A DNA stretch of 64,000 nt from Prasinococcaceae sp. CCMP 1430. Lineage: Eukaryota > Plantae > Prasinodermophyta. The position numbers were made by a program, and so were the translations under genes. Below are positions 1 through 64,000 of this stretch, one piece after another. Numbering within the stretch: the first letter of the stretch is position 1; each line of letters starts with the position of its first letter. Under the pieces are notes generated by a model. That model worked only from the letters and a program-made list of their open reading frames with translations, was not told where the DNA came from and made no database searches. The DNA is taken from contig RQSC01001202.1 in the NCBI GenBank assembly GCA_013416795.1, forward strand, positions 101,209 through 165,208, read 5' to 3'.

Positions 1-131
1 CCGGCGCGCCGACGCCATGCGACCCGGTCCTGGCCCGCCCATGGCAGCGGCCGGCGGCACGAGCCCCAGCACCGCGCCGCCTCAACCGCCGCTGCTGCGT
101 CCGGAGCAGGTGTGCGAGGGCGCGCTCGCGN

Positions 132-500
132 TCTTCTTCTTGTTGCCCTTCCTTTTGTGCTTCTTCATGCATTTATTCTTTGACTTGGCCTTCTTGCACA
201 GCTTCTTGATGGCCTTTTTGGCGAGCTTCTTCTTCTTGGACTTCTTCTTCTTGCCTTTCGTTGACTTGGACGCTGTCTCTGACTTCCTCACGCCGTCTTC
301 GTTGACCTCGAGCGCCTGCGCGCAGCATTCGTTGCGGCGTGCGCGCGCCATGATGCGTGCGCGTCAGCACAGCGCGAAGGGCTGCACGTCCGTAGGTGTG
401 GTGGAGGTCCGAAGCGGTCGCGCTCACTTACCGTCTCGGGGCACTCGTAGTCGTCCGAGTAGCACGCAGCAATAAAGTCGCCTAACGGCCCGAAGTGGCA
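132..500 (-). CDS. Partial gene for a Lys-rich, Cys-containing protein (exons ~500-432 and 315-132; runs into the N at 131)
   Basis: GTAAGT donor at 431 and CGCAG acceptor at 316 join ..ECHFGPLGDFIAACYSDDYECPET to ALEVNEDGVRKSETASKSTKGKKKKSKKKKLAKKAIKKLCKKAKSKNKCMKKHKRK in phase 0; start not found. Confidence 0.4.
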
Positions 501-550
501 CTCGCTCCCGCGCTCGCCCCACCGCAGCCGCAGCCGCCACCAACACGGCG

Positions 551-2143
551 GTGGGTACGGCCCCAGCGTGGCACGCGCGCTACCGCGCGGCCCCCGGCGA
601 GGGCCAGTACGTCCTGCCCGTCTTCAGGGGCAACTACGCGCCCCAACTCAACGAGATAGACTCGCCCGGCGCGCTCGAGGTGCTCGAAGGTCAGGTGCCC
701 GCCGACTTCCCCGCGGGCATGTACGTCCGCAACGGCCCCAACCCAGCCAAGGTGCCCGAGCCGGTGCGCGTCAACTTTGGGCCGATTAGCGTCAACTCGG
801 CGAGCCACTGGTTCGAGGGCGACGGTATGCTGCACGGCGTCACGTTCGCGGAGGGCGACGGGGGGGGCATGGTCGCAACGTACCGCAACCGCTTCGTGCA
901 AACGAAGGGCCTGCAGGCGGAGAAGGCGGGCGCGCCGCCGACGGCGCCGCTGATCGACGCGGACGCAGGAGGGATGCTGCTGAGCGTCGTGCGCAACACC
1001 TTCCTCGGTGGCACCGGCGAGGTGTCGAAGAACACCGCCAACACGTCGGTGGTCGCGCACGCGGGCAGGCTGCTCGCGCTCAACGAGGGCGGCCTGCCGC
1101 ACGCCGTGCGCCCCGACCTGAGCACCGTAGGCGAGGACGACCTGAACGGCTCGCTCGACTTCTCCTTCACTGCTCACCCCAAGGCCGACCCGCAGACGGG
1201 GGAGCTGGTCTTCTTCGGCACCGACATCGTGGGCGGCGGCAAGCCCTACGCGCGCGTGGGCGTGATTGGCAGCGACGGCGCGCTCAAGACGCGCATGGAC
1301 GTGGTGTCGGGCCTCGACCTCCCCTCTCTCATGCACGACTGCGCGGCCACGCGCTCGCACACGGTCCTGATCGACGTGCCCATCAACTCGCGGCCCGAGC
1401 GCATGGCCAACGGCGAGAGCCCAATACAATTCGAGAAGGGCCGTGCGCTGCGCTTCGGCGTCGTGCCCAGGCATGGGCCCGCCACTGACATCAGGTGGTT
1501 CGAGGATCGCCCGGGCATGATCTTTCACGTGGCGAACGCCTGGGAAGAGGACGACGGCCAGACGGTGATGATCCGGGCGATGCGCGCCGATGAAGCGACC
1601 ATCACGCCGCCGTCGGACTCCGAGGAGAACTACCTCGCGTGGGTGCGCGAGCGCTTCGCGACCGGCATCTCCAATGTGTGCAAGCTCTTCGAGTACAAAA
1701 TTGACCTCGCGCGCGGCACGCTGGAGTCGCGCGAGCTGCCGAGCCCCGAGGGCGTGCTGATGGAGTTTCCCACGATCAACCCACAGGCCGCCATGTCGGA
1801 CAATGGCTTCACGTACGCCGCAGTGCTCGATGCGGACACCTCTGCGACGACGGGCGCGCCCGTGTATGGTGGCTTGGCGAAGTTCGACCACCGCGCGGGC
1901 GGATTCGCAACGCACAGGCACGGGGAAGGCCGCTTCGGCGGCGAGCCGCAGTTCGTCGCACGAGAGGGCGCCACCACCGAGGACGACGGTTTCGTGGTGA
2001 CCTTCGTCCACGACGAGGCCCAGGAGCGCTCTGAAGTCGTCATCATCGACGCCCAGAGGTTCGACGAGGGGCCCGTGTGCAGACTTGCCGTCCCTCAGAG
2101 AGTACCCTACGGCTTGCACGGCCAGTTCGTGCCGGCGGGGTAG
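551..2143 (+). CDS. Carotenoid cleavage dioxygenase / RPE65-family oxygenase (5' end unresolved)
   Basis: Motifs GMYVRNGPNP, HWFEGDGMLH, ANTSVV; four Fe-ligand His (FTAHPK, LMHDC, IFHVANAWE, YGLHGQF); GEPQFV and EDDGFV near the C-terminus; no in-frame ATG between the stop at 473 and position 719. Confidence 0.9.
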   Translation: MGTAPAWHARYRAAPGEGQYVLPVFRGNYAPQLNEIDSPGALEVLEGQVPADFPAGMYVRNGPNPAKVPEPVRVNFGPISVNSASHWFEGDGMLHGVTFAEGDGGGMVATYRNRFVQTKGLQAEKAGAPPTAPLIDADAGGMLLSVVRNTFLGGTGEVSKNTANTSVVAHAGRLLALNEGGLPHAVRPDLSTVGEDDLNGSLDFSFTAHPKADPQTGELVFFGTDIVGGGKPYARVGVIGSDGALKTRMDVVSGLDLPSLMHDCAATRSHTVLIDVPINSRPERMANGESPIQFEKGRALRFGVVPRHGPATDIRWFEDRPGMIFHVANAWEEDDGQTVMIRAMRADEATITPPSDSEENYLAWVRERFATGISNVCKLFEYKIDLARGTLESRELPSPEGVLMEFPTINPQAAMSDNGFTYAAVLDADTSATTGAPVYGGLAKFDHRAGGFATHRHGEGRFGGEPQFVAREGATTEDDGFVVTFVHDEAQERSEVVIIDAQRFDEGPVCRLAVPQRVPYGLHGQFVPAG

Positions 2144-2481
2144 CTGCGGCGCGCAAGCACCGTCGAGCGCGCCCGGCGCCGTCGCACGCATTCGAGCGCG
2201 GATTCCGCTGTGTTATTCATTTTTGATTGGAACGCCCCTGCCCACCCAACGCCATGCGCCCCCGCCCCCCGCCCTGTTTGTAGTTCGAACTGGGCTGTTG
2301 GCCGAAGAGCGTCGAGAGTCGGGCAAGCGGCCGACGCGACAGCTGCAGCTCCGCGGGGGCGCGGCAACGCAGCGCGCCACATTGGTGCCCGCGGACAGGA
2401 GGGGGGGGGGGGCGCAGGGGTCCCTGCTGTATTCGCGGTGGAGCCTTCGCAGGCGATCGCGGCGCAGGCGGGCGGGGTGAC

Positions 2482-5058
2482 ATGGCGGTCGCGGATGGCG
2501 CGCCGGGGGGAGCGGCGGGCGAGGCGAAGCGCGGGCCAAAGCGCCCGCAGAGCGGAGCCGCGCGAGCGCAGCAGGCGGGCGTGGGAAAGCACAAGCACAA
2601 GCACAAGCACAAGCACAAGCACAAGCACACGGTGAGGGCGCGCCCGGAGCAGTCGGCGGAAGGGGCGCGCACGCAAACCAAGGGCAAGGAGAAGGCGCCG
2701 CCGCAGGGCGAGGCCGCCTCGAAGCCGCGCAGGCGGGCCCGCAGGGCGCCCCCAGTACCTGCTGGCCAGGAGGAGCTGCGTGACGCCATCCTGGCGGCGG
2801 CGCGCGCGCCTCCACCCCTGCGGCTGCGCTGCGGCTTGCCCGTCGGACCGAGCGTGCGCTCGCAGCTGGGCTTCATAGGCGTGTACTTCGACCCGCGCTT
2901 GCGCGCCTCAGAGCACCCATACGAAGCGTGTCTGGTGTTCGACCGTGTCGACGCGCAAGGCCAAGCCATCGGAGGCTTTTCTCGATGGGGGAATCACGCG
3001 TCCGAGTACCGAGCAGCCCTCGCAGTCGACCTCGGCTTGCTTTGCGAAGGTTACAGGACGGTGAACTTCCGGCTCAAGGGTGCGCCCCCGCGCATGCCGT
3101 TGTTGAGCGCGCTCTCGCGCGCCACTGACAACCCTTTGAGGCTGTGCGTGCCCGTGCGTGGCGGCCCGCTGACGAACGCGCCTTCCGTATCGCTGCCCGA
3201 ACGTCTACCGTCCGCAGCCGGGCGGCTCGAGCTGAACACAGAGCGAGCGAGCACTCCAATCGTCCCGCTGTCTCTCCGCTGTGTTCCTGCCGAGCAGACG
3301 GCGCCGGCCGACCCACAGTACAGCGGGGCCGCACGCGCGGCGAAGGCGGCGGTTGCAACGCCTAGCGAGAGCGACGACGTCGACTCTAGCACTCAGGGTG
3401 ACTACGACGACCCTGCCGACGAAGACTACGACACAGGCGAGCAGCGCACCAGGCACGTCGCCCCTCCTGGCGACGCGAGGCTTCCCCACAAGGCCGCCGC
3501 CTGCGGCCCAACGCTGTCCGACTATCAGGCGGCCTCTGAGGGGCTGCGGTCAGAGAAAGATGGTTACAGCGTTGAAGGTGCACGCGCGCGCGCGCGCCGT
3601 CTCATCGAGCAAGGCCAAGGCAAGGTGCGGAGACGACCTCGGCAAACAGGACCCGACAAGTGGGGAGCCTACGTCGAACAGAATGGGAGGCCCATGTATC
3701 TCGGGTTGTTCGATCGCGAAGAGGACGCAGTGGTGGCACGTCTGCTCGCGGAGGATCGCTCGGCCTCGCAAGGCCAGGGGAAGGAGCAGCGGTGGCAGCA
3801 ACTCGAGGACACGAGAAACTGGAAACAGTTGGACAGATTCGAATCGTTGCCGCCGCCAAAGCAGCCAAGCGGGGTGCATGCTCAAGAGCTGGAGACGCTG
3901 ACGGTGGCGCAGGTGGCTACCCTCCTGTCGCGGCCGTCGACACTGGCGTTGCTCATGGGCAAGCACGTGACACAGCGCTCCGCCGCACTCTGCGCTTGGT
4001 TTTCGCTAGCCGAGCGCGTACTGCTGTGGGCACTCATCCCGCCGCACAAGCCCAAGTCTGGCGCAGATGAGAAGGAAGGCCCGGGCGACACCACCCCAGC
4101 CGCGGCCACCGGCAGCGACCGCGGTGAGCACCACGGCATCTTTAGCGTCAACGAAATAGCAGCTCGTCTGTCGACCACGACGTCAGGCGGCTCCGCAGTC
4201 ACGCGTGCGCTTGGGCAGAACGGCGGCATCGACCCGAAGTTGGCGTCCCTGAGCGCATCGGAGGTGCAGAAGGCGCATGCATCGCTCAAGGGGAGAGGGT
4301 ACACCGTCGGCTCCGTGGAACAGGGCAACTTGGATGTCCCGTGCATCAGCCTGACCATGGAAGGGAGGAGGGTGACTCGCTGGTGCAGTCGTGGCGAAAA
4401 CGCTGCGAGGGAGGAGCTCCTGCGACAGGAAGTTTCTAATCCGATTGGAGCCGCAGCGGTCAAGCTCGCCTCGGCCAGGGCACTCCTCGCCGCCAGCAGC
4501 TTTGGAGGCGAGAAGAATCGGAAACGGACACGTCAAGCGAATATGCCCGACGGTCGCGGCACCGAGGATCCAGATGATGACGCGGACATTGACATCGCCT
4601 CGGCCAGGGCACTCCTCGCCGCCAGCAGCTTTGGAGGTGGAAAGAATCGGAAACGGACACGTCAAGCGAATGTGCCCGACGGTCGCGGCCCCAAGGATCC
4701 AGATGATGACGTGGACATTGACATCGGCACGTGCGCCGCTTTGCAATCTCCCGCCGCGAGGCCTGAGGAGGCAGGGGCGGAAGACAAGAGCAGCGGTGCT
4801 GCCGTCAGTGGCGGCGGCGGCGACGGTGACGGTAGTGGCGCTCCCACCACCGCCGCCGCTGCCCCTGATGTCGAGGCCGCTGCTGCTGTGTGCACCTCAC
4901 ACACTGACAGCGACATCAGCACGGGCGGCGCGCCGTCACCCGGCCCGAACACCGGCGTCGGGGACCACCACCACCACCAGAGCGGCGGCAGCCCAGGCGC
5001 GGACACAGCATCGCTCGCCGAAGAGGCCCTGGATAGCGGCGCGGACCTGTCCATCTAG
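2482..5058 (+). CDS. AP2-domain DNA-binding protein with two AP2-like domains and low-complexity termini
   Basis: GFIGVYFDP..PYEACL..ASEYRAALAVDLGLL..RTVNF and DKWGAYVEQNGRPMYLGLFDREEDAVVAR match the AP2 pattern (GV..KW.A.I...YLG.F.T.EEAA.AYD..LNF); 858-aa open frame. Confidence 0.7.
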   Translation: MAVADGAPGGAAGEAKRGPKRPQSGAARAQQAGVGKHKHKHKHKHKHKHTVRARPEQSAEGARTQTKGKEKAPPQGEAASKPRRRARRAPPVPAGQEELRDAILAAARAPPPLRLRCGLPVGPSVRSQLGFIGVYFDPRLRASEHPYEACLVFDRVDAQGQAIGGFSRWGNHASEYRAALAVDLGLLCEGYRTVNFRLKGAPPRMPLLSALSRATDNPLRLCVPVRGGPLTNAPSVSLPERLPSAAGRLELNTERASTPIVPLSLRCVPAEQTAPADPQYSGAARAAKAAVATPSESDDVDSSTQGDYDDPADEDYDTGEQRTRHVAPPGDARLPHKAAACGPTLSDYQAASEGLRSEKDGYSVEGARARARRLIEQGQGKVRRRPRQTGPDKWGAYVEQNGRPMYLGLFDREEDAVVARLLAEDRSASQGQGKEQRWQQLEDTRNWKQLDRFESLPPPKQPSGVHAQELETLTVAQVATLLSRPSTLALLMGKHVTQRSAALCAWFSLAERVLLWALIPPHKPKSGADEKEGPGDTTPAAATGSDRGEHHGIFSVNEIAARLSTTTSGGSAVTRALGQNGGIDPKLASLSASEVQKAHASLKGRGYTVGSVEQGNLDVPCISLTMEGRRVTRWCSRGENAAREELLRQEVSNPIGAAAVKLASARALLAASSFGGEKNRKRTRQANMPDGRGTEDPDDDADIDIASARALLAASSFGGGKNRKRTRQANVPDGRGPKDPDDDVDIDIGTCAALQSPAARPEEAGAEDKSSGAAVSGGGGDGDGSGAPTTAAAAPDVEAAAAVCTSHTDSDISTGGAPSPGPNTGVGDHHHHQSGGSPGADTASLAEEALDSGADLSI
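2587..2628 (+). repeat. (AAGCAC)7 microsatellite encoding (KH)7
   Basis: Seven perfect hexamer copies read directly. Confidence 0.9.
4468..4725 (+). repeat. 129-bp (43-aa) direct tandem duplication inside the AP2 ORF
   Basis: gcctcggccagggcactcctcgccgccagcagctttggagg.. starts at 4468 and again at 4597; copies nearly identical. Confidence 0.9.
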
Positions 5059-6714
5059 AGTGTCAGTTGGCGGGGGCGGGGGGGGGGGGAGGCACGCAGA
5101 GGCACGCCGCACGCTGCAGCACCCCGAGGCGGGCGCCGTGCCCTCCCACGCGCGCGGCCACCTGCCGATACATCGGTGGCGCCGCCTTGTAAAACGGACG
5201 GGCGCTCCCGAGCGCCCCTGCTCGCCTCGCCTCGCCTCCTCTCTCTGGCCAGCTGGCGGTGCCGCGACACTCCGGCCGGCGGCGGCGGCGTTTCGCACAT
5301 TGAGATTTGAATCGCAGTTTCGAGGCGGCACCCCGCCAGCGAGTTGGCAGCGCCGCGCCGGAAGCCCTGCGCCGGAGTGCGCAGCGGCGCCACAGCGCGC
5401 GGGACGCGCGTGGGGCGGCAAGGGGGCGCGCGCTTAGTCCTCGGGGCGCAACGTGAAGCCGTCCGCCGTCCGCCGCTGCCGCGCCGCGCCGCTCGAGGAC
5501 CGCCGCGCGCGCCCGCGCGGGCGCGGCCCGCCTCGCTCGCCTTCTCCTCTTCCGCCCGCTTCGAGTCACCTGTCTGTGAGCGGGACCTCCCTGCGTGGCC
5601 TTTGATGGGTGCCGGCCGGCGCTGTTGTTGGTTCGTTGTTGGTGTTGGTGTGTGTGTTGTTGGTTGGTTCCCTCGCAGCATGCAAATGGGGCGGGAGCGG
5701 CGGCGGCGCGGGCGGCGAGCCAGCGGGCGCCGCGGGCGCATCATGACAGGCACGGACGGAGAGAGGTGCTTGCGACTCGGCATGCCTTCCGACCTTCCAT
5801 CACATCGCAGGCGCGCGAGCTCGAGCCGCGAGAGGCTCGAGCGGCTCCTTGCAGCTCGCGCTCGCGGTGCTCGCGGTGCTCGCGGCCTCGTACCGCTCGC
5901 GCGAGCGAGCCACATTACTTTCCCGTTTGTTATGATACCTATGATCTGAGTGTACTATCCTCACGAGCCGTGGCGCACGGTCGGGGCGCATCGAGTTCGG
6001 CCTTGGCGGCGGCGGCAAGCATGCGGCGGCTGATGTGCAGGTCAAATCGCATGCGGGGGAACGCGGGGGCGTTTTCGCACGTCAAATCGCATGGGCGGCC
6101 CTCGCGGCAACGGATTTTGACGTACGGGGGGGCGAAGCCGGCGGCCGCGCGGCGCCGCGGCGCGGCTGCGGCACGGGGCNNNNNNNNNNNNNNNNNNNNN
6201 NNNNNNNNNNNNNNNNNNNNNNNNNNNNNNNNNNNNNNNNNNNNNNNNNNNNNNNNNNNNNNNNNNNNNNNNNNNNNNNNNNNNNNNNNNNNNNNNNNNN
6301 NNNNNNNNNNNNNNNNNNNNNNNNNNNNNNNNNNNNNNNNNNNNNNNNNNNNNNNNNNNNNNNNNNNNNNNNNNNNNNNNNNNNNNNNNNNNNNNNNNNN
6401 NNNNNNNNNNNNNNNNNNNNNNNNNNNNNNNNNNNNNNNNNNNNNNNNNNNNNNNGATGCCCCCGCTATCTTCCGGCGCGGGGGGCGCGGGGACCGCGCG
6501 CGCCCCGCGCAGCGCGCCCTCCGCGCAGTGCACTCCGCGCAGGGGGCGCGGCCGCCGCCGCGCTATTTTTTTTGTTCGAAGGTCATTTTGCATTGCGCAT
6601 GCAAAGTGCAGCGAAGGCAAAAAAAAAAAAAAGTCGCCCGCGCCACGACGCCGACAGCGCCGAGCGAGTTCGCGTGCTGACGCCGCCCCTCGCTGCGCAC
6701 TTGCGACCCAACAG

Positions 6715-6954
6715 GAGCCCGTGGTCGACCGCAAGAAGGTGAAGCACATCCAGCACGACGGCAACATCACCATGAACGACGTGTACGAGACCGCGCGCAT
6801 TATGCGCCCCCGCAGCATGGCCCGCCACTTCTCTGGCACCGTCAAGGAGATCCTCGGCACTTGCGTGTCCGTGGGCTGCACGGTGGACGGCGAGGACCCC
6901 AAGGACCTGCAGGCGCAGATCGACGATGGGGAGCTCGTCTGCCCGGACGAGTAA
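6715..6954 (+). CDS. RPL12: 60S ribosomal protein L12 (uL11), last exon; earlier exons fall in or near the gap 6180-6455
   Basis: After the CAACAG acceptor: [59 protein letters not shown], the uL11 C-terminal signature. Confidence 0.93.
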
Positions 6955-7435
6955 ATAATTACGGCTTGCGCGGCGGGAGCGCTCGGCGGCCTCAGGTGGC
7001 GAGGCCGCTTGCACGCAAGTAGTAGGCGGCACGGGGGGCCAGCGCGTGTTCGGTACACGTGCAAACAAGCGGCGATGGCTCGTTGGAGCACGCGCTTGAC
7101 ACACACTTCGCGAGGTGCGCAGCGGGGAGGCACAGGCCCAGCCATACCTTAGCACCGAACGGAATTAATGCCTTTTCAGGAAAACAACACTCAGAAGCAC
7201 GCAGCGTCCGACCCGCGCTCGCAGGGCCACCACCCCTAGCGCGCTCAGTGGCCGGGCCTCGGGCGCCCGTCCGCCGTGCGTGCTCAACCCGCTTCGCCGT
7301 GCCGCCGCGCGTGGGCCGCGAGTGGTACCTGGGTACTGTGGCACGTATTAACAAAAAAAGCGCGCACACCGCGCGCGCGCTCTCCTCCTCGTCACTTATT
7401 GCGCCTGCCGCGCCGGTGAGGCGAAAGAGGGCCCC

Positions 7436-8005
7436 CTAGGGCGTGATCGACGTCTCGCACGGCTGGAAGTCGACCTGCCCGCTCATGATGATGGCCACGA
7501 TGACGCCGAACAGGCCGAGCGCGGAGCCGAAGATCTCAATCACCAGGATCTTGACGAAGAGCGTGGAGTTCTGCGCGTCGGAGAGCGCGCACGAGCTGCC
7601 AATTACGCCCACGCACACGCCGCACACTAGGTTCGCCATCCCGCAGGTGAGGCCCGCGCCGAAGAGCGAATAGCCGCTGAACATGGACTTTCCTGACCAC
7701 GAGCCGTCGGGGCAGTCCGCGACGTTCGTCATCTTGATTTGCAGGATGATGGCGACGATCACACCGTAGATGGCCACTGCCTCGCAGAAGATCACACTGA
7801 TCAGATTCTTGGACGTGATGCGCGGGGCGGCGATGCTTGCGCCAAGCAGCGACGCGCCGGTGATATAGATGCCCCACGCGGCGCCCAGCACGCTCAACCC
7901 CATGGAGAGGGCAATGCCAAGCGCCGAAAACATGTACGGCGACATGTGCGTGAACACATCGTTCGCGCTGACCTCGAACGTCACGTCATCGACGGTGACG
8001 TCCAT
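7436..8005 (-). CDS. ATP6V0B: V-type H+-ATPase 21-kDa proteolipid subunit c''
   Basis: [71 protein letters not shown]; single exon. Confidence 0.95.
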
Positions 8006-8189
8006 AGTGCCCTTCCTTCCCCACTACCACTGCCTCTCCTTTGACCGTCCCGCGCGCCTTGCCCTCAACCTTTGCGCTCGCGAGCGCGCGCGCCGCGTGG
8101 GAGAGAAGTCCCAGCGGGTGTTCGCCCCGCAGCGCCGCCGCCGCGGGCGGTGGGCCAGCGAGCACCACGCGGCTCAGCCAGGGGAGACA

Positions 8190-10571
8190 ATGGCGGAGAC
8201 GGTACCGCCTCCTGATGCGGACGCGGCCCAGTGCGTGGACTTGCAGATGGTCAGGGCGTCGATGGGGCACGTGCAGAGCCGGCTGGCGTCGCTGGGCAAC
8301 CTTGAGCAGCCGCAGCCTGTGGGTATATCGTGGAGCGACCTTAGCTTCAGCGTGCCGCTGGCAGACAAGTCCACGAAGGTCATCATCGATCGTGCGAGCG
8401 GCTACTGTGTGCCCGGGTCGCTGCTCGCGATCATGGGATCGTCGGGGGCAGGCAAGACCACCTTATTGAACTGCCTGGCGCGGCGGGTGCCGCGCAAGGG
8501 CACCACGAGCGGCAAGGTGCTCTACAACGGCCAGGAATGGGGGGCGTGCGAGCGCGCGATGCGCACGCTGGCGGCATACATCACGCAGGACGACCTCGTC
8601 ATGCAGACGCAGACAGTGCGCGAAATACTGATGTTCAGCGCGCGCATGCGCCTTGGCAAGGGGACTTCGTCGAGTGACAAGAAGAAGGTCGTCGACGAGG
8701 TGCTGCGGCAATTGCGCCTGGAGAAAGCTTCCGATACCATAGTTGGGGACCCCGAGCGCGGCGGCATCAGCGGGGGGGAGAGGAAACGCGTCAACATAGG
8801 AGTGGAGCTCGTGACCAACCCGTCGCTCCTCTTTGTTGATGAGCCAACTTCGGGGCTGGACTCGTCGACCGCGCGCACCGTCATCGAAACGACCAAGGAG
8901 CTCGCAGCTGACGGGCGCTCAGTGCTCGTCACGATCCACCAGCCCTCCAGTGAGGTGTTCTTTATGTTCAAGCGCCTCCTGCTGCTGCACAAGGGCCGAA
9001 CGGTGTTTTTCGACGAGACAAACAACGTCGTGCCTTACTTCACGAGCCTCGACTACGTCTGCCCGCCGCACCACAACCCCGCCGAGTTCATCATGGCGGT
9101 GCTCCTTGACTCCTCGACGGGGAACGACAGCGCGGGCACGGACTTCATTGTGAAGTGGGACGAGCATGTGACGGAGGACAATATCTCCCTTGAGATGCCG
9201 CCAGAGGAGCTGGCGGTGCTCGAACCGCCGCGCGCGAAGGCGGGCGGCAGGCTGGGCTTCCTGGGCGAGGTGTTTGTCGTATTTTTGCGCGCATGCTCGA
9301 ACTTCGTGCGGGAGAAGATGCTGTTCCAAGCCCGCATCGCGCAGACGATCTTCTTCGCGATCCTGTGCGGGCTACTGTTCTTTAACCTCACCTCGAACCA
9401 GCAAGGCGTCCAGGACCGCCTGGGCTTGCTTTTCTTTGTCTCCATCAATCAGTTGATGTTGCCCATGCTTGGCTCCGTCCTTACCTTCCCGATGGAGAAG
9501 GACATATTCAAGCGGGAGCATCGCTCGGGCTTCTACAGCGTCTGGTCCTACTTCACTGCAAAGTCAATTGCGGAGATACCCTTCCAGATCGTGTTTCCGT
9601 TCGTCTTCACGTGCATCTTTTACTACATGGCGGGATTGCGCAGCGCGGCGCAGTACTTCTTCTTGTGTGCACTCACGCTGATGTACGTACCGTCAGTCAG
9701 GGGCTCCTTTTGGCTGGATGCGTCTTTGCTTGCGTGTCCCTCCCCTAGCTAGCGCGTGTGCTTTGACGTCGAGTCGTATTTGTCTCGCAAAACCACATGC
9801 ATGCACAGCGCTGACACGCAGCTTGGCCGTGGCGCGCGAGCTGGAATAGCATGGACGCCGTGGCCGCGCAGTCGCTGGGCCTCGCACTGGGGGCCGCCGC
9901 GCCCAATCCACAGATTGCTATACTGGTGCGTTGATGATGATGCGCTGGCACGCTCCCGTTGCACCTGCTGTGCCGGCACCACGATGCTCGTTTGCGGACC
10001 AACATCAGGCTCTCGAGTCTCATCCTGACTGACATGCGGAACTCCAACAAAACCACGCGTGCACGCGCACACATGTCGCTAGCTCGTCGGCGTGACTCTG
10101 ATCCCCATGATCCTGGCCGGAGGTTTCTTTGCCAGCCGCAATGTACGTTGCGCTCGCCCGCCCGCTCTGTGATCCAGCTCGCGCCGCGTAGCGGCGGCTG
10201 TGTGCTCCACTTTCGCCATCTGACCGCCTACCCCACGCCATGCGACTGCGCAGCGGCTCGACCCGTACTGGCTGTGGCTCGAGTACATCTCGCCCCTTTC
10301 CTGGACCTTCGCGAGCCTCTCCGTTAATGAGTTCCGAGGCAACGTGTTGTGCTCCTGTGCGTCGAACGACACTCCAGCGATACAGATCGTCGCGAATTGC
10401 ACAGCGGTGTGCGGGTGCTCGGCTACCTCCTGCATTGACGGCGACGACGTGTTGGCCTCGCAGTTCATGGACGACAGCTCCGTTGGCATGTCGATGCTTG
10501 CTCTCAGCGTGTTTACCATCGTGCTGCGGGCAGTACTTGCGCTCGCCCTGTTTTTGCAGACGAGGCTTTGA
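8190..10571 (+). CDS. ABCG (White-type) half transporter; exons 8190-9682, 9850-9925, 10083-10142, 10254-10571
   Basis: Walker A GSSGAGKTT, signature ISGGERKR, Walker B LFVDEPTSGLD, H-loop TIHQP, then a TMD; GT-AG introns with consistent phases. Confidence 0.93.
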
Positions 10572-10918
10572 GTGCGCAAGGACTGAGTGAGTGAGTGTAT
10601 ACCAGAGCGATCGCGCCCGCACTGCGGCGAAGGTCGTTGTTGCACCATGTTATTTTCCTTTTCTTTTGTACACACCGCACTGTACGGCCCGGTCAGGTCA
10701 GAGCGGAAGCGGCACAATGGCGTCAATGACTGCGAGCACCGTCCTCAGAGGTGCCCACTCAAGCATATTTGGAGAGAGCCTTCCGTTAGAGACGACGACT
10801 CCTCCCAAGCTGCGCACGACCTCTGTTGCGTCCGGCCCGCGCCGAGGTGAGCAGCCGGCGCAGCGAGCCCTCGTGTCAGCGTCCCGCATGCACGTTTGAT
10901 TGTTGCCGGAGATAGCTG

Positions 10919-12750
10919 CTATAATAGGGAGCCGTGATTGCTGCTATCTAGCGCATTGCGCTCGCCTCGCGCCGCACCTGCCAGAAGTCGACCGTAGCCC
11001 CCGCCCGTGCTGGCGAAGTGCACCTGATAGCCGCGCGAGGACGCTTGGAGCTGCGAGCGGGCAAGCAGTAGCAAGTTCTCGTCGGGGCTCATGCCAAGAT
11101 GCATGGACACATTTTGTGCCCCGGCAGCAGTGTTTAGCCACTGGCCGGATGTGTGCCAACAACAACGAATTGTTCAGTGCACGCTTTGAGTCAGCCGCTA
11201 TCCTGCCGGATCGACAAAGCGGCACCGTGTGCATGCCTGACGACGCGGCTGGGATGCACAAACAGTCGCTATCACTGGCACATTCGCACCTGCTCCCTGT
11301 TGATCACGTATCTCGCAGACCGCCTGAGGCACGCGTCGTGATGCGTTCCAGCCAGCAGGACGGCGCTCGTCAGATTGTGAGCGCGTGCATGGCGTGCCAC
11401 CCCTTCGAAGAATTCACGGTTGCCAAGCTTGGCGTATGTCCTCTCTTTCCTTCGACGCTCCTCCTCGAGAGCCGCGCCAGACCGCCCAAACACGTCTTCA
11501 GCATGGACGCGGGAAGGGCTGTCGCCCGCGTCGGTGCCCAGCTGAAAGCTGGACCCCACGGGCATCGGGGCAGCGCGCCCACTCGTTGCGGCAGCATGGC
11601 TGTGCTGTTTGGGCATGGTATTGATGGCACCACCTGCTAGAAACGCGCGTGCGCGAAGCAAGACTGCCCGCAGCCCATCGATAGTCCCATCGATGACGTC
11701 GTTGACAACCTGCATCAAGGCGCCGACCCTGCCAGATACCTGATGATCGGCCGCATCGTCGTGTCCGACACGCTCATCGCGTGCAGCTGACCGCGAGGCT
11801 GGCAAATCCGTGCCTGCCGCTGCCACCCCCGCCGCCCTAGGCCGCTGCTGTTGCTCCACATCGAGCAGCGGCATGTCGACTCCAAGAGCAGCCGACGCGG
11901 AGGAGGAGCTCCGACCCAACCCCCACCGCTGCTGCGATTGCAGCGGTGATTTGGGCTCTTCTCGTAGCCTGATCATCGGATCCCCGGCAATGTCAGTGCA
12001 GAGCACGTCTCCCACGCGCAAATGCAACACCAGCAAGCCCCCTTGGTGGTCACCGGCGCGGAGCAGGGGCTCCAACGGGTCGTTCTGGCCGGTTCCTCGC
12101 AGCCTGCGCTCAACTATGCGGCGTAGCATTGCGTACGCGTACGGCGTATAGTAGCCATTGACGGCATGGAGGTCGAGTTGCTCCTGCGCGTACTCAGCCC
12201 CGATGGAACCTGGGAAGCCGTCGAGTACATCGCGCAGGACGGTAGCGTCCTCAAGCTTCAGCAGGTCGCCGAGACGGTACCAGTTCCATTGCGTGCCGCT
12301 GAAGAGCTGCGCGGCGACCGCGCTGATGGAACCTGCCGCGGCAGAGTAGGCGCCTGCGCTCGGCGGTGCCCCCGTGGAGACGACACCGTGATTTCCCGGC
12401 CCCCGAGCCGCGCCGGCGGCGGGATCAGGAGCCAACCATTGCGTATCCTCCGCAGCGCGCGAGAGCCTGTGCGGCCGCACGAAGAGGGGGTCGTGCGCCG
12501 TGCGCACGTCGACCAGTCCCCAAAGCGCGACCGCCGCCAGCGCGAGCGCGTACACCGTCGCTGCGAAACACAAGCCGCGCGGCACTCGCTCCCCTCTCGT
12601 CCGCAGAATCCGAGCCTGGTACCGCCGGCAGGGCTGCGGCGTGCCCCCCCCTCCTCCGTGCTGCGCGCGCGCGCAGCTGCCGCACCTCGCGCCCCCGCCC
12701 CCGGCCAATGCAGCCCCCCCGGCGTCCGCCGCTGGCCGGCGCCTCGGCAT
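10919..12750 (-). CDS. Type II membrane glycosyltransferase-like protein (fucosyltransferase-like HLRxGD family); at least one intron (donor 11289)
   Basis: N-terminal TM (LCFAATVYALALAAVALWGLV), YRLGD..FPGSIGAEY, LVLHLRVGDV, VLLAGTH, and C-terminal SPDENLLLLARS..FASTGGGYGRL, resembling GT-B fucosyltransferase motifs. Confidence 0.6.
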
Positions 12751-14078
12751 CCGCCACCGGCGCCTCCTCGGCGTGAGCAGCAGCCCTTTCGCTGCCGTTG
12801 CGGCGGTGCCGCGCCTCGCAGGGGATGCGGACGCCCCCCCCCCCCCACGCCCGCACGCGCACTCGCGCGCGGGTGCGCGGCGCCGCACACCGCCGCGGCC
12901 CCGCCGGTGCACTTCGTCACGAGCATTCGCGACGTACCGTCCGCCGCCCGCGGTGGTGGGGTCATCGCAACCATACAGCACATCTTCCGAGCGAGTGGCT
13001 CCCGCGCCATTGCCTCCGACCCCCTTTGCTTTGACCTGGCTCGGAGGGAGTGGTGCACCGGTGCGAGACGCAATGCAGCGAGCGCGCGTCAGTCTCACGA
13101 CGCACGCACGCCGTCTGGCTGGCGGCAGTCACCACTCTGACGAGTCTCAGACGCGTCAAATGCTCCTTGCGCTCCATTCCCGCCTGCGCGTCGGGTGACC
13201 GCAGCGAGCCCCTTCGCAACGTAAGACCAACCCCGCCGAGGCCGTACCATCTGATGGTACTGTTCAGGTTGCAACCGCGAGCGGTCTCCCCTCCGAGGGC
13301 GGGTCCACGCCGGCGATGCTGGCGGTACCGTACCAGGTTGGTACCTGGGCTCGCGGCCCGGCACAGCTTTCCTCCCTTCTGCGCATGGACGTTCGACGCG
13401 CGCATTGGGAAATAAGACCCGCTGATCCTTCGCGCCAACGAGTCCTCGAAGGCCAGGACTCAAAAATGGGAGAAAAAATTGCTCAGGTTGTCATTCGGTT
13501 GACGGCAGTCGCACGATGCGATGGGGGCCTGCGAGGTGCCGCGGCCACGCCGCGCATGCGCGTCCGATGGTCCCACCGACGGCACGAAAGAGGCCCAACC
13601 CCCCAAAATCATCCATCCCATTCGATCCATCCGGCAGCCCTCCCCCAACCACCACCACACACGCACACGCACACCTCCGCCCTCGGTCGGCGCGCGCGCG
13701 CGCGCGCCCGTGGCGGTTATTTTTGGCGGGTCAGGGAGCACACCCGACCCACTCGGAAGGGTTGAAAGTCTGCGTCACAAAAACCAACGCGACAGATTGA
13801 TAAAGGGGAGTCGGCGGCGAGGGTCCGCGCGCGGCGCGTTCGCACCCGGGTGCACCCGCAGCCCGGCCGCAACGGAACGGGGATGGGAGTGTGCGCCGCG
13901 GGCCTGCCAGCGGGGGGCGCGGCGACGGCGCAGCGACCGCGCCGCCGCTGCCGCCGCGCCCGGCCGGTTGACTGCACCTTGACTCGCTGGCCTCGGCTCG
14001 GCGCAACAGGACGGCGCTTGCGTCACACGCGCGACTGGCCAGGCGGCGCGGGCGCAGTGGCACACGCGCGCGGCGACG

Positions 14079-17021
14079 ATGGCCGCGTCCAGTCGTTGGC
14101 CGCGCATCATGCCCCGCCGCCGCCGCCGCGCGTGGTTCTCGTTGACGAGCGTCGCCATTGCCAGCGCCGCTGCCAGCGCGTCGCTCGTGCTCGCGGCCCC
14201 CGACGACGTAGGCAATAGACACGCCCCCGCGTCGTCGGCCTACAACACCGAGTGGTCGTCGCTGGAGCTTGGCCCCGACGCTGCGCTGGCGAAGGCGCTC
14301 CTCGACGCGCGCGCGGCGCTCGAGCATTGCATGCGAGCGCGGGAGACTCCGCATTGCCGGCGGGGCTCGGGGCCGGACGTCGGTGCGTCGCTCGAGCGTG
14401 CAACGCTCGCGACTGCCACGTTCGGCCTGCGGGCAGCGCACGCAGATGCACGGCATGTCGACGCCGTCGCACAGTCGCACGCGGCCTTCCGTGGCCTCTC
14501 GAACGCCGACGCGCTCGCTCGCCAGTACGCGCGCGACCTGCCCGAGCAGGAGAGGCGGGACGTGCTGGAGGCTTTGCGGAACGCCGTCGAGGAGTGCACG
14601 CTGGCCATCGCGACCTCTGCCGAAGGCGCAGGCGATGCAGCAGCGACAGAGCACGGCTGCGAAGGTGCCGCGCGACGCCACGAGCGCAACGTTGACGATG
14701 CTGCACCCCCGATGCTGTCACTTCCCAAAGGCTCGTCGCACTGGGTAGATGCGAGGGGGGTGCCCACGCTGGTGTACGGATGGAGCACAGCGCCAGTGAA
14801 TTACGCAGACACGACGATCACCACGGGCGCTGGCAGCAGCGCGTCGAGCAGCGGTGTCGTCGATGGAGATGGCGACCAAGGCGTCGGCTCCGCCAACGCT
14901 TCTGCCAGCGTGCTCGCGAGCTTCGGCGCTCAGACCGAGTACAACGGGCGCATGGTGGACGTGGTCGTCCTGCCGGCAGCCCTGTACAGCCACACGCGCA
15001 AGAAGAACGGCAAATACCCAGTGCGTTGTGCCTTTGCGAGCGCGCACCATCCCCTCGCAGCTGGACGTTTTCACGCACGCGCCTGAGCTGACGCGGGCGC
15101 GCTCGCACGCTCGCAGGAGTGGCTCCTGCGCGGCAAAGTTTCCCTGCTCGTTGACGTCGTCGAGCGCGTGGTCCGCTCCGGCAAGGTGGCGCAGGTGTAC
15201 CTCTCCCACGGACGGCCCTCAAGTGGGAGCTCTGCGGCAGGTCACGACTCCCAAGCCATGCCACGGTGGGCCACGGAGGTGGCTCCCGAGCTCGTCGAAC
15301 GCACGGGCCACTTTTGCTCGTACGATATCACGCACCCCATCGCCCATCGAGTGTGGTCCGAGGTGCTCGCCGAGCTCGTCCCCCAGCTGGGATCGCGGGG
15401 CCTGCTCGAGTCGCGCGGGGCGGTGGTCTTCCAGCTGATGAACGAACCTGCGCTCTTCAACGCGCAGGACTTGCTTGCCTTCATGCGCGATCTGCGGTCC
15501 AGCGTTCACACACTGGCGGGCGAGATGGGCGCGCCACCGCCTCCGTGCTGGGCGAAGGCCATGAACAATGGATGGACGTCCCCTCTATCGCTCGGCGGCG
15601 CGATGGCCGGCTCGGCACCATCGCAGGACGGCCTGCCGCGCGTGGAACTTGCACGCGCACTGGACGGTCACTCGCAGGACAGCAGGCTCACGCCCAAGCG
15701 CGCGGGCTTCGGCTCGAGCCAGCTTCCCGAGGTGTCGCGGCTGCTGCCCTCGAACGTGTACTCCCTCGACTGGGTCGACACGCTGTTGACTTATGACCTC
15801 ACGCGCGCTGTGAACCCTGCCCAGCCCGTGGTCGAATCCGAGCTGCATTCGCTGTCAACCGCGAGCTGGCGGCAGGCCGCGCTGCCGCCAACGCTCGTTC
15901 ACGCCACTGCGCAGCTGCTGGCAGTCTCGGGCGTGGCATCGGTCCAACTCTGGTACTGGGGCAGAAAGACGGCGGCGCTCCCGACGCAGACCTCCACAAA
16001 TACCTCTACGACTGACGCCGTGATCACGCACTACGCCCCCGACGTCGATGCCACACAGGAGTTCGGTGGCGGCAATTTTGCGATGTCCGCCACCACCCAG
16101 CCGCTGCTGGTGGACGCGTACGTGCGCGCAGGCGTGCTGCTAAACGCACTCGTGGACGACGTCGTCGCCCTGTCGCGTGCCGAACCCGCGCTCTACATGC
16201 TCTACCCTTACGAAGCAGGTGCGCAACCCCCCGCGGAAGGCGACGACGCGCCAGACGATCCGCACGACGGCGCAGAATCGCCTGGCTCGTCCCAGGCCGC
16301 TGCCCGCACGCCAAACAGCAGCAGCGTCCACTTCAGCGACGACGAAGGCCTCGCCAGCGATGGCACACCCCTCGCGCGCGAGCTCGGCGAGCTTGGTGCC
16401 GTCTACAGCATCGCAGCTCAGCTCGGCGGCCGTGTTGGCTTCGTTGTCAGCGCCGACGCCGTTGACGCGCTGCAAGCGGGTAGCGTGCTGTTGCTCGCGC
16501 CGCTGCAGGCGCGGCGATACTGTGGAGGCGCCAAAGTCGAGTTTGAGTCAGGCAGCTCTGAGGAAGACCGCATTCAGCACGCGCTCGCGGGTGCGCACGC
16601 TCGCGGCGTGCACGTGGTGTGTGACTACGACTTCCCCTACGACGTTGCCGACACCCGTGCGCTGCAGACGCTGCACAGGCGTGTAGGCGCGCTCCTGCAC
16701 GATCCCCGGCGGCCCCTGCTATGCGTCGACGCGCTACACGAGGGCGCACTGGCGTTTGGAGTTCACTGCCGCGCGGTCGAGGTGCCATGCGCCGCCTCCG
16801 ACACAGCTCGCGGCACGCCCACGTGCTACGCGCTTTCCGTAGTGAGCATGGCGACGCGCGCGATTCGCGTGCGCGTGGAGCACGCCGCAGATGCCGGCGC
16901 GCGCGTGCGCGTGGCGGACAGCTTCACCGGCGCCGGGTCCGGCCCGGACTCGCACAACTCCACCACCCTGCATCTGGAGCCCATGGGCAGCAGGATGCTG
17001 AATGTAAGGATTGACCTGTGA
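14079..17021 (+). CDS. Secreted clan GH-A (beta-galactosidase/GH42-like) glycoside hydrolase; exons 14079-15020, 15117-17021
   Basis: Signal-like N-terminus; HDSQAMPRW, YDITHPIA, FQLMNEP (acid/base Glu), VVESELH (candidate nucleophile), QLWYWGR; phase-0 GTGCGT..GCAG intron. Confidence 0.6.
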
Positions 17022-17470
17022 TTCCATTATCTCCTTCTTTCAAACAAAGCAAAAAAAAAGCCCTTCGCGGCGGCGGCGCCTGTCGTCGCGATGCGGGCAA
17101 TTTTTCGCGCGGTGTCACATTTTGCGCACACGTCCGTGCGTGCGTGCGCCCCCCCCCCCCCTTTCTCCCCCTCGCGGGCAGAGTGTGTGTGCCGGCACTG
17201 ACCATCGACGCGGGCGTGCTGTGTGCTCTGCGCGCCTGGAGCGTGGCGCCGCCGCCACGCCTGCTGCTTCCGCGCCTGCCGCCCGCGGACGTCCCGGCGG
17301 CCGCGGTGCACAGGCGCGTGCGCGCGCACGCGGAGCGCGTGCGCTGCGGCGTGAAGCGCGCCTGCGGTGGCCGCGGTGCCACTCTTCGCCTCCGTACCGC
17401 ACGAGGGAGGAAGGCAGGGGCATAGGGCGCGCTGTGCACCTGCAGTCTGCGCCACACACAGAGTGAGACG

Positions 17471-18205
17471 ATGGTCGCCCCATTGCCCGAAGGCTGGAAG
17501 GCGTACCGCGACCCAGCAACGAACGCCATTTATTACGCAGCGCCGGACGGAAGGACGCAATGGCAGGCGCCGCCGCCTCCCGCGCCCACTCAGGAAATGC
17601 CCTCTCTGGGGCAGCTTGCGCAGCAATTAGACGCACTAGGCAGGCAGGTACAAGCACTCTGCAGCCAGGTAGAAGGACTGCTGCAAAGGGTGCGATTACA
17701 GTACGAGAAGACGCAAGCGACTACGCAAGAAGGACTAAGCAAGCAGGTCGCAAGGATTCGCGCACCAGACCACGCTGAAGGGGGGCGCAGCGATGCTGGA
17801 CCCTCTAAGCCCGTCAAGCGTGAGCGCTCGGAGGATGAGCCTCGCTCACCGGACCACGCCGAAGGGGGGCGCAGCGATGCTGGACCCTCCGAGCCCGTCA
17901 AGCGTGAGCGCCGTGAGGATGAGCCTCGCTCACCGGACAACGCCGAAGGGGGGCGCAGCGATGCTGGACCCTCCAAGCCCGTCAAGCGTGAGCGCTCTCA
18001 GGATGAGCCTCGCGCACCAGAACACCAGCATCGCGCACAAGGGGGTGCCCAGTGTGAGCGCCGCGATGGAGAGCCCTCTGAGCCCATCGGCGAGTCAGTC
18101 GAGGCCAGCGACATGAGGCTGGCGCGCGTGATGCATGATAAGGATATCCACGCGGATCTCCGTCAAGAGAGGAAGCGCCCGCGTCGATACGGTTACGACG
18201 AGTAA
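17471..18205 (+). CDS. WW-domain protein with a coiled coil and three 28-aa repeats
   Basis: LPEGWKAYRDPATNAIYYAAPDGRTQWQAP is a WW domain; heptad region follows; basic C-terminus RKRPRR. Confidence 0.8.
   Translation: MVAPLPEGWKAYRDPATNAIYYAAPDGRTQWQAPPPPAPTQEMPSLGQLAQQLDALGRQVQALCSQVEGLLQRVRLQYEKTQATTQEGLSKQVARIRAPDHAEGGRSDAGPSKPVKRERSEDEPRSPDHAEGGRSDAGPSEPVKRERREDEPRSPDNAEGGRSDAGPSKPVKRERSQDEPRAPEHQHRAQGGAQCERRDGEPSEPIGESVEASDMRLARVMHDKDIHADLRQERKRPRRYGYDE
17768..18019 (+). repeat. 84-bp tandem repeat x3 (coding)
   Basis: gaccacgc(t/c)gaagggggg.. units start at 17768, 17852, 17936. Confidence 0.92.
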
Positions 18206-18455
18206 AAGAGTCAAGTTTTGGTACGCTTAATCTCACAGGCTTGGAACACCACTCTATTTGTGGCAGCGCACTAGGTCTATGTGCGCAGCTTGCGTGGCGT
18301 GACCGGCGCTTACATACTACGCGCGCGCGGACTCTCACAACTCAAACGTGCCAAGGCTGGCGCCGATGGGCATCTTGTCGCTCATAACGAAGAGGTAGAC
18401 GATATGACTTGTGTAGACGATGACTTGCGCTTATAGCTCGCGCTTTGAAAGTCGT

Positions 18456-21400
18456 TCACCAGTACATGGTGTTGATGATGCGTTCGTTGGGGCTCGGAAG
18501 CTGTCCGGTAGTCCCGACGCCACCCTCTCGATAGCTCGAGGTCCGCTCTGCGACCTGTGCGCAGTAGTACAGCGGTACCGGCGAGCCGACCACCTTCCCA
18601 CAGAACGCGTAGCCCGTGTGGAGCGCGAGCATGAGGCGCTGCAATGCTTCATCCTCCGCTCGATCGATGTCGGAGTGCAGCGGGATGACCTGCTCCAGGC
18701 GAGGCACGCCGAGGACCCCCTTGTGTGCGGCGAGGTAGAACGCGGACATGCGATCGCAGAGGTCATTGATCTCGCCGCTTGAGATGTCGGTGATGACCGT
18801 GCCGGGGAGCGGGTTCCCGGTCCTTGAGTCCTTCGCGTCGTGGCTCTCCGGCCACGCGTGCATGCCCGTTTTCTGCACGACGTTGTACGAAAGCTTCGGC
18901 TTGCCTCCAAGCATCTGCTTGACATGTCCTTTCTCGAGCACGCGCTGGAGGCCTTCTTCGAGCTCGCGCGTCTTTGCTGCCTCGAGGGATCCTGCAGCGA
19001 CGCCGTTCCTTAGGACGACGATCAGGTCAAGCTTCGCGCCATTGTTGCGGACGCTCCACGCCTCGAGACTGTCCTCGAAGAGCCGGCACGCGAGCTCAGG
19101 CTCAAGAAGCATCCCATTACTCGCGGCGTCTTCGTCGCCGCTCCTAAACTCGGCGCAACGGGCGACGTACTGCTGCGCGCCCTCGACGAGCGTGCACACC
19201 GTCGCAATGGCGGGCGAAGCGACCTCCGCGATGGGACGGTACACGTCAACTCCCATGACAGCGACCGTGTTCATGCCATGTGGAAGCGGCATGCTGGCGG
19301 CGTAGTTGAGCCCGCCCATCTTGGCGTTGATCTTCTGGGCCATGTTTGCCTGCTCCGAGTTGCGAAACTTCTGGAGCGTGGCCTGGCGGATCTTGACCAG
19401 CCTGAGCCCGCGCTGATCAGCGCAGAAGTTCATGTTGAACGTCCAGCCATCGTGCGAAGACATGCCTGCCATGTTGCCGGTCCCAGACGTTGGCTTTTCG
19501 CCGGGAATCACGCAGATCGCCAGGTCCAGCGGCCTGCCGAGAGCTCTCTCTGCTTGGTCGCAGAAGGCATCGACCCAGCTCCCTCCGTCCAGCGGGCTCT
19601 GCACCACGTGGACGTGGAGGGCCCTCGCGCCACACCTGTACTGCAGGCGCGAGTCCATGCGGATCCCTTTGGATACGCAGGTGCTCACGAGCTGGGTCAG
19701 GCAGCTCTCTGCCTGCCCTTCCAAATCACGACGCGGCTGGTCCGTGACCATGCACAACGCGAACGTGAAGTCGTCCGCGCCGCGCACAAAGCCCTGGCGA
19801 AGGTTGCTCATGAAGTCAAAGCCGCCCTGGGCGACCAGTCCGCGTGGCCCGTCGCGCTGGATCTCTGCACGTGCTCCGCCCTGGTTGAGCTCCAGCCTAG
19901 GGAGCTCCAGGCGCTTCGCCGTCGCCCCGTGCATGGCTGACGAGCACTCAATGCCGAAAGCTTTCATGAGCGGGTTGTTGTTGACGATCTCGCTCACGAG
20001 CCTTTCCAGGGTGCTCTTCCGGCCGGTGGGGTTGCTGTAGGTGCCGCGCCTATCGAGCATCTTGCTGAGTGCCGTCTGTGGGGGCTGGCCCTTGGCCCGC
20101 TGCCCGGCGACGATCCTGACGTGCTCGAGCGGAAAGGCCGTTGTCGACCCCGGCCTTGCGCGGATGAGCGGAAGACCAGGATACTCCAGCGACGCCCCCT
20201 TCGATTCGAAGTGGCTCGCCACGGAGATGCTGGTGTCGCCCTTCTTGAACATGTACTCACGCGCCGACTCCTCCGTCAGGACGGAGCCGGGGCCTGCGGT
20301 TGGCCGCTCCGTACCCCCATCGCGCTCGTCAGGCCGTGTGGAGGCCTCGTCGCGCTCGATGCGGGCCTTGATGAGCATTGGCTTTCCAGGACCGCCGAGA
20401 CCAGGGATGCCTTCAACCCACATCCCGTCGAGGCCGCCCCACGATGAACCTCGACCTGACTTGTCCCCGAAGAGGAAGATCTCGCGGGTCCTCGCGTCGA
20501 AGGTCGCATGACCATCCGAGCGAAAGCCACGCGTTGCGTACCCTCCGAGGAGGGACGCACCGAAGACGATTTCCGGCAGCTCTTTGTCCTTTGCGACCTG
20601 TGTCACGCCGATTGCGGCGGACACGAACAGATCCTTGCCGCAACTGCGTGTTGCCGCCTTGACGCCGACGAGCACGACACGATTGTCGTCCTGGTCGAAT
20701 GGCTCGCCCTTAAGCTTGCTCATTGGGCAGAGGACGCCCTTCTTCTCGTCAGCCAGCTGGCCGGACTTGAACGCCAGGTCCACCACCGCCTCGACGGCGC
20801 GATCGTCGCGCGCAGAGGTCTTGGTAGGGATGACAGTGGGCTTCCAAACCGTGATCTGGAAGCGCCACGCCCTGTCGCGCGGGTGTTCCAGCAGCCTGGG
20901 TTTCCAGGGGCGCTTCGGGTCCGTGACGGCCAGTGGGCCATCCTGGAAGAAGCTGCTCGGCAGCTCCGTGGGCCTTTCCAAAATGGAGCGCAGCGTGGGG
21001 TTGTGGTGTGGCGACGGGTGCGCGCGCCGTCGAGTGTCAGCCTTCGGCGCCTGCGCGGGAGCTACGACGGGGGTGCTACGCAACGCGCACGCACGTGTAG
21101 AGCGTCCCAGAAGGAGCTCCATCGTAGATGAAGGGCGTGTCCAGCATGCCCTTCTGCTCGAACATGCGAGCGATGAGCTTGCGGGTCAGCTCGCCCCCCT
21201 TCATCAGAGGGACGGCTTCGCCGCCGCTAAGCTTCGCCAATCGCACGTGGCATGCGTGCCACTCTTCCTTGGTGATGGTCACCCCAAACACGTTCACCTT
21301 GGCGGTGAACGGAGTGCCTGGGGTGACCATCGTGCCCGCCCCTGACGACGGCCTCCCCGGTCCTGGGCCGCCACCGCCCCCCGCTCCAACAGGGCGCGGC

Positions 21401-21823
21401 GTGCCGCACCTGAAGCAGAACTGCTTGGAGGCGAACACGTTGGCCCCGCACCCTGGGCAGGTCCAGTCGCCAGGCCGGCCTGTGCGCGCGAGCACGCGCC
21501 GCAGGGGCGCGCGGGCGCAGGCGAGGGCGGCCGCGCACGCGCGCGGGCGCGCGCGCAAGCGACGCATTTGTTGAAAGTTAGTGCCATGTTCTAAACCCTA
21601 TGTAACATCTATTGAGACCTAAAAACTGGACTCCATCGCTCTCACCTCCACCTGCCGTGGGACGCGCGTAGCCGCCGTAGCCGTACCCCTCGCCGCGACC
21701 GTCGCGGTCGCGGCGGGGGGCATACCCGTCGCGGTCGCCGTAGCTGCCGCCGCGGTCGCTGTAGCCGCTGCCGCTGCGGTCGCCGTAGCCGCTGCCGCCG
21801 CGGTCGCCGTAGCCGCCGCCGCG
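18456..21823 (-). CDS. AGO: Divergent Argonaute (RGG repeat + RanBP2 ZnF + N-L1-PAZ-L2-MID-PIWI), 5' end in gap; exons <21823-21646, 21479-21095, 20973-18456
   Basis: N: AKVNVFGV..FIYDG..LYTPTELP; PAZ: SISVASHF..LEYPGLPLI..FPLEHVRIVAGQR; L2: NPLMKAFGI; MID/PIWI: QKINAKMGG, VMGVDV, IVVLRNGV, VVQK, GNPLPGTV, FYLAAHKGVLG, PVPLYY; both introns are GT-AG with matching phases. Confidence 0.9.
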
Positions 21824-22114
21824 NNNNNNNNNNNNNNNNNNNNNNNNNNNNNNNNNNNNNNNNNNNNNNNNNNNNNNNNNNNNNNNNNNNNNNNNNNNNN
21901 NNNNNNNNNNNNNNNNNNNNNNNNNNNNNNNNNNNNNNNNNNNNNNNNNNNNNNNNNNNNNNNNNNNNNNNNNNNNNNNNNNNNNNNNNNNNNNNNNNNN
22001 NNNNNNNNNNNNNNNNNNNNNNNNNNNNNNNNNNNNNNNNNNNNNNNNNNNNNNNNNNNNNNNNNNNNNNNNNNNNNNNNNNNNNNNNNNNNNNNNNNNN
22101 NNNNNNNNNNNNNN

Positions 22115-23831
22115 CCGCGCGGCGAGCGCGCGTGCGAGCACGCGCACTTCGCCTCGGCGGCGGCCGTCGCAGGGGCCGGGGCGGACGGGGAACGCGGCGG
22201 ATGGGAGGCCCAGCTGTCCGAGGAGATTGCAGCCGCAGCGAGCGACGCGGAGGACGCCGTCGCCGATCGAGCGGAGGCGCTCGACCCCTGGGTGGCCACC
22301 GCGCTGCGCGTCGCCGCGTCGGCGTGGGACGAGTGCCGCGCGGAGCGCTCGCTCGGGCAGCAGAGGGTGCGTCGGCGCGGCGAGCGGGCGCGGGAGCGGC
22401 TGCGCGTGCGCGGGGTGGCCAGGCCCAGCGGGTGCAATGCGACGCGCACGCGCGCCCGCGCCTCAGTGCTCGCGCTGACATCCCCGGGACGGCCGCAAAA
22501 CACAACACACCGCCAGTTCGGCGGCATCGCCTCGGCGGCGCCCGCGCGCGACGAGGCGGAGCGGGCCATTCGCACGGCGGTGGAGAGGATGGCGGAGTGC
22601 GGCGGCACGCTTCCCGAGGGCGGCGTGTGGGCGCGCCTCTTCGTCGCCGCGCGTGGCGTTGTGGCCGGCGCGGCGCTCGCGAGCGGCGCGGACGACAGCG
22701 CGCTGCGCGCTGCAGCTCGTCGACGCGGCCCTCTCGCTGGGCGGCGCACGAGCGCGCGCGCACCCGGGTCAGGCGCGCACGCACGCGCTGGCGTGGGTGG
22801 GGGCGCTCGCGCGCGAGGCAGCCGAGGCGCAGCCGTTAGACTCTGGAGCCGCCGCGCTGCCACCCGTCAGCCCCGCGAACGCGCGCATCCCGGCCTCGCC
22901 TCCGTCCTCCGACGTCCCGCACATCCCGCCCGAGCGAGCAGTGCCACGCAAGAGCTGCGTGGGGCTGAGCGCCGCGCGCTTCGCGGACGCCCACGTGCGT
23001 GCGCGCGAGCCCGTCGTGCTCACCGACATGCTCTCCCCGTGGCTGGACGACGACCTCGCACGCGAGATGTCCGACCTTCGCTGGTGGTCTGACCCCGCCA
23101 CGTGCGGCAATTGCCTGGTGCCGGTGGAGATGGGCGTCTCCCTGCGCTACGGTGCCGCCGGTGGCGGCGCCAACGGCGCCGAGAGGATAATGCGCGTGGC
23201 GGAGCTTGCGCGATTCATGGCGCAGAGCAACGCCAGCAGCGCCAGCGACGCAGACGATGCGCCCGGGGGCGGCGCCGATGGCAACGGGGGCGCGCGCCCG
23301 CAGGACCAGAGGGATCAAGGGTCCAGCGGCGGCGAAGACGACGTGGAGGGAGGCCATGCGCGCGCCAAGGACGACCCTCCTGCAGGTCTGCAGGTTGCGT
23401 ACATGAGCCAGCACCGCCTGCTGCACCACGCACCCGCGCTGCGCGAGCGCTTCGAAGTGCCCCCGTATGCCCTTGGCCGAGTGGGCAGCATGAACGTGTG
23501 GCTGGGCACGCGTGGAACGGTGACACCGCTGCACACAGATGAGGCGCAGAACTTGCTGTCGCAGCTCGCTGGGGCCAAGTACGTGCGCCTCTACTCGCCG
23601 CGCGCGCGCGCGGCTATGTACCCCTTCCGCTCGGCAGGCAACGAGGCAGCAAACGAGTACTCGGAGGTGCGTTGCGAGTCACCCGACGCGAATCGTCACC
23701 CCCTCTTCCTGGCTGAGGAAGGCTTCAAAGAGGTCGTGCTGCTGCCGGGCGAGACGCTCTTCATACCGAAGGGGTGGTGGCACTATGTCCGCGCCCTCAC
23801 CACCGCGGCCAGCATGAATACCTGGTGGTGA
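22115..23831 (+). CDS. JmjC-domain 2OG/Fe oxygenase, JMJD5/KDM8/JMJ30-like (start in gap; apparent frameshift near 22715)
   Basis: EPVVLTD, LVPVEMG, YMSQHRLL, NVWLGTRGTVTPLHTD..NLLSQLAGAKYVRLYSP..LLPGETLFIPKGWWHYVRAL..SMNTWW; HxD..H facial triad. Confidence 0.88.
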
Positions 23832-24315
23832 ATCCCGCCTTTGTACCGCCCGCGTCGACGCCGCGCGTGCTGCGAAGCCTACAGGCGCGCTGCGCCGGTG
23901 CGCAACGCGCTCGTGCGCGTGTTGCCTGCGGTGGCCGCCGGCTGCGCGGCACGCAGCACTCCTGAAACCCCGTGACGCCCGTGGTTACAATATATATATT
24001 TTTATTTGTACTATATGAAGCACACGTGGCACATTTTGTGGGGTCGGAGTCGCGTCAGACGCCTCAATTCTTTTTGATGCACTGCAGCGGCGAAGGGGTC
24101 GGGGAACGGCGCGCGCCAGCTCGCCGCCGTGCGCGCGCAGGGGCGCGCCGCTGCCGCCGTCACCACACCGCGCGAACAGCGCGGGCGGGCGCCCGCAACG
24201 CCCTGCTCGCGACACCGACTGAGAGCGCTCGCAGACCCAGCCTAGCGTCCGAGGCCGCCGCGAACGAGAGGGCTGAGAAGGCGAAGGCGGCATTGTGCGC
24301 ATCCGCGCGGCGGCC

Positions 24316-25184
24316 ATGCGTACGCTCGCGTTGCTCGCGGCACTTGCCGCGTTCGCGGGGCCGCGCGGAGCCTGCGCCTACCCGTGGTACTGGAAGTCGT
24401 GTGCACACCCGCGTGCGGCTCAAGGGAGGCACGGATACCCAACCGCCATGGGTGGCGCAATCGTGCCGCCGCAGCGTGACGATGGCATCGCTGTGACGGT
24501 GTTGGGCGCGACAGCAATTGGCGCGCCGCTCGCCGCGGGCGGCCGCAACTACACGCTCTCCGTCGAGTACACACGCGCCGCGCACGGCATGCTCACAGCT
24601 TCGACGGGTGCGCTGAGCGATGCAACAGGTGCTGTAAGCTGTGGCAGCAAGCGCGCCGACCTGGCGACACGAGGCAGGATGCACGAGGTGGTGTGGACCT
24701 CGCCGCCTTTCGCACCCGTCAGTAGAGAGCTCAAGGTCGAGGTCACGCTCGGTGAGCAGCGCCTGGCTGCGAGCTCGAGCGCCAATGTGCGCTCTCGAGG
24801 CTGCTTGCTCTGTGTTCAGTCTCCGGGAATGAAATCCCTCTCTAGCAAGCCAGTGCGCCGCGCTGACTTCCAGTCCCGCTTCACCCAATGCAAGCAACTG
24901 GCATGTCGTCGCCGTTTGCACGCACCGTCGCTCGATTCGTGCTCGACGGGGACCATGCGCCACCGCCACCGCCATTCCCACCCTCCCAGCCGCCGCAGCC
25001 ACCTGCTCCAACTTTCGTGTCACTCGAATTACCGCCCAGCCGGCCAGAGAGAGGCGAGGACAGCAGCAGCAGCGGCAGCCGCGCAGGAGGTGCCAGCGGG
25101 GGCTCGTACTCGGCAGCTGTCATGGCGGCCGCCACAGCCGCAGCGGTCTCTGCCGCGCAAGCGCAGGCGCCTCGGTGGCTTTAG
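24316..25184 (+). CDS. Secreted/surface Reeler-like beta-sandwich protein with a Pro-rich stalk; exons 24316-24751, 24895-25184
   Basis: Signal peptide MRTLALLAALAAFA; YP..C.HP, YTLSV..LTASTGAL..C..R..VVWTSP..VEVT; phase-1 GTGAG..CAAG intron; Ala-rich C-terminus. Confidence 0.55.
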
Positions 25185-25450
25185 CAGGCCAGCCCAGTGC
25201 TTACTGGGATTTGATTTCACGCAAAGAGGCTCCCGTGGGTACAATTTGTACTATTTGTAATGTTATACCGTACTATTGTTGTTCGAAATCTCGTCAGCGG
25301 AGCTCGCGTCCGAAGCTTGCCGCGGGCCACATCGCGGGCGCTCGCACGCACAGCCAGGCGCACGCGTGGCGCTGCACCAGGTGGTGGAGAGGGCGGGGGG
25401 CAACGAAGACCTCTCGCCCCCTTCGTCCTCCGCCCGCGCTTCTGCGCTCG

Positions 25451-26875
25451 ATGCCATCGATCGCGCTTCGCAGCACTCCAGGCGAGGCGCTCGCCCGTCT
25501 GCGAGAGTGCTCGCCGGCGACGCCTGAGTCGCCGCCTGCTCCGCCGCTGCGCTTGGATGCATCAGCGGCCACCGGTGTGTCTGTGGGGAAGGGATCGGCA
25601 CCGCCGGCGCGCGCGCGTGCACGATCGCCTTCGCATCAGGCCGATGCTCTAGCCACCGCACGGGTTGGCACGCCGCAGGGCACGCCGCAGCGAATCGGAC
25701 GCGCTGCGGCCGCTGCGCTCCGGCAAACCCCTCCCAGGCACTCACCTGCGCCTCCTGCGACGGCCCCTCTCACCGCAGAGGTGTCAGAACCACGTCCGAG
25801 CAGCGCATGGCGCGGTCCGCCGCGAGCGCCCGTGAGACCGCACGCCAGCGCCGAAGCTGGCGCAGGAGGCGCCGCCCGCGGCAGTAGCGTGCGCGGCGAT
25901 TGCGCGAGCGCGAAGCAGCCGCGTGACACCCAAGGTGCCAGCAGCGACAGCAATGGCATTCTGGGCCTAGTGCGCGGGTGTGGCATCGACGCCGTCGGAC
26001 GTGAGGACCCGATTCTGAGCCGGGATGAGGCGCACACCTCCGCTCACGCGGGGAAGCGGGCGCTCCTTGCGTCCCCCGAGTCGCCGGCGGCGTCAAAGGC
26101 GCTCGCCGAGCAGCTGGTGCGGGAGCGCGCCGCCACACGCCGCCGCGCGGCGGCGCCTGGCGGAGGCGACGTGCTGCCTCGGCGAGCGCGAGGCCGCTCC
26201 TCGCCCGCCTCCCACGCCGACGTCGACGAGAGCGATGAAGGGGGCTCGCGCGCAGGCTCGACAGATGGGGGCACCGCGGAGGCCGTGTCGGATCTCGCCT
26301 CGGCACTAGCCAGCGCAAGCGGCATGAGCATCGGTGGCGAAGGAGGGAGCGCGACCCCAAGCGCGGTCGAGCTGCGGCGCGCACTGCTCCGCTCGGCGCA
26401 GCTCGCCGCGGGCGCTGTCGGTGGCTGCGATAGCGGCCTGCACTCCATCGCCGTAAACGAGGCGCTCGTGCATGAGCTCGCCACAGGGGGCAAGATGGAG
26501 GGGCAGATGAAAATGCCGGCTCTGAGCCGAGCGCACGGATCGTCGAGGTCGCGCCCTGTGAGCGCGTTCTCTCGCCCCCGTGCGGCTGCGTCTGCAGCCG
26601 CGGCCGTCGGCGGTGCTGCTTCCCGCCTCGACCCTTCGCGACCGACGGTGACCTCAGCCATTAATGCTGCACTCGGCAAGATATCGAGGGCCAAGGCCAG
26701 AGCAAAGGCCAGCGTGTACGGGGGAATCGCAACCACTAGGAAACACACAGAGCGCGTTAAACATGCCAACCTATGTGCGCGCGAGCGAACGGGCTCGCTT
26801 GAGCCCACGACAGCCGAGATCGCCGAGGCGCTCGCGCGGCGCGCGGTCGAAGTTGAAGCGCGCGCAGCGAAGTGA
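25451..26875 (+). CDS. Hypothetical low-complexity (Ser/Pro/Ala/Arg) protein
   Basis: Long open frame with a more ordered C-terminus (ISRAKARAKASVYGG..EIAEALARRAVEVEARAAK); no family recognised. Confidence 0.45.
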   Translation: MPSIALRSTPGEALARLRECSPATPESPPAPPLRLDASAATGVSVGKGSAPPARARARSPSHQADALATARVGTPQGTPQRIGRAAAAALRQTPPRHSPAPPATAPLTAEVSEPRPSSAWRGPPRAPVRPHASAEAGAGGAARGSSVRGDCASAKQPRDTQGASSDSNGILGLVRGCGIDAVGREDPILSRDEAHTSAHAGKRALLASPESPAASKALAEQLVRERAATRRRAAAPGGGDVLPRRARGRSSPASHADVDESDEGGSRAGSTDGGTAEAVSDLASALASASGMSIGGEGGSATPSAVELRRALLRSAQLAAGAVGGCDSGLHSIAVNEALVHELATGGKMEGQMKMPALSRAHGSSRSRPVSAFSRPRAAASAAAAVGGAASRLDPSRPTVTSAINAALGKISRAKARAKASVYGGIATTRKHTERVKHANLCARERTGSLEPTTAEIAEALARRAVEVEARAAK

Positions 26876-27246
26876 ACCGCGCGCACACGCGTGACATGGC
26901 CGCGCGTTGTTGATGACGAGGACGACGAGGCGCTGGGCGCGATGCCCGAATATCCTGCACCCGTGCGGGACACCGCGACGCGTGATGACGGGCGACGGGC
27001 AGGGTGCCAATTTGCGTGGCAACAAGCCTGGCAGTGACACGCAAGCACGGCGGAGACTGCCAACGGCGCGGCACCTCTCGTTGCACTCGGAGGTGTCGAT
27101 GGCGTAGCTCGCGGAGGAGCGTGGCTCTCAGCTGCCTGGAGACAAAAGAATGATGACGGTCGCGCAGAGTGCACTCGGGCAGTAATATTATCGTTGATTG
27201 CCGCCAGCACTGCCCTGGCGCCCGCGCACGTGGGCGCGCGAGCTCG

Positions 27247-28848
27247 CTACCACACGCCCGGCAGGATGCGGTATGGCACTACCGCCACGTACTCCTCCCA
27301 CTTGTCTCCGTACTTGGCAGCACAGAGTCTGTCGTCGTCCATTTGTCTCGGTACGAACAGACCGACGTAATAAAGCTGCGCGCGTGCGCACCGCGCGTCC
27401 GTCAGCGCTCGAGCCAGCGCCTGCTCAAGCACGCGCGCCTCTCGCGCTATCAACGTGTGCGCGCAGGCGCGTGCCGGCCTGGCATAGGCTCGCCCGCAAG
27501 CGGTCTCACCGGATAGAGCCACGCGAGCACCACCGCCCACGGGGGCGCACCAACGAAGCTGGCCGGGAGGGCAAGCGCGATCGCTTGAATTATTTCGCCG
27601 CAGTAGTTGACATGCCTCGCCAGTCCCCACCAACCCGAGCAGAGTATGCGCGTCCCGGGCACCGTCTCGTTGCGCACGAGCCCGCAGAGAAAGGTGGGCT
27701 CACCCCACATCTTATAGCAGAAATTCTGCATGTTTGCTCCCCTCGTGAGGACCCAGCCAGACACAAACACGAGCACGGTGATTGCTGACGCCCACGCGGG
27801 CATCTCGGTGGTCGCGCGCGCGACAGCGTGCATGCCCACGCCTTCAGTGCGAGACGAATGCGCTGTCAGCGCCTGTAACGGCTCAGCGCGCGTGCGTAGG
27901 AGAGAGTGGGAACGCGCGCGCGCACACGCACACGCACACGCACACGCACACGCACACGCACGGGATGGGAAATGGGCACGGGATTGCGCTCGTGCCGCAC
28001 GCGGATGCTGCTGACGCACAGTAGAAGCACGTGTAGAACGCGCAGCAGCCCCAGGTCAGCTTGAAGCCCACCCTCTCCGCAAAGATGTCGTAGGTCCAAA
28101 GGTGGACGATCTCGCCGCACATGTATTCGAGCAAAAACCAGCCCATCAGCGCGCCGTAGGTGGCGGACGCGACGCTCACGCCGCCACTGGGTCCGCCTGT
28201 GGGAGCTAGCTGCGCTTGCATCGCCACGAAGCTCAACACGTTCCAGGCGAGCATGCATGCCCCCACCAGGTAGAGCGCCATCTTGGCGTCGGCGCGCCCC
28301 ACGCAGAGCGTCACGTTCCACGCGTGGCCCAGGTAGAAGCGCTGCAGGGCGGTGGCGGGCGGCGGGCCATCGTTGCGAGCGGCGAGCGCCTTGTCCACGC
28401 GCCACGTAGGCGCGCTCGCTGCCGCGCCCTCGCCGTGCTCAGCGCGCGTGAGCTGGTCGACGGTGAGGCACCGCACGCCGTCCTCAACCTCGTTCGTCGC
28501 GAGCACATAGGCCGTGGCGACGATCCCGATGACGTTGCACCAGAGGACCGTCCAGCCAAAGTGCCTGGCACTGAGTGCACCATCGAAGCCCGCGAAGTCC
28601 TCGAGCACCAGCCACACGCCGACGGTGAGCAGGAGGCAGATGGGCCCATTCAGGCGGTACCGCAGGGGCGCAGCGCCGCCCCTGTCGTCGGTCGTACGCG
28701 CGGCGTACCCCTGCACCTCAATGGCCGGCAGCAAGGCGTGCGCGCCCAGCGCGCCCGCAAATACTCCAAGCGTGATGATGAGCGCGCTCGCACACGCGGC
28801 GCCCGCGGTGCATCCGCCGCCCGACAGGCAGTCGCCCACTCCACCCAT
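27247..28848 (-). CDS. ERG4/ERG24-family sterol reductase; exons 28848-28020, 27841-27510, 27375-27247
   Basis: YRLNG, FYLG, TYDIFAERVGFKLTWG, GANMQ, LCSGWWGLARHVNYCGEI, RQMDDDRLCAAKYGDKWEEYVAVVPYRILPG. Confidence 0.88.
27921..27961. repeat. (CACACG)n intronic microsatellite
   Basis: About 6-7 hexamer copies inside intron 28019-27842. Confidence 0.85.
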
Positions 28849-29355
28849 GGCGATGTTGGCAAGCGGGCGGCCGCGGGTGAGCGGGTGCACCGCCCGCGCC
28901 CACAGACGCGCCCGCGCCGCGCCGCGCAGGCGGGCGCCCCGGGCAGAGCTCGCGTCTGCCGCGCGACCCCGCGCCACGTTGCGCCGCGCCGGGCCCTCTG
29001 GACCCTGTCTAGATGCTAGCCTCTGGCATGGGCAGCGTCGCGTACCGTGCCTCGCCTGCGCCCCGCCCACAGGCGGCTCGGGGAACGCTGAGAAGGCGGT
29101 CGCGGAATCGAATGGGGGGTGGGAGAGCAGGACGGGTGCGCGCACATCTGCTACAGCACTGTCTTGCACACAAGTGCGACGCCGCGTGCGGGTGCGCTGT
29201 GCGCACACGCACACACACACGCGCATGAGCCGCACAGATCGCTGCGCGTGGCAACGCGCCGCAGGAGGGTGTCGACTCGTGCGTTGCATGCACAGTGCGC
29301 GTGTGCGCCATTACACGCGCGTGGGCGCACGGCAGGCGATGCCCGGCGGGCGCCG

Positions 29356-30024
29356 TCAGTTCCCGTCGCCCTTGTCTACCGTGACGAGCTCGTACTGCAC
29401 GGCGGACATGTTGTTGTCCTCATTGACCTCGATGGATGCCGCGTCCGTCGCGGCCTCTACCACGCCCCACTTGTCCACGCCCAGGCGCATCGAGCCCTTA
29501 AACATATCGATCTGCAGAAATTGCGGCGGCGGCGGAGGGCGCGGCAGTCAGACGGGCTTGCGCAGGCGCGCGCGACCGGCCGCGGCACGCGCGCGCAGTC
29601 CGAACGAGCCACTCACCTTCGCGTTGCGCAGCTCGAGCACAGCGCCCTCCTTGAGCGCGTCCACCTGCTTGCCCCTCGCAGTGAACACGATGACCCCCGT
29701 GTCGTCGCCCACGACGCTCTCCGCGATGAGCAGGTTGGAGCCGTCTCCGCGCGGCCTATCGACGACCGTCTTGTGCGCGAGCACCTTCACGGTCACGTGG
29801 TGTCCGCTGGTGCCGGGCCGCAGCTCGCCCACCTTGATGGGCACCGCAGGCCGCGGCGCGGGCCGCTCCTTGCGCTCCTTGCGCTCGCGTTTGCGCTCGC
29901 CCTCCTTCGCCTCGGCACCGTCCGAGCCCGAGTCCTTCTCGCCGTTGTACGGATCATCTGCCACCGCGTCGGCGGCGACCGCGCTGGCGTCCTCTGCCGC
30001 GCGCACCTCTTCGTCGGAGGACAT
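29356..30024 (-). CDS. OB-fold nucleic-acid-binding protein (At4g28440-like); exons 30024-29617, 29511-29356
   Basis: KVGELRPGTSGHHVTVKV..AESVVGDDTGVIVFTARGKQVD..LRNAK|IDMFKGSMRLGVDKWG..VNEDNNMSAVQYELV. Confidence 0.88.
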
Positions 30025-31548
30025 GGCCGCTGCCGGAGGGGCGAGTGGGGAGGCGGCGACCGCGAGTCAGCGCGCGCGATCGCACGTCGGGACACTGGCG
30101 CGCGGTCTGCACGCGGCGGCAAAGGCGCGGTCCCTGCTGCAAGGTGACTAGGCTGCGCGTAGATCGGGGCGAGCGGCCGGCCCGCGCGCCGCGACGGGGG
30201 CGGGGAACCTGGGCGGGGCGATCGGCGGCGCCGCGATCGGCGGCGCCGCGATCGCTCCCCGGCACGCTCAACCCGCTCCCCTCCCCTCTCCCCCTCCGCC
30301 GGCATCACGCGCATGCACACACATCAATTCGCGCGAGAGGCACTGGTGCGCGCTCGCTGAAGTCCTCGCCCACCCTAGGCCACCCACCGCAGCGCGCAGC
30401 GCCTGCCGCCGTGCCATACAATCGCGCGCACATGCCCTGGCGCACCTCCCGCATCCGCAGCAACAGCCGCCCACGCGCCGCAACAGCCGCGCTGCGCCGG
30501 CGCAGCAGAGTGCGGCCTAGCGCGGGGCGGAGCTGGCCTGGCGCCCTCTCCGCCCCACCCCTTCCCCACACATGCTTCCCCCTCATCCGCCCACGCCGTC
30601 TGCTGCCGCGGCTCGCTCCGCTCGCCCCGTCAACACCCGGTGGGCGCGTCGCGCCGCGCGCATCGCCGCGCCGGCGCTGGCGCCGGNNNNNNNNNNNNNN
30701 NNNNNNNNNNNNNNNNNNNNNNNNNNNNNNNNNNNNNNNNNNNNNNNNNNNNNNNNNNNNNNNNNNNNNNNNNNNNNNNNNNNNNNNNNNNNNNNNNNNN
30801 NNNNNNNNNNNNNNNNNNNNNNNNNNNNNNNNNNNNNNNNNNNNNNNNNNNNNNNNNNNNNNNNNNNNNNNNNNNNNNNNNNNNNNNNNNNNNNNNNNNN
30901 NNNNNNNNNNNNNNNNNNNNNNNNNNNNNNNNNNNNNNNNNNNNNNNNNNNNNNNNNNNNNNNNNNNNNNNNNNNNNNNNNNNNNNNNNNNNNNNNNNNN
31001 NNNNNNNNNNNNNNNNNNNNNNNNNNNNNNNNNNNNNNNNNNNNNNNNNNNNNNNNNNNNNNNNNNNNNNNNNNNNNNNNNNNNNNNNNNNNNNNNNNNN
31101 NNNNNNNNNNNNNNNNNNNNNNNNNNNNNNNNNNNNNNNNNNNNNNNNNNNNNNNNNNNNNNNNNNNNNNNNNNNNNNNNNNNNNNNNNNNNNNNNNNNN
31201 NNNNNNNNNNNNNNNNNNNNNNNNNNNNNNNNNNNNNNNNNNNNNNNNNNNNNNNNNNNNNNNNNNNNNNNNNNNNNNNNNNNNNNNNNNNNNNNNNNNN
31301 NNNNNNNNNNNNNNNNNNGGCGCTGCGCTCGGCGGCAGGCGCTCGCGGCGCCACTCGAGGCGCCCGAGGCGCCCAGCGAGCAGCCGGGGAGCAGGCGGCG
31401 CGTGAGCGTGGGCGTGAGCGTGGGCGTGAGCGCGAGCGTGCGCACGCGCCTTGGGTCGCGCCGAGGGGGAGGGTGGGGGTGGGGGTTGGGGGGCGCCGCA
31501 CGCGGGCGCGCAGCGGCGGCGGGGGCGGCGTTCTCCGCGCCGGGCGCG

Positions 31549-33230
31549 ATGGAGGCCGCCATCCAACGAGAGCTCGCGGCGGCAGACCAGCAGGGCGCCG
31601 AATGCGAGTACATGAACCTCGACTCGCGCTTCGTCCAGGCGCGCGTGGAGGGCCTCGACGGGCTTACCGGCCTGCAGGAGCTCTCGCTCGCCAACTGCGG
31701 CCTGCAGTCGCTCGAAGGCTTCCCAGCGCTCAGCCAGCTCACCAAGGTCACGCTCTCGGACAACAAGGTGAGGCAGTCGCGGCCGTGGGCGCCCGCGCGC
31801 GGCCGTGGGCGGGGTTGAGGAGGCGAGAAGGCCTGCCCAGCGCGCCAGTGCGCCGCGGCCCCGCCCCGGATTGCTTCGATCGCGCAGCTGCGCCCGGCGC
31901 CGCCCATGCCTGGCGCGCGGACGCGATGGAATGCCTCCTGCGGCGCGATCGGCCGCGCGTGCGGACGCGCGCGCTGCGCCTCGCGATGCAAGCTCGGCCG
32001 CGGGTCGACCGCCGTCAACTCGCCACCTGACGCATCGCACCTCGCTATGCCCCGCCCTCCCATACTCCCCCTCGTGTAGATCACCGGCGGGCTCGAGCCA
32101 CTCGCCGAGTGCAAAGCACTCATGCAGCTTGACCTCAGCGGCAACAGGATCGCGAGCATCGACGACCTCAAGCCGCTGGTACGCAAAGCCTTGCGCGCGC
32201 GCGCGTCGCATGCGTTTGAGCGCGGTCGAGCACGACTCGGTCGCTCTCACCCAGGGGCCGCCGCGCGCGTGTGCGCCCGCTGGCCGGGGGGCACGCACGC
32301 CTGGGCGACCGCAGCGCGCGTACGCCCAGGGCGCAGCGGCGCCGCAGGGGTGCAACCCTAAATGCGGGTTGTACCCCAACCCGCCCCAGTGTGCTGGACG
32401 GCCGCGCGCGAGGCTGCCCAAGAGGCTCAGCTGCGCGAGGCGCCTGCCCTTCCGTCCGCAGAACGTGCTGTGGCTGACGCTGGCGTTGAACGATGCCCCC
32501 TTTTCCGCGCCTCATCCGCCCACCCACCCATCCCCACCCGCGCTCCTCGGCAGGCATCGCTCCAGCTCAAGTCGCTCGACCTCGAGGAGTGCCCCGTGGC
32601 ATCCGGGGCGACATATCGGGAGGATGTGTACGCGCTGCTGCCCGGGCTGATGTTCCTCGACCGCAAGGACCGCGAGGGTGTCGAGGTTGAAGACGATGAG
32701 TCTGATGAAGAGGACGATGAGGAGGATGTCGAAGAGGACGAGGACGACGAGGACGGCTTCATGGAGGGTGATGACGACGACGACGAGGAGGATGAGGACG
32801 ACGAGGAGGAGGTTGAGGAGCCATACGAGGAGGAGGGCGGGCCTGAGGGCGACAGCCAGGAGGAGGACGAAGAGGAGGAGGAGGAGGAGGACGACGACGA
32901 TGAGGTGCGATCGAGCGCGCGCGCGCGCGGCAGCTGCGCGCACGATTCGCGCACATGCGGGCGCCCGTCAGTCAGGCTTGTGCGCGGCGCCCCCGCGTGC
33001 GTGGCAACGCGCTGACTTGTGCGTCCCGCGCAAAGGACGACGAGGAGGAGCCTGGCACTGCTGGCTTCCTCGGCGACTATGATGACGACGACGAGGACGA
33101 GGGCTTTGATCCCGCTGCCGCGCCTGGGGAGGACGACGAGGACGACGACGAGGACGACGACGATGGCAGCGGCGGCGGTGACGACGACGACGACGACGAA
33201 CCCGCCGCCAAGCGCCAGAAGGACTCGTGA
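31549..33230 (+). CDS. ANP32: ANP32-like LRR protein with an acidic tail; exons 31549-31767, 32080-32178, 32554-32904, 33036-33230
   Basis: LRRs (LQELSLANCGLQSLEGFPAL, LDLSGNRIASIDDLKPL), LRRcap YREDVYALLPGLMFLD, long D/E tail, terminal NLS PAAKRQK. Confidence 0.88.
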
Positions 33231-34548
33231 GTGCTCGCGGCCGTGCCTGCCCGCGCCGCGGCTGCTTTAGTGTGGGAGCCGCGGCGGAGCAGGCAGCGCG
33301 TGTGGCACAGGTCCGATCGCGCCAGATGCACACTGCGCGCGCTCGCGCGCGTTGGCAATACTATCAGTGATGCGTACGTTGCGGTCCTCCACAGGGCGGC
33401 GGCGCGAGGCCGCGCCTGCGCTGTGCGTACGTTGCAGCTCTCCTCCCATCGCCCCTCTCTCGCGCGCGCTCGATCGACTACAGCCGCCCCCGCACCGCCC
33501 TCCCCCCCGCCTGCCCCTCTCCGCCCGTCCTCGCACCTGCCGGCGTCCGCGCCCCTCTCCCCCCTCTGGCGCGTGCCGGCGCGCCCACTCGCATCGGACG
33601 GCCGCGACGGCGTCCGCTGCGTCTTTGCCCCCTCGTGTGCTTCGCCCCGCGCCGAGCGGCCGAGTGGGAACGGCCGACACGCGCGCCACTGCCAACTCCG
33701 CACCCAACGCCAACGCGGAGGGGCGCTCGCTCTGTCGCGTCTTTTCCCCCGTTCGCGTTCGCGTTCGCCTGCGCGCGCTGGTTTGTTTGCATTCGAATTC
33801 GCGAATGCATACGCGTTTGCGTGTGCGCGCGCTCGTCCTCGGCCGCCGCGCGCGCTGGGCTGGGTCGCCGCCCCCATTCCGCTACAGTGTCGGCCGGCTC
33901 CCCTCCGGCGAGGGGACCCGTCGGTCGCGGCGCGTGTGCCCTGGTTGGTGGGTCGGGGCCTCTATACCGTACACGCACCATCCCTGGGTCGGGTTGGGCC
34001 TGCCCCCCCCGCCTTTCTTTCCCTTTTCCGCGCGGCCGCGTGCCGGGGGTTCTCCCATGTTTGCAGGGGGCGTCACTCCCACGGCCAGGCGCGGCACGCC
34101 TGCGCGGTGATGGGGGCGGGCGGGGCGCGCGGACAGGCCGGCAAGGGCGAGCGCGCATCGGACGCCGCGCGCAGGAGCGGGAGCGGGAGCAGGAGCGGGG
34201 CGGGGCAAGACGGGGTGGGGCAAGACGGGGGGCACGCGCGCCACAGGGTGCGCGTGCGAACCGATTCAGGCGCTACGAAGGGGACGGGGAGGACCTCGGC
34301 GGGCGGAGTTGCCGGGCCGGCGCGCGAGCGAGAAGGGGGAGGCGGGCACGGGGGGGTTGGCCACGCGGCGGGGCGGCGAGCGCGGCGTTCTCGCTCGAAA
34401 GCGCGCACGAACGCGCCAGGGTGTCGGCGCGCCAGTCGGACGAGCGTGCGCGGCCGCTCCGGCGTCCCGCGAGCGAGCGCGGTCTCGACGCACTTCCAGA
34501 CAGCGTGCGGGGGAAGGGAAACACGAGGGCGGGGGCGGCACGCGATCG

Positions 34549-36344
34549 ATGAGCTTTGCCGCGGCGCTCGCTGCGGCCGAGGCCAAGGCCGCGGCCAAGC
34601 CCCCGCCCGGCCTCGCCGCTCCCGAGCCGGCGCCGGCGCAGCTCCGCTTCGGCACGCCGCCCTCAGCCGGGGGCGCCAAGAGGCGCCTTGCGGGTGAGAA
34701 CGCCGCGAACCTGGGAGGTGTGGCGGGCGACGGAGCCGAGAATACGCCCCCGCAGGCCTATTCGAGCCTCGCAGGCGACGGTGCGCCGCCTGCGACGCCC
34801 ACGCACGCTCCGCTCGAGGTCCCGCGCCGCAGCGCGACCGCCGCGTCGCCCCTCACGCCCCTGAGCGGGACGCCGGAGACGTGCACCGAGCGGCCTGCAC
34901 CGTACAAGCCACCCATCCCGACGCGGCGCTCGCTCGCAGAGAGAATGGTTGCAGACGAGGCACTCGCAGCGGCTGAGACCGAGGCAGCGCTCGCCACCTC
35001 AACCAACCTCTTCTGCGGCAACCTCGACCCCAACGTGGACGAAGAGATGCTGTGCGCGCTCTTCATGCCCTTTGGCGAGGTGCTCACCATCAAGATCTTG
35101 TGGCCACCCGCTCAGGTCGGACTGGGACTCCCTGGCATGGCGCCCCACCCCCTGAGCGCCGCGCATAACCCATATGGCGTGGTGTCAGCGCCCGCGCCGT
35201 ACCGCTCGCCCTCGAGGCGCCGCCGCAGCAACTGCGGATTCGTCAACTTCGCGCGCCGCGAGGACGCAGCGACGGCCATGGGAGCACTCGCCGGACGTTC
35301 GGTGCGCGCGCGCGCGCCCTGCACGCGCGTGGCATCTTGCGCGCACGCGCCTCGGAACCCAGACGGGTGTCGCGCTCGCCCAATGCCCGTGTCGCGCTAA
35401 CGCGGTCCCTTCGCCCGCGCGCCTCGATTTCTTCTGCATTTGCGCGGTCGTAGTTCTGCGGCCAGCGGCTGCGCATCAAATGGGCTCGCCCGCACGAAGC
35501 GCCACCGATGCCGCCACTGGAAGCTTTGCAGGTTGAAGACGCGACCGCGACCCAGCCAGCACCCACCGGGGCAGCAGGACTGGCCGTGGGCGCACAGGGC
35601 GCGGCGATGCATCTCGCAGCCATGCAGGGGGCAATTTCTGGTGCCGGGATCACGGCAGGTACGATGGACGCGCAGCCGATGATGGTTGACTTTTCCGGTG
35701 CCTTGCAAATGGGGGCGACGGTGATGCTGCCGAATGGGATCGAGGTGCCTGCCGTCTCAGCGGTGGCGCTCGAGGCGCAGCAGGCGCGGATTGCTGCAGC
35801 GCAGCACGCGCACGCGCAGATGGCCGCCGCCCATCAGCAGGCGCAGATGCAGGCAATGCACGCGTCTCCTCCCGCATTCCACACGCCCATTGTTGCGGGC
35901 GCGCCGTACAAATTGACTTCGGCCATGCTCGAGGCTGGCGGTTCTGCCATCGCCGCCGCTGCCAGGCTGCGGGAGGCGGCCAAGGCGCTTCCCCCCGCCG
36001 ATCCGCCCAACCCGAATGCGGCGTACCGCCCTCCCCATCTCCGGCGCGCCGCGAATGCGCAGGCTGCCCCCGCCGACGTGGATGGCAATGCACAGACCGA
36101 TGGGGTAGGCGGGCTGGAAGAGGGCGAGATTCCGGACGCGCCGGCTGGGGGCGTCACATCGACCACCTCCGAGTCGGATGCGCCGAGCGCGCATCGCAGT
36201 ACTGCTGTCCCTGAGAGCCCGCCGGACAGTGGCCACGTGCCCACGCAGGGGGCAGCGCTTCAAGCCGACGCTGCGAACGACTGCCCGGCGCGGGCGGGCA
36301 TGGCAACGGCGAGCGCGAGCTTTTACCGTGAGGCGCTCTCTTGA
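34549..36344 (+). CDS. RRM RNA-binding protein (RRM resembles the U2SURP/SR140 type); exons 34549-35301, 35454-36344
   Basis: TNLFCGNLDPNVDEEML..FGEVLTIKILWP..NCGFVNF..A..AL.GRS|FCGQRLRIKWA. Confidence 0.75.
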
Positions 36345-36958
36345 TCTTGGCCTCGCACTGCACAGGTTGCCTACTCCTCACCATTGACGACTCGAAGGAC
36401 GCAGAGGGCGCGCAGGCGCACACCTTTGGAGCTAACAAGTCACCGGGCGGCCGCGAGCGAGCGAGTCGGCATGTACGAAGTACTTCGGAGAACTTGCGTA
36501 AAGTACGCCACGCCGAACCTCAGGCGAAGAGGCCCCACCCAGACGGCTCGAAAGCATCAATCGCGCGCTCACTCACATCGACCGAAGGAACTCTCGGCGG
36601 GCAGCAGCAAGGCCCGAACCACACAGTCATTGTACAGATCTCCGAAGGCCAAGGTACCGACGTCGCAACAGACGCGCGCGCGCTCGAACCTATACGATAC
36701 TCCACCACACCAACGAACGGTGGGCAATGCGCAGCATCCTGATCGTACACTGCATCAATCGTAATGACGCCGCCGTGACTATTCCACGGCTTCGACAGAA
36801 GCACTGCGGGTACTGCAGGATGCAAGGGCGCCATACCTAGCTAGGTAGCTAGCTAGACCAGCCACACTGGCCGTGTCGGTGCGGCCGGGGGCATGCACCG
36901 CGGACCGAAAGCACATGAACACTTATTAGATTAATTAACACGAGGCCCCGTCTCCTCC

Positions 36959-38350
36959 CTAGGCCATGGCAGCCGCGGCCTGGGGCGCCGGTGCCCCGTC
37001 GCCCGAGGCACCCCACACGTCCGTGCGATTCATGTCCTGCAGCAGGCTGACGTGCGATCGTAGCGCGTGCCAGAGGCTGGGCTGCCTGTGGTAGGGGATG
37101 CCAAACTCCTCACACGTCTGCTCGAAGATCGGCCGCAGCTCGCCGTAGTGAGTGGGGTCGATCTGGGGGTACACATGGTGCACGACCTGCGAGTTCAGGC
37201 CGATGGAGGCCAGCGTTTGCACCACGCCGCCGTTGCCCCAGTCAAGGGAGTGGCGAACTTGCATCTCAGCCCACTCGAAACGCTCGCCCTCGGGTGGCTC
37301 CTCGAAGCACGGCGGCTGGATGTGGCTCACCTGCGAGAACACGTAGTACACCGCCCCATGTATGAAGAGCGGGAGCGTGGCGAACGCCAGCGCCTTCAAC
37401 GTCAGGCCGTGCAGAGCGAACGGCGCGACCCACAGCACCGACGCCACCAGCGCGCGCCCGAGCCACAACCTCGCCACATCTGATCGGGAGAGCGCCACCA
37501 GCGGCACGCGCCCAAGGAAGGAGCCGCGCGAGAGCATCTCAGTGGATTCGAACATGCTTGGATACACCGTCGTGAGCAGCCCCATGATCGGCAGCCACGC
37601 CTTCCACGCCCCGAAGGTGGGGCGCCAGGGCTCGGCTGCGTGGCAGCGGAAGCCGTAGAAGGCGTTGTCCGCCGCGCCTCCGCCGACTTGCAGCACGCTC
37701 GCGCCGCCTGAGCCGGTGAAGTGATCCAGGTCGGGATCCCTCTCGACGACGTTCGTGTGCGAGTGGTGACCGATGACGTGCTGGTGCAGCCACGCGGTGG
37801 GTTCCATGTGCACGCCGCCCAGCGCCGCGAGCGCTCCATTCACGCGCGGGCTGACGCTCAGCGACCAGTGCATGCCGTCGTGGAGGAGGCTTGAGGGACC
37901 CAGCCAGTAGAGCAGCGGCATGGCGAGCATTGCAGCCCAGCTGCCCGCGAGGAAGCCCGCGAGCGACGCGGCCCACGCAACGGTGGCGGCGCCGAGCCAC
38001 GCCCACTTCCACGCGGGCGCCTTGTGCGCGGTCGACACGGTGCCGCCGCGCACGCGCTCGCGCCTCGCCTGCTTGCGCTCGAAGTGGGCGCGCACCCTGC
38101 GGTTGAGCGCGTCGTGGAAGGGCGTCGACCTCCACTCCCACTCGTCCTCGTAGTCCGCGTCGCCCGGGGCGGCGTCCTCGACGTAGTACCGGTCGAGCAC
38201 CGCCTGTGCGCTGTCGGAGAGGCTGTGGTACGACCTGAAGAGCGCCGTCGCGGAGCGCCCCTGCGCGGCGAGGATGGCATCGCGCCCGCCCGGGTGGGCG
38301 TCGACGTAGTCCGTGACGTCGTAGCGCTTGTTGTCGATCGTCCACAGCAC
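36959..38350 (-). CDS. Front-end fatty acid desaturase with a fused cytochrome b5 domain (start codon not found)
   Basis: YDVT..HPGG heme motif; His boxes HDGMH, HVIGHH, QVVHH; in-frame TAA about 45 nt upstream of the GTG at 38350 with no ATG between. Confidence 0.9.
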   Translation of the reverse strand: MLWTIDNKRYDVTDYVDAHPGGRDAILAAQGRSATALFRSYHSLSDSAQAVLDRYYVEDAAPGDADYEDEWEWRSTPFHDALNRRVRAHFERKQARRERVRGGTVSTAHKAPAWKWAWLGAATVAWAASLAGFLAGSWAAMLAMPLLYWLGPSSLLHDGMHWSLSVSPRVNGALAALGGVHMEPTAWLHQHVIGHHSHTNVVERDPDLDHFTGSGGASVLQVGGGAADNAFYGFRCHAAEPWRPTFGAWKAWLPIMGLLTTVYPSMFESTEMLSRGSFLGRVPLVALSRSDVARLWLGRALVASVLWVAPFALHGLTLKALAFATLPLFIHGAVYYVFSQVSHIQPPCFEEPPEGERFEWAEMQVRHSLDWGNGGVVQTLASIGLNSQVVHHVYPQIDPTHYGELRPIFEQTCEEFGIPYHRQPSLWHALRSHVSLLQDMNRTDVWGASGDGAPAPQAAAAMA

Positions 38351-38364
38351 GCGCGCGGCCGCGG

Positions 38365-38731
38365 CCCGAATCGGATTCTGGTTCTGATTTTTGAATGATT
38401 ATTAATTTTTTTTTTGTCACGTCCACTGTGCATTGTGCGGCCTCCGGTTGGGAGTGTCCAAACACTCACGGAACACTTAGGGGGTAGAGTGAAAACACTT
38501 CAGCACTTCGAGGGTAGAGTGAAAACACTTCAGAAAAGTTTGGGTGGGAGTCAGGGGTTATTGCAACACTCAGGGGAAAAGTCAAACACTTGGGGAATGT
38601 TTTTGTTTTTGTCCGCCTTCAGATTCAAAAAAACACTCAATGAATTCCATTTTGACCTCACTCAGCGAACGCACTCCCCAATGCTGTTCATTTGAGGGTG
38701 CGGCGAGGGTGTTTTTTTTTTTTTTTTTTTA
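38365..38731. other. AT-rich block with 7 AACACT motifs, a 22-bp direct repeat, T10 and T19 tracts, and GCCGCGG on both flanks (possible non-autonomous insertion)
   Basis: AACACT at 38461, 38472, 38494, 38524, 38565, 38585, 38632; gggtagagtgaaaacacttcag at 38482 and 38512; GCCGCGG at 38358-38364 and 38732-38738. Confidence 0.5.
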
Positions 38732-39769
38732 GCCGCGGGCGCGCGCGCGCGCGCTTCCGCGGGTCAGGCCCGGATCCGACCCGGCCATCACTCCGAACGC
38801 CGCCGGGCGTCAGACGCAAACCCTAACATGCGGCGTCGCGCTCCCGTCCGGAAGTCAAAATCAAAATGTGAGAACTTCTTAGATAAAATTGAGGGTGAGG
38901 CGGAGAAAACGGAATCGAAAACGAACCACGAGTTTGGGTTGACCCTAATACGCTGCGCGCAGGCAGCCGTGCGGGAGGAGCTCGGGGCGCACGGCGCACC
39001 CCCTCGGCGGCCTCGCGGCCACAAGTTGGTTCGCGCACCGCCGCGGCGATCCGCCGGCAGGCACGCAGCAGGCGCGTGCTGGGGGGGGTCTTCGCGGCGG
39101 GACCTCCGCGCCCCGGCGCGGACCCGAAATCCGCGCGCGGGCGCGCGCAGGCCCGCCTCGTGAGCCCCGCGAGGGACCCATCCGGATCCGCACGAGGTCA
39201 AGCCATCAGTCAAGCAAGATGTCGGTCAGGTCTGCCTGCTGCGGCATGGGTTGCTCGGGGGCTGGGCTGGCTTGGCTGGCCGGGCCACACAGCAGCCGCA
39301 GGCGGTACGCCCACGAACCAAACTGGCCCCCAAAAAACACCCCACCCCACCAACCCGCAAACGAATGGCGCGCGACCCCCCCGCCCCGGGCCAGGGGCTG
39401 CGTAGTCTACCCGCGGGAAAGTAAGGCCTCGATGGGGATGCGATGCCCAGTGCGCGCGCGCGCGCGCGGGGCACGCGCCCGCGCGGTGTGGGGTCGGCTG
39501 GGCCTTTTGGGGGGTCCAGCAGGCCGGCGAGCCGGCTGCACGGGCCTGCAACGCACTCAACTCGGGCGGTGCAGTTTGCAGGCGCTGCGGGGCGGGCGGG
39601 GGCGCGGAGGCGCCACTGTGCGCGCGCCGCGCCCTGCCCGCACCTCCTCACTGGACCCCACGCCTCTCTCCCGACCGCGCGCCGGCGGGAGGGGGGGGGA
39701 GGGGGGGGGAAGGTTGGCGACTTGCTTAACCCCGTCCCGCCGTCGAGCCGCGGGGGGGGGCGCGCCGCG

Positions 39770-42592
39770 ATGGACGCGGCCGAGTATGGCGCGGTGCGCC
39801 ACAGCAAGATCCACCCGCGATTCCTCAACACCAACTCGACCAGCCACAAGTGGGCGTTCGGCGCCATCGCCGAGCTGCTCGACAACGCGGCGGACGCCTC
39901 CGCGTCCCAGGCCATCATGGAAATGCGTGTCTTCGAAGTGCCGGGAGGAAGCGACGGGAGCGGGACGGAGCCGCTCGAGGCGCTGATCATAATGGACAAC
40001 GGCACGGGGGTGGATCGCGAGCAGATGCACCGCCTGCTCAGCTTCGGCCACTCGGAGAAGGCCGCGCTGCTGCTCGCGCAACAGAACGGCGAGCGCGACG
40101 TCGCCGCCGACCACAAGCCCATCGGCCGCTACGGCAACGGCTTCAAGTCGAGCAGCATGCGACTCGGGCGCGACGCGCTCGTCCTCTCCAAGACGAAGGA
40201 GTTCTGCACCGTGGGCCTGCTGAGCCAGTCTTTCCTGGAGAGCGTGGACGCGGACGACGTGCTCGTGCCAATCGTGTCGTGGCGTCATGGCAAGGACGAG
40301 CGCGGCGAGGACACGTACGAGCTCCTGCCAGACATCAAGGATGGCGAGGCTGAGCAGTCGCTGGCGATCATCTCCAAGCACTCGATCTTTTCGAGCGCGG
40401 AAGAGATCATGGGCCAATTCATGCCCATCGGCGACACTGGCACGCTCATCATCATGACGCGCCTGCGCGGCTTCGACACGGGCGCACTGGAGCTCGACTA
40501 CCGCTCCACGCCCGAGGACATCGTCCTGCACGACCCCACGGCTGAAGACGGCGTCTTTCAGAAGGAGCGCCACAACCAGAGGGCGGGCTCGAAGATCAAG
40601 CTCGACTACTCGCTGCGAGCGTACCTGACCTACCTGTACAAAGTGCCACGCATGCAGATCTACCTGCAGGGAGCCAAAGTGAAGACGCGGCGGATGACCG
40701 GTATGCTCAGCTCGCGCCACATCGAGACATACAAGCCGAACTTCGTGGCCGAGCCGGCCACCATCCAGATAGGCTTTTCTGAGTCGCAGCACGAGTACGG
40801 CATGATGATCTACCACAGGAATCGGCTCATCAAGCCGTACGTGCGCGTGGGCATTCAGAACGACCCCGACGAGCGAGGCATGGGGGTGCTTGGCATCGTC
40901 GAAGCCGACTTCCTGCAGCCAACGCACAACAAGCAGGACTTCGACGACAGTCGCACGCACTACCGCACTCTTCTGAAGAAGTGCGCCGAGACGCTGAAGT
41001 CGTTTTGGTGGGACAACGTCGAGCGCGGGGAGGCAGAAGCCGCTGAGGAGGAGGCCGCCGGCGCCCTTTTCTCGGGGCAGCGGCGGACTCGCAAGCGCAA
41101 GGCTCCCATGATGGACCGTTGGATTCAGTGCGACTTTCCCGAGTGTCTCAAATGGCGGAAGGTGCCAGCAAACTATGACTTGGAGCCATACAAGGATGGG
41201 ACGACCCCGTGGTATTGTCAGTACCACCCTGACCCCGCGTGGGCGAATCACGATGTGCCCGAGGAGCAGGAAGTGGTCGAGCCCACGTTGGAAGAGCTCG
41301 CAGAGGCGAAGGAGCTCAAGCGCGAGTACGACGCGCAGGTGAAAGGTGCGGGTGCGCATGCCTTCGCGCTTAGGAGCATGCCCGGCAGCGGTGCGCGCGC
41401 ACGCGCACGCGCGCGCGTGTGTGCTACCGGGCCTATGCTGGACGTGCGGTCCTGCTGACCCGGTGCGGCATCGTGCTTGCCCGACACTTCTGCTACAGCA
41501 ACACGCGCCTTGAAGAGACAAAAAGATGCCGAGGAGAAGCGACGCAAGGCAGAGGAGGAGGAGCGCGCACGCAAGGAGCTCGAGAAGCAGCGCAAAGCGC
41601 TTGAGGAGACCCTCAAAGAGATTGAGGAACAGCGCGCGCGCTTAGCGGCGGAGGCGGCGGCAAGGCGGGCAGAGGAGGCGTCAAAGGCCGCTGAAGCGGA
41701 GCGCTTGGCAGAGGAAGCGGCGGCAAGGCGGGCAGAGGAGGCATTGAAGGCCACTGAAGCGCAGCGAGCGGCGAAGACCGCCGCTGCTGCGGCCGAGGCA
41801 GCTGACAAGGGCACGGGCGATGCGCGTGCTGCCGAGGCCGAGGGCAATGCCGCTGCCACTATAGAGAATGCGCCCGCTCGGGCTTCCGGGGCGTCGCCAA
41901 CGCCGTCGACGCCCTCGCCCACTTCTGCTGTTGCCTCGGAGCAGGACGGCGGCAGCGAGCAGAGCAGCATGGCCACAGAAGAGAGTGACGACCACTTCAT
42001 GGTCACGCCAGGGGCACCAGTCGCCAACGCCGATGCGCCAGTGACCGAAGGGCGGGAGGCCGAGCCTAGGGGTCAAAATATGCCGCAGACGATCAGCGCT
42101 GACCAGGCCCCCGCGGACCGTGTGGCCGGCCCTGAGGACGCAAGCGCGGGCGATAGCGAGCAGGCTCGAACAGCACAGGCTGTCGCGGTGGAGGCCGCCG
42201 TCGCTGTGGCCGCACAGGCTGCTGCAGCCAAGGTCGCTGCCGCCGTCGCTCAGGTTGCGGCCGCCAAAGTGGTCGGGTTGTCGAACGTCCCAGCGCCCGT
42301 CGTGGCTCCGATGGGCGTCCTCACCCGTGGCACGAACGGCAGCATCGCTGCTCCCAGCAGCGCGCCCGATGGCACTGTCGACGCGGACGGAGTGGGCGCA
42401 GCCTGGGCCGCCAAGCTTCGCACGGCGCTGGTAGCGCTCGCCCAGGCGACCTCGTTGGGCGACGAGCGAGTGGAGTGCGTTCGCGGCCTTTCCGATGGAC
42501 AGCTGTCGCAACTAGACATTGACAGGCTTTGCGTGGACGCGCTCGCGTATCAGCGAAGAGCAGCGACGTCGAGGGGCGCCGACGGGACGTGA
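39770..42592 (+). CDS. MORC: MORC-family GHKL ATPase with S5 fold, CW zinc finger and coiled coil; exons 39770-41345, 41499-42592
   Basis: HPRFLNTNSTSHKWAFGAIAELLDNAAD, IMDNGTG, IGRYGNGFKSSSMRLG, DYSLRAYL, GMMIYHRNRLIKPY, GVLGIVEADFLQPTHNKQDF, WIQCD..CLKWR..WYC. Confidence 0.93.
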
Positions 42593-42688
42593 TAATGACA
42601 TAATAAGTACAAGCGTGCGTGCACGCGGATGCTGTGAATGCTTGTCGCTCTCTCCTTCGCTCGAGCGCGCGCGCGTTTGCGGATGCGC

Positions 42689-43742
42689 TCACTTGCCCTT
42701 GGTGGTCGACGCACTGACGTCCAGCGCGCCCTCATCTACAGCTTTCTCCGCAACAGCTTGAGGGGCGTCGGCCTCGGCTGCTGCAGGGCGCACGGCCTGC
42801 AGGGCGTTTTTGGCCTGCGCGGTCAGAGCGCTGCCCGTGCCCACGCCACTGCCGATGGCCGCGAAGCTGTGCGTGCCCTCTCTGAGCGCTTTCCACGCTG
42901 CCTCACAAGTGTGCGGCTCCAGCTCGCACAGTGTCGCGCCCAGAGATGCGCTCGCGCCCGCCGTGAGCACCGTCCGCAGTGGGAGATAATATGCAGGCAG
43001 ATGCGGCGCTCGCCTGGTGGCGAGCGCCAGGCCCACGTCGGCGACAAACGCGCCGCAAAGTCCGCCGATGAGCAACTTGAGCGCTGCGGCGTCGTCCTCG
43101 CATGCCAGCGCTGGCCACGCAACCAAGCTCGGTGCAACTGAGTACACATAGCGCAGACTGGCATGGGCACAGCGCGCGCATGCTGGCGTCAGCGCCATGG
43201 ATGCGCGCGCGTGCGCTCGCTTGCTCACACGCGCCCTCCGGCCTGCCACTCACCCTGGCATGGCGCCACCCGCGACCGCCACACCCCAGTGAATTCCTCC
43301 GAGGAAGCTGAGGATGCATGCCCCGTACGCCTTCTGCAGCGCCACCCGCCGCGCGGCCGCCCACTCTGGAAGTGGCGGCAGCGCGGACTGCGCGCGCACG
43401 TGCACACGCGCCCGCCGCGCGGGGAGGCGGCCGCTCGCGTCAGCGCCGCGAACGCATGGCCGTGCGCTGGCGCGCTCACAGCGGCAGCGGGGCAGTGGCA
43501 GGCGGGCAATTGGAAGATGGGCTCGGTGCGCCGGAGCCCGAAGCCCGGAGCCCGCGCACGCGCACACGCACCTCCTTCAGGTCGTCTGGGTACGGAGCAA
43601 GCGCCGCGAACGGCACGAGGCCCGCCGCGCCCAGGCCCACGGCGTACATGGCGCCCGTGCCGCCCGCGCCGCGCGTGGCGAGCTCGCCCGCCGCCCTGGC
43701 GGCGATGCCTCCCACGACCGCGCGGGCGGCGGGAGCCGCCAT
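42689..43742 (-). CDS. TMEM69/DUF3429-like membrane protein; exons ~43742-43572, 43387-43254, 43157-42689
   Basis: GLGAAGLVPFAA, QKAYGACILSFLGGIHWG, YVYSVAPSLVAWPAL, YYLPLRTVLT. Confidence 0.8.
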
Positions 43743-44143
43743 CCCGTCCGCAGGCGCGCCCGCGCCGTCTGCGCGCCAGGCGCGCCAACTGTGCCCCCCA
43801 TTCCTCCCACACACCTTCCCCCCCACACCCACCCACACCGACCCACACACGCCCTGCCCCTCGCAGCGCACCAGCACGTGCGCGGCGCGCTGCGCTCCCC
43901 CGCGCCCCTCCCCCCCGGCCTCCTGCTCCTGCCCGCGCAGCGCGCGCGCCCGGGTGGTTGGTTGGTTGGCGCGCGGGGCGCCACATGCATTCTGATGTAT
44001 ACACTCCCGTGGTGTGCATACATAGCGTATTGGATTTATGGTCGTGTGCAATTCAGGACGGTGTTTTGTGCAGCGCGCATCGTCGACACTGGTCAGTTGT
44101 CACTTGACGTTGACGTGCGCCCCTGCGTTTTTTTCGTGCGTAT

Positions 44144-45097
44144 GTGCGCACCGCTCGCGGCCGACGCGAGATCCGATCCGCGACGAGCGGACGACGCGGC
44201 GCGCAGCGGCGCCACGGGACGCCCCCGCCCCCCCCAGCGGCGGGCGCGGCGGGCGCGGACCCGAGCGTCGTCGTCGTGACGGGCGCGGCAGGGCGCACGG
44301 GCCAGCTCGTCTTCGAGCAGCTTCTCGCGGATCCGCGGTACGAGCCGCGCGGCATGGTGAGCTCCGAGGCGAGCGCTGCGAAGCTGCGCAAGAAGACGGG
44401 CGCCCCCGAGTCCGCGGTCGTTGCGCTCGACGCAGTCGCTGGCGAGGGGCGCGACGACGCGCTGCGCGAGGCCTTCGCGGGCGCGGACGCTGTGGTCATG
44501 CTCGTGTCGGCCGTGCCGCAGCTCAAGAAGCGCAGCCTCCTGCCCTTCCTCGTGCGCAACAAGATACTGGGTGACAAGAAGGTGCGGCTTGGCTTCAGAT
44601 GGAAGCGAGGTCAGACGCCGCAACAGGTCGACTACGAGGCGGGCGTCGCACAGATCGACGCCGCTGCGGCTGCGGGTGTCCGCAAGCTGGTGTGGGTAGG
44701 CTCGATGGGGGGGACGCAGGAGGACAACTTTCTGAACACCATCGCAGACGGCAACATCCTCATGTGGAAGCGCAAAGCGGAGATATATCTTTCCAAGAAG
44801 GTGGAGCTCGACTGGTCGATCATCCACCCCGGCGGGCTCACCAAGGGCGAGCCTGGGGAGAGGGAAATTGTGGTGGGTGTGGACGATGAGCTTCTGAAGC
44901 GCAAGAGCCGCTCCATCCCGCGGGCGGACGTCGCGCGCGTGGTGGTTGAGTGCATCGATGCGCCGGAGGCCTCCAACAAAGCATTCGACGTGTGCACCAA
45001 CCCGCCGGAGGAAACGACAGCGCCCACTGCAGACGTTGCCGCCCTTCTCGCGGACATCGGCACATGCGACTACACCATCGCCGTGCCCGAGCTGTAG
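44144..45097 (+). CDS. NAD(P)-binding Rossmann (atypical SDR/NmrA-like) protein; true start uncertain
   Basis: VVVTGAAGRTGQLV, QVDYEAGVAQIDAA, LVWVGSMGGT, LMWKRKAEIYL, WSIIHPGGL, RSIPRADVA. Confidence 0.88.
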   Translation: MRTARGRREIRSATSGRRGAQRRHGTPPPPPAAGAAGADPSVVVVTGAAGRTGQLVFEQLLADPRYEPRGMVSSEASAAKLRKKTGAPESAVVALDAVAGEGRDDALREAFAGADAVVMLVSAVPQLKKRSLLPFLVRNKILGDKKVRLGFRWKRGQTPQQVDYEAGVAQIDAAAAAGVRKLVWVGSMGGTQEDNFLNTIADGNILMWKRKAEIYLSKKVELDWSIIHPGGLTKGEPGEREIVVGVDDELLKRKSRSIPRADVARVVVECIDAPEASNKAFDVCTNPPEETTAPTADVAALLADIGTCDYTIAVPEL

Positions 45098-45275
45098 GCG
45101 TCGGCGAGCGTCGCAACGCGTGCAAGTCGCGCACGCGGGACCGTGCCGCTGGCGCGCGCGCGGGTTTGGGTTCGTTTTAGTGTTTGCTTGAGGTTTGCGA
45201 CGCGTTACGTACGCCGCCACCGTATGGATCGTCGTATAGTTCATAGCCCCACGCCCTCCCCCGCCTCGCCTCTCC

Positions 45276-46841
45276 TTACGCGCGCCCAGCACGGCGCTGG
45301 CGCCATGCCGACCGCTCACTCATCAGTCCCCTGCGTCGCGTGCCGGGCGGCGGACTTTCCGCCGCCGTGCGGGCGCCAGTCGCCGCCGCCGCCGCCGCCG
45401 ACTGCTCGTTCGCCAGCCACTCGGCGGCGAGCGCCCTCGCCTCCGCCAAAGAGTCCCTTGGCAGTGCGTCCAGCGTCTCCGAGGACTGACCCCGCGCGCG
45501 CAGCCTGCTGCGAGCCATTTCCACACCGATGTCGTACAGGCGGAACGTGAGCGCGTTGTACTCCACGATGTGACCAAAAGCGCTCGCGTTCATGCCTCCG
45601 CCCCTGATGATCTCCGCCGCTTTGCGAGCGGGCGCCACGGCTTCCGCGGGGGCGTCCCTGGACCCCTCCGCCTCGTCGCTGAGAGGAACGCGAGGCAGAG
45701 AGTGGTGCTTTTTCTTTCCGCTGGGATCGCACACCTTCCAATCCCAATCGTCGCACATGAAGCGCAAAGTGTCTGCTAATGCCTCCACGACTGCGACGTT
45801 GTCGAAGCGCGCCAGCCTATCGGCGGCGCGTTCCAGGTCGCGCTCGCTCACGCGCACGCCAAGGTCGGTGTTGCCTGAGAACCATCGCAGGGCAAAGTTG
45901 TCCTTGTTTTTGGCCTCTTGCAGGCGCTCCGGCTTGGCGCGCTGGTCGTCTCTTGAATTCGACAGCATCACATTCAGCGGATGGCGCACGGCTGTCATCG
46001 TTGAGATGCGGCGGCGAGGCCCTTCGCCCCATGGGAAGACGCTCCAGGCGTACGCATACATGGGCATCTCGATCGACACCCAGCGGCGCATAGACCCGTC
46101 AGGTTCGATCGTTCCATCCAGCTCGCCTTTGTGGTACCACGACTTGTCCGCCGACGCCCTCAGCGTGCGCCAGCGCTTGATCTCCCACTCGCGACTCACG
46201 CCCGCGAAGACGTCGCGGTCCGGTGAGCCAGGCGCGCCCCAGTTCGACGACGCGAAGGCGTCGGGCTGGACGTCGGTCTCGTTCGGCAACGGCACGCACG
46301 CTGGCGCGTGCCCGCCGTGGTCTCTACAATGGGAGCGCATCGCCTTGGTGCCCAGGTTAAAGATGCCATTCATGCCGTCGCTTTTGCCGTCGTATAGGGC
46401 CTGTTTTGCGATGCTCCAGATGGACGTGCCGGCGTGGTGCGTGACGTGGTAGTGCGCGAAGAGCGGCGGCGGCTCCTCGCCCGGGACTCCACTCCGTTCT
46501 CCGTCGGCCGTGGCGGTCGCGGCGGTCGTAGCGGACACGCCCTCCGCCGATGCCAAAGGAGGGGGCGGCGATACCCCGTGGATTGTCCCAGAGCCCCCGG
46601 CGATGTACGTCCAGACCGCCAGCTCTTCTTCCAGCTCCTCGCGGATGACGGCACTCGGCTGAACCGGGTCGCCTCCGGGAGGGTGCACGTCCACCTGCAG
46701 CTCCTCCGCCGCGCCCTTGGCACAACTAACTTGAAGGAGCGCCGCCAGGAGCGCCGCAGCTCGAAGCAGCGGCTGCGCTGCGCCCGGCGCGCGCCTGCGC
46801 CGCGGGGGCGGCGCCTCCTCCAGCGACGCTGTGCGCTCCAT
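45276..46841 (-). CDS. Golgi-type sulfotransferase-like protein
   Basis: N-terminal TM; 5'-PSB-like HVTHHAGTS, 3'-PB-like MTAVRHPLNVMLS, DNFALRWFSG, DLERAADRLARF..VAVVE, YNAL..LY. Confidence 0.65.
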   Translation of the reverse strand: MERTASLEEAPPPRRRRAPGAAQPLLRAAALLAALLQVSCAKGAAEELQVDVHPPGGDPVQPSAVIREELEEELAVWTYIAGGSGTIHGVSPPPPLASAEGVSATTAATATADGERSGVPGEEPPPLFAHYHVTHHAGTSIWSIAKQALYDGKSDGMNGIFNLGTKAMRSHCRDHGGHAPACVPLPNETDVQPDAFASSNWGAPGSPDRDVFAGVSREWEIKRWRTLRASADKSWYHKGELDGTIEPDGSMRRWVSIEMPMYAYAWSVFPWGEGPRRRISTMTAVRHPLNVMLSNSRDDQRAKPERLQEAKNKDNFALRWFSGNTDLGVRVSERDLERAADRLARFDNVAVVEALADTLRFMCDDWDWKVCDPSGKKKHHSLPRVPLSDEAEGSRDAPAEAVAPARKAAEIIRGGGMNASAFGHIVEYNALTFRLYDIGVEMARSRLRARGQSSETLDALPRDSLAEARALAAEWLANEQSAAAAAATGARTAAESPPPGTRRRGLMSERSAWRQRRAGRA

Positions 46842-47413
46842 CCTCCGTCGCCGCGCCGCCGCGGAAAGTGCCGCCAAACAACACAGCGCCCGCCCGACCC
46901 CCCCCCCCCAGACAAACCTCGCCCCGCCCACCCCGCCCGCTGACGCACCTCCCGCGCCTGCGCCCGCGCCGCGGCGCGCACACGGTCTGGCAGTCCGCCC
47001 GCAGCATCAGCATCCTCGCCCCGCCCCCGCGGCGACGGTGGCCACGCGCCCTCGGCATTGCCAAACACAAAACAACTTTTATTCACACATTGGTAATTTG
47101 CAATCGGATCGCATCCGGTTAATTCATTCAATTCCCACTCGTTCCGCCCGGGCCTCCCGCTGCCTACCGGCGTTGACGTTCCCAGCGAGCTGATCATATG
47201 AGGGCGAAGCGAAGCCGCACCCCCCCCGCCCCGGTCACACCCGCCCGTCCGCCCGGCGCCAGAAGAAGCAGCGCGGAGCTGAGGTTCGATGGGCCCGCGG
47301 ACTAACGGGGGAGCGCGCGCGCACAGCATCGTCGGACCGCCTCGCGCTGCGAATTCGCGAGGCTGTTGGCGACGGGGCGGAGCGGCGCGCGCCGCGGGAC
47401 GGGCGGGGTCGAG

Positions 47414-49399
47414 ATGACTGGAGCGGACGTCACCGAGTGCGTGGGCGGCGCCAGCGGCAAGTGGCGCGCTGACGCGCTGCGCAGGCGCGCGGCCGCGCGG
47501 CCATCGCCCGCCGCGGCACGCCCTGGCGTCCGCCTGGCCTTTATACCGCCATCCCCTTCTGCTGCTAGCGAGGGGGATCCTGGCACCGCGAGCAGGAGCG
47601 GTAGCTCCTTTCTGGACTGCGAGTGGACCCCAGAGGCATTCCCGACGGAGACGTGGAACCTCGACGCGCTGCGGCTTCCTTCCGCCATCGTCGTAGCGCA
47701 CACGCCCGCCGACGTCGCCGCGGCGGTGCGCGCCGCCGCAGCCGTTGCCGAGCGACGGCGGAGCGCGGCTCTTCAGCGACAGGATGCCGCCTCGCCATCG
47801 CCAGGAGCTGCGACAGGACGCGCTTGCTCGCCCACAAAACATGAGAGAGGAAGGCTGGCCGAGATCGCCGCTCCCGCCCTGCCGCTGTGCGTGGCTGGCG
47901 GGCGACACTCTCACCTGGCCTTCGCGCACGGCGCCCTCTGCATCGACCTGTCGATGATGCGCGGCGTGCGCGTGGATGTGGCTGCCCGCGAGGTGACGTG
48001 CGAGGGCGGCGCGCTCGTGGGCGACCTTCTCAGCGCCATGGAGCCGCACGGGCTTGGGGTACCCCTGGGACAGCACGCCGGCACCGGAGTTGGGGGGCTC
48101 ACCCTGCAGGGAGGTCACGGCCACCTCGAGCGCGCTATGGGCCTCACGTGCGACGCGCTCATCCGGGCGACCGTCGTCACCGCGGACGGGCGTATCAGGG
48201 ACGTGTCCGACGACAATGGCTCTGAAGAGGACGCCGAGCTGATGTGGGCACTTAGAGGAGGGTGCGGGAACTTCGGCGTCGTCACGTCCTTCGTCTTCCT
48301 CGCCGCCCCCGTGGGCGATCGCGGGACGGTCATGCAAATGGCGCGCGTGCATGTGCCGGCGAACGAGGAGATGACGGCGCGCCCTCTGGTGTTCTCTTTC
48401 GCCGACCGGCAGCCACGCGTGCGCCAGCCGTCCCCCTCGACAGCCTCGCTTCCGACGCGGCTGGAGCTCCTGTCGGAGTGGCGGGACACGTGCGACCTGT
48501 TGGAGCCGCTCGGAGGCTGCGGTGCGGCGGGTGCTCCCACGGCCACAGACGCGGACAATGTTGCCGTGGACGTGATGCTGCCGCTGGGAGGAGAGATCCG
48601 CTTCACCCTGCTGCATGTTGGATCGAGTATGCACCAGGCACGCGAGCGGCTCGCCGCCCTCCCCATCGCGAGCTTCGGGAGCCCGCACGAGTCGTCATGC
48701 GAGGAGGTGTCCTTCCATCGACAGGCAGAAATGGAGCTGTTCGGGAAGGACATGACGCGCAACCACAGCGGCGCCTACTACGTGACGAGCTCCCTGCACA
48801 AGGAGCTGCCAGACGCGGCACTGTCCATTTTGGCACGTTTCACAAACGATGCAGGCCGAGCGGGCGCGGGCTCGTTCGTGAGCTGCCAGCTGCTGGGCGG
48901 CAAGGCCGCGCGCAGGCCTCGCGAGGCCACCGCGGTGTGGCACCGAGACGCGCGCTTTTGGTTCATCATCTGTGCGACCTTCGCGGGCGAAGACGAGTTT
49001 ACGTATGTGGAGGAGCGCGGGCGCTCTGTGCAGTGGGCGCGGGCGCTCAAGGAGGCTCTCCGACCGTACTCGATAGGCGTCTACGGCCAGCTCTCCGACG
49101 TGCGCAGCGAGGACCCGCCCGACTCAGTGGGCATCGATGTCGACGCCCTACTCGCAAAGGCAGCCACGGGCGAGCACCATGTGAGCGGCAAGTCGATGTC
49201 CTCCGCCGCCATGGCGCAGCAGGCTCAGGTGCAGCCGGAGAGCTACGCACCCACCGACCGGCATTCATACGGCGGCAATCTCCCGAGGCTCGCGGCGATC
49301 AAGCGCCGCCTGGACCCGCTCACGCTCTTCTCCAACACTGACATGGTCGCGCCGGACGCCCTCGCCGGACCGAACGCATGCGCGCGCAACGCTGACTGA
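47414..49399 (+). CDS. FAD-linked oxidoreductase (VAO/berberine-bridge-enzyme-like), intronless
   Basis: P.AIV..T..DVAAAV, VAGGRHS (covalent-FAD His), IDLSMM, GVGGLTLQGGHG..GLTCD, LMWALRGG.GNFGVVT, YGGNLPRLAAIKRRLDP..LF. Confidence 0.9.
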   Translation: MTGADVTECVGGASGKWRADALRRRAAARPSPAAARPGVRLAFIPPSPSAASEGDPGTASRSGSSFLDCEWTPEAFPTETWNLDALRLPSAIVVAHTPADVAAAVRAAAAVAERRRSAALQRQDAASPSPGAATGRACSPTKHERGRLAEIAAPALPLCVAGGRHSHLAFAHGALCIDLSMMRGVRVDVAAREVTCEGGALVGDLLSAMEPHGLGVPLGQHAGTGVGGLTLQGGHGHLERAMGLTCDALIRATVVTADGRIRDVSDDNGSEEDAELMWALRGGCGNFGVVTSFVFLAAPVGDRGTVMQMARVHVPANEEMTARPLVFSFADRQPRVRQPSPSTASLPTRLELLSEWRDTCDLLEPLGGCGAAGAPTATDADNVAVDVMLPLGGEIRFTLLHVGSSMHQARERLAALPIASFGSPHESSCEEVSFHRQAEMELFGKDMTRNHSGAYYVTSSLHKELPDAALSILARFTNDAGRAGAGSFVSCQLLGGKAARRPREATAVWHRDARFWFIICATFAGEDEFTYVEERGRSVQWARALKEALRPYSIGVYGQLSDVRSEDPPDSVGIDVDALLAKAATGEHHVSGKSMSSAAMAQQAQVQPESYAPTDRHSYGGNLPRLAAIKRRLDPLTLFSNTDMVAPDALAGPNACARNAD

Positions 49400-49462
49400 A
49401 CAATGCGTGCTCGTGTTCCATATTACGTCGTTTACGGGGAGGCGTAGGCGCGCGAGCGCGCC

Positions 49463-50982
49463 TCACTCGCTGGCCACCGTCGCCGCAGACGCTGCCTGTG
49501 GCGAAGCCAACGGGGTGTCCCCGGCGGCATCGTCCTTGCGGAAGAGAGTGATCTCCTGCGGCGCGCGCGCGCTCGTGTCAGCTCGCGTCGACCGGTGCGC
49601 GCGCAGCGCGCACACGACGCGCCCGCGCGACGCCTCCCCGCGCCTCTCGGCCGTGCGCGCGTACCTGCTGCTTGAAGTAGCGACGATCCTCTTCGTCGAT
49701 GAGCACGAGCTGCAAGAAGTAGCGCACGCTAAACTTGTTGAGCACATTGCCGTACGAAGGAGTGAGGTCGTAGTTGCTCAGGTACAGCCGGATAGGAATG
49801 CACTCGCGGCTGGCAGGTTCGCCGTCCATGACCTCGTATTTCGCGACTATAGGGCGCACCGAGGGGGCGACAGGCTGCATTAGCGCCTGCACGCATTTTC
49901 ACCGCTCTCGCATGCAGGCGCGCGCCGCGCAGGCGCCAGCGCCGCTCACGCATGCGCACGCACCCGTCTCGCTCTCGCTGTGCTGGCTGCCACCAGTGCC
50001 GGTGGTCTCACGCCTCTTGATTTCGATCTCCATGTGTTTGATATGTATCCGCACCATCAAGAAGTAGATCTTGCCCACGACCACGTCCCGCAGATGGTAC
50101 TTTGCCTGTGGAGCGAGCGCAGCAGCGGCTGTCCCGTCAGTCCACGCCGCCGAGGCAACACCAGCGCCGGGGAGCGCAGCGGCGCCCGCGCGCCGCACGC
50201 ACCTTCGAGTACTCGAACTCGATGTGGAGACAGTCCTCTATTCCTACCTGCGAGCGCGTGTGTCGCGCACGAAGTGCAAAAGAGCGCCATGTGTCAGCGA
50301 CCCGCAACCACCCATGGCAGCGGCGACAAAGACGGACGACGAAATGGCCTGCGCGCTCACCTCCATTTTGATCGGGTTGTTGACCTCCGGCAGCGCCTCG
50401 GGGTTGCGCACCCAAAGCTCCAAACTCTCCGTCTGCGACATGCCATACTGGCGCGCGAACGTCACGCGCAGTAGGTAGCGCACGCGCACGTGCATGCCGC
50501 TGTACGACTCGTACGGCATCTCAACGGACGGGAACTCGAAGGTGAACTTGGCAGGCCTGTCGAGGATGCCCTCGTTGGACAGATTGCGCGAAAGGGACAC
50601 GAAGTTGTACGCGGCGCCGCGCTCGGAGAGCAGCTCTGAGCGTTGCGCAGCGCAACAGAGGCGTCAGCTCCCACGCATGCACGCGGCGGCGGCGGCAGGA
50701 ACGTCTGTGCGTGCCAGCGCGAACGCTCTCGTGCTCGAAACGCGCGGCCGCACCTGCCTGCCCGAGCAGCTCGATCTTGAGCCCCTGGTGCTCGACCCTG
50801 CGCGCGCTCGTGGGCGTGATGACCACCGTTCCTGCCACGGTCTCGCCCTCGCGAAAGAGCGGGAGCTTCTCGGCCTGCCGCGTGGCGCCGCGCTTCATCG
50901 TCACGGTGCGCCGGCCCTCTGCCCCATCGAGCTTGAACGAGATGTGCACCTTGCCCTGGAAAGCGCCCAGCAGGCCCGCCAT
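49463..50982 (-). CDS. VPS26: Retromer subunit VPS26 (multi-exon)
   Basis: VEHQGLKIELLGQ, FEFPSVEMPYESYSG..VRYLLRVT, NNPIKMEVGIEDCLHIEFEYSK, YHLRDVVVGKIYFL, KYEVMDG, EDRRYFKQQEITLFR. Confidence 0.96.
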
Positions 50983-51435
50983 GGCCGCGGCGTCCGCGCG
51001 CGCGCGCGCGCACCAGCGGCCGGGCTCGGGCGGCGAGCAAAACGGGCGGCCGGCGCAGTCCGGGCGCAAGGGACACAGGCGAGGACGGAGCGGGGGAACG
51101 CGCCGGGCACTCCGCCGCCCGCGCGCGCAGTGGAGCCCGCGCGCGGGTGTGCGGGGGCGCGCGAAATGCACATGCGCGCGCCGGGCCACGACAGCATGCG
51201 AATTGACCTCTCTTTTGTGGTCCTTGACGTTGATGGTGATGGACATGTTAAGGGGCGCGGGCGCTGCTGCGTCGGTTGAGGAGAGCAGCCGGCACCGCCG
51301 AGAGCGCCGGTGCAGGGGGCGCTGCAGCAGTCGGCTGTGGTGGCAGCGAGGACAGGTGGGAGCTGTCGGATGGGGAGCTGAAGGGGGGGAGGCGTGCGGT
51401 GCGCCACTCGTCGCGCGCGCGGCGTGTCATGGCAG

Positions 51436-52820
51436 ATGGCGGCGCGCGCCGGCGGGCGCGCGGCGGCGCGCCAGGACGCGCAACGGCTGCGCGCCGTGGC
51501 GGCCGCGCGGGGCCTCGGCACGGACGCGGTGCGACGGCGCGCGTGGCCCGCGCTGCTGGGAATCGATGGTGCCGACGACAGTGAGGCGTCGGTCGAGGTA
51601 CGTGCGTCGCCCGGTGGGCGATGCGAGGCAAGAAATGCGCAACCTCGCCGGCGCGTGCTCGTGGGAGCTCCTGCTGACGCCGGCGCGCTGCCTCTGCCAC
51701 CGCCTCCTGCCTCAGCACTTCCGAGCAGCTGCGCGCTCCCCCGCCCCGCACCGCGATGCCGCCGTCGTGGATGCCGATGTGGCGCGTAGTCTGTGGCACT
51801 TCGCGCCGCGCGCTTCAGAGGATGAGCTTGAGGCGCAGCGCGCGGAGCTGAAAGAGCTCCTCAACGGCGTGTGCGGCGCCAACGCCGGCGAGGTGCATTA
51901 CTACCAAGGGCTGCACGACGTGGCGAGCGTGCTGCTGCTGACGCTCGGGCAGCGCGCGGCCTTCGTGGCGCTCGAAAGGCTTGCGCGCACGCACTTGCGC
52001 GAGTACGTGCGGTCGGACCTGAGCGCCTCCCTCGTGCGGCTCGAGCTGCTGCCGGTGCTCTTGCGACGCGTGTGTGCGCCGCTCGCAGAGTTCTGCTTCG
52101 AGCGCGCGGGCGCACCGCCGCACTTCGCGCTCAGCTGGATCATTACGTGGTTTGCGCACGACTGTCGGGACCTCGAGATCGCCAAACGTGCGTCCGTCAC
52201 AGCACGTGCTGCAAGCGCTACGCGTGCGCACTCAACCTTGCACACCCCTCCCTCCGGAGGGCCGTTCTGACGCTGTCTGTATCGCGTGCTGCGTCCGGCC
52301 TCCACCCCACCCACCCATCCCACCCACCCACCCCACCCATCCTGCGCACCTCTTGGCACGCATAGGCTGCTTCGACGTCTTCCTCGCGCTGCCCGAGCAT
52401 GCACCTTTGTACGTAGCCGCCGCACTGCTGCGCCGCAATGCCGCAAAAGTGATGGAAGGCACCGAATGCGATGCGGCGGAGGTGCACCACGCGCTGAGCA
52501 GCGTGGAGGTGTTCGGCTCCGTGTCCGTTGACGAGCTCGCAAACGAGGCCATCACGCTCATCAATAGCCACCCGCCTGAGGTGCTCGAGCGAGCAGCGGC
52601 AAAGGCAAGAGCTGCGTCGCAAGCGCGCCCGCGGCTGCGTTGGGAGAGCCTCATCACGCTGCGAAGCATCGCGCTCAGCGCCGCCACCGCAGTGACCGCT
52701 GCGCTTGCCTTCACCGCGCTCGACGCCGATGGCGACGGCTCCATCGTGGACGAGCTGCTTGGCGGAGATACGCACCTCGTGGACGTGGTGCGAGCGTTGC
52801 TGTTGACTGCAACGGTCTGA
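51436..52820 (+). CDS. TBC-domain Rab GAP (TBC1D20/Gyp8-like), multi-exon
   Basis: RRRAWPALLG, VVDADVARS, HYYQGLHDVASVLL, HFALSWIITWFAH, FDVFLA..PLYVAAALL. Confidence 0.88.
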
Positions 52821-52986
52821 GCCGGACTGACTTCGCTGTAATTAATACGTGTACCTCTTATCCGGTTCGCTGCGCGGACGGCGCCCCAGAACACATTTGC
52901 AATGGAACGCAAGCGCCCCCTCCTCTAAGCGCTCGCACGCTCGCGCGTCTTCGCCCCGCCCTGAGCAGGTTACCAGCACACAGCTG

Positions 52987-54485
52987 CTAGTATATGCCCG
53001 GGATGAATCTGTACGGCACGATCTTGCAGTACTTGTCCCAGTCGCGGCCATACTTCTTCTTGCACGCCTCCTCGTCGCGCTGCTCGCGATGGATGAGCAG
53101 CACAGCGAAATAGATGGGGTAGAAGTAAGTGAACGGGTTGGCGAGGATCGAACCACACGGCAGGCTCCATGCGAGGCCCATGAGCAGGTCGCCCGTGTAA
53201 TTCACATGCCGTGCGATTCCCCAGTAGCCGCTCGTGATGAGGCGCGTGCCGCGCTCGGTGTTAATGTAGTCCAAATGGCGAACCGAGGGGCCGTTTGGGT
53301 CACGCCTGAACGCATCCTTCTGCGAGTTTGCACCTCGGAAAAAGCAATAGCCTACGCACTTGAGTGCGAGGATGGCAACGGTGGGCCCAGTCCCGAGAAC
53401 GACGGCGTTGCGACTGAGGAAGGCCGCCTGCACCGAGTAGGAGAACGGCACCCACGCGAGGTCACCGAACGCAAGCATGAAGCCGAAGCCGTCGGTGGTG
53501 ATGTCCATGGTGGATAGAATGGCGGGCTCGAAGTAGAGCGCATCCGCGACGTAAAGCAGCTGGAAGATGTAGACGAGGATGGTGCTCGCCGACACAGCAC
53601 CGCTCTCGCCGGCTTCGCGCAGCGCGTAGGCCGTGTTGAGCACGATCCATCCGATGAGCCCGGGGTAGAGCTCGCAGAACTCTTTGAGGTCGAAGCTCCC
53701 GATGCGCGGATTGAGCTCCCTGCCGATGAAAAAGTCGTAGAGCGCGTTTCCCGTGTTGCCCCCCTCTGCGAGCAGCGCGCCCCTCGCGAACGAGCGCGCG
53801 TAAAGGTACGCCGACAGCACGAAGCTGAAGACGATCGACGCAGTCAGCAGCGGGAGGGCGTTGTCCGCCACCCAAACGAGATCGATCGCACGCGCGTGGT
53901 GCGCAATGAGCAGTCCGCCGAGGGACACGAATAGCACCTGCGAGGATCAGAGTGAGAGACGCGCACCGAGCGTGAGCAGCGATCACGCCGGCGGGCGCGC
54001 CGCAGCGTGCCGGATTGACGCAGGCGTGGCGCAGGGGCCAATTCGCGCGACCGCGTCAGCCGTGCCGCGTGTTCGCTTCGGATCGCCGATTGCACGGCGC
54101 CCCCTTTCCCCTCCCCCTCGTTCGTCCCATGGCCCTCTCTCGCATGCGCGAGCGGCGCGAGCGGCGCGAGCGCACGCACGAGCATCCCGTTGAGTTTGTA
54201 CGCGAGCCTCTTCCCCGTGCGCAGCACGGTGCCCTCGCGGCGGAGCCCCGGCAGCACGAGATGCAGCACCGCGACACCGAAGAACCACGCCAGGTACACG
54301 CCCATCGCGACGGGCGTGAAAACGGGCGGCGCGTCTGCCGGCCACACCGGCGGCCACCGCGCCATGTCAGGGCAGCCGCTGGCGCCGCACAGCGCGGTGA
54401 GCGCGTACAGCACGCACGGCAGGCCCGCCATCACGCCGAAAGCGCCCAACGGACCGCCGAACTCATAGTGCGGCTCGGCGCCCAT
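52987..54485 (-). CDS. Delta14-sterol reductase (ERG24/TM7SF2/LBR type); exons 54485-54180, 53937-52987
   Basis: YEFGGPLGA, YKLNG, GNALYDFFIGRELNPRIG.FDLKEFCELYPGLIGW, TMDITTDGFGFMLAFGDLAWVPF, GYWGIARHVNYTGD, CKKKYGRDWDKYC. Confidence 0.93.
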
Positions 54486-54761
54486 CGCGCCGCCGTCGGC
54501 CGCCTGGGGCGCGCGCGATCCGCCCCCCTGCCGCCCTGGCGGACGGAGCGAGCACCGCGCGCGCGCTGTGGCGCCGCGGCGCAGGCGCACGCGTGGCGCT
54601 GCCTGCCGGCGCTCGAGCACCAGCGCGAAATTCCAGACCCCACTCGCAGAGGATGTTGACGCGGCGCTGCGCCTGGTGGGGCGCCGACGTCAACCCGAAT
54701 TCCAAATGGTCGGAGATGAGATGAGATGACATGGAATGGGATGGGACGGAATGGGTAGGTA

Positions 54762-54801
54762 AGGGTTTAGTAGTCCACTAGTCTAAGGTTGAATAGGGTT
54801 T
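54762..54801 (-). promoter_or_regulatory. Telo-box-like motifs (AAACCCTA) in the divergent intergenic region
   Basis: AGGGTTTAG at 54762 and TAGGGTTT at 54794; similar motifs at 38818, 21591 and 32354. Confidence 0.45.
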
Positions 54802-55024
54802 GTTCAGAGGGCCTCGCGAGCGGGTGCTGGCCGCGGCCGCTGTGTCGGGGCGGGCGGCGTCGCGCGGCACAGCGCGCGCCGCGTGTGGCGGGCGCTGGGA
54901 GGTGTGGGTACGGGTTGGCGAGAGCCGTCGCTCGTGAGCGAATCGGCGCGCGCGCCCGCGCCTCTTCCCCTGCATCGCGCGGCCGCGCGGCGCGCGCGCC
55001 CGTGCCGACGACAGGCGCGGCGGA

Positions 55025-56108
55025 ATGGGCGCCGGAGCGTCGAGCGCCACCACGGCAGCGCCGGCCAACACAGGGCTGCGCAAGCAGCAACAGCGGCAAA
55101 TTCAGCAGCAGACGCAGCCGATGGCGACCCAAGGGGCGGCGGGAGCCGCGAACGGGGGCGCCCGAAGGACGGCCGCCGCCGCTGCGGCGGCGGCCAGTGA
55201 GGCGCCCACTGAGAACACCTTCGTCGCCGCGTGCGTGGCAGCCGGCAGCGTGGAGTCGGGCGCAAGAGTCGCGGGGCGGCGCGTGTTCCAAGTGAGGCTC
55301 GGGCCCGGTGGGGGGCCGGGCGTGGACGCGTCCAAGTACCGCGGTGGCCCGGTCACGCTGCTTGGCCTCGACTCCGAGGGGTTCAGCCTGCACGACAATG
55401 AGAGCTACAGGCTGCTCAAACGCTTCTTCTACCCGCAGGTGCACAGCTGGGCGCACACGGCGCGCAGGTTCTCATTCCGCTTCCTCGAGCGGTCCAACCG
55501 CAAGGTGCACACGTACGACTTCGACTGTGTGCAGGACGGCGACGTGGGGGGCATCTTAGAGGAGCTGCACGGACACATCGCGAACATTTTGCAACGCCGC
55601 AAGGACAAGGCCATGCCCGAAGCCGACTTCGAGGCGCTCAAGGAGCGGCTGGCGGCCAATGAGGAGTCGCAGCTCGACGAGCTTCAGGCGGTGTTTCAGA
55701 CGTCCTACGTGACATGCGCGCAGGGGAAGGAGCTGCTGGGCGCGCTGAGTGGTGAGCGCGCGCGCGCGAGAATGAAATTCGCTGCACGGGGGCTCGCCTC
55801 CGCGAGCCCGGCGGCTGGCGCGTACCGCCCAGCACCTGCCTTGGCACACGCTCGTGCTGACTCGCTCGTGCGCACATGGCGCGCAAACATTCACACCCGT
55901 GGCATGCGCGTGCGCGCATACGAATGCAGATCCCTGGGACTTGGCAAATGCCGCCGTGATCATGTACCAACGAACCATAGACGCTACCAGTTTCCGCCAC
56001 GTGCTCCAGACGGTGCTCTCTGACCCTGACGACATCGAGAACATCTGGCACCGCATCAAGCAGCTGCCGAAGAACGACCGACCCAAGATCGGGATCAGCA
56101 AGGACTAG
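55025..56108 (+). CDS. Putatively N-myristoylated protein with a PH-like region and a DUF4476-like domain; exons 55025-55751, 55930-56108
   Basis: MGAGASS start; beta-rich FSLHD..LLKRFFYPQVHSW..FSFRF; then DFEALKERL..SYVTCAQGKELL..DLANAAVIMYQRTIDATSFRHV. Confidence 0.6.
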
Positions 56109-56491
56109 CTGATCTCTAGCGGTGCAAGCATACCGCGCTGCCCCTGACAGCCCCACTTGGACGCCCCGCGCGCGCGCCAATCGTCCTGCCTGACGCGAGC
56201 CCTGCGATTTGTGCGGCCGCGGCGCCGGCATGCACAGAATCAAATGCAAATCAGATCCTCACGCAACGGCGGACCGTGCGGAAGAGCACGCGCAGCCTAG
56301 GCGCTTGTGCAGATATGCGTTCATGCCAGCCGCCTGCCCCGCGGCGTGGCCTGCCACGACGGGGCGTGCATGCTTGTATGTTTGTATGCTTGGCGCGCCC
56401 ACCACCTCTGGTGCCCGCGCTGACGTCAGCGAAGACTGCACGCTCACCGCCCTCCTCGTTCGAACGAGGGTGAGCATCCCCGGGCGGGAGC

Positions 56492-57811
56492 TCAGCCCTC
56501 CTTTGGAAGCTCCTTCACCCACGCACAGTACGGTTCCTTGTCGCACAGTTCCTTGTAGAGCGCCTTGTCATTCGCCGCAACGTCGATCGGCGTGTACCTT
56601 CCCCTATGCGTGCACGTCTCCGTCCCTGGCAATCCGCGTGCGCTTTCGATCTGCCTCCGAAACTCCCACCACATCTCCTGCGCGTAAAGGCACTGGCCGT
56701 GCCTCGACCGGAAGACGTACCCTGACCAAGGCTTGGAGCAAATCGTAAAATGGTACACACGCAGCTGGCTCTCTGGGAGTGCTTTGCAGCGCGCTTCGTC
56801 GCCCATGTTGTCGTACAAGCAGCGGTCCAACTCGAGGCTTTCGGCCTGCCGCAGGACGTGCCGGAACATGTACGGCATGATCCCCTGAATGGTCCCACCT
56901 CCGTACCAAAAACCAGACCCGGAGTCATTCCAGCCAAGTCCGTTCTTGTGGAACTGGCCCGAACGGAAGCCGTGCACCACGCGCTCGTACGTGGCTTGAT
57001 CTGGTCGCACCATGAAGACTCCCCCCTGAAACGGGTACTCACCGTTGTCCTCCGGCGGGCGCACGCCGCCACCGGCGCCGTCTCGCGTGTACGCGAGGGT
57101 CACGTCCAGCGCCCACAGCCGGTCGATGTTGCCGAGGAGCAGCGTGTCTCCGTCCAGCACGAGGACCCGGTCGTATTCAGTCAGCTGGAAGGCACGCAGC
57201 TTGAGCATCTCGTCGAGGCCGCAACAGCCGGCCTTCTTGATGTTCTTGCGCAGTCCCTCATCCTGTAGCTCATCGTAGGTCATCCCTGGCCCCTCGAACT
57301 CGCGTAAAATCCAGCCGAATTCGCGCAGCATGGGCCGCATGCGCTGCACTTTGGGGGTGAGGATGGCAACGGTATCCACGCGCAGCATGCTCTTCACCGC
57401 GTGTGGGTTGGCGGTGTTGTTCTCGCCGCTGCCCGGCCCAGCGTCGCCACGCAGCGCGCGCGGGTACACGGCGCGAACCGACTCGTGCAACACCGCGAGC
57501 GCATCACCGTACGGCCCATCGGAGGTGACGGCCACCGCCACCGCGAGGCGCAGCTGCGACAGATCCCCTGTAGCCACATGTGCACCTACGCCTGCGGCGG
57601 CGGTACCCACACCCAACAGCTTTCTTGCGCCGAGGTTCCCGTCGCCTGCCATGGAACCGACCGGCGCCACCGCGTCAACTGCTGCAGCTGCGACACTCAC
57701 GCCTAGCGCGAGCAACAGCAGCAACGGCGTGCTTGCGCCCAGCCCGGGCCGAGCGCCCGCCTGAGCGCCCGCCTGCCCGGGCCCACGGCGTAGCCCTGCG
57801 CCCGCAACCAT
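56492..57811 (-). CDS. Glycosyltransferase family 8 (glycogenin-like), type II membrane
   Basis: TM LLLLLALGVSV; GCCGLDEMLKLRAFQLTEYDRVLVLDGD (DxD); FQGGVFMVRPD; GGTIQGIM; VYHFTICSKPW. Confidence 0.85.
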   Translation of the reverse strand: MVAGAGLRRGPGQAGAQAGARPGLGASTPLLLLLALGVSVAAAAVDAVAPVGSMAGDGNLGARKLLGVGTAAAGVGAHVATGDLSQLRLAVAVAVTSDGPYGDALAVLHESVRAVYPRALRGDAGPGSGENNTANPHAVKSMLRVDTVAILTPKVQRMRPMLREFGWILREFEGPGMTYDELQDEGLRKNIKKAGCCGLDEMLKLRAFQLTEYDRVLVLDGDTLLLGNIDRLWALDVTLAYTRDGAGGGVRPPEDNGEYPFQGGVFMVRPDQATYERVVHGFRSGQFHKNGLGWNDSGSGFWYGGGTIQGIMPYMFRHVLRQAESLELDRCLYDNMGDEARCKALPESQLRVYHFTICSKPWSGYVFRSRHGQCLYAQEMWWEFRRQIESARGLPGTETCTHRGRYTPIDVAANDKALYKELCDKEPYCAWVKELPKEG

Positions 57812-58255
57812 GGCGCCGTCAGCTCGGCCGCCCCTGTCTATGTGCTGTCGCCGGTGTGGAGCGGGCGCCGCCTTGCGCTGCACCCTGCGTGCGCGCGCGC
57901 GCGCGCGCAAACAGCCCCTGTTTGATTCCGCGCGCGCGCGACAGAGCGCATGCGCGCGGCGCGCACCGCCGACGCGTCGGAAAAAGGACCGGTTGGCGGC
58001 AGACGGTGCGCGCTGTGCGGCTAAGACCCATGCATGCGCCAGCGCCAGCGCCAGCGCCAGCGCCCGCACAGGCGCCGCGCCAGCGCCGCGGGGGGTGGGG
58101 GGTGGGGGTGGGGGGGGGGGCGCGCAGGCGGCCGGCAGGGCCGCCTGTACGTGCGTTTGGCGGTTCGCGTGCGCGTCCCGCGTACGCAACCTCCAGGCCG
58201 CTGCGATTCCAGTGTACACATTATCTGAGGGGCGCAAGCCAAGCGCGTGGCCATC

Positions 58256-58573
58256 TCAATCGCTGTCTTCCTCGTCGCTGTCGCCGCCGAATACGGTGCC
58301 GCCCACGGTCTGTCTTGCGACGAGCCCGTCGCCCGCGGAGCGCACCTGCGGGGCGGTTCGTGCAACGCCGCGCTCCCCGCGTCCCTTGGCCGATGCTGTC
58401 TCCGCGTCTTTCCTGCCGGTGGGCAGTATGAAGGCGCCATGTTTTGCCGCATGAGCCACCACGGCTTCGCCGTTGTAGACGGCCTTGGCACCGATCACAG
58501 CCTTGGACGACTTCTTCTTGGTTTTTGCGGATGCATGTGCCGCTTCGGGTCCCGACGCGTGCGCCTCCGCCCC

Positions 58574-58604
<31 letters not shown>

Positions 58605-59905
58605 CGCGAGTCACCCGCGGCCGTGGCGGGGACGTACTCACCCTTCTCCGTGTCCCACGAGTACCAGGCGCTACTGCGCGGGTCGTAAAAGAGTGCCGTC
58701 GCGGCGTCGTAGTACATGCCACTCGATGGATCCTTGTAGTAGCCACTATCGGCATCGTATGCGAAGCCCGACGCCGCGGCACCCGTGGCGACGCCAGCAC
58801 CCGCCACGCTGTTGGTTATCGTGTAGCCTGCCATGGCGGATGCTGCCGCAGCGGCGTCGCGCGCAGCCTCACTAGGGTTCTTCACGCCACCCATGTTAGC
58901 GCGGTACTCGACCTTGGCGGCGGTTTCCTGGCCGTAGACTTCGACGCTCCCCGCGGCCACCGCCGCAGCGGACGCTACCTCGGACGCGAACTTGACGAAG
59001 GCATAGCCCTTGGGTGTGCCGCGTGAACGGTCGCGTGCGACCTCGACACCTTCGATGGCGCCGAAGTGCGCGAGCGATGCACTCAGGTGCTGTTCGGTGA
59101 TGCCCGCGTCGAGCATCTTGACAATCACCCACGCCGAGGGATGTGCGGTCCCGGCATGTGGAGCACCACCGCCGCCGCCCGCCACCGCTGCGTCGCCTGA
59201 GTCGACAAGCTGTGCGTCGGGTGTGCGAGGCGCGGAGCAACGGAAGCACGCCGTGCGCCGCGCGAAATTCACTATCGAGCATGTCGAGCATATCCAGTCC
59301 TTGCGGACTGGGCCAGGCCGCCTGCACTCAGCGCTCCTTGCCCTCCACTCCTGAAGGGACTTGTCCCCACTGGCCACCTCGTGCGCGAACTCGCCACCGC
59401 GCATCGCGTAGCCTTTGCGCTCGCGGTGCAACTCGCCCTCCTCTGCACGTTCTTCGCCGCCCGCAGGCTCAGCCCTACCGCCGCGGCTGTAGTACTCACC
59501 GCTCCCATCGCCACGTCCGCTGGCACCACCGCCGTGGTCTCTTGAGAGGGGATCTCGACGCCACCCATGGCCGCGGTCGCGATCGAAACCTCTGCGTCCC
59601 TCGCGCGCGTAGTCACGGTCTTGCGGGCGCTGGTCGTCACCTCCCCGCGAGTAGCTACGGTCTTGCGCGCGCTGGTGGTACCCCCCCTGCGTGTAGTCAC
59701 GGTCTTGCGCGCGCTGGTCGTGAACCCCTCTGTCGCGCCACCGTCCGTAGCCCTGACCGTCGCGTTCGTGCGATCGGTCGTAGCCGTACCTGCTACCACG
59801 TTCGCCGTCTTGCAATCGTTCATAGCTGTAGGCATTGGCGTCCCGGTCCCGTGACCAACCGTATTCTCTGTCATACCCTCCGCCGCGCGAGTACTCGCGC
59901 TCCTC
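58256..59905 (-). CDS. RBM5/RBM10/SUA-like splicing factor: RD/RG-rich region, RanBP2 ZnF, RRM, OCRE (5' exon not located)
   Basis: DWICSTCSIVNFARRTACFRC; RRM with KGYAFVKF; OCRE FAYDADSGYYKDPSSGMYYD..FYDP..WY. Confidence 0.8.
59597..59720 (-). repeat. 42-bp (14-aa, QRAQDRDY..GG) repeat x3 in the RBM5-like gene
   Basis: gtcttgcg unit at 59618, 59660, 59702. Confidence 0.8.
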
Positions 59906-60561
59906 CTTGCAGCTAGGTTGGGTTGAGGGGCGAGGGCAAAGGTGCACGCACGCGTGCGCGCGCGCGCAGAACACGAGCACGGTCGGGGCAGCGCGCCGAG
60001 GGGCGTGCACCGGCACAGCAAGCGAGGCATCGCAGGTGCATACGCGCACGCGACCACCGCAAGTGCGCGCGCGCATGTGCGCCTTCAGTCAGCCGTGGTG
60101 CCCAGCGTGCGGGGCGCAGTAGGGCGGGACGTGGCGGCGGCATTGCGTGCGCCTCAGGTCGCCGCCGCGTGCCTCGTTGTGCGCCCCCACTCGCCGCGGA
60201 GCTCGGTGCGCTCGCGCGGGTCGCGCTCGCCGCGGCCTGCCGGTGCCATCACCGCCCGCCAGCTTGCAGCGCGGGCGCAGTGCAGGGCGGGGAGCGCGCT
60301 GCGCGCGCGCTGTGTGGGGCGGGCGCCGCTGGATCCATCAGAACGCATCTGATCTTTGTTGGAGCGGCACACTCAAACTCAAGCACAGCGAAAACTGAAA
60401 TGCATGCATCCGGACGGTCAAATGGCGCCGGGTGCGCAGCCGCTCCTGGGGACCGCCACACAGAGCCACGGACTCACCGCGAGACCGGGCGCGCACCTGC
60501 GCCCGCCTGCCGACACGCATGCAACGCCGTCGTCACTTTACAGCGCGGCGGGGCGCCCTCG

Positions 60562-63500
60562 TCACTCGAGGTATGCCAGCAGCGCGTCGCCGGTGCCCTC
60601 GCGCCTGCACACGGCGGCGAAGTCCTGATTGAGCGCCTCGTAACGCCTCTTGTGGAGGAGGGGCTGCCGAGTGGAGGCCTGGTAGTAACGCGCCAGGTCC
60701 GCGTCGGTGAGGGTGGACTGGGCTGTGGCGCTGAGCGCCGTGGCTGCGCCGCCGCGCGCGAGGCTTTCCTGCAGGCCCGCGGCAAATTGCGTGAATTCCC
60801 CCCGCACTTCGGCGGCGGTCGCGAGCGCATGCAACGCCTGGCCAGCACTGCGCACGAGCTGGCGCGGGCAGGTCTCCGAGATGCCAGCAACCAGTGATGC
60901 CACCAACACTCCGGAGTGCTTGGCGACCATGGAAGTGGCGGCCTCTGCATGCACCTGCCACTGAGCTACCAGCGCTGGGTCGCGCATGGGAGTGTGCGGG
61001 CCGCTTGCTGCAAGCGAGGTGAAGGCGAGCGCACAGCGCACGGCGTCGCGCTCGCGCAGGCGCACAGCGACACTTGCCGCCCCGAGCAACGGCTGCAACG
61101 TGATGCAGGGGCAAGGCGGAGCACAGACATCGGCGGGGCACGAGCGGCGCATGTCAGCACCGGGCATGCGATTCGAGCGCGCGCTCTGCGCACGGGCGCA
61201 TGGCGCTCACCTGGAATGCATTCGACGAGAAGAGCGCCGCTGGGGCGAAAAGGAGGGCCCGATGCGCCAAGTCGAACACGGCTCCAATGATCTCAGGCGA
61301 CGTGGCGGTACTGAATGGCAGCGCACTCGACAAGGCCCGCCCCAGGGGCGCCGCGAGGCCGCTTACAGTGTTGGCTCCCGATCCAAAGGTCTCCATTGCC
61401 GCTGTGAGCACCTCGAGCGCTTCCATTGCCTGGCACGCCTCGAATGCGCCAACCGCACCCTCCAGCATCGGCACCAGCACGGGGCCCACTGCTTGACCGG
61501 CGCTTGAAATCGCGCGCTTAAAGACGGAGCAGAGCGCACCCATCACCTTCGGAAGCGCCTTGCTCGCAGGCGAGTTGGACACTTCGTTGAGGGCCGCCCA
61601 TGCGGCCTCCAGGGCGGACATAGCGGGGTGGGGGGTCCCCGGAGGCGCGCCGGTGCGCTGTTCAAGAAACCGCAGCGCCGCCGCGAGCAGCTCGAGCTCG
61701 CCCGCCAGCGCCTCGGCAACCATGCCTGCACCCGTCGGATCCGAGGGCAACTGCTTGGCGGCCTGCGCCACCCGAGCGGCCAGAGCGCCGGCCAAATTCG
61801 CCGCCGCGGGAGCAGCCTCCGCATGCGGCAACGCGGCCACGACGCGCGCCAGGCCTTCGACCACCGGCACACGGTCCTCGACAGGCGCGTCAGTGGCCAC
61901 GGCCGCCAACCCTGCGCCCACCAATCCCACAACGATGTCTCCCGCGGCCAAAACGCCAGTGCAGCGAGCGCACACCTTTTGAAACGCCACGGCGGCGTGC
62001 GCGCGCGCCTGGGGCACCTTCAGGCCCTCGATGACGTAGTGCAGCGAACCCACGCACATCTCCCGCGTCGCTCCCACGCTCTCACCGTTCCCCAGCCACG
62101 GGGCGTACTCGCCCACAAGGCGTGCGACCTGCGTAACGATCAATGCGTTTGAAGCGAGAGCTGGCGCGGGCGGGTTGAGCCTGCCCAGCACGCCGCCGCC
62201 GAGGAAGCCGTTCACCGCGGCGCGCGCGGCGGCTACACCCGGTGCTCCCGCCTCGCTCGGACGTGCGCTCATCGCACACTGCTTGAGCACTGACGCCGAC
62301 GTGCGCACGACATAGACCGCCGCCTCGACCTGTTGCCAATCCCCAGCGCGCTCACCCTCCTCCAACGCCCCCCCCACGATCGCGAGGAAGCGCCCTGCAC
62401 CTAGCACGGCACACACGTTGCCGAAGAGGTCGGCCATCACCTGCTCGCGAAAGCGATGGAATGAATCCTCGTCCTCGTCATCGGCTGCCTCGCCAATGTC
62501 GTCCTCCCAATCGACGAAGCCATTCGGATAAGCGACCTGACGCAGAGTGGCTTTCAGGAGCGCTTCGAAGGCTGCCTCCTGCAGCGACGCGTGCCTGCTG
62601 ACTTTGGGCACCGTGTTGAGCATGCAGAAATACTCGGCAGCCTGCTCGGTGGCGAAGGCGTCGCGTCGCGAGTTGAGGCACTCGACGAGCATCTCGGCCA
62701 GCGCGACCGAGTTGTGTAGGCCTGCCGCGCAGAGTTCTGGCGCAGACTCGGCGAGTACCACTGCCAGGCGGCACACAGAGCGCGTCACATCCTCATCCGC
62801 GTCTGCGCCGGTCGCGGACGCACGCTGCGCCAATATAGCCTCCGTGGCCGCCGCGAACGCCGCCGTCTCCGCGCCGGCGGGCGCGGGCGCCATCGTTGTG
62901 CCCGACCCAGGCTTGTACAGCTCGACGAGCGCGTCGGCAGCTGAGCTCACAGCGCCCGGGTCGGCCGCGCGCAGGGCGCCGAGGAGAGCGTTGAGCAGCG
63001 CGGGCGCCTTCGAGCCGAGCTGCGCGGCCGAGAGCAGCGACAGCTCCCCCTCGTTTGGGTCGAGCTTGCACCACGCGGCGAGCAATGCGCACGCGCGGTG
63101 CGCGCGGTCGCCACCGTCGGCGATCGCCGCTTGCACGAGCTGCAGCACGGGGTCAGCGGCACCCGCGAGGGCGGTGCACACCGCGGGTCGGCGCGCCCTG
63201 TCGAGGCGGTCCACCTCCTCTGCAAGCGCCACCAGCAGCTCCAGCGAGAGCGCGGCAGCCGCGCCGCTGCCCGCCGCCGCGCCGAGCGCCTGCTGCGCGC
63301 ACGCCGCCGCCGACTCCGCGCCCCCCGCTGCGGCGGCGGCGCCGAGCACGATGCAGAGTCGCCTGGTGAGCATCGAGAGCGCCCCGCCCGGCGAGGCTCG
63401 TAGGTCGGCCTCTGCGCCGCCGGACGCCTGCTCCCACAGCTGCGCGCGCAGGCCCGCCTGCGCGTCGGCCGGCAGGCCGGCCCAGTCGGTGCGGCACTTT

Positions 63501-63718
63501 CCCAGCAGCATGTTGGCGCCAAAGTGTCGCACCTCGGCCTGCGCGTGCGCGAGCATCACTGCCGCCGCGGCCCACGCGCGGGGCGACGCCGCCAGCGCGA
63601 CGAGCCATGAGTTCGCCTCGGCGCGCGCCGCGGCGTTCGTGCCGTACAGCGCGGCGACCGCCTGCACGGCTGTTTCGACGACGGCCGCGTCTGTCATCCC
63701 ATCGAAGCCGCTGGCCAT
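60562..63718 (-). CDS. Importin-beta family karyopherin (transportin-SR/importin-13-like); exons 63718-61211, 61092-60562
   Basis: AVAALY..A..ANSWL..SPRAW, EVRHFGANML..K..DW, FHRFREQ, WQQVEAAVY, C-terminal DFAAVCRRE..DALLAY. Confidence 0.88.
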
Positions 63719-64000
63719 CGCGGCGGCCTCGTCCGTCGCAACGCCCCTGCGAGCGCGCCTGCCCCTCAGCCCCCCTCGCTCCTCTCCGCGGCGACCCGCC
63801 TGCGCTCTGTTGCTCGGACACCTGGCCGTTCTGTCGCTCGGTCAGTCGCCCCCCCCGCCTCTGCCAGCGCCTCAGACGCCCGTGTGCGCGCTCACGCCCC
63901 CGCCCCCTCCTTCCACCACCGTGACCGTAAACACACACCGCCCCCTCTGGTCCGCACACTCCTTCACCTCCCACCACCACCGCCAGCTCCACCCGCCCCC

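Follow-up and report, generated by a model that had tools for sequence, protein, structure and literature searches.

The Argonaute gene and its neighbourhood

The window (the whole stretch of 64,000 nt that was analysed) is GC-rich eukaryotic DNA with assembly gaps, and its minus strand carries an Argonaute gene that matches the public Prasinoderma coloniale model PRCOL_00002850-RA (P0004). A second P. coloniale model, PRCOL_00002144-RA (P0003), differs from PRCOL_00002850-RA at 6 of the 883 shared residues, and both genome copies of the gene are intact. We searched the Argonaute exons one by one, and the public spliced product P0004 was read only. Residues are numbered from the first codon of the last exon, which encodes Pro (20972-20970).

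15168-17021, plus strand: ORF of 617 codons with no Pfam match
17471-18205, plus strand: convergent neighbour gene with a weak WW domain (Pfam E 3.5e-4, below the cut-off)
18456-20973, minus strand: last exon of the Argonaute gene, encoding a eukaryotic Argonaute with all four domains (ORF, Pfam, and AlphaFold model)
18540-19394, minus strand: PIWI domain (Pfam Piwi, 72.7 bits, 4e-20), residues 527-811 of the last-exon protein
20088-20279, minus strand: core of the PAZ domain (Pfam PAZ, 24.2 bits, 3e-5, below the 28.8 cut-off; the fold matches)
20974-21094, minus strand: intron 2 (GT..AG) of the public annotation, whose divergence among ocean variants exceeds that of the exons
21095-21479, minus strand: exon 2, which codes for a zinc finger of the RanBP2 type, a linker rich in Gly, and the initial strands of the Argonaute N domain
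21480-21645, minus strand: putative intron 1 (GT..AG), whose removal keeps the RGG/YG exon in frame with the zinc-finger exon
21646-21823, minus strand: end of an RGG/YG-repeat exon, which runs into the assembly gap at 21824-22114
6180-6455, 21824-22114, and 30687-31318: assembly gaps (runs of N), the second of which breaks the first exon of the Argonaute gene

Pfam detected Piwi and a weak PAZ domain inside the minus-strand ORF 21122-18456, and the public annotation splices an upstream exon onto the last exon at 20973. The 839-codon last exon without stops that had been reported in the preliminary description of this DNA consists of 838 sense codons and the stop codon, with no internal stop. 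An AlphaFold2 prediction of the last-exon protein, run with 86 rows, gave a mean pLDDT of 79 and a pTM of 0.83, with most of PIWI above 90. The model aligned with human AGO2 (4w5t_A) over 711 residues and all domains (Z 40.7, rmsd 3.4 Å), and it also aligned with AGO1 and Arabidopsis AGO10. AGO-clade structures outscored PIWI-clade chains, which reached ca. Z 32. In the MAFFT alignment, a count of conserved columns showed that most of those of the Argonaute PAZ were retained, as were most of those of L2. The protein has the N-L1-PAZ-L2-MID-PIWI architecture and fold of a eukaryotic AGO-clade Argonaute.

Three residues are private to the copy of the gene in the window. Residue 254 (20211-20209, minus strand), which corresponds to human AGO2 Y311 of the PAZ 3′-end pocket, is His in this copy but Tyr in the second genome copy and in every ocean variant that was read; the further private changes are G43W and A830E. 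Regarding the neighbours, the convergent gene at 17471-18205 (plus strand) contains an acidic repeat of ca. 27 residues in three tandem copies (…SPDHAEGGRSDAGPSKPVKRER…), and its GC3 of 0.65 is lower than that of its neighbours. The TARA contigs L001 and L002 likewise conserve the ORF of 15168-17021 beside the Argonaute gene; there it was called as a gene of 587 residues. The GC3 of the Argonaute gene was 0.81, similar to that of neighbouring genes. A foreign origin, considered for the lower GC content at 18-22 kb, was rejected, given this equal GC3 and the presence of introns.

The public model begins at an internal Met and leaves out both the RanBP2 finger and the upstream RGG/YG exon. The finger (PF00641) scored 31.8 bits against a cut-off of 27 and lies in frame 5′ of the annotated start; four synonymous and no non-synonymous differences were found in it among ocean variants. 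Within putative intron 1, the same variants carry substitutions several-fold above the level of exon 2, together with 9-nt and 2-nt indels, whose total is not a multiple of 3. This population variation supports the view that the finger and the RGG/YG exon are probably coding and that 21645-21480 is a putative intron. The ATG at 21567 was ruled out as a start codon, because the 2-nt indel in ocean variants breaks its frame and the ATG is therefore not a conserved start.

The catalytic tetrad

The Argonaute tetrad, its two metals, and the Thr/His anchors have been described previously (PMC10772731). To place the tetrad positions, we used four alignments: phmmer against the AGO2 chains of PDB, MAFFT with 149 homologues drawn from an exhaustive search, a second MAFFT alignment, and hhalign against a profile of 40 canonical Argonautes. 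All four put D576, N656, and A805 at human AGO2 D597, D669, and H807, respectively.

19245-19247, minus strand: Asp576, tetrad position 1 (human AGO2 D597), retained; motif GVDVYR
19101-19145, minus strand: loop 610-624 (RSGDEDAASNGMLLE), exceeding its human AGO2 counterpart by ca. 10 residues and spanning the glutamate-finger position; candidates E614 and E624
19005-19007, minus strand: Asn656, tetrad position 3 (human AGO2 D669), Asp to Asn; motif LRNG
18558-18560, minus strand: Ala805, tetrad position 4 (human AGO2 H807), His/Asp to Ala; motif YYCAQ

Position 1 was D in 146 and position 3 was D in 139 of the 149 homologues, while position 4 was H in 100 and D in 33 (H or D in 133/149). The anchors flanking these positions are nearly invariant (R655 in 100% and G657 in 99% of rows, Y802/Y803 in ca. 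90%). Since the neighbours of A805 are C804 and Q806, a one-residue shift of the alignment restores no Asp, His, or other ligand. Compared with a slicer-competent DEDH/DEDD centre, the first Asp (GxDVxH) is present as D576, and both the Asp of RDG and the His/Asp of position 4 are absent. Asn656 and Ala805 were each found in all 12 covering sequences read. With N656 and A805, each of the two metal sites therefore loses a ligand. In PDB, the AGO2 chain 5t7b_A has N at both 597 and 669 according to the phmmer alignment, and, as entry titles state, hAGO2 D669A has been used for holding uncut targets.

The glutamate finger was placed at E614 by hhalign (the Glu of GDEDAA), at N619 by MAFFT, and at L622 by phmmer, whereas counting 32 residues back from N656 without gaps leads to E624, which coincides with the start of a helix (625-642) predicted by AlphaFold. 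The four methods pick different residues because of the 10-residue insertion in the loop. An acidic residue, E614 or E624, may still serve as the finger. The preliminary description had proposed a D-E-N-A tetrad with Asp kept, the third Asp changed to Asn, and His changed to Ala. The codons of these three residues lie exactly where it had put them, and all four alignments agree on D, N, and A; its E is only a possibility on which the methods disagree. The comparison with AGO2 that it had proposed, by multiple alignment or structure prediction, thus returned an AGO2 fold, with the aligned third and fourth positions being Asn and Ala and neither Asp nor His.

Changes beyond the tetrad and selection on the gene

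To measure how far the rest of the protein has diverged, we defined a conserved column as one in which a single residue is common to at least 80% of the 149 homologues, counted the mismatches of the query, and ranked it among the 150 sequences.

PIWI: 52 conserved columns, 46% changed in the query (median of the others 8%), worst of 150
MID: 12 conserved columns, 33% changed in the query, worst of 150
N-L1-PAZ-L2: 19 conserved columns, 16% changed in the query, 27th of 150, ordinary

The decay falls mainly on the catalytic lobe, made up of MID and PIWI, and PAZ has been preserved. Two of the changed regions of the lobe are the following.

19236-19241, minus strand: Tyr578-Arg579 in place of the conserved Thr-His, the pair by which the scissile phosphate is positioned (H in 95% of homologues, R in the query)
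19320-19469, minus strand: region of the 5′-phosphate pocket in MID, with changes at the positions of K533 and Q545 and with K566 and K570 kept as K547 and K551

The Thr/His following the first Asp anchor the target nucleotide t10 and thereby allow engagement of the finger (PMC10772731). In the MAFFT alignment, the KRHHTR motif is replaced by KTGMHAW and the SH.G.QGTSRP.HY motif by AHKGVLGVPRLEQV. The 5′-phosphate pocket of human AGO2 is formed by Y529, K533, Q545, K566, K570, and R812. K533 corresponds to Ala502 (or Met514) and Q545 to Val526 in the query, the register of both being uncertain because segment 495-507, the helix with Y/K, has a pLDDT below 50. R812 is kept as R810, and the C-terminal TMYW is similar to the TMYF of canonical ends. 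The pocket is thus partly changed, and canonical guide binding itself is therefore uncertain. The pattern of decay in PIWI and MID fits a long-standing loss of catalysis and not a recent accident.

To examine whether the gene is maintained, we read 11 near-full-length sequences, namely both genome copies and a set of TARA, ENA, and Logan contigs. GVDVYR, LLEPEL, VLRNGV, and LYYCAQ were present in 11/11, and no frame break was found; VLRNGV and LYYCAQ were also present in a 190-aa TARA fragment (P0002). For the DNA of four ocean contigs (L001-L004, of which L003 and L004 share one and the same exon sequence), the pairwise dN/dS over the last exon was 0.22-0.41. The segregating codons comprised 32 synonymous and 26 non-synonymous ones, against a neutral expectation of 76% non-synonymous (binomial p = 3.8e-7). 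These results among ocean variants indicate purifying selection; the preliminary description had suggested a dN/dS comparison with orthologs. Since two tetrad positions are lost from a gene that is intact and under purifying selection, the data are best explained by a non-slicing Argonaute that is being maintained. This is in line with the proposal that the broken tetrad belongs to a protein kept for a non-cleaving role, for which chromatin recruitment, translational repression, and small-RNA storage had been named as possible examples.

Relatives and a probable non-cutting role

An exhaustive HMMER scan of 1.84 billion representatives yielded 820 Argonautes at E <= 0.001. The best non-self matches had ca. 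24-32% identity and came from a mix of taxa (oomycetes, Rhodelphis, a spider, and a smut fungus); nothing was found between ca. 32% and the protein's own cluster, and a word-based protein search returned nothing beyond its own 90% cluster. In a maximum-likelihood tree of MID-PIWI, the query joined no supported clade, and its end branch measured 5.0 changes per column, the median being 0.8. For the query, we used only this branch length and the absence of a supported sister; a grouping of the tree by intact or broken tetrads was discarded as wrong, since the glutamate column is shifted in the underlying alignment.

The supplement of the genome paper lists exactly two proteins as 'Argonaute' in P. 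coloniale, PRCOL_00002144-RA and PRCOL_00002850-RA, and its TAPscan table gives 0 for 'Dicer'; the main text dates the gain of Dicer after the split of this lineage (PMC7455551). Both listed Argonautes are near-identical copies of the gene described here, and therefore no slicer-competent paralog is annotated in P. coloniale; likewise, tblastn found no second Argonaute in the 64-kb window. The search for such a paralog that the preliminary description had suggested thus came out negative in both places. Since TAPscan applies strict rules and genes may have escaped annotation, 'no slicer, no Dicer' holds at the level of annotation.

Asn at tetrad position 3 also occurs sporadically elsewhere, in 'argonaute 2' of Chondrus crispus and several oomycete proteins, and is therefore a recurrent state. 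Like the query, the Chondrus crispus protein (P0097) and Phytophthora/Nothophytophthora P0113 and P0023 have Asn in third place (RNGV) along with other changes (S-E-N-D, D-D-N-Q, and D-D-N-H, respectively). However, these degenerate red algal and oomycete Argonautes are not specific relatives (ca. 26-32% identity), and, unlike the query, they mostly keep His/Asp at position 4. Degenerate tetrads were also seen in the eukaryotic proteins P0078 (S-D-N-G), P0106 (C-N-S-E), and P0143 (D-N-N-G), and three of the four proteins P0097, P0078, P0106, and P0143 group with P0026 in the tree. Red algae likewise have 0 Dicer in the TAPscan table (PMC7455551).

Human AGO1 and AGO4 share with the query the four-domain fold (4kxt_A, Z 40.6; 6oon_A, Z 32.3) and an incomplete tetrad in a protein that is nevertheless retained. 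AGO1 has Arg at position 4, and AGO4 has Gly and Arg at positions 3 and 4. In contrast to the query, with its 46% of changed PIWI columns, the rest of PIWI, the 5′-phosphate pocket, and Thr-His are almost unchanged in AGO1 and AGO4, and the slicer AGO2 is present alongside. The WAGO-type slicer-dead Argonautes of C. elegans have also lost catalytic residues, and they keep a guide-dependent, effector-recruiting function. However, WAGOs form an expanded family with Dicer and RdRP upstream, whereas the query represents a single gene family without an annotated Dicer and with an added RanBP2 finger. RGG-type N-terminal extensions, such as the putative one of the query, have been described in nematode and other Argonautes. 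Short prokaryotic Argonautes also have an incomplete tetrad, and their function depends on partners (PMC10772731), but they are without N and PAZ, while the query is a full-length eukaryotic AGO.

Taken together, the gene encodes an AGO-clade Argonaute of P. coloniale that is under purifying selection; its RNase H centre in PIWI is probably inactive, and its role is probably a non-cutting, binding one. Could the protein instead have kept its slicing activity, with Asn656 at the third position and a ligand that is relocated or water-mediated substituting for the fourth residue? Asn can ligate Mg2+ weakly, a residue near the active site may compensate, D576 is kept, acidic residues are available in the finger loop, and the gene is under constraint. 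Yet two tetrad positions, the Thr/His anchors, and KRHHTR are all lost, C804, A805, and Q806 offer no metal ligand, and the AGO2 construct crystallised as 5t7b combines the D-to-N change with D597N, giving a double mutant that is presumably catalytically dead; we consider continued slicing highly improbable. A decaying relic or young pseudogene of a lost RNAi pathway would account for the heavy degeneration of MID and PIWI and for the lack of a close orthologue between 30% and 97% identity among the 1.84 billion representatives, and it would fit with the related picoplanktonic prasinophytes, which are without Argonaute in the table of the genome paper (PMC7455551). We reject this explanation, to which we leave only a very slight chance, since the 838-codon frame is intact in 11/11 near-full-length sequences, non-synonymous polymorphism is significantly depleted, GC3 is at the host level, the predicted fold is confident, and both genome copies are intact.

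A serious rival, although an unlikely one, is that the protein is not guided by small RNAs at all and is an RNA-binding or scaffold protein that combines an Argonaute fold with an RGG/zinc-finger module and works without Dicer-made guides. The non-polar residues at the K533 and Q545 positions of the 5′-phosphate pocket, MID and PIWI that are the most degenerate of 150 Argonautes, the long end branch of the query (5.0 changes per column versus a median of 0.8), and the count of 0 Dicer in a lineage that split off before Dicer was gained (PMC7455551) speak for it. On the other side, the conserved PAZ and L2 positions are largely kept, as are K547, K551, and R810, and the C-terminal TMYW is near the canonical TMYF; the TAPscan rule for Dicer is strict, and a non-canonical RNase III could make guides. 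The existence of Dicer-independent guides in other systems also counts against a guide-independent role. With PAZ and a portion of the 5′ pocket retained, guided binding appears somewhat more probable than unguided binding.

Most likely, the protein would act as a non-cutting RNA-binding platform. RNA would be held through the well-conserved PAZ and the retained Lys547, Lys551, and Arg810, and targets would be acted on through partners or through the protein's own N-terminal RGG/YG and RanBP2 zinc-finger extension. Plausibly, this extension would lead the protein to RNA, to ribonucleoprotein granules, or to partners.

As Argonautes that do not slice are already familiar, the P. coloniale protein is not a new kind of system but an unusually divergent example. 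What sets it apart is that it is the one Argonaute family annotated for a deeply branching green lineage, that its decay centres on MID and PIWI, and that it carries an added zinc-finger/RGG module. A bolder reading, which we regard as doubtful, is that the only Argonaute of the third green-plant phylum is slicer-dead, has a remodelled 5′-end pocket, is fused to a FET-like RGG/YG and RanBP2 module, and works without a canonical Dicer. If true, this would mean a guide-independent or unconventionally guided pathway of RNA silencing or RNA granules, and an end-state of RNAi reduction distinct from complete loss. Catalytically dead Argonautes normally accompany slicer-competent paralogs; the small-RNA machinery of P. 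coloniale, whose lineage diverged before the Chlorophyta/Streptophyta split, would, if any of it remains, run wholly without slicing. As a natural Argonaute maintained by selection, with its catalytic lobe decayed and its PAZ preserved, the protein bears on the reduction of RNAi in picoplankton, among which Mamiellophyceae lost Argonaute altogether.
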